Below are positions 1 to 32,000 of a stretch of 32,000 bases of DNA, piece after piece (positions within the stretch are counted from its first letter, which is position 1; the number at the start of each line of letters is the position of its first letter). This DNA is from Wolbachia endosymbiont of Cimex lectularius. GTDB lineage: Bacteria > Pseudomonadota > Alphaproteobacteria > Rickettsiales > Anaplasmataceae. Location: positions 360,001 through 392,000 of the forward strand of contig NZ_AP013028.1 of NCBI RefSeq assembly GCF_000829315.1. The letters are read 5' to 3'. The notes below the pieces were generated by a model. The model did no database searches and was not told the origin of the DNA. It saw only the letters and a list, made by a program, of their open reading frames with translations. Both the position numbers and the translations under genes were made by a program.

Positions 1-721
1 ATTTTTCCACAATCGCCTGCACTTTTCTAACCAGGCAAAAGAGCGTTCAACAACCCATCTTTTTGGCAATACGACGAAAGTGTGTAACTCACTTCGCTTT
101 ATTACTTCAACAGTCGCACCAATGATAGCTTTTATTTGTGTTGCAAAATTTTCTCCTGTGTAGCCAGCATCAACCAGTATGTTTTTAACTTCAGAGAGGT
201 TTGCTTTAGCATTTTCGACCATTTTCACAGCACTGCTACGGTCAGTTGCTTCTGCCGTTGTTACATAAATTGCATGTGGCAAACCTTGTGTATCAACTGC
301 AATATGGCGCTTTATCCCTGAAATCTTTTTACCTGCATCATAGCCTTTTTTTTCAGCAGTATCTGCGTTTTTAACGCTTTGAGAATCAATTATACAAAAG
401 CTAGTTTTCTCTTTCCGACCATTGCTGATACGGACCTCTCCAACTAATTTTTTTTAAGACTAATTCCAACAAGCTTGGCTCTTCTCCATTCTTTTTACTC
501 CACACTCGAAAATAGTAATATACGCTTTCCCATCTTGGAAAACCCTTTGGTAACATCCTCCACTGACAACCACTTTTTAAGACGTACAACACCCCACAAA
601 ATACGTCATACAAATCAAGTTTTCTTGGTTTTGTTTTCTGCTTGCTACTCTCCAAAATTGGCCTGATTTTTTCAAACTGCTCTTGACTTATATTACTTGG
701 ATAACTTTTCTGCATAGACAC
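1..721 (-). CDS. IS5-family DDE transposase OrfAB; orfA is 401..721 and the orfB frame runs from the A8 run to the window edge, so the C-terminus is outside the window
   Basis: OrfA begins MSMQKSYPSNISQEQFEKIRPIL...CGVLYVLKSGCQWRMLP, an IS5-type N-terminal domain. Re-reading one A on the minus-strand run TTAAAAAAAATT gives KLVGEVRISNGRKEKTSFCIIDSQSVKNADTAEKKGYDAGKK... This then continues as the DDE-domain ORF seen in copy 2 (GIKRHIAVDTQG...VDAGYTG...). Confidence 0.75.
448..455 (-). promoter_or_regulatory. Putative programmed -1 frameshift slippery run (A8) joining transposase orfA and orfB
   Basis: The A8 run lies where the orfA and orfB frames overlap. The orfA frame stops at 401, while the -1 frame stays open and encodes the IIDSQSVK catalytic region. 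Confidence 0.5.
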
Positions 722-749
722 CTCATTATTAATCTATGCTTACTTTACC

Positions 750-2034
750 TCACATTTCCAAGATTTTAAACAGGTTCTCAGATAAAAGCTCCCCTACTTG
801 AAATTCAACTATCTCAAGTGGAAAGTTTGCGCTTCTATTTTCAATTCTATGGGAAACTTTCCTTGGAATTTCTACCACATGATTTGTCGCTATACCGCAC
901 GTTTTTTTCCCTAAATTTATATATCCAGCTCCTGACAGCACTATATGGTACTCATCTCTATAGCAGTGAAACTGCCTAGAAGTGCAGCTCAATGGGCTTA
1001 TAAACAGATATTTTATAAGAAAATTCTCGCCCATTAAAACTACACTGCAAAACCCCCATGGCTTGATTTCTTTCCTTATTGCCTTCGCTTCCTTAACTTT
1101 ACTAATAAATGACATTAAGCTCTTATCTGGCTGCTTGCAAGCTCTACTTAATAAATTTTTTGCACTACTTTCTGCTGTGAAATTTTGCTCTTTTTTTCCG
1201 GTCACATGCTGGAATGACACCGGTTCTTTATCAAATCTCTTACTTAATTCTAAAACTGCATTCCAAGTCCCAACATCCATCCAATCGAAATTAGCCTCTA
1301 TCATTGCAACGTTTTCCGCTTTCTCCATTATCAAATAATCAATGGATACGCCTTCAACTCCCAAAATCCCGCTGCCTTAAATACAGAAATCCCTCTTGTG
1401 GTGTGGAATGTTGCGCACTTGCACAACATAAATTATAAAGATTTGGGGCAGATCTTTTCATCTCATCTACATAGCGTTTTGCTTTAAACACGAATATTCC
1501 AGAGTTCCAGTAATGATCGTTACTCAATTCGTGCTCAGGTTTTTCTGTGAAACTCTTAACTATATGGTATTTCTCCTGCTGACCATAAACTGCATTGATA
1601 TAGCCATATTCGGGATTAAATTCATGAGGCTTTACTCCAAAAGTAACTATAGAGTTAGTTTCAGAGGCTATCTGAGCCGCTTTTTGAGCAGAAGCATAAA
1701 AATTGCTCAAATCGCCTATAAAGTGGTCTGAAGGCAGAATTAACATTACCTCATCTTCATCGCAAAGAGGTGCAGCAATTAATATTGCTGCTGCTGTTCC
1801 GATCTTTACCGGCTCAAAAATCACTTTATACTCTTGCAGCGCTTTTAATTCCTCCATCACTAACGATTCATACCGTATATTTGTGGCAATTATGGGCGGC
1901 ATATAGTCACTTTTTAGTCTCAATAAAGTGTTTTGAAGCATGGTGTTATGACTAAATATTTTCTGAAATTGCTTTGGCTTGGATAAAGGCCAAAGCCTAC
2001 TGCCGCTACCACCACACAATATCACAGGGCGCAT
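750..2034 (-). pseudogene. manC: Mannose-1-phosphate guanylyltransferase / mannose-6-phosphate isomerase (ManC/CpsB/XanB type), split by a frameshift and 3'-truncated by the IS
   Basis: The N-terminal ORF 1354..2034 starts MRPVILCGGSGSRLWPLS (nucleotidyltransferase G-loop). The C-terminal ORF 750..1364 carries SIDYLIMEK and a cupin part (KPWG...HRIENRS...PLEIVEFQVG). The two frames overlap at 1354..1364. The last residues NLFKILEM and the stop codon are read from inside the IS terminus. Confidence 0.7.
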
Positions 2035-2073
2035 TTGGTATAAGATATTAAATAATTAATATCTTATACCAAA
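2034..2073. repeat. 40-bp perfect palindrome (17-bp arms, 6-nt centre) abutting the manC-like start codon
   Basis: TTTGGTATAAGATATTA-AATAAT-TAATATCTTATACCAAA. The left arm overlaps the minus-strand ATG at 2032..2034. Confidence 0.9.
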
Positions 2074-2147
2074 GGTAAAATATACGCAAGCTTTTGTTGT
2101 GAAGCGATTAAAATAGAAAGTGTGTATTAAATTAAAGTAATTGCTGA

Positions 2148-3392
2148 TTATGGATGTGATGGAGCGTTTTTTGCGCTTTCCTGTCTTTCTCGTGTTACTT
2201 TATCAGTATAAGGAGTACCGCTCCCCTGATTTTTATCATCTCTTTGTCCATTAATCTTGTTTTGCGATTTCTCCTTTTCTGAGCTTTGTTTTTTAAATTT
2301 ATCCATGCTTTCACTACTTTTGCTCGGCCCCTTTTCCAACTCTCTCTCAATGCCTGGCCTCCTAGCATCAAGCTCTTTCCAGGTGCCACAAATAGTATCA
2401 CGGTCAAGATAGTCTTTCTTCTCTAGCTCTGACCTATTTCCTTCTTTAACAGCTGAATAATCGTTTTTTGTTTCTTCCCAATATTCCTTTAATTGGTGTT
2501 TCCACATAGTCCAGTAAGCATCACCATACTTTTTCTTATTTGCCACAAATAACAAAATTGGAGCCTCAAGTGTGGTAGCTCCCATGTTCACTAAATTTTT
2601 CACTGCCATTGCAGGAGTGAACAAAAGGTAACCAAAAAATTTTGCAATTGGATTTTGTCTGTTTACTAAATGCTTCCCTAACTTCATAGGAATGAAAGTC
2701 AGCAGTTTAGCACAAATCTTAGCTAAGCCCGCAGCAAGAACAATAGGAACAGATATAAGACTTTTATCTAGCTCTAGATTACCATTTTGATCCCTAACTT
2801 CAAAAAAACTAGTGCTTAACTTCTTATAATCACTAGTGTACAATAATTCTCCATTTCTTCCTTCCTGGTCAACAACTTCCTGAATTTTACCTTCTTTATT
2901 TTTTACCTCTTTAGTTAGCACAGAAGAATTAGTTAGTTCAAACGGGTATTTAGAATTCTCAGTTTTTTGAGCTTCAAAAACTGGCAAATGTTTTTCAAGA
3001 TCGATTTTTGAAAACTCAAATGGTTTATAGTAGCTATCATAGTGCTTAACATCCTTATTTTTTTTTGGATTAACTAAAAAGTCAATGGTAAAATAAGATC
3101 TGTTATCAACTTTCTTAACCAAAGCTAGATCAAACTCGTATCCATTATATTTAAGCTGGTATTCGGGATTTCCCTCTTCATCTTTTACAAGCTTTCCATT
3201 CCTATCTTTTTTTTCTATAATTTCCCCAGACTCTACAATCTGATCATAATTTTTTGGGTATTGACATTTTTTTCCATTATATGTCATTACCTTCCTAAGG
3301 TCCTTTACATAGACTTGAGATTCAAGTAAAGTAAATAAATTCTTCACTTTTAGCGTAAGGTCCGTTCCCCACTTTTTCAATGTCTCTAACAT
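2148..3392 (-). CDS. Hypothetical 414-aa protein with Lys/Glu/Asn-rich N-terminal half, central two-helix hydrophobic hairpin and charged low-complexity C-terminal tail
   Basis: Long ATG-initiated ORF. Hydrophobic segments are LISVPIVLAAGLAKICAKLLTFIPM and IAKFFGYLLFTPAMAVKNLVNMGATTLEAPILLFV. The tail reads KSSESMDKFKKQSSEKEKSQNKINGQRDDKNQ... I recognise no family. Confidence 0.6.
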   Translation of the reverse strand: MLETLKKWGTDLTLKVKNLFTLLESQVYVKDLRKVMTYNGKKCQYPKNYDQIVESGEIIEKKDRNGKLVKDEEGNPEYQLKYNGYEFDLALVKKVDNRSYFTIDFLVNPKKNKDVKHYDSYYKPFEFSKIDLEKHLPVFEAQKTENSKYPFELTNSSVLTKEVKNKEGKIQEVVDQEGRNGELLYTSDYKKLSTSFFEVRDQNGNLELDKSLISVPIVLAAGLAKICAKLLTFIPMKLGKHLVNRQNPIAKFFGYLLFTPAMAVKNLVNMGATTLEAPILLFVANKKKYGDAYWTMWKHQLKEYWEETKNDYSAVKEGNRSELEKKDYLDRDTICGTWKELDARRPGIERELEKGPSKSSESMDKFKKQSSEKEKSQNKINGQRDDKNQGSGTPYTDKVTRERQESAKNAPSHP

Positions 3393-3475
3393 ATTGCTAA
3401 ACCAAGATAACTAAGCACTATAGTTCAATAATAAAACCAGCATACTAAGAATATGTTAACATAGAATAGATGATT

Positions 3476-3841
3476 TTACAAGAAAATATGCTTGTAAAAG
3501 AAAAAAATCGTAAAAGTAAGAGCTATATAAGTGATGCTCGACAAATACTTTATACATGTAATCGTAAAAACTCTTAGAGGTACACTGTGTATGTAATCTT
3601 CACACACTACTTGCATTCCAAGAACTGCATGCCAAAAAATACAAAACAATAATACAACAAAAAATAAAAGCTCTAGAGGATGATCAATAGCCTGAAATAA
3701 TTTTTCATTAAAAGACAAAGGAGTATCAGCATAAAGTGCACAAGAAAATGAATAGATAAACCAAGGAAATAAAAACAATAAAATCACCGCAGAAACACGT
3801 TGAACCCACCAATGATGTACTGAATTTCCAGATTGACTCAT
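3476..3841 (-). CDS. sdhD: Succinate dehydrogenase hydrophobic membrane anchor subunit SdhD
   Basis: 121 aa with three hydrophobic helices and the HHWWVQRVSAV motif. It overlaps the sdhC stop by 4 nt. Confidence 0.85.
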   Translation of the reverse strand: MSQSGNSVHHWWVQRVSAVILLFLFPWFIYSFSCALYADTPLSFNEKLFQAIDHPLELLFFVVLLFCIFWHAVLGMQVVCEDYIHSVPLRVFTITCIKYLSSITYIALTFTIFFFYKHIFL

Positions 3842-4215
3842 ATAAACATAAATAAAAAAGCTATAGTAGAGAAAAGTAAAGTTACTGTCAGTAGCATAGC
3901 ACTTTTTGAGACACTAGTAATTTCTAAATTAAGTCCAGCATCCCATAATAAATGACGAATACCATTGAGAAAATGATATAGAAAGCTTACAAGACATAAA
4001 ACATAAGCTAACTTGGCGATAGGAGTAGATAACAATACATTCAAGTACTTTACTATAAATAGCTCAGGAAAATAAACATGTAATATAAAATACCAAGAAA
4101 GCACCATTAACAGAAGGAATAATAAGATACCAGTTAATCTGTGCATAATAGAAAAAAAACTAGTAACTTGTACTTTATATATTTGCAAATGTGGAGAAAG
4201 AGGCCTATCACTCAT
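3838..4215 (-). CDS. sdhC: Succinate dehydrogenase cytochrome b556 subunit SdhC
   Basis: N-terminus MSDRPLSPHLQIYK is the SdhC signature. It also has HRLTG and three transmembrane helices. Confidence 0.9.
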   Translation of the reverse strand: MSDRPLSPHLQIYKVQVTSFFSIMHRLTGILLFLLLMVLSWYFILHVYFPELFIVKYLNVLLSTPIAKLAYVLCLVSFLYHFLNGIRHLLWDAGLNLEITSVSKSAMLLTVTLLFSTIAFLFMFI

Positions 4216-4242
4216 AAAATTCCATTATCAAGAAATTAAAAT

Positions 4243-4268
4243 AAAGTAGAAGTAAAGACAGCAATATA
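4243..4268 (-). promoter_or_regulatory. 3' arm of the 16S rRNA processing stem (pairs with 5884..5909)
   Basis: AAAGTAGAAGTAAAGACAGCAATATA on the + strand is the reverse complement of 5884..5909 with one mismatch. The two arms bracket the 16S gene. Confidence 0.6.
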
Positions 4269-4315
4269 GTACACCACAACACCACTATTAAAAGTGGTGA
4301 GTTGTGCACAAAGCC

Positions 4316-5818
<1,503 letters not shown>

Positions 5819-5883
5819 TAGACTTCAACCTATAAAAGGTTGAGGGTACATCGGATAAATCCGACAAAAAAAATAATTAGCTT

Positions 5884-5909
5884 TATATTGCTGTCTTTAT
5901 TTCTACTTT
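5884..5909 (-). promoter_or_regulatory. 5' arm of the 16S rRNA processing stem (pairs with 4243..4268)
   Basis: TATATTGCTGTCTTTATTTCTACTTT on the + strand. In the minus-strand precursor, the leader and trailer arms form a ~26-bp duplex of the kind used as an RNase III substrate. Confidence 0.6.
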
Positions 5910-5951
5910 AGAAATATTTCGATTTCCAACTATTCAAACAACTTTGAAAAC

Positions 5952-5980
5952 ATTATTATGTGATATAATTGCTATGTCAA
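5952..5980 (-). promoter_or_regulatory. Candidate 16S rRNA promoter (A-tract, TTGACA, 17 nt, AATAAT)
   Basis: The minus strand reads GCAAAAACTTATTGACA-tagcaattatatcacat-AATAAT, about 135 nt upstream of the mature 5' end. Confidence 0.45.
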
Positions 5981-6043
5981 TAAGTTTTTGCAAATCAAAA
6001 AGCATTAATATATAAAAAATATATATCTATTGAGAATATCACT

Positions 6044-6586
6044 ATGAAGAAATACATTTTTCTACTTGCATTGGTACCAGTGCTAATTGGCATAACATTG
6101 TACTCGTTACGTAATATTGATAATGCAAAACAATCTACAATTGCAGGTAATAAGTTCTATGAAGTGTTATTCTCCAAAAAAGATAGTGAGTTATTAGAGG
6201 GAACAGACTCAAATTGGAAGCATTTAGCAGACTTTGAAAGTGCATTCAGTCGTATCTCAAACTCAACATCAACAGACGCAGCATCTATTTATAGTGATAT
6301 AGCAGATAATGAGGATGTTCCTGACGTTTTGCGTGAATTAGCACAATACTTAGAAGTAATGAATTTGTTTTATAGCAGTGACAAAATAAATGAAGATAAA
6401 ATCAATAATTTAGCAGCAAATGCGGTGTATCCTTACTCAAGTCAAGAAGCTATCGCTATAATAAAGATACATAATAATGACATTAAAGGTGCAATTGAAA
6501 TATTGCGTTCACTATTAAATGACAGAAAATGCCCTACTCTAATAAAAGCCAATGCGCAAGAATTACTCCGGATATATGGAAGTTAA
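6044..6586 (+). CDS. Hypothetical membrane-anchored protein, helical C-terminal part (possibly YfgM/TPR-like)
   Basis: 180-aa ORF with N-terminal anchor MKKYIFLLALVPVLIGITLY. The family assignment is only an impression. Confidence 0.55.
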   Translation: MKKYIFLLALVPVLIGITLYSLRNIDNAKQSTIAGNKFYEVLFSKKDSELLEGTDSNWKHLADFESAFSRISNSTSTDAASIYSDIADNEDVPDVLRELAQYLEVMNLFYSSDKINEDKINNLAANAVYPYSSQEAIAIIKIHNNDIKGAIEILRSLLNDRKCPTLIKANAQELLRIYGS

Positions 6587-6662
6587 AAGACTGCTTGCAT
6601 AGTTTTTTTGTTTCTACTGAATCCAACGTGCTGCTGAAAGCTATACAAAAGGTCTATTTTTA

Positions 6663-9600
6663 TTAACTATAAACAGCGTTTTGTATCTGCTGCAATGACT
6701 TTACTTCCAGCCTGCTGCTTTTTACATATTGAATTGCAAGTACTAACGCTTTACTTCCAGACGCTGTGGTGCTATAAGCTATATTTTGCAAAATAGCAGC
6801 TCTTCTAATGTCCTTGCTATCTGAAACTGATTTGACACCTTTTGAGGTATTGATCACTAGATTTATTTTTCCATCTTTAAGCATATCAACTATGTGGGGC
6901 CTGCCTTCCCTCACTTTATTTACAGCTTTTGCAGCAATGCCATTATTGTTCAGATACGAGGCTGTGCCTTTAGTGGCGTATATTTCAAAACCCAGCCCCT
7001 TCAACATTCGTGCAACTGGCAATATATATTCTTTATCATCATCTTTTACTGAAATCAAAGCTCTTCCTTCTGTTGGCAACTTATACCCTGCAGCCATGTA
7101 AGCTTTTGCTAGCGCGGCCTCAAAGGATGAGTCGATTCCCATTACCTCTCCTGTTGACTTCATTTCCGGACCGAGCAGAGTGTCAATTTCCGAAAAACGT
7201 GTAAACGGAAAAACAGCAGCTTTGATTGCAAAGTGATCAAGAGATTTCTTTTCTTGGTCTAATTTTTTGCCTAGAATAACTTGCGTTGCGAGCTTTGCAA
7301 CAGGAATATTGATTACCTTGGAAATAAAAGGAACTGCACGGCTAGCTCTTAAATTCACTTCCAGTATGTATATATTATTCTCTTGAATGGCAAATTGAAT
7401 GTTTATCAGGCCTTTCACCTTCAGTTCAAAAGCTATTCTTTCAGTTTGCAATTCAATCTCTTTTACGACTTCATCACTCAGCGTATTTGTCGGTATCGAG
7501 CAGGTTGAATCACCAGAGTGAACTCCGGCTTCTTCAATATGCTCCATAACTGCCGCAACGAAAACTTTTTCCCCATCGCATATAGCGTCAACGTCAACCT
7601 CAACTGCATTGACTAAGAATCTATCAAGTAGCAGCGACCCATGTTCAAAAATCTTAGTCTGATCCAGTACATATTCTTTAAAGCTCTCAATATCGTGCTT
7701 AATCGACATAGATTGACCACCCAAAACGTAGGATGGCCTGACTACTAATGGAAACCCCACCTTCTCTGCGTTGGCTAACGCTTCTTCCACTGAATGACAA
7801 ATAGAGTTCTCAGGTTGTTTTAAATCAAGCCGCAGAGCAAGGTTTTTAAATCTCATACGATCTTCGGCAAGATCTATAGAGTCAAAAGATGTACCTAAGA
7901 TATTCAAACCCCTTTCATTTAGTATTTTGGCTAACTTTAAAGGCGTTTGACCACCTATTTGCACTATGACACCCACTAGTGTACCATTCTCTTGCTCTTT
8001 GTTTAGTATTTCAAGCACATCCTCTACAGTTAGTGGAGCAAAATACAAACGATCAGTAGTATCATAATCAGTTGAAACAGTTTCAGGATTACAATTAATC
8101 ATTATTGTTTCATACCCCATTTCTTTGGCAGCGGAAACTGCATGCACGCATGCATAATCAAACTCAATACCCTGACCAATACGGTTTGGTCCACTGCCTA
8201 AAATGACAACCTTTTTTCGGTCAGAAACTTTCGCTTCGCACTCTGTCTTATTTATAACGTCTCCTTCATAACAGCCATACATATAGGCAGTGCTCGATTC
8301 AAACTCAGCTGCACACGTGTCTACACGTTTATAAACTGGATGAATGCCAAATTTTTTCCTTATTGCTTCAATTTGCTCTATTTTTTTGCTACTTAATTTT
8401 GCCAACCTTGTATCCGAAAATCCCATCTTTTTCAGCTCTAATATCTCATGTGCAGCTTCAGGCAAACCAGCTTCTTTAATTTTTTGTTCAGCTAAGATGA
8501 TCTGCCGTATATTTTGCAAAAACCACAGATCATACCCTGTAATCGAATTTATTTCTTCTATGCTTATTCCGTGACGCATTGCGTCAGCAGCAATCAGTAA
8601 TCTGTTTGGTAGCAATTTTGCTAATTGAGATTTTATATGATCAACATCTGTACCTTCAGAGAACACTTCATCAAGCCCCGTGAGGCCAGTTTCAAGTGAA
8701 CGAAAAGCTTTCTGTAGTGATTCATTAAAAGTACGGCCTATAGACATCACTTCCCCCACCGATTTCATGGAGGTTGATAGCTCACAATTCGTCCCCTTAA
8801 ATTTTTCGAATTCAAAACGAGGAATTTTGGTGACGATGTAATCAACCACTGGTTCAAATGCAGCAGGTATAATTGGTGCACAATCGTTGCGTATTTCATC
8901 AAGTGAATAGCCAACAGCAAGCTTAGTTGCAACTTTTGCTATGGGATAACCTGTTGCCTTTGAGGCCAGTGCAGAAGAGCGAGAAACTCTTGGATTCATT
9001 TCAATTACAACGAGGCTGCCATCTTCTTTGGGATTAACTGCAAACTGGACATTTGCACCACCTGCGCTAACATCAATTTCTCTCAGCACTGCTATAGATG
9101 CATTTCTCATTTGTTGGTACTCCGCATCACGCAGAGTTAAAGCAGGAGCAACAGTAATGCTATCACCTGTGTGAACTCCCATGGGATCAACATTTTCTAT
9201 TGAACAGACTATTATGCAGTTATCTTTGCAATCACGAATAACTTCCATTTCGTACTCTTTCCAACCAATAATCGACTCATCTATCTGAACTTCATTTATT
9301 GGCGAAATTTTCAGAGCATTCTCCGCAATGTTGATAAACTCTTCTTTATTGTACGCTATGCCACTACCTGCACCCCCAAGAGTAAACGATGAACGGATGA
9401 TTGCAGGCAACCCTATATAATCCAGAGCTTTCTTTATTTGGCCTTGATTTTTTATAATGATACTTTTAGGGTATTTTAGCCCTATTTTATCCATAGATTG
9501 GCGAAATAGTTCTCTATCTTCTGCTTTTTTGATTGCTTCTCTATTTACGCCAATCAGCTTTACATTATATGTATCTAACACCCCATCATCCGCAAGTTTC

Positions 9601-9899
9601 ATTGCGCAGTTTAGAGCAGTTTGCCCGCCCATCGTCGGCAATATTGCATTTGGCTTCTCTTTAATTATGATTTTTTCTATGATTTCAGGCAGTATGGGTT
9701 CAATATACGTTGCATCAGAAAACTCGGGATCCGTCATTATAGTTGCAGGATTAGAATTAACCAAAATGACTCTATAACCCTCACTTTTTAATACCTTGCA
9801 ACTCTGAGTTCCGGAATAATCAAACTCGCACGCCTGACCTATAATTATTGGACCTGCTCCTATTACTAATATAGATTCTATATCTGTACGTTTTGTCAT
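6663..9899 (-). CDS. carB: Carbamoyl-phosphate synthase large subunit
   Basis: 1078 aa with two ATP-grasp repeats ([21 protein letters not shown] and [19 protein letters not shown]) and an MGS-like C-terminal domain. Confidence 0.97.
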
Positions 9900-9986
9900 A
9901 ATTATAATGACGATCTCTATTTAGGTAATGTTACCAATCTTTCCTGTATATGTGAATTTTTATTAGACTTATGGGCTACCACTTTA

Positions 9987-10847
9987 GAACCTGTTTAAAA
10001 TCTTCGTAACAGGAGAGAAATGAAGGAGAGGACTATCATCTGTAAGCTAGTGTTGAGCTTCCGCTCGCAATTTTTCCACAATCGCCTGCACTTTTCTAAC
10101 CAGGCAAAAGAGCGTTCAACAACCCATCTTTTTGGCAATACGACGAAAGTGTGTAACTCACTTCGCTTTATTACTTCAACAGTCGCACCAATGATAGCTT
10201 TTATTTGTGTTGCAAAATTTTCTCCTGTGTAGCCAGCATCAACCAGTATGTTTTTAACTTCAGAGAGGTTTGCTTTAGCATTTTCGACCATTTTCACAGC
10301 ACTGCTACGGTCAGTTGCTTCTGCCGTTGTTACATAAATTGCATGTGGCAAACCTTGTGTATCAACTGCAATATGGCGCTTTATCCCTGAAATCTTTTTA
10401 CCTGCATCATAGCCTTTTTTTTTCAGCAGTATCTGCGTTTTTAACGCTTTGAGAATCAATTATACAAAAGCTAGTTTTCTCTTTCCGACCATTGCTGATA
10501 CGGACCTCTCCAACTAATTTTTTTTAAGACTAATTCCAACAAGCTTGGCTCTTCTCCACTCTTTTTACTCCACACTCAAAAATAGTAATATACGCTTTCC
10601 CATCTTGGAAAACCCTTTGGTAACATCCTCCACTGACAACCACTTTTTAAGACGTACAACACCCCACAAAATACGTCATACAAATCAAGTTTTCTTGGTT
10701 TTGTTTTCTGCTTGCTACTCTCCAAAATTGGCCTGATTTTTTCAAACTGCTCTTGACTTATATTACTTGGATAACTTTTCTGCATAGACACCTCATTATT
10801 AATCTATGCTTACTTTACCTCACATTTCCAAGATTTTAAACAGATTC
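9987..10847 (-). mobile_element. IS5-family insertion sequence (IS1031/ISWpi1-like), copy 2, complete (861 bp) with TTA target-site duplication
   Basis: The termini are GAACCTGTTTAAAATCTT (9987) and AAGATTTTAAACAGATTC (ending 10847). TTA flanks both ends (9984..9986 and 10848..10850). Confidence 0.9.
9995..10791 (-). pseudogene. IS5-family transposase, inactivated (nonsense codon in orfA plus frameshift in orfB)
   Basis: CGA in copy 1 is TGA at 10576..10578, so orfA ends ...VYYYF*. The homopolymer at 10415..10423 is T9 versus T8 at 346..353 in copy 1. This moves the DDE domain out of the frame reached from the slippery site. Confidence 0.8.
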
Positions 10848-10914
10848 TTAGACCCACAACTACACAAGCATTATGATTTGACCAACCGCCATCCAATAGA
10901 AACAAAAAAACTAC

Positions 10915-10943
10915 TTGACAACCTTCACCTTTCCTTTTATCAT
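10915..10943 (+). promoter_or_regulatory. Sigma70-type promoter of element A1 (TTGACA-17-TATCAT, preceded by an A-tract)
   Basis: AACAAAAAAACTAC-TTGACA-accttcacctttccttt-TATCAT. Confidence 0.5.
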
Positions 10944-10987
10944 AGTACTGAAGCTATTATTTAACTTCCCAATCTGTGCAGGTTAAA

Positions 10988-11101
10988 ATGACAAGAAAAC
11001 TTGTATTTGGCGTACTATTGTTTAATTTTTCGCACTATGTGCACTGCATGTCTTTTTAAAACTTCGGGTTTTTACCCATACAAGCTGAAACGCGCTTATA
11101 A
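10988..11101 (+). pseudogene. Mini-ORF of element A1 with an in-frame TAA at codon 24
   Basis: After GCAGGttaaa comes ATG: MTRKLVFGVLLFNFSHYVHCMSF*NFGFLPIQAETRL*. The ATG and the final stop are in the same frame and align with the start and stop positions in copies A2 and A3. Confidence 0.25.
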
Positions 11102-11227
11102 GTCGTTTAAGACATCACCCAACGCCGGATTTTAAAATAGAGAGTGGAATAACTAGCTACCTCGGGGTTTTATCGTCCTTTTCTTCTGCCTGGTAAATTT
11201 CTTAAATATTTATTATTAAAGTAGTAT

Positions 11228-11344
11228 CCTGGATCTCAGTATCAAGTACTGGGATGACAAGAAAAGGCTGTTTGGATGACACCATCATAAAGGAACCAGT
11301 GTCTGCTACTTGGATGACAAGATGAGGGATGCTGGAATAACACC
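11228..11344. repeat. Pile-up of four palindromic-element half-sites
   Basis: CCTGGATCTCAGTATCAAGTACTGGGATGACA, TTTGGATGACACC, CCAGTGTCTGCTACTTGGATGACA and GCTGGAATAACACC follow one another in the same orientation. Confidence 0.8.
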
Positions 11345-11424
11345 ATTGTTGACTGGCAAGATACTGTAAAAGTCCCAATAGTAGCCTTACCGTCAACGAT
11401 GAGCCTTCAGAATCTGTTGCTGGC

Positions 11425-14217
11425 TCACAACCACTCCCCTAGCCTTTCTAGTTGTTTATAGCTGTTAAACCTTAGGAATTTATCAAAATATGGAGAGGCA
11501 ATAAAGGGAGTGGCCTCTCTTAAATAATTAGATAAAAAATTCGGTAGATTATCTTGAAATTCCTGCATTTTTTGTCTGTAATCCTTCAAAGCAATAACCT
11601 TTATTTTATCATAGTCAAGTTTCCAATAAGCAAGTTCTGAAACTTCTCTTTTTGTTATATGTTCTACCGCTAAGGCTTGTAAAATTAATTGCGGAAAAAA
11701 TCCTGACATAACTTCTTCATTGGAAGGTGGTGAACCAAGTTTATAGTCTATAATTGCTACTTGCCCATTTGGCAGATATTCAACTCTGTCGCATCTTGCT
11801 GTCAGTGAAATTTTTTGTAACTTCTCTGTCATTCTATCCCTTTCTTTTTTCATGCAAGTAGCTGACATTGGACTCCTGTTTTCATTATACAATTGCTTAA
11901 AGTTTTCTGGATCCCAGTGTCTGGGCACTGGGATGACACCCTTCTTCTTAGTGGAAGTTGTACAGCATTCGCGCAGTTGCGTGTCATGCGCTGGAATGAC
12001 ACCAATATGAAATATCGGACAGGAAAAGCTCTTTTCCAACTCAACATAATTGCTTCGAGTCTCATCAAATTCGACAAAAGATTGAATTATCCTCTGCAAC
12101 CTTACCCACCACATATTTGAAAAATTAAACTGACTAGTCAAGAACGCTTCTCGTGCAATGCTCATCAGCGACTTTTTGTTGCGTAAATATCCTGCAAGAA
12201 TGTTGTGTACCATAGTGCCAAATTCCAATATCGATGGCTTAAAATTCAAGTCTCTTAATTGTTTAAGGTTCAGTATATATTCAACGTAAAATGAATAAGG
12301 ATTACGAATTAGCTTTTCTATTGCACTGCAAGACATCACCCGCATTTTTTCTTTTCTAACTTCGGTTTGAGGTTTTGGCATAGGCTGTGCACACGGAACA
12401 ACACATTCAGGTGTATTTAATATTCTTAGCCAATCGCGATAAGGATATTTTGATCCCTGTAACAGAATCTCTAAGCGCTGCAATAGAATTGGTTTCCTGT
12501 TGCTCAGTAATCTTGTGATGTATACTTTACTTGCACCAAATAAACTGCGCAGAGTATATAAAAAGCACCCCTGCTCCTCTTGCACGGAAGGAAGGTCGAA
12601 TTTTTCTCTCATCAGCGCATTCAAAAACGGATTTTGAAAACTTGGCATATCATAAAATCCAGCAAGTATTACAACTTTATTGTGATATAAACTGAATCTA
12701 TTGAAGTCGCTTGCTACAGAAAAAAACTCTTTCTTCACAAATAAGGTTAGGATTTGGCTATATAACTCTAGGGAACACTCAATCGTCATGTCCTCACATG
12801 CATTTAAGAAACCACGGGTAAAATTACTTACTTCATTATTTAGCCCTGAAAAATCTACCCAAGAAAGCAAATTAATACACTGCAAGTGAGCTGTTACCAC
12901 ATTAGAAACAGGGCAATTTATAGAATTAAGTAAAGGATTAAATATAACTTCTAACTTATTGATAATAATCAATATATCTTCTTTATATTTTAGCTTTTCA
13001 TGGGCATTAATAGCATTTATAATACTGCTTCGGCCGTTCGTACTGAAGCTGCGTAATATCTCTATCTCAAACTCAGATAGAATTCGAGTGTACTCTTCCT
13101 GAGTGTAACCAAAAGTCACTAGCCTATGTTTAAGAAGAGAAAGCAGTGCCACGCTGTTCCAATTTGAGGTCAAAACTTCAATACTATAAAGCAGAAGCGT
13201 TATGTAAGAATAGTTTTCCGACATGGAACACGCCATACGAGTTGCCAGTAATTTATCAAAGACAAACAAAGAAACGTTTTCATAACCTTCATTCTCTATA
13301 ATTAGTGACGTCACTTGTGCTTCTTCCTCCCTCGAATCACAAGTGATGACTTCGATATTTCCAATGCACTCATCGCTAACCTTGCTAAGATCAGCAGTTG
13401 TATCAAAGATGTAATCAATAATTTCGTTGTCCACAGTGTTCAAGCAGATAACATTTTTCCTATCTACATTTAAATAATCGAGCAGATCTTTCAGGCAATA
13501 TTGATAGTGTTTTTTATCAAGTGATTTCCAGTCTTTCTCTTCAATTTTCAGATTCAGGTTAGGTAAAATTATCTTCCCAAGTGGTAGGTCATATATAGCC
13601 TTAATCAATAACTTGTAGATTTCACCCTTTCCAATTCCAACAAAGATTATATGTTGATCTTTCTGCAGAGAGGCTATCATATTGTTTATGTAGTCACTTT
13701 TATGTTCTAGTATATCTACTACTCCCAGATCTTTTAAAGTGTTACTCCAGGTTTTGACAAGTAAGTTTATGAAATTCTCTATTTTCTTTGAGTGCTCATC
13801 GAACTGACAATAATCCGCTATTTGGGTATATTGGATCTTATCAAGTAGTGATGGCAAGCTATAAGCCAAGTCAATGGGAAAATTATCATTGTTTTCTTTA
13901 TTCCACTCCAATATGAATTGAATCAACAGCAGTGTCCTTTTTGTCGGCTTGATAACTTTAACTCTATCAAGATTTAATATTAAATCTTCTTCATCAATGC
14001 TCTCTAGCGAAACTATCTCTGGTAAAATTATGCATTTTTTAGCGCTGCAATTCTTGAATGCACTCAGCAACGCTATCACATCCCTCTTGCAAGGAAGGAT
14101 GACCTTTACCTTGGGAATTTCTTCTTTTCCATACTCAGAAAATATGTGCTGAGCCAGCACATCAAAAAAGGATTCATCTACCTCAGCAGTAAAAACTCTT
14201 CCCATAAAAAATGACAA
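11425..14217 (-). CDS. addB: AddB-like double-strand break repair protein (PD-(D/E)XK nuclease C-terminal domain)
   Basis: The N-terminus RVFTAEVDESFFDVLAQHIF...KVILPCKRDVIALLSAF matches the alphaproteobacterial AddB pattern. The C-terminal nuclease core is LTARCDRVEYLPNGQVAIIDYKLG. The tracked start is TTG at 14217; an ATG lies at 14205. Confidence 0.75.
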   Translation of the reverse strand: MSFFMGRVFTAEVDESFFDVLAQHIFSEYGKEEIPKVKVILPCKRDVIALLSAFKNCSAKKCIILPEIVSLESIDEEDLILNLDRVKVIKPTKRTLLLIQFILEWNKENNDNFPIDLAYSLPSLLDKIQYTQIADYCQFDEHSKKIENFINLLVKTWSNTLKDLGVVDILEHKSDYINNMIASLQKDQHIIFVGIGKGEIYKLLIKAIYDLPLGKIILPNLNLKIEEKDWKSLDKKHYQYCLKDLLDYLNVDRKNVICLNTVDNEIIDYIFDTTADLSKVSDECIGNIEVITCDSREEEAQVTSLIIENEGYENVSLFVFDKLLATRMACSMSENYSYITLLLYSIEVLTSNWNSVALLSLLKHRLVTFGYTQEEYTRILSEFEIEILRSFSTNGRSSIINAINAHEKLKYKEDILIIINKLEVIFNPLLNSINCPVSNVVTAHLQCINLLSWVDFSGLNNEVSNFTRGFLNACEDMTIECSLELYSQILTLFVKKEFFSVASDFNRFSLYHNKVVILAGFYDMPSFQNPFLNALMREKFDLPSVQEEQGCFLYTLRSLFGASKVYITRLLSNRKPILLQRLEILLQGSKYPYRDWLRILNTPECVVPCAQPMPKPQTEVRKEKMRVMSCSAIEKLIRNPYSFYVEYILNLKQLRDLNFKPSILEFGTMVHNILAGYLRNKKSLMSIAREAFLTSQFNFSNMWWVRLQRIIQSFVEFDETRSNYVELEKSFSCPIFHIGVIPAHDTQLRECCTTSTKKKGVIPVPRHWDPENFKQLYNENRSPMSATCMKKERDRMTEKLQKISLTARCDRVEYLPNGQVAIIDYKLGSPPSNEEVMSGFFPQLILQALAVEHITKREVSELAYWKLDYDKIKVIALKDYRQKMQEFQDNLPNFLSNYLREATPFIASPYFDKFLRFNSYKQLERLGEWL
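11907..12003. repeat. Palindromic-element insertion (two half-sites) inside the AddB-like ORF, read in frame
   Basis: CTGGATCCCAGTGTCTGGGCACTGGGATGACACC ... GTGTCATGCGCTGGAATGACACC. It is translated as GVIPAHDTQLRECCTTSTKKKGVIPVPRHWDPE just upstream of the nuclease core. Confidence 0.85.
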
Positions 14218-14304
14218 CTAGTATGATGTTTTATTGTACAGTAAAATATAAATGTGCTCACAGTTTCTTATGCTATTATATATTAAAATCTTTCATAACA
14301 TTAC

Positions 14305-17300
14305 ATGACAAACATCAGAATAGAAGTTTTAAACAAATGTAAGCAAATTGGCAATAGATGGCTAGTCAACGTTTATTTGATTTATATAAATAAAGAATTA
14401 CCATCAAAATTACATGAAGAAATCTGTGGGCTATTTTATAATGGAATTATACAAGATTGCCGCCATTACCTTTACAACAAAGATCTTGAAGAAGTTCAAT
14501 ATGATTTCATAGAACCGCAAGCTGAGTGGGGCTTGGAAATAAGCTTCTTGCCTGGCATGAACGATAATGTAGGCAACACGGCAAAACAGATTGTCAGAGA
14601 GTATTTAATTAGCAAAGGCTATATCGACCAGCCTGTCATCCCAGTGCTTGACACTGGGATCCAGAAAGAGAAAACGCAGATTCCAGCGTCACGCGCTGGA
14701 ATGACACCAATTGAGATCAAAGCAAGAAGTTCAAAATTGATCTTGGGTAAAGGGAGCATAGCAACCGAAGATGATATAGAATTCAACCCTATCACTGAGT
14801 ATTGCACGTTTATTTATAAGAAAAACGGCAATTGTCATTGGAGGCACTGCGGTAAACAAAATACCCCACCTGGTGTCATTCCAGCACGTGACGCTGGAAT
14901 CTATGGATCCCAGTGTCGGGGCACTGGGATGACAAGAGAGGGTACTGGGATGACAGAGAGCGGTACTAAATCTGTCAACCTCAATGTGAGTGACCAAGAG
15001 CTTGAAAAGATCAGCAGAGATGGAATCGATGGTAATGGCACTTTAGGGTTCTCTCTCGCAGCAATGAAAGCTATAAAGGATTACTTCAATAAACTTGGTA
15101 GAAATCCCTATGATATTGAACTTGAGTCCCTAGCGCAGACTTGGTCTGAACATTGTAAGCACAATATTTTTTGTTCTCCCATTGATGAAATAAAAGATGG
15201 CCTATATGCACATTATATTAAGCGTGCAACGCGTGAGATAAACTCTGACATATGCGTATCAGTTTTCTCCGACAACGCAGGAGGAATAATTTTTAACGAT
15301 GATTACTTGATTGTGGATAAAGTTGAAACTCATAATAGCCCTTCAGCTCTCGATCCATTTAGTGGAGCAATGACTGGAGTGCTTGGAGTTAACCGCGATA
15401 TACTGGGCTTTGGCAAAGGTGCAGTGCCTATAATGAATACCTACTATTTTTGCTTTGCCAAAAAAGCAAAAGGCAAACTTTATAGAGATAAAGAGCGCAC
15501 TGATGAAATTTTGCCACCAAAATATATCATGAAAGAAGTAATTCACGGTGTTAATGTTGCTGGCAATTGCTCTGGCATTCCAACACAACTTGGATCGGTA
15601 TATTTTGACGATAGATTTTGCGGAAAACCGTTGGTCTTTGTTGGAAGTGTTGGAATTATTCCGCGCAATATAAATAATGCACCTTCACACATTAAAAAGC
15701 CCCAAAATGGAGACAAAATTGTAATTATTGGTGGAAGGGTTGGAAGAGATGGAATTCACGGGGCAACGTTTTCTTCGGAGGCACTATCGGGAAACAGCCC
15801 TTCAACAGTTGTGCAAATTGGTGACCCTATAACGCAAAAAAAATTGTCCAATGCCGTCATAGAGGCAAGAGATCTTGGTCTTTACAATGCAATAACAGAC
15901 AATGGAGCGGGTGGCCTATCGTCGTCTATCGGTGAAATGGGAAAGAATGGATTTGAAGTCAATTTAAGCAAGGTTCCACTTAAAAACGATGGTATGGCCC
16001 TATGGGAAATATGGATATCAGAATCACAAGAGAGAATGACCTTAGCAGTGTCAGAAGAAAATCTGCCTGCGTTTAAGCAAATCATGAAAAAACACGATGT
16101 GGAAGTCAGCGTAATTGGAGAGTTTAATAGTACGGGTGTGTCAACAGTTCGATTCGCTTCCGCTTCACCGATAATGAATATCGAAACTGAGTTCCTACAT
16201 AATGGCAATCCTAAAATGCATTTACAGACAAAGCTGTGGTCTAAGGGGCCTACAGCACCCTTTTCTGTCATCCCAGCGCTTGAACAGGCTTTACCTATTT
16301 TTGAGAAATATTATGGTCCTGATCATTTTAAAGTTGTTAAACCACTGGCAGGTCTCACTGGAATCCAGAAAAAAGAAGAATGGATCCTAGTGTCAAGCAC
16401 TGGGATGACACCACATCAAGAAACTGAACTAAAAGAAATGCTGAGCAGACCAAACATTTGTGGCAAAGAGTTCATAGTGGTGCAATATGACCATGAAGTT
16501 CAGGGATCGTCAGTGCTGAAACCATTGCAGGGCAAAGGAAGAGTGTGTAGCGAAGCTGTTGTTTCAAGACCAGTTCTTTCTTCAAACAAAGGTGTTGTGA
16601 AATCACAGGGGTTTGGCTCAAGTTATGGGGAAATTGACACTTACCATATGGCAGCATGCGCGATTGACACTGCCATACGCAACTATGTAGCTGCAGGAGG
16701 AGATATAAATCATCTAGCGTTGCTCGATAATTTTTGCTGGTGTGATGCTCATAATCCAGAAAGGCTGTGGCAACTAAAGAGAGCCGCGGAGGCTTGTTAT
16801 GACTTTGCAACTGCATTTCAAACCCCATTCATATCCGGAAAAGATAGCATGTTCAACGACTTCAAAGGGTACGATGAAAATGGCAAGGAAGTGATGATCT
16901 CTGCGCCACCTTCATTACTTATTTCAGCAATTGGAGTTATAGAAAATATTGAAAATGCGGTATCACTTGACGTGAAGATGCCAGGAGACTTGATATATGT
17001 GCTTGGTATAACATACGACGAACTTGGTAGATCTGAGTATCAGTTATACAGTGGAATAGATAATAACAACGTACCAAAAGTCGATGCAAAGAGCGCCAGG
17101 AAGTTGTATGAGTGCTACAACCTTGCAATAAAAGATGGCATAATTGCTTCTGCAATTGCACCAAATCTGGGAGGATTGGCTGTTGCTCTGGCAAAATCGC
17201 TAATTGCAGGAGATCTCGGTGCTGAAATTGATCTCTCACTAGTGCCAGTAGGGAAAACACAAAATACAGATATAATAAACAAGATAATAATGTTTTCTGA

Positions 17301-17481
17301 ATCCCAAAGTAGAATTTTGGTTACTATTGCCCCGCAAAATCAGCAGAGATTTGAAGAATTGTTTAAAGGTATAGCTTTTTCGTGTATCGGCAAAGTGACA
17401 GAGGAAAAAACCCTAAATATAAAGGGTATCTTAAAAGTAGATCTAAAAGATTTAGGGAACAGCTATCGTAGCATAGTATAG
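14305..17481 (+). CDS. purL: Phosphoribosylformylglycinamidine synthase PurL with PurS-like N-terminal domain
   Basis: Core motifs are ETHNSPSALDPFSGAMTGVLGVNRD, GRDGIHGATFSS, ITDNGAGGLSSSIGEM and SESQERM. The N-terminal ~110 aa carry a PurS-like LPGMNDNVGNTAKQI motif. Confidence 0.95.
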   Translation: MTNIRIEVLNKCKQIGNRWLVNVYLIYINKELPSKLHEEICGLFYNGIIQDCRHYLYNKDLEEVQYDFIEPQAEWGLEISFLPGMNDNVGNTAKQIVREYLISKGYIDQPVIPVLDTGIQKEKTQIPASRAGMTPIEIKARSSKLILGKGSIATEDDIEFNPITEYCTFIYKKNGNCHWRHCGKQNTPPGVIPARDAGIYGSQCRGTGMTREGTGMTESGTKSVNLNVSDQELEKISRDGIDGNGTLGFSLAAMKAIKDYFNKLGRNPYDIELESLAQTWSEHCKHNIFCSPIDEIKDGLYAHYIKRATREINSDICVSVFSDNAGGIIFNDDYLIVDKVETHNSPSALDPFSGAMTGVLGVNRDILGFGKGAVPIMNTYYFCFAKKAKGKLYRDKERTDEILPPKYIMKEVIHGVNVAGNCSGIPTQLGSVYFDDRFCGKPLVFVGSVGIIPRNINNAPSHIKKPQNGDKIVIIGGRVGRDGIHGATFSSEALSGNSPSTVVQIGDPITQKKLSNAVIEARDLGLYNAITDNGAGGLSSSIGEMGKNGFEVNLSKVPLKNDGMALWEIWISESQERMTLAVSEENLPAFKQIMKKHDVEVSVIGEFNSTGVSTVRFASASPIMNIETEFLHNGNPKMHLQTKLWSKGPTAPFSVIPALEQALPIFEKYYGPDHFKVVKPLAGLTGIQKKEEWILVSSTGMTPHQETELKEMLSRPNICGKEFIVVQYDHEVQGSSVLKPLQGKGRVCSEAVVSRPVLSSNKGVVKSQGFGSSYGEIDTYHMAACAIDTAIRNYVAAGGDINHLALLDNFCWCDAHNPERLWQLKRAAEACYDFATAFQTPFISGKDSMFNDFKGYDENGKEVMISAPPSLLISAIGVIENIENAVSLDVKMPGDLIYVLGITYDELGRSEYQLYSGIDNNNVPKVDAKSARKLYECYNLAIKDGIIASAIAPNLGGLAVALAKSLIAGDLGAEIDLSLVPVGKTQNTDIINKIIMFSESQSRILVTIAPQNQQRFEELFKGIAFSCIGKVTEEKTLNIKGILKVDLKDLGNSYRSIV
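14635..14708. repeat. Short palindromic element in purL, insertion 1, in frame
   Basis: GTCATCCCAGTGCTTGACACTGGGATCCAG-aaagagaaaacgcag-ATTCCAGCGTCACGCGCTGGAATGACACC, translated [25 protein letters not shown]. Confidence 0.9.
14872..14955. repeat. Short palindromic element in purL, insertion 2, in frame, with a duplicated right end
   Basis: GGTGTCATTCCAGCACGTGACGCTGGAATC-tatg-GATCCCAGTGTCGGGGCACTGGGATGACA-agagaggGTACTGGGATGACAGAG, translated GVIPARDAGIYGSQCRGTGMTREGTGMTE. Confidence 0.9.
16267..16412. repeat. Composite palindromic element in purL, insertion 3, in frame
   Basis: GTCATCCCAGCGCTTGAAC ... CTCACTGGAATCCAG-aaaaaagaagaa-TGGATCCTAGTGTCAAGCACTGGGATGACACC, translated VIPALEQ...GLTGIQKKEEWILVSSTGMTP. 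Confidence 0.8.
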
Positions 17482-17568
17482 AATATTTTTTTTATTATGC
17501 TAAATAACTCTTTTACTATAAGCAATGTTTATTTAGAATGGATGTATGTTATTAAATTTTGGTAGATT

Positions 17569-18081
17569 ATGTCTATTTTATCAATACTCTTGTTCATCAG
17601 TCTTTCTTTACTTAACAATTCAAATAAATTGATGATATGCGCTGCCCTAGTTACGGGAGCTGCTCTAGCTGTAAATTCAATGGTTAAGTTCTACGGCAAA
17701 AGAGAAGCTATATGTAGCTTAATAACGTGCACAGTGTTATGTTGTGTTCTTAAATGGCAAAATTTTAGCCCAATGATACTAATTTCATACACCGCAATTT
17801 TAGTATCCCTTCTTTCAAGTATCATTATTTTTGAAAAATTAAAGTCTAGGTTTGACTTTCATATAACAAATTTCATTGCTTTAATTATAGCATCAGTAGT
17901 TGACAGTACTGTTGTATATGTCGGGTTACTACACAAATTCCCCGCAGGTAAATGCTTATCGATATACATTAGAGATTTAGCTTTCAAATTTTCTTGTATA
18001 TCAATATTAAGTATCTGCTTACTAGTAGCAACACGTTTATTCCGCTGGGCAAAGAAGAAGCATATTAAGCTTTTCGCGTAA
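17569..18081 (+). CDS. Small multi-pass membrane protein (possibly VUT/YhhQ-like)
   Basis: 170 aa with 4-5 hydrophobic helices. ASVVDSTVVY and RDLAFKFSCI resemble YhhQ-family motifs, but this is a weak impression only. Confidence 0.5.
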   Translation: MSILSILLFISLSLLNNSNKLMICAALVTGAALAVNSMVKFYGKREAICSLITCTVLCCVLKWQNFSPMILISYTAILVSLLSSIIIFEKLKSRFDFHITNFIALIIASVVDSTVVYVGLLHKFPAGKCLSIYIRDLAFKFSCISILSICLLVATRLFRWAKKKHIKLFA

Positions 18082-18089
18082 CCTGTTTT

Positions 18090-18112
18090 CGTGGCAGTAG
18101 TGCCACGTTTCT
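18090..18112 (+). terminator. Candidate intrinsic terminator
   Basis: CGTGGCA-gtag-TGCCACG followed by TTTCT, 9 nt after the stop of the 170-aa ORF. Confidence 0.45.
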
Positions 18113-18225
18113 CAAGCCACATCGCCAGTAAACGTTGGCTAAGCTTAAATCTGCTACAGTAACTTCAAAATATATTGACTTTATGTACAATATTAGCTTT
18201 AAACCAGTAAAGTAGGTTTCAACAC

Positions 18226-18876
18226 ATGCGCTTTCTTTGTTCTAACTATGTTCTTTTTTTGTCTTTATGTTATCTTTCATTTTTTCTGTTACCTTCAATA
18301 GAGGCCCAAACAAACGATACGCCAGCAGCAAAATTTGCCCCCACACCACAAAGGAAAAAAAAGGTAGTTGAGCAACTGAGTACCGACGTTATGAAACAAA
18401 CAGCACAACCGAGGCAAATCATAGAAATGCAAGAAGAAGTCAACATTGACGAAAGCAGTCCAATTCCAAAAAGAAAAAAAAGTGTAGGTACAAAGCCGGA
18501 AGATGCAGTAAAGCCTAGAGAAACAGAGAATGAAATAAAAAGCGAAAAGAGTGTTGAGAGCAAAAAGAACGAGTTAGTTGTAGCAGAAATTATTAACTCT
18601 ATAAGAGAAAAGCTAACAAAATGCTGGAGTATCCCTGAAAGTGTAGCTTACAAAGAAAATTTTAGTATAAAAATCAATCTATTATTATCCAATCAAGGTG
18701 AAATAATTATGGCTGATGTAGCAGACAGTAGCTCCTACAAAAATAATCCACTTTTCAGGTCAATAGCAGATAGTGCAATGCGTGCAGCATATAAATGTAG
18801 CCCAATAACTGGCTTGCCTGCCAAGCATTACCACATTTGGCGTGAAGTGACACTAGACTTTATTCTAAATGGGTAA
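18226..18876 (+). CDS. TolA/TonB C-terminal-domain-like envelope protein
   Basis: It has an N-terminal signal/anchor and a Lys/Glu/Pro-rich linker. The C-terminal part LTKCWSIPE...FSIKINLLLSNQGEIIMADV...SADSAMRAAYKCSPITGLP fits the TolA/TonB C-terminal fold pattern. Confidence 0.55.
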   Translation: MRFLCSNYVLFLSLCYLSFFLLPSIEAQTNDTPAAKFAPTPQRKKKVVEQLSTDVMKQTAQPRQIIEMQEEVNIDESSPIPKRKKSVGTKPEDAVKPRETENEIKSEKSVESKKNELVVAEIINSIREKLTKCWSIPESVAYKENFSIKINLLLSNQGEIIMADVADSSSYKNNPLFRSIADSAMRAAYKCSPITGLPAKHYHIWREVTLDFILNG

Positions 18877-18916
18877 AATCTTACAAAAAACTGCTCACAT
18901 GCAATCCAAGTAGCTC

Positions 18917-18948
18917 ATAGAAATAGAACTAAAAAAACTACTTGACAA
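18917..18948 (+). repeat. Relic of the element promoter end (A-tract plus TTGACA only)
   Basis: ATAGAAATAGAACTAAAAAAACTACTTGACA matches the 5' end of A1 (ATAGAAACAAAAAAACTACTTGACA). No -10 box or mini-ORF follows. Confidence 0.5.
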
Positions 18949-19040
18949 ATTTCTCCGTATCTGTTCAACGGAATGATAAAATGAGATAGACAAGATGCTC
19001 TAAAAAAGTAATCATATAGTAAAAGTGAGTTTACAGCAAA

Positions 19041-19066
19041 GGGTGTCATGCTAGTGCTTGACACCC
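19041..19066. repeat. Solo hairpin related to the palindromic elements
   Basis: GGGTGTCA-tgctagtgct-TGACACCC. Confidence 0.7.
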
Positions 19067-19110
19067 AGCTGTACGAACATTGCAATTAGCAGGTAATTTG
19101 CGTAACAGAC

Positions 19111-19250
19111 GGTGTCATGCCAGTGCTCGACACTGGGATCCAGCCTTTCCATAATATCAAAACGTCGTATTTTAACATAAAACAGCTACTTTTATACTCA
19201 CAAACTTAATAAAATTCCTGGATGCCAGTGTCGGCTACTTGCATGACACC
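19111..19250. mobile_element. Full-length MITE-like palindromic element (140 bp) with ~33-bp terminal inverted repeats
   Basis: The left end is GGTGTCATGCCAGTGCTCGACACTGGGATCCAG and the right end is CCTGGATGCCAGTGTCGGCTACTTGCATGACACC. The non-coding core CCTTTCCATAATATCAAAACGTCGTATTTTAACATAA... is shared with 26991..27124. Confidence 0.8.
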
Positions 19251-19401
19251 CTAGTGGTAGGCTCAAATCACAATGTTCGTACAGTTGTGACTTGATGGTA
19301 GAAATTGTAGAGAGAAATTTTATACACAATCGCTGACATTTTTCCTTAAGTTAACGTCATTGCCTGAATAGATACAATGCTTTTGTTTCTTAAAACTTGA
19401 A

Positions 19402-20109
19402 TTAAGTTGAATTGCTTTTTTCACTATTGTTAATTTTTTCTAGCATTAGCTCGGCAGCCTTTTGTTCAGCAACCTTTTTACTAGAAGCGCGTGCAGAAAC
19501 TTCACCATAATTTTCTATGCGAATTGATATAGTAAATTCAGGATTGTGTGCTGGCCCAGTCTGTTTTGCAAGCTCATACTCTGGTAAAAGTAATTTATTT
19601 TTCTGAGTCCATTCTTGTAGCGAGGTTTTAGGATCTTGGGGAGGGATTAGCATATCCTTAGCCAGCTTCTCCCAATGTTGGGTAACAAATCCTTCAACAC
19701 TTTTAAATCCGCCATCAATATAAATCGCTCCTATTAGTGCTTCAAGTGCGTTTTCTAAATTTTTTAAGTTACATTTCCCTCCATTGCAGCGTTCGCTATT
19801 ATTCATGATGATAAAATCGCCCAACTCTATTTCTTTAGCGACATTGGCAATTGTGCTGCCACAAACTAAGTCCGTTTTTCTTTTCGCCAACGCGCCTTCT
19901 CTTTCTTCAGGAAATAGTTTAAACAGTATAGCAGACACAATCATATTCAAAATGCTATCGCCCAAAAATTCTAACCTTTCGTAATTTTCAGTTTGATTTT
20001 TACTATTCCTTTTATTTAAGCTTGGATGGGTCAGTGCTTCCTCTAATATCGCATCATTTTTGAACCTATAGTTGATGATTTTAGATATTGCATTGTTCAA
20101 GTTTTCCAT
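19402..20109 (-). CDS. rnc: Ribonuclease III
   Basis: ERLEFLGDSILN signature, plus a C-terminal dsRNA-binding domain (PEFTISIRIENYGEVSARASSKKVAEQKAA). Confidence 0.95.
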   Translation of the reverse strand: MENLNNAISKIINYRFKNDAILEEALTHPSLNKRNSKNQTENYERLEFLGDSILNMIVSAILFKLFPEEREGALAKRKTDLVCGSTIANVAKEIELGDFIIMNNSERCNGGKCNLKNLENALEALIGAIYIDGGFKSVEGFVTQHWEKLAKDMLIPPQDPKTSLQEWTQKNKLLLPEYELAKQTGPAHNPEFTISIRIENYGEVSARASSKKVAEQKAAELMLEKINNSEKSNST

Positions 20110-20187
20110 ACTTGTTGTATTAAAAGAAAGTACTTCCTGCTGTATCTTTATATCAGAAAATTAGTTTTACTCCATCAAAATAAGTCG

Positions 20188-21240
20188 CTAAGATTTGCAG
20201 TCACAACCCACTGCCTCACTGATGTTACTCAGCCCATCTCTTCTGATCAACTCTGCAAGCTCTAGGTTGATTTTATTCACAACTTGAGGCCCTTGGTATA
20301 TGAGAGCAGTGTACAGTTGTACTAGAGAGGCTCCTGCCTTTATTTTTTTATATGCATCAGCACCACTTGAAATTCCCCCGCATCCTATTAATAGTGTCTT
20401 GTCCTTAGTGAGTTTATACATGTCACTCAATAACTCAGTTGAAAGTTTAAACAGTGGTCTACCGCTCAACCCGCCAATCTCGTTGTGATGAGAATGCAGA
20501 TTATCTCGACTAACCGTAGTATTGCTTACTATCAAGCCGTCAATTTTGTATTCTAGTGCAAGTTCAGCAATATTTTCTTTTGTTTGCTGATTTATATCTG
20601 GAGAAATTTTTAATATTATTGGTATGGACCCAGAGTTATCGATTGATTTCCGGGTTAAAGTTATGGACTTCAACACTTCTGATAATTCTTGTTTATTGTG
20701 CAGGTTGCGTAAATTTGGCGTATTCGGAGATGAGATATTCAGCACTATATAACTACTTTTCCCATATACCATCTTTATTAAGTTAACATAGTCACTGACT
20801 TGGTCCTTTGAAGTGCTATTTTTCCCTATATTGATGCCGAAAACGCAATCATCAAGCTTGGTTTCATCTACTTGCTTAAGGAAATAGTCTATTCCTTTAT
20901 TATTAAATCCTAATCTATTGATTATTCCTTCGTCTTCAATTAACCGAAAAATTCTCGGTTTTTTATTTCCGTATTGAGGGTGTTTAGTTACAGTACCAGC
21001 CTCGATAAATCCAAAACCAAGTGAGAGCATGGACCTTATAACTTCCGCATTCTTGTCAAAACCTGCAGCAAGACCCACAGGGCTCCTAAGTTTATTACCA
21101 AAAAAGTTTACGTTTAAAGATTCTGGTAGTTCTATGGGTTTTCTACAAGGCATCTTTTTTAACATCGTGATTGCCAAGGAATGAGCAATTTCAGGTGGTA
21201 GCAAAAACAGTAAATTACGTAATATCATTTTGTAAAACAC
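20188..21240 (-). CDS. pyrD: Dihydroorotate dehydrogenase (quinone), class 2
   Basis: GFIEAGTVT, LNISSPNTPNLR and GGISSGADAYKKIKAGASLVQLYTAL motifs. The tracked start is GTG at 21240; an ATG lies at 21228. Confidence 0.93.
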   Translation of the reverse strand: MFYKMILRNLLFLLPPEIAHSLAITMLKKMPCRKPIELPESLNVNFFGNKLRSPVGLAAGFDKNAEVIRSMLSLGFGFIEAGTVTKHPQYGNKKPRIFRLIEDEGIINRLGFNNKGIDYFLKQVDETKLDDCVFGINIGKNSTSKDQVSDYVNLIKMVYGKSSYIVLNISSPNTPNLRNLHNKQELSEVLKSITLTRKSIDNSGSIPIILKISPDINQQTKENIAELALEYKIDGLIVSNTTVSRDNLHSHHNEIGGLSGRPLFKLSTELLSDMYKLTKDKTLLIGCGGISSGADAYKKIKAGASLVQLYTALIYQGPQVVNKINLELAELIRRDGLSNISEAVGCDCKS

Positions 21241-21473
21241 TCTTCAGTTTATTTTCTACCATAAAACGCTATGAGAGTATAACTATAACTTTAAAAGAAG
21301 ACGTTTTCATTGGTTTTGCTTATGAATAAGCTTTCTGGCCTTACCCAGTTCATGTTAGTCATAAATATTTAAAAAATTTACCAAGCGGAAAAAAAGCAAA
21401 AGAAGCCCCGAGTGGCGAGTTTTGACTCTATAATACTTTAAATTGGCGCTATAATAATTTACTGACGCTTAGT

Positions 21474-21581
21474 TTAAGCGCGATTTGGCTGAATGTAGAA
21501 AAAATGAAAAAGATATGCAGCCGCTATAATTTGATACAATCCGCCAAAAAATACCCTGAGTTTTTTACTAAATTTTGTCAT
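21474..21581 (-). CDS. Candidate 35-aa small hydrophobic peptide (mini-ORF of element A3)
   Basis: GCAGGctca-ATG: MTKFSKKLRVFFGGLYQIIAAAYLFHFFYIQPNRA*. It has a basic N-terminus and a ~23-residue hydrophobic core, and lies ~45 nt downstream of the predicted promoter. It is too short to appear in the ORF track. Confidence 0.3.
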   Translation of the reverse strand: MTKFSKKLRVFFGGLYQIIAAAYLFHFFYIQPNRA

Positions 21582-21631
21582 TGAGCCTGCAGATCAAAAA
21601 CAAGTTTTGAGTCAGAAATATCCTTATTGTT

Positions 21632-21660
21632 ATGATAATGGGATCGGCGGAATTTGTCAA
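21632..21660 (-). promoter_or_regulatory. Sigma70-type promoter of element A3 (TTGACA-17-TATCAT), oriented toward pyrD
   Basis: The minus strand reads AATAGAAAAAAAACTGC-TTGACA-aattccgccgatcccat-TATCAT. Confidence 0.5.
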
Positions 21661-21801
21661 GCAGTTTTTTTTCTATTGAATAACGGCTGATCTAATCACA
21701 AAGAGGTTCTCAAGAGGAAGTGCCTATGTCAAAAATAGAATTTTTTTACACTTTAAAAAAGTAATGTATACTTTGTTAACTGAAAATCACTTTTTTTTGA
21801 T

Positions 21802-23328
21802 ATGCAAGACTTTAAAATATTAGAAAACCTAAAAGCCAAAGCACTAGAAGCTGAAAAAGGAGGCGGTCCTGATAGGATCAACAAACAGCATGCAAAAGGG
21901 AAACTAACAGCTAGAGAAAGGCTGAATATACTGCTCGATGAAAATTCGTTTGAAGAATACGACAAATTCGTAAAACACCACGCAACTGATTTTGGCATGC
22001 AAAATACTAATTTTCTAGGTGATGGAGTTGTAATTGGCCACGGTACTATCTATGGCAGAAAGGTTTTTGTTTATTCTCAGGATTTCACTGTCTTTGGTGG
22101 GTCACTTGGTGCGTCACATGCAAGAAAAATATGCAAAATTATGGATATGGCAATCAATGCCAAGGCTCCAATTATCGGGCTAAATGACTCTGGTGGAGCC
22201 AGGATTCAAGAAGGAGTAAATTCCCTTGCTGGCTATGGAGAAATTTTTCAAAGGAATGTAAACGCATCAGGCGTTATACCACAAATCTCTTTAATTATGG
22301 GCCCATGCGCTGGCGGTGCAGTTTATTCTCCAGCATTAACTGACTTTACTTTCATGGTGAAAAACAGCTCATACATGTTTATAACCGGACCAGATGTAGT
22401 AAAAAAAGTCACCTACGAAGACGTAAGCCACGAAGATCTCGGTGGAGCAAAAATCCATACAAGCAAAACAGGAGTCGCAGACTTTGCGTTTAATAATGAT
22501 GTTGAAATGCTGCTAAAAATGCGAGAATTCTTCACCTTTTTGCCAGCAAATAATCAAGAGTTTCCGAAATCTGTACCAACCTGCGATGATGTCGATGATG
22601 TTGATGAATCTTTAAATACTCTAATTCCTCATAATCCTAATATTCCTTACGATATGTATGAACTGATTGAAAAGGTATGTGATGAAAGGAAGTTTTTTGA
22701 GCTAAAATCTGATTTTGCTCGTAATATCATAATTAGTTTTAGTAGAATTAAAGGAAATACCGTCGGCATCGTTGCAAATCAACCTACGCACCTTGCAGGG
22801 TGTTTGGATATTGACTCTTCAAGAAAAGCTGCAAGGTTTGTAAGGTTCTGTGACGCATTTAACATCCCTATTATCACACTCATTGACGTTCCAGGGTTTC
22901 TGCCAGGTACAAATCAAGAATATAATAATATAATACAACATGGAGCAAAGCTGCTCTACTCTTACGCTGAAGCGACTGTACCGAAAATCAGCCTTATCAC
23001 TAAAAAAGCGTATGGTGGTGCATACATTGTCATGAACTCTAAACATCTAAAAGGTGATATAAATTATGCTTGGCCGACTGCTGAAATAGCTGTGATGGGC
23101 CCTGAGGGTGCAGTTGAAATTATATTTCGACGTGAAAAAGATCAACAAACACTGGCTAAAGAGTACAAAGAAAAATTCGCTAATCCATTTTTTGCCGCAT
23201 CACATGGGTATATTGATGATATAATAGTGCCAAGTAAAACGAGACATCACCTTCATAAAGCATTAGAGCTACTCAAAAACAAGAAAGTAGAGAGAATATG
23301 GAAAAAGCATGATAATCTGCCTTTGTAA
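21802..23328 (+). CDS. pccB: Propionyl-CoA / acyl-CoA carboxylase carboxyltransferase (beta) subunit
   Basis: 508 aa with the [11 protein letters not shown] and [10 protein letters not shown] motifs and the typical N-terminal [14 protein letters not shown]. Confidence 0.93.
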
Positions 23329-23479
23329 CTTTTTTCTAGGTTTTTTTGTAATTAGTTTTCACTTAAATTAAACAGACTAGATTCTGTAATTTTAGGAAGG
23401 GCGCAATCTTTCACTTGGGCTTTTTTAACTTAAAATAAATATAGAAAATTGCTTGAACTAGCAGTCTTTAAAAATATGG

Positions 23480-23508
23480 TTGAATAATTGTTAGTAATAG
23501 TGTATAAT
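23480..23508 (+). promoter_or_regulatory. Candidate promoter of the Rpn-family gene (TTGAAT-17-TATAAT)
   Basis: TTGAAT-aattgttagtaatagtg-TATAAT, 27 nt upstream of the ATG. AT-rich DNA makes chance matches plausible. Confidence 0.4.
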
Positions 23509-23535
23509 TATTAATACTTTTTAAGTTAATTTCTC

Positions 23536-24420
23536 ATGGCTTTTTCTAAATTCCTCGATCCAAAATTGGACCTAACATTCAAGAAAATCTTTGGCACTGA
23601 AAAAAATAAGAACATTCTTATCCATTTTTTGAACGATATTCTAGGGTGTACTGAAGTTAATACTATACAAGAAATAGAATTTATCAACACCATTTTGAAT
23701 CTCGAAATTGCCTCTGAGAGACAAAGTATAGTTGATGTTCTCTGTCAGGATTCTGTTGGCAACAGATTTGTAGTTGAAATGCAGCTCACTCGTGATAAAG
23801 GTTTTGAAAAGCGCGCTCAATATTATGCTGCCAAAGCTTACTCAAGACAAGTTGGTAAGTATGCTAATTTACAGAAGATCTTCTTTATTGCGATTTCAAA
23901 TTGTGTTTTATTTCCTGATAAGTCCAATTATATATCTAGCCATACCATAAGAGATGAGGAGACTAATGAGCATGACTTACAAGATTTTCAATTTGTGTTT
24001 ATTGAACTACCAAAATTTCCTAAAAATAAAGTAGAGCAATTAACAAGCATAGTAGAACGCTGGTGTTTTTTTTTCAAACATGCAGAAGAAACCACTGAAA
24101 AAGATCTAAAGAAGATTGCAAGAGAAGCACCAATAATAAAGAGAGCATATGATGAATTAGACAGGTTTAATTGGAATGAAAAAGATCTAACGGCATATGA
24201 AGAAAGAATAATGGATCTATACAAAGAGGAAGCTATCCTTGAATACAAACTTGAAGAAGGTATGGAGAAAGGTATGGAAAAAGGTATAAAGAAAGGTAGA
24301 GAAGAAGGAAAAATCGAAGTCGCAAAAGCGATGCTGGCTAATAATGTTGATGTTGACACTATTGTCAAATTTACTGGTTTTTCTATTAGTGAGATTAAAG
24401 AATTGAGCGAAAAGCAGTGA
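23536..24420 (+). CDS. Rpn/YhgA-family recombination-promoting nuclease (PD-(D/E)XK, putative-transposase family)
   Basis: N-terminus FLDPKLDLTFKKIFG, a catalytic-type D67...E81-x-Q83 (IVDVL...FVVEMQL), and a C-terminal helical EEGxEKG / AKAML..N region typical of the family. Confidence 0.8.
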   Translation: MAFSKFLDPKLDLTFKKIFGTEKNKNILIHFLNDILGCTEVNTIQEIEFINTILNLEIASERQSIVDVLCQDSVGNRFVVEMQLTRDKGFEKRAQYYAAKAYSRQVGKYANLQKIFFIAISNCVLFPDKSNYISSHTIRDEETNEHDLQDFQFVFIELPKFPKNKVEQLTSIVERWCFFFKHAEETTEKDLKKIAREAPIIKRAYDELDRFNWNEKDLTAYEERIMDLYKEEAILEYKLEEGMEKGMEKGIKKGREEGKIEVAKAMLANNVDVDTIVKFTGFSISEIKELSEKQ

Positions 24421-24462
24421 AAGGTTACGTTTTCTTTACGAGGTGTGCAACACTGCAAGGTG

Positions 24463-24535
24463 TGCCGTTACCAAGACTCGAACTTGGGACCTCGTCATTA
24501 CCAATGACGTACTCTACCACCTGAGCTATAACGGC
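24463..24535 (-). tRNA. tRNA-Thr (anticodon GGU)
   Basis: Hand-folded cloverleaf: acceptor GCCGTTA/TAACGGC, D-arm GCTC-AGGTGGTA-GAGT, anticodon arm CGTCA-TTGGTAA-TGACG, T-arm CCAAG-TTCGAGT-CTTGG, discriminator A. No CCA is encoded. Confidence 0.93.
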
Positions 24536-24657
24536 AGGATTCATATATATGAATAACATAAAAAAGAATAAGGAAAAAGAAGAAGAGAGAAAAAGATTAG
24601 CAAAAGTTCTAAAGCAAAACATTCTAAAAAGAAAAAAGCAACAACAGAGTAGACAAA

Positions 24658-25473
24658 ATGCCAGAACTCCCAGAAGTAGAAGTAATCTCTAACTTCTTGC
24701 TTGATAAGATCAAAAACAAGCAAATAAGCGGTGTTACAGTCAATAATTGGAATTTACGTGTACCAATAACAAAAAATATCGATGATGCGCTAAAAGGTAA
24801 AGCTATAAACGATATCAAGCGTAGAGGTAAATACATAATCTGGAATACAGACAATAATATAGCTGTCATCATACATCTTGGCATGAGCGGAAAGCTTATA
24901 TACGCTGAAGATAATCAAGTGCAGAATAAACATAATCACGTGATATTTTTGTTTTCCGACAATACTTCAATAGTCTTTAATGATCCAAGAAGGTTTGGGT
25001 TGGTTATTGTTTTAAACAAAGCACAAGAAGTAAATTTTTTTAACGACTTTGGAATAGAGCCTCTCACAGATGAATTCAGTGGAGGCTATTTACAGAAGCT
25101 GCTGAAAAACAGAAAAGCAAATATCAAATCAGCATTAATGGACAACAAATTAATAGTTGGTGTAGGTAACATATATGCTTCTGAGAGCTTGTTTAGAGCC
25201 CGCATATCACCGCTCAGACCAGCACAAGATTTGACATACAGAGAGTGTGAAAAACTTGCCGCTGAAATAAAAAATACTCTAAGTGATGCAATTGCTGCAG
25301 GTGGTTCAACGCTGAGAGATTATGCGCAGCCATCTGGATCTGTCGGATATTTTCAAAACAGTTTTTACGTATACGGTCAAGTTCAAAAACCTTGCAAAAT
25401 TTGTAATAACACCATAACACTTATACGACAAAATGGCCGCAGCACTTATTTCTGCAACGCATGTCAGAATTAG
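24658..25473 (+). CDS. mutM: Formamidopyrimidine-DNA glycosylase
   Basis: The N-terminus is MPELPEVE. It also has a helix-two-turn-helix region and a C-terminal zinc finger CKICNNTI...YFCNACQ. Confidence 0.95.
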   Translation: MPELPEVEVISNFLLDKIKNKQISGVTVNNWNLRVPITKNIDDALKGKAINDIKRRGKYIIWNTDNNIAVIIHLGMSGKLIYAEDNQVQNKHNHVIFLFSDNTSIVFNDPRRFGLVIVLNKAQEVNFFNDFGIEPLTDEFSGGYLQKLLKNRKANIKSALMDNKLIVGVGNIYASESLFRARISPLRPAQDLTYRECEKLAAEIKNTLSDAIAAGGSTLRDYAQPSGSVGYFQNSFYVYGQVQKPCKICNNTITLIRQNGRSTYFCNACQN

Positions 25474-25488
25474 GTTTCATTTTTAGAT

Positions 25489-26082
25489 ATGACATTTTCA
25501 CCTGAAAAAGATCCGTTTGATTTGTTTTCAAAGTGGTACAAAGTGGTACTCAACTTTTCATGCAAAGAGCCAACTGCAATGACGCTGGCGACTTGCAGCA
25601 AAGACTGCATTCCATCTGCAAGAGTGGTGTTACTAAAGGAATATAGCAAAGAAGGCTTCGTATTCTTCACTAATGTAAATAGTAGAAAAGGAAAAGAATT
25701 GACCGAGAACCCTAAAGCTGCATTAGTATTCCACTGGATGGAGTTTTCTAGGCAAGTACGAATTGAAGGAGATGTTAAACTCCTAGACAGTGAAAAAGCT
25801 GACGAATATTTCTCCTCTCGAACACGCAATAGTCAAGTTAGTGCATGGTGCTCAAAACAATCGAGCGTTCTGAAAAATTGGCAAGACTTTGAGCAAGCTA
25901 TCGAACTAAAGGAAAAAGAACTTTACAACACACAAGTTCCTCGTCCTGATTTTTGGGTGGGATTCTGCGTAATCCCAAAAATAATTGAGTTCTGGCAAGA
26001 AGGTGAACATAGAAGACACACTAGATTTAGATACACCCTTGTTGCAGAAAGCAACTGGAAAATAGAGCAGTTGTATCCTTAA
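25489..26082 (+). CDS. pdxH: Pyridoxamine 5'-phosphate oxidase
   Basis: ARVVLLKEY...GFVFFTN..SRKG.EL and IEFWQEGEHRRHTRFRY motifs. Confidence 0.92.
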   Translation: MTFSPEKDPFDLFSKWYKVVLNFSCKEPTAMTLATCSKDCIPSARVVLLKEYSKEGFVFFTNVNSRKGKELTENPKAALVFHWMEFSRQVRIEGDVKLLDSEKADEYFSSRTRNSQVSAWCSKQSSVLKNWQDFEQAIELKEKELYNTQVPRPDFWVGFCVIPKIIEFWQEGEHRRHTRFRYTLVAESNWKIEQLYP

Positions 26083-26217
26083 CCATGCAACACAACTGCA
26101 CGAACATTGTTATTTGATAATGATCTTCACTGGAAAACAAGGCAAAACTGGCTATAACACACTGTCTTCGAAACAAATGTCCGATGTGCTGCACACTGGA
26201 TAACAGAAAACAAAACC

Positions 26218-26682
26218 TTAGTTCTGCTCTTGTGAGGAAAAGCATCCTTTCACTTTTTCGATCATAGGTGATAGAATATATTCATTCACTTTTTCAGCTA
26301 TTGGTGCAATGATATACTCTGTTGCAAGAATTCCTGCAATTGGTGCTATGGCTCCTATCACTGCGCCTGTTAAAGTTGCAGATCCTGCTCCAAGCATTGC
26401 ACCAGGAAAAATAGCAGTTGCAGCTGCAGCAAGACCAACTCCGATTGCAGCGCCTGCACCGCACAACCAAGCGTATGTGAAGAGATCTTCTTTGCAAAAT
26501 TTTCCTTTGCTTACATCATAGTATACACACAATGCAACAAGTAATATTGCAGGAACAGCGGCAACAATTCCACCTATAACTAAAGGTGACAAAGCTGTAA
26601 AACTTAGTCCCAAACCTGTAAGTCCTCCCAGCACAGCACCAAGCCCTACTGTAAATATAATTTCCTTAGTATTTTAATCCAT
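26218..26682 (-). CDS. Gly/Ala-rich multi-helix membrane protein; open from GTG 26634, with an upstream SD-ATG at 26680..26682 followed by an in-frame TAA at codon 3
   Basis: The 138-aa ORF has glycine-zipper-like stretches (GAGAAIGVGLAAAATAIFPGAMLGAGSATLTGAVIGAIAPIAG). Sixteen codons upstream and in frame lies AGGGGG-ttat-ATG GAT TAA. Confidence 0.5.
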
Positions 26683-26990
26683 ATAACCCCCTAATTAATT
26701 GGCAATAATGATTTTTTTCTGCAAAGTTTTAATTCCCTGTTATCATTATAGTTAGATTTATTGAATAATACCAACATTCGTTATTGGGAAGACAGATGGG
26801 ATATGTTATAAACTTGCTTAACTTTCCAACTATAGGCAAAAAGAGCTCTTTTTCATTTGTTCCATTACCAATGAAACTTGGTATAAGTAAAGTAATTTCT
26901 TTATAGAATAGTCTTGGGCAAAAGAACGGAATAAGGACCTCGACTTACAATCATCCCAACCCCTATGATGTCATTCTAGCGCCCTTTCTC

Positions 26991-27124
26991 TTGTCATCAC
27001 AGCGCGTGACGCTGGGATCCAGTCTTTCCATAATCATCAAAAACGTCGTATTTTAACATAACTTTTATACTCACCAACTTAACAAAATTCCTGAATGCCA
27101 GTGTCTGGGCACTGGCATGACACC
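26991..27124. mobile_element. Full-length MITE-like palindromic element, second copy (134 bp)
   Basis: TTGTCATCACAGCGCGTGACGCTGGGATCCAG ... CCTGAATGCCAGTGTCTGGGCACTGGCATGACACC. The core TCTTTCCATAATCATCAAAAACGTCGTATTTTAACATAACTTTTATACTCACCAACTTAACAAAATT is homologous to 19144..19217. Confidence 0.8.
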
Positions 27125-27190
27125 CTATGGTGCTGGAATAACAACATTTGTTGCAAAAACAAATGTTCGTTCATGAATTGCTTTAATACT

Positions 27191-27343
27191 TAAGAAATTT
27201 ACCAAGCGAAAAAAAGGCAAGAGAAACCCCGTGGCGGCTAGTTATTTACTTTTGTGTCGAAATGTTGGCGTTTCTTTATCCTAAACACTTAATAAGTGCG
27301 ACTTAGCTGCTTTTTAATGCAACTAACCTTAGCCATAAGCATT
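27191..27343 (-). repeat. Partial tandem copy (A2') of the 3' half of the promoter-plus-mini-ORF element
   Basis: TAAGAAATTTACCAAGCGAAAAAAAGGCAAGAGAAACCCCGTGGCGGCTAGTT recurs 153 bp later at 27344. The rest of the unit is recognisably related but diverged. Confidence 0.7.
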
Positions 27344-27442
27344 TAAGAAATTTACTAAGCAGAAAAACAGGCAAAGAAACCCAGAGTAGCTAGTTATTCA
27401 CTATCTATCTTTTAAATTGGTGTTTTTGATGTCTTAAACGAC

Positions 27443-27559
27443 TTATAAGCGCGTTTGAGCTTGTATAGGTAAAAAACCAGAAGTTTTAAAAAGACATACG
27501 GTGCACATAGTGCAAAAAATTAAACATGAGACGCCAAATATGCTAAGTTTTTTTGTCGT
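27443..27559 (-). pseudogene. Mini-ORF of element A2 with ACG in place of the ATG
   Basis: GCAGAttaa-ACG ACA AAA AAA CTT...: (T)TKKLSIFGVSCLIFCTMCTVCLFKTSGFLPIQAQTRL*. The frame is open for 38 codons from the position homologous to the A1 and A3 ATG. Confidence 0.25.
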
Positions 27560-27600
27560 TTAATCTGCACAGACTGAAGATTAATAATAGCTTCAGTCTC

Positions 27601-27629
27601 ATTATAAGGGTAACGGCGAAGGTTGTCAA
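27601..27629 (-). promoter_or_regulatory. Perfect-consensus sigma70 promoter of element A2 (TTGACA-17-TATAAT)
   Basis: The minus strand reads AACAAAAAAACTGT-TTGACA-accttcgccgttaccct-TATAAT. It is followed immediately by the inverted repeat AGACTGAAG-N11-CTTCAGTCT (27571..27599). Confidence 0.55.
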
Positions 27630-27858
27630 ACAGTTTTTTTGTTTCTGTTGGGTAGCTTTTTCTACTGTTGTTCGCTCGTTCCTTGTCCAGCGAGGATTGG
27701 AACACCTTGTGTTTGAGGCAAAACCCGCTATACACATTGTTTTTGGAACAAATATTCGTACGATTGTGTATGTAACGTTGAGATAACAGATACCGTAAAA
27801 TTTGACATTAACCGCTAATAGTTGGAATATTAGTAGAATAAGAATTACTCAAGAGAGC

Positions 27859-29811
27859 ATGCATAAATATGATGTAGTGGTAGTAGGTGGCGGTCATGCC
27901 GGGTGTGAAGCAGCTACAGCTACAGCTCGCCTTGGTGCAAGCACACTACTTATAACCCATAAAATTTCAACTATAGGAGAAATGTCCTGCAATCCAGCAA
28001 TTGGGGGAGTTGCAAAAGGTGTTGTAGTCAGAGAAGTTGATGCTCTTGATGGAATAATGGGAAGGGCAGTCGATCAAGCCAGTATACACTCAGTCATTCT
28101 AAATAGCAGCAGAGGCGCAGCAGTGTGGGGACCGCGCGCACAGGCAGATCGAAAATTATACAAGCGAGCAATACAGGAAATTATTCTAAACTATAGTAAT
28201 TTAGCGGTAAAAGAAGAGTCAGTTGACGATTTCCTTATCGAAAGTAATAGCAACGGAAAACCGTGCATTAAAGCTGTAATAACAAGCTCAGGGGAACATA
28301 TATTAACAGGCAAAGTCGTTCTAACTACAGGAACTTTTCTGTGTGGTGTGGTTTATATAGGAGAACAAACAACCCCTTCAGGAAGAATGGGAGATAAGTC
28401 CGCAGTAGGGCTTGCAAATACGCTGAAGAAATACGATTTTAAACTAGGTAGATTGCGCACTGGAACTCCACCGAGACTCGATCGTGGCACTATCAATTGG
28501 CCAGTATTGCAAGAGCAAGTGGGCGACAATCCACCTGCACCGTTTTCTTATCTCACAGAGAAAATTAATCAACCTCAGGTTTCATGTTTCATTACTCATA
28601 CTAATGAAAATACACATAGAATAATTCGAGAGAACCTCCACAGGTCAGCTTCTTCATATTTAGATGATGTTGTTGCACCAAGATACTGCCCGTCTATTGA
28701 AGCTAAAGTTAAAAAATTTATAGAAAAAAATAGTCATCAAATATTCCTAGAACCAGAAGGGCTCGATGATGATACTATATACCCAAATGGAATTTCAAAC
28801 TCATTGCCCATCGAAGTGCAGTGTGAAATGATAAATAGCATCAAGGGGCTTGAAAACGCAGAAATATTAAGACCTGGATATGCGGTTGAGTATGACTATA
28901 TTGATCCACGAGAGCTATTTTATACCCTCGAAACTAAGAAAATTAAAGGTCTATATTTCGCAGGCCAAATTAATGGTACCACTGGATATGAAGAAGCGGC
29001 AGGGCAAGGGATTATTGCCGGAATCAATGCAGCACTCTCTGCATCTGGAAAAAAAGAAAGCTTTGTTCTTCACCGCACAGATTCATATATCGGTGTAATG
29101 ATAGATGATTTGGTCACTAAAGGAGTAACCGAGCCTTATAGATTATTCACCTCACGTGCAGAATATAGGCTAGCAATCAGGTCAGATAATGCGGATAGGA
29201 GGCTCACACAAAAAGGTTATGACATTTCCCTTGTGTCATATGAGAGGTACTCTGTTTTACAGAATAAACTTAAATCCATTAAACAGCTTGAGGAGAAGTT
29301 GGAGAGCCTGAAAATTACTCCTGAGCAGCTCAGGTTCTATGGTATTAAAATATCTTATGATGGCATAAGAAAAACGGCACTAGATCTACTTAGCTATCCC
29401 AATATCGATTGGAACAAATTACAAGAAATATGGCCGGAGTTAAACAGCGTCACACGCTGGAATGACACTAGAATGGATGCAGCTAATACTGGATCCTCTC
29501 CTGTTATCCCAGTGCTTGACACTGGGATCCAGGAAATAATCGAAATCGAAGCAAAATACAAGCCTTACCTAGTAAGACAAGAAGCAGATATGAAGTTTCT
29601 ACGAGAGGAGATTAACACTCAAATTCCAATCAATTTCAACTATTCACAAGTTAAAGGATTGTCAAGTGAGGTAATAGAAAAGTTGCAGACGATAAAGCCA
29701 GCAACGATCGGCGTTGCAAAACAAATACAAGGCATCACTCCAGCAGCGATAGTAAGCATATTGGTGTATTTGAGAAATGGGAAGATAAAAGTAACTGCTA
29801 ATTCTGCGTGA
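27859..29811 (+). CDS. mnmG: tRNA uridine 5-carboxymethylaminomethyl modification enzyme MnmG (GidA)
   Basis: [22 protein letters not shown]-binding N-terminus, GPRYCPSIE-type motif ([11 protein letters not shown]) and [18 protein letters not shown]. The tracked ORF starts at TTG 27802; ATG 27859 fits the family N-terminus. Confidence 0.95.
29445..29532. repeat. Palindromic-element insertion in mnmG (right-type half followed by left-type half), in frame
   Basis: CAGCGTCACACGCTGGAATGACAC ... GTTATCCCAGTGCTTGACACTGGGATCCAG, translated [29 protein letters not shown]. Confidence 0.85.
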
Positions 29812-29820
29812 GGTAATCTT

Positions 29821-31488
29821 ATGTCCAAAATCGAAGAGTTTCGCTTTTTTATACATGAAATAAATGTTGATGCGTTTATGTTGCATACCAAAGACGAATA
29901 TTTAAATGAGTATTCAGAGGAGCTAACAAAGCTGTGTGGCTTTACAGGAACAAATGGGCTACTTATCGTTACAAAAGACAATAAGTGCCCATTTTTTACG
30001 GATGGACGCTATATCACACAAGCTCGCAATCAGCTCGATCAGGGTAGTTTTCAAGTATATAATATACAAGAAGAGGATCCATGCGAATGGGTAAAAGCAA
30101 ACTTAACATTGACCACCTCACTAGGTTACTATTTGCAATATTTTACCGTAAAAGAGATAAGAAAATATGAAGATATTTATAAATTGGTACCCTATTCAAT
30201 TAAAAAAGAAATTAGTCGTAGAGAACAAACGATAGTTTCGCATACATCCGGTAAAAGTAGTAAGAATAAATGTGAAAAAGTCGCTAAAAGCATAGATAAA
30301 GAAGCTGAGGCAGTGCTTTTGACTGATCCAAATTCAATTTCATGGTTATTAAATTTAAGAAATGAAAATGCTAAATATACTCCATGTATACTAGGCCGCG
30401 CTGTATTATATAAAAGCGGCAATGTTGATTTGTTTGTTCAAGACAAAGAACATTCAACTATAGAAGCAAATTTAGATAACCATATAAACGTTTTTGATGT
30501 CAGTGAACTGGAAAGTTCGCTGTGCAAGCTAAATTCAATAATGATAGATCCAAGCACAACTCCAATGAGTATTATGACTGTAATACAAAATAAGCAGGTA
30601 GTTGAAAGAGAGGATCCTTGCTTGATTCATAAAGCAGTAAAAAATCAAATTGAAATAACTGGGGCTATAAACGCACACATTCGAGATGGAGTAGCAGTTA
30701 CAAATTTTCTATGTTGGCTTGAAAATAATATTGGCAATGAAGTCACTGAACTTAATGCTGAAGAGAAGCTCTTAGAATACAGAAAAGAGCAGGATTTGTT
30801 TAAACAACCAAGTTTTCCAACAATTTCTGCATTTAATGAAAATGGAGCAATCATTCATTACCGTGCAAGCAGTAAAACGAATAAAGCAATTCAGAAAGAT
30901 GGACTGTACTTAATTGATTCTGGTGGTCAATATCTTGACGGCACAACCGATGTTACAAGAACTGTAGCAATTGGCAATCCAACCAGTGAACAGATAGCCC
31001 ACTATACGATAGTACTCAAAGCTCACATTGCTGTGGCAAATGCCGTCTTTCCTCTTGGCACTACTGGTGGCGAATTGGATATCTTGGCACGTATTCACCT
31101 ATGGAAATTTGGAATAGATTACATGCACGGTACAGGACATGGAGTGGGAAGCTATCTATCAGTACACGAAGGACCACAGGCAATATCAAAAGGAAATAAA
31201 GTGAAACTTATGCCAGGGATGATACTCTCCAACGAACCTGGTTATTACATTCCAGGAGAGTATGGAATAAGAATTGAAAACCTGATGTATGTTGAAAGGC
31301 AAGAAAACGGCTTCTTAAACTTTAAACAATTGACCTCTATTCCATATGATAGAAGGCTAATAGATGTGCAAATGCTTGCCCAAGATGAAATTAAGTGGAT
31401 AAATAGCTACCATCAATTTGTCTATGAAAACTTAGAAAATAGTGTCAAAGATAAGAAGTGGTTAAAGGGAGTATGCAGTTCCTTATGA
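29821..31488 (+). CDS. pepP: Xaa-Pro aminopeptidase (M24B, aminopeptidase P type)
   Basis: YLIDSGGQYLDGTTDVTRT, HGTGHGVGSYLSVHEGP and SNEPGYY...GIRIEN metal-ligand motifs. It starts 9 nt after the mnmG stop. Confidence 0.92.
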   Translation: MSKIEEFRFFIHEINVDAFMLHTKDEYLNEYSEELTKLCGFTGTNGLLIVTKDNKCPFFTDGRYITQARNQLDQGSFQVYNIQEEDPCEWVKANLTLTTSLGYYLQYFTVKEIRKYEDIYKLVPYSIKKEISRREQTIVSHTSGKSSKNKCEKVAKSIDKEAEAVLLTDPNSISWLLNLRNENAKYTPCILGRAVLYKSGNVDLFVQDKEHSTIEANLDNHINVFDVSELESSLCKLNSIMIDPSTTPMSIMTVIQNKQVVEREDPCLIHKAVKNQIEITGAINAHIRDGVAVTNFLCWLENNIGNEVTELNAEEKLLEYRKEQDLFKQPSFPTISAFNENGAIIHYRASSKTNKAIQKDGLYLIDSGGQYLDGTTDVTRTVAIGNPTSEQIAHYTIVLKAHIAVANAVFPLGTTGGELDILARIHLWKFGIDYMHGTGHGVGSYLSVHEGPQAISKGNKVKLMPGMILSNEPGYYIPGEYGIRIENLMYVERQENGFLNFKQLTSIPYDRRLIDVQMLAQDEIKWINSYHQFVYENLENSVKDKKWLKGVCSSL

Positions 31489-31610
31489 GCGAAAGAGCAG
31501 CCTTTTCATTGTTTAACAAAGTATTAATGTAGCTGCGATGGGCATTTTGTATTGTTTTTAATTTGAGAACGATGTATAATAGAAAATACGTATTTTAAGT
31601 AGGTGTAATT

Positions 31611-31982
31611 ATGACAGATAAAGCGCAAGGCGATGAATTTATGAAGCAGTATATGGATACTTGCAAAGAGCAAATAGAAAAATTAGCCAAGGATCCTGAA
31701 TTGCTTAATCAGACCTTAAAGCCATTCATGCAAATGTCTCAGCAGCTTATGGCTGGTGGTATGTTAGACGGAGCTATGCCTGACATGATACCTAGTTTAG
31801 GTAATATGGATATTAACAAGATGATTACTCAGATGAAGGAGATGATTGACTACATAAAGGGTAATTATAAGGAGCTCATGAAAAAGGATAACTCGCAGAT
31901 TCAAGAACTTGATGAATCCAGTAGAAAACTGAGAGGTTTGGTCAAGAAATTGATAGAAAAGATCGAAAGTAGCAATAGCTGA
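31611..31982 (+). CDS. Hypothetical Met-rich helical protein (123 aa)
   Basis: ATG-initiated ORF preceded by GTAGGTG. It has many Met residues in MxxM-like spacing (FMQMSQQLMAGGMLDGAMPDMIPSLGNMDINKMITQMKEM) and a coiled-coil-like C-terminus. Confidence 0.5.
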   Translation: MTDKAQGDEFMKQYMDTCKEQIEKLAKDPELLNQTLKPFMQMSQQLMAGGMLDGAMPDMIPSLGNMDINKMITQMKEMIDYIKGNYKELMKKDNSQIQELDESSRKLRGLVKKLIEKIESSNS

Positions 31983-32000
31983 AGTTGTCAGTAGCGTAGC

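Follow-up and report, generated by a model that had tools for sequence, protein, structure and literature searches.

The window analysed here is a 32,000-nt stretch of DNA from wCle, the Wolbachia of the bed bug (supergroup F), which has a G+C content of 37% and includes one tRNA and a 16S rRNA gene. A3 lies within the 561 nt that separate pyrD (20188-21240, minus strand) from a divergently oriented carboxyltransferase gene (21802-23328). It is one of three full copies of an element of approximately 320 nt, in addition to which the window contains a single extra 3' unit and a 5' relic. An nhmmer search of the window, performed with an HMM built from A1, A2 and A3, recovers every copy named in an initial annotation made from the DNA letters alone, and agrees with its proposal of a multi-copy element with one shared architecture, as opposed to random intergenic DNA. 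The features are the following:

21361..21688, minus strand: A3, full copy, A3-type (nhmmer match 21362-21688, E = 2.1e-82)
21655..21672, minus strand: A-tract and -35 box TTGACA (21660-21655) of A3 (promoter scan, 11 of 12)
21632..21637, minus strand: -10 box TATCAT of A3 (promoter scan; predicted start ~21625)
21474..21590, minus strand: GCAGG (21590-21586), ATG (21581) and 35-codon ORF of A3 with TAA at 21476-21474, annotated as WCLE_003690
21542..21547, minus strand: 5' arm TTGGCG of a long-range helix, inside the ORF, pairing with CGCCAA at 21448-21443
21465..21481, minus strand: mid hairpin GCGCTTA-AAC-TAAGCGT, overlapping the stop codon, with a stem kept across subfamilies
21443..21448, minus strand: 3' arm CGCCAA of the long-range helix (pairing scan)
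21369..21421, minus strand: 3' module AACTCGC..GGGG..T-run..GGTAAATTTTTTAA (pattern and alignment)
10885..11213, plus strand: A1, full copy, A1-type (nhmmer match 10885-11212, E = 1.5e-96)
10915-10920 and 10938-10943, plus strand: -35 and -10 boxes of A1 (predicted start ~10950)
27335..27660, minus strand: A2, full copy, A2-type (nhmmer match 27336-27658, E = 4.5e-99)
27629-27624 and 27606-27601, minus strand: -35 and -10 boxes of A2 (predicted start ~27594)
27182..27334, minus strand: tandem 3' unit of A2, hairpin plus 3' module (nhmmer match 27185-27308, E = 2.3e-14)
18922..18965, plus strand: 5' relic, A-tract and TTGACA without a usable -10 box (nhmmer E = 7e-6)

Over about 320 nt, A1 and A2 share 83% identity and are set apart by two opposite 1-nt indels, already reported in the initial annotation and visible in the alignment. 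A3 displays BLAST-level similarity to these two copies only in the 5' ~45 nt and the 3' ~85 nt, and can be aligned over its entire length with 26 A3-like copies of other Wolbachia. The pattern of the 3' module is matched four times in the window versus zero times in 100 shuffles. At the position of the 5' relic no other part of the element is present, and the relic is found in the same state in the metagenome-assembled genome (MAG) C61_2 (colinear alignment, 90%). An orthologous copy of A1 can be identified in the MAG Spi319_bin9. In wCle, A1 starts 37 nt past the end of an IS; duplication of this IS was considered as the boundary of A1 and rejected, as the duplication stops 37 nt short of the element edge.

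Distribution of the element in Wolbachia

Searching other genomes with the 3' module uncovers a large family dispersed across Wolbachia. A scan with the module pattern over one genome per species yielded at least 120 stretches carrying the module, and the 120 that were fetched (827 kb) belong nearly all to Wolbachia or to 'Rickettsiales' bins of termite origin, the few scan matches in other phyla being attributable to chance since none of them has an nhmmer hit. The fetched stretches contain 196 nhmmer matches, 86 of which are full length, with Mansonella, Tribolium, Laodelphax, a cicada, two beetles and a louse among the hosts. Supergroups A, B, C and F all contain the element, wMel (A) and wAlbB (B) being added from published tables.

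Copies in the fetched stretches are intergenic without exception and have unrelated flanks that differ from one copy to the next. The downstream gene is co-oriented in 38 of 65 copies and opposed in the remaining 27, i.e., no orientation rule can be recognized. Copies are found at contig ends in fragmented bins, which is the signature of a high-copy repeat. One true copy lies at the end of a 7.8-kb contig of a viral bin.

The family is divided into subfamilies (A3-type, A1-type, A2-type and others), which differ in spacer and body and have both ends in common. Apart from an optional 45-nt 5' extension (14/79 copies), no conservation extends outside the element. Of the 86 full copies, 28 have exactly one extra 3' unit, which follows with a period of 107-159 nt, and none has more than one. 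Two forms can therefore be distinguished, a short one of ~320 nt and a long one of ~470 nt with a second 3' unit, and the occurrence of one extra unit in a third of full copies identifies A2 together with its tandem partial copy as the long form.

Among the copies compared, the element comes with no transposase, intron or other ORF, and visual inspection of the aligned ends revealed no terminal inverted repeats. Flank-joining BLAST found no empty site among the fetched loci, and the ends of the element are to be taken as approximate. Rfam 15 contains no match at the gathering threshold, with permissive scans of two copies giving only E values above 1, and no matches to the element were obtained in phage and plasmid collections. 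The initial annotation foresaw the possibility that the element derives from a known IS, an intron or a protein gene; neither such a similarity nor an attached ORF was detected. We class it as an interspersed bacterial repeat or a multi-copy sRNA-like gene.

Promoter activity and RNA pairings

All three full copies in the window carry TTGACA, a spacer of exactly 17 nt and TATCAT or TATAAT, as initially annotated. Over 84 copies TTGACAA is ~99% conserved, and conservation reaches 90-99% in the -35 and -10 hexamers versus 45-80% in the 17-nt spacer, which is the pattern expected under retained promoter function. Start sites of two related strains are available in the Cappable-seq supplement of PMC12558409, which provides the starts of wMelPop-CLA and wAlbB with 50 nt before and 100 nt after each. 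Four start sites of these tables correspond by sequence to the element, and are listed there without a family being recognized:

oTSS_+_1247436: wMelPop-CLA, A3-type, mean 720 c.p.m., upstream sequence ...CTTGACAAACTCCTCCAGCGCCCTTATTATAGTGTTA, RNA 5' end AAGGGTATTTATGACTCAAAAC...
oTSS_-_131390: wMelPop-CLA, A2-type, mean 40 c.p.m., RNA 5' end GAAGCTATTTATTTATC
iTSSps_+_1067756: wMelPop-CLA, A2-type, mean 45 c.p.m., start one base earlier, TGAAGC
oTSS_+_181436: wAlbB, A3-like, mean 211 c.p.m., ATA in place of ATG

The element promoter fires at the predicted position in these related strains: the mapped starts lie 7-8 nt after the -10 box in the wMelPop-CLA and wAlbB copies, being located at GAAGC in the A2-type copies of wMel and, for oTSS_+_1247436, at the A of AAGGGTATTT, 7 nt past the -10 box. 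By sequence transfer, the starts predicted at ~21625, ~27594 and ~10950 coincide with the mapped sites of homologous wMel copies, and the wCle copies are likely to have their own promoter and the corresponding 5' end. An antisense transcript over the mini-ORF had been suggested as something to look for; the Cappable-seq tables list no antisense start over the wMel A3-type copy, and reading of the complementary strand revealed no conserved antisense -35/-10 pair. A terminator scan found no intrinsic terminator, a weak GGGGC/GCCUU stem before the U-run being the only candidate.

Past the start site, conservation matches that of the promoter, and a scan for covarying helices identifies three features in this region, namely a 5'-terminal hairpin, a long-range helix and a mid hairpin. 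The long-range helix joins TTGGCG(T) with (A)CGCCAA situated ~100-150 nt downstream, at a distance that depends on the subfamily; 91% of its cells are paired in 82 copies, and the MFE fold of A3 includes it. In the mid hairpin, GCGCTT(A)/(T)AAGCGT, the loops differ between subfamilies and the stem changes are wobble or compensatory. Across the conserved helices, pairs are kept in ~90% of cells, although these covariation counts are non-independent, as the copies share ancestry. Departures from pairing are mostly G-U rather than A-C (20% versus 1% in the 5' hairpin and 11% versus 4% in the long-range helix), a bias suggesting that the RNA read from the promoter strand is under constraint.

At the level of the whole molecule, RNAalifold recovers almost no consensus structure from 82 copies, whole-RNA folds display no extra stability relative to shuffles (z = 0.09 and -0.20), and a search for sRNA target complementarity in 860 kb of Wolbachia DNA returned only T-rich noise. 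The most invariant stretch of the family, GTAAATTTYTTAA, is located at the very 3' end, beyond the U-run; the invariant 3' stretch can be written as GTAAATTTCTTAA.

The 35-codon reading frame

The initial annotation considered the mini-ORF as evidence of a small-protein gene family in decay. The ORF states that it described are correct, i.e., A3 is intact with 35 codons (21581-21474), A1 has a stop after 23 codons, and A2 has 38 open codons behind an ACG. In the A3 peptide, a basic N-terminus is combined with a hydrophobic stretch of ~20 residues (Kyte-Doolittle maximum 1.58 over 19 residues, borderline), and A3-type peptides follow the pattern MTKFSKKLRVFFGGL(Y/H)(Q/K)II... In a collection of 5.8 billion proteins the A3 peptide matches only six tiny Wolbachia hypothetical proteins, including WCLE_003690, and Pfam and NCBIfam contain no family for the three peptides. 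Dinucleotide-preserving shuffles of A3 contain an ATG-initiated ORF of 35 or more codons in 20% of cases on the sense strand and in 35% on either strand, and the hydrophobicity of the peptide is to be expected because T-rich DNA encodes such peptides by composition.

Comparison of the 84 full copies does not support the small-protein interpretation, as the frame is not conserved and, outside the A3-type, the ATG is among the least conserved parts of the element. Within the block GCAGATTAAA-ATG-ACAAA of the non-A3 subfamilies, conservation is 90-99% everywhere but in the start codon, whose T is kept in 29/55 copies and whose G is kept in 42/55. The T column has undergone 11 parsimony changes, among the six highest values of 256 columns. 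Selection was considered as the cause of this hot spot and rejected, since other sites of intermediate frequency behave alike and recombination can explain it. Reading frames shift both between and within subfamilies, with stops at codons 5, 12 and 23, the density of frameshifting indels in the ORF equals or exceeds that of the untranslated parts, and orthologous copies carry indels and stops regardless of the mini-ORF frame. Family-wide, the 35-codon frame gives no sign of upkeep as a protein gene.

The A3-like copies retain GCAGG and ATG in 24 of 27 cases and the full frame in 13, about half; the remainder carry homopolymer frameshifts or deletions, and one further copy has an in-frame deletion of 12 nt. 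Variable sites of the intact copies are distributed over the three codon positions as 5/9/12, which is not significant, and pN/pS is 0.47 in the ORF frame, a value inside the range of the other five frames (0.23-2.83). The retention of ATG and GCAGG in the A3-type leaves room for translation.

This observation bears on the best surviving alternative, according to which the A3-type alone encodes a type I toxin-like membrane peptide, whereas the other subfamilies and the copies with frameshifts represent inactivated relatives. Type I toxin mRNAs typically contain a 5' hairpin and a long-range pairing. The spacing GCAGG-N4-ATG is maintained in the 24 A3-like copies, the 13 full frames come from several genomes, the supergroup B copy next to mnmG is intact, the best-expressed wMel copy (720 c.p.m.) has an intact start, and the A3 ORF is annotated as a gene; moreover, the repeated loss of the ATG elsewhere could reflect selection against a harmful peptide. 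We nevertheless regard a toxin as unlikely, considering the lack of an antisense start over the wMel copy and of a conserved antisense promoter, the codon-position counts and pN/pS ratio, the indel density within the ORF, the frequency of chance ORFs in shuffles together with the borderline hydropathy, the absence of a Pfam or NCBIfam match, and the transcription at 211 c.p.m. of a wAlbB copy that has no ATG. In the copy lineages that persisted, promoter hexamers and RNA pairings have been maintained, in contrast to the drift of spacer and reading frame.

Locus histories, function and relation to known systems

Two loci of the window can be followed through other genomes. The A3 position upstream of pyrD is occupied only in the supergroup F relatives examined, which are close relatives of wCle, and in the C61_2 copy at this position the hexamers read TTGATA and TATCTC, the ATG is replaced by ATA, indels are present and the 3' module is damaged. 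A3 points at pyrD, ~385 nt downstream. In supergroup A and B genomes, where the element is absent from this locus and a tRNA and DeoC are found upstream without synteny to wCle, the ~70 nt directly upstream of pyrD are nonetheless conserved, which indicates that pyrD has its own upstream region and does not depend on A3.

These observations speak against the earlier suggestion that the mini-ORF of A3 acts as an upstream ORF in a pyrD leader, given also the loss of the hexamers in C61_2 and the lack of a family-wide orientation rule. They extend to the broader alternative of a cis-acting mobile promoter cassette or leader, of which the pyrD case would be one instance. Such a cassette would be consistent with a strong, conserved and active promoter, with the possibility of read-through in view of the undetected terminator, and with the orientation of A3 towards pyrD and of 38/65 copies towards a co-oriented downstream gene. 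However, a convergent gene is faced by 27/65 copies, including A1, the proximal ~70 nt of pyrD are conserved in A/B genomes without the element, the C61_2 ortholog has lost both hexamers and the ATG, and conservation past the start site equals that of the promoter, whereas a pure promoter cassette needs none. A cis-acting role of this kind is very unlikely.

A2 is situated ~140 nt upstream of mnmG, in divergent orientation. The element occupies the mnmG position in wCle, C61_2 (a supergroup F bin), CP101657 (B) and wOo (C, where it is internally deleted) and is absent from it in the supergroup A genome OZ034776; it is thus found in four of five lineages, with no clean empty site. The body is A2-type in wCle, C61_2 and wOo and A3-type in wTis and in the supergroup B genome, whose copy has its 35-codon frame intact. 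A site common across supergroups with differing bodies suggests that the site is old and that the body has been exchanged between conserved ends.

Between wCle and C61_2, two orthologous elements are 89.6-89.8% identical, adjacent non-element intergenic DNA is 88.8-93.9% identical, and coding DNA is 96-97.5% identical; in a relative-rate test, the branch leading to C61_2 proved long in the flanks as well. The copies diverge as fast as neutral intergenic DNA, which lends no support to a host-level function of each copy. It is nonetheless highly improbable that the element is merely a selfish or neutral repeat, either MITE-like or left over from a larger mobile element, with conservation due to youth or gene conversion. 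This alternative accords with the high copy number, the subfamilies, the contig breaks in MAGs, the neutral divergence of copies, the body swapping at one locus and the optional 45-nt 5' extension, but not with the lack of visible terminal inverted repeats, of an attached transposase, intron or other ORF and of Rfam, phage or plasmid matches, with a mnmG position common to supergroups F, B and C, or with hexamers and pairings kept despite divergent spacer and body, which is hard to obtain from youth alone.

On balance, it appears probable that the element is a promoter-bearing interspersed repeat giving rise to a non-coding orphan RNA, with selection acting at the level of the family and the individual copies recombining and decaying neutrally. 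Each copy would represent a self-contained unit, in which an A-tract and a near-consensus sigma-70 promoter drive the synthesis of its own RNA, of roughly 250-300 nt, with a small 5' hairpin, a mid hairpin, a long-range helix and a U-rich 3' module. Selection on the family would concern transcription and a few RNA pairings, and what matters may be the RNA product, or transcription as such, rather than the 35-residue peptide. Spread and reshuffling would occur via DNA-level recombination between the conserved ends, and single copies would then decay roughly neutrally. Among the roles put forward in the initial annotation, the repeated sRNA and the mobile promoter cassette come close to this non-coding repeat, while the small-protein family does not.

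A bolder version, which we consider rather unlikely, is that of a self-propagating RNA gene that survives by being transcribed, spreads and swaps bodies through recombination at its conserved ends without a transposase, and has a conserved role in Wolbachia, perhaps with a 35-residue membrane peptide in addition in the A3-type; it could, for instance, be a toxin-like or regulatory module that lacks a classical antisense partner. If true, it would represent a kind of mobile non-coding gene undescribed in obligate intracellular bacteria.

No genetic manipulation of Wolbachia is possible, and its regulation is little known. Dozens of strongly promoted orphan units per genome would amount to a large and so far unrecognized share of its non-coding transcriptome; in the literature searched, the element sequences were not found in print. 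The element is a likely source of mis-annotated hypothetical proteins (e.g., WCLE_003690) and of assembly breaks in metagenome bins, its near-consensus promoters could alter the expression of neighboring genes when copies move or recombine, and its copies offer a natural set of promoter and RNA variants for expression studies.

The repeated type I toxin-antitoxin loci of E. coli, LDR (ldr/rdl), hok/sok and ibs/sib, offer a first comparison. Loci of the LDR type are intergenic units of a few hundred bases with their own promoter, a hydrophobic ORF of ~35 codons and a structured leader. The element resembles them in being a repeated unit with its own promoter and an ORF of ~35 codons, some copies of which are inactivated, but differs in that no antisense RNA or promoter was found, that frame and start codon are unconserved family-wide, and that dozens of copies exist per Wolbachia genome versus a handful. 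Neisseria Correia elements, pneumococcal BOX and ERIC/REP-BIME are small interspersed repeats that are promoter-bearing or modular. Similarly to these, the element is dispersed, intergenic, non-autonomous, modular with a tandem unit, transcribed, and able to supply promoter activity; in contrast to them, it has no inverted termini, is longer, and carries a complete consensus -35/17/-10 promoter reading into itself.

Within Wolbachia, Wu et al. (2004; PMC368164) report uncharacterized repeat families in the wMel genome, e.g., 'repeat family 8' with 45 copies, and describe such families with flanking inverted repeats. Compared by description only, these are likewise multi-copy, of the same genus and without similarity to known elements; unlike in those descriptions, inverted repeats are not seen flanking the present element. 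VNTR-141 and VNTR-105 (PMC3287509) can be set apart by description, as their periods and their 23-bp hairpins with 9-bp stems do not fit. The element shares with ncrwmel01 and ncrwmel02 the character of intergenic Wolbachia orphan starts of comparable strength in the same Cappable-seq data. Identity with ncrwMel02 (oTSS 1,039,620; 2452 c.p.m.) was considered and rejected, since its sequence is unrelated, and the present element is, unlike ncrwMel02, multi-copy; the strong orphan start at 915,471 (1233 c.p.m.) was rejected as the same RNA for its equally unrelated sequence. The wMel copy at 720 c.p.m. ranks just below the two strongest orphan starts compared.

Sequences flanking the promoter-bearing repeat

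A conserved 45-nt extension, ATAGACTTCTTGCATAACAAACTTTTGGCAGCGCGTTGGA, lies just 5' of the ~320-nt promoter-bearing element in 14 of 79 copies, including those at the fetched loci L003, L004, L006, L116 and L079, among others; it was not found in the window. At the 3' flank, ATGCAAGA occurs in opposite orientation in two copies (L093 and L109), an arrangement that gives a faint hint that the element has inverted ends. In some copies a perfect 10-bp hairpin, AACATTTGTT-TTTGC-AACAAATGTT, preceded by AGCAATTCATGAACG, follows immediately after the last 3' unit (window 27132-27178; L110 7647-7693; L042). This hairpin is common to wCle and wTis, another Wolbachia carrying the element, at the mnmG locus, and is a candidate either for the actual 3' boundary or for a terminator of the element's long form.

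A second, palindromic repeat family

The window also holds a second repeat family, short and palindromic, with the core TGTCATCCCAGTGCTTGACACTGGGATCCAG.

Palindromic repeat copies in the window (core TGTCATCCCAGTGCTTGACACTGGGATCCAG)
11904-11942
11983-12009
14627-14716
14867-14959
16381-16418
19037-19250
26986-27142
29445-29544

Copies are often found directly 3' of the ~320-nt element, and they occupy both intergenic DNA and the interior of long ORFs, namely a PD-(D/E)XK nuclease gene, an FGAM-synthase-like gene and mnmG. Protein-coding palindromic elements have been described in Wolbachia and Rickettsia, and the repeat of the window resembles them in having copies within ORFs. MnmG homologues span a wide range of lengths (619-731 aa), a spread that palindromic-repeat insertions may account for.

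Neighbouring genes and mobile DNA

An insertion sequence is present twice, the two copies being 99-100% identical across their shared part.

1-778, insertion sequence, copy one, partial, extending past the window start
9986-10848, insertion sequence, copy two
9995-10459, minus strand, its DDE_Tnp_1 transposase ORF
4316-5819, lone 16S rRNA gene

The ends of the insertion sequence are imperfect inverted repeats of ~45 nt (9986-10030 versus 10804-10848), and A1, a full copy of the ~320-nt element, starts 37 nt past the right end of copy two. Between DeoC and pyrD, supergroup A/B genomes carry a tRNA-like sequence (GGCTGGGTGGCAGAATGG...; L122 2209-2290, L123 2303-2380), instead of which wCle has a carboxyltransferase gene and the element at the corresponding place; the pyrD neighbourhood has therefore been rearranged between supergroups. 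The lone 16S rRNA gene is flanked on both sides by a 27-nt inverted repeat (4242-4268 and 5884-5910, 96% complementary), which probably pairs to form the stem at which the 16S precursor is processed.
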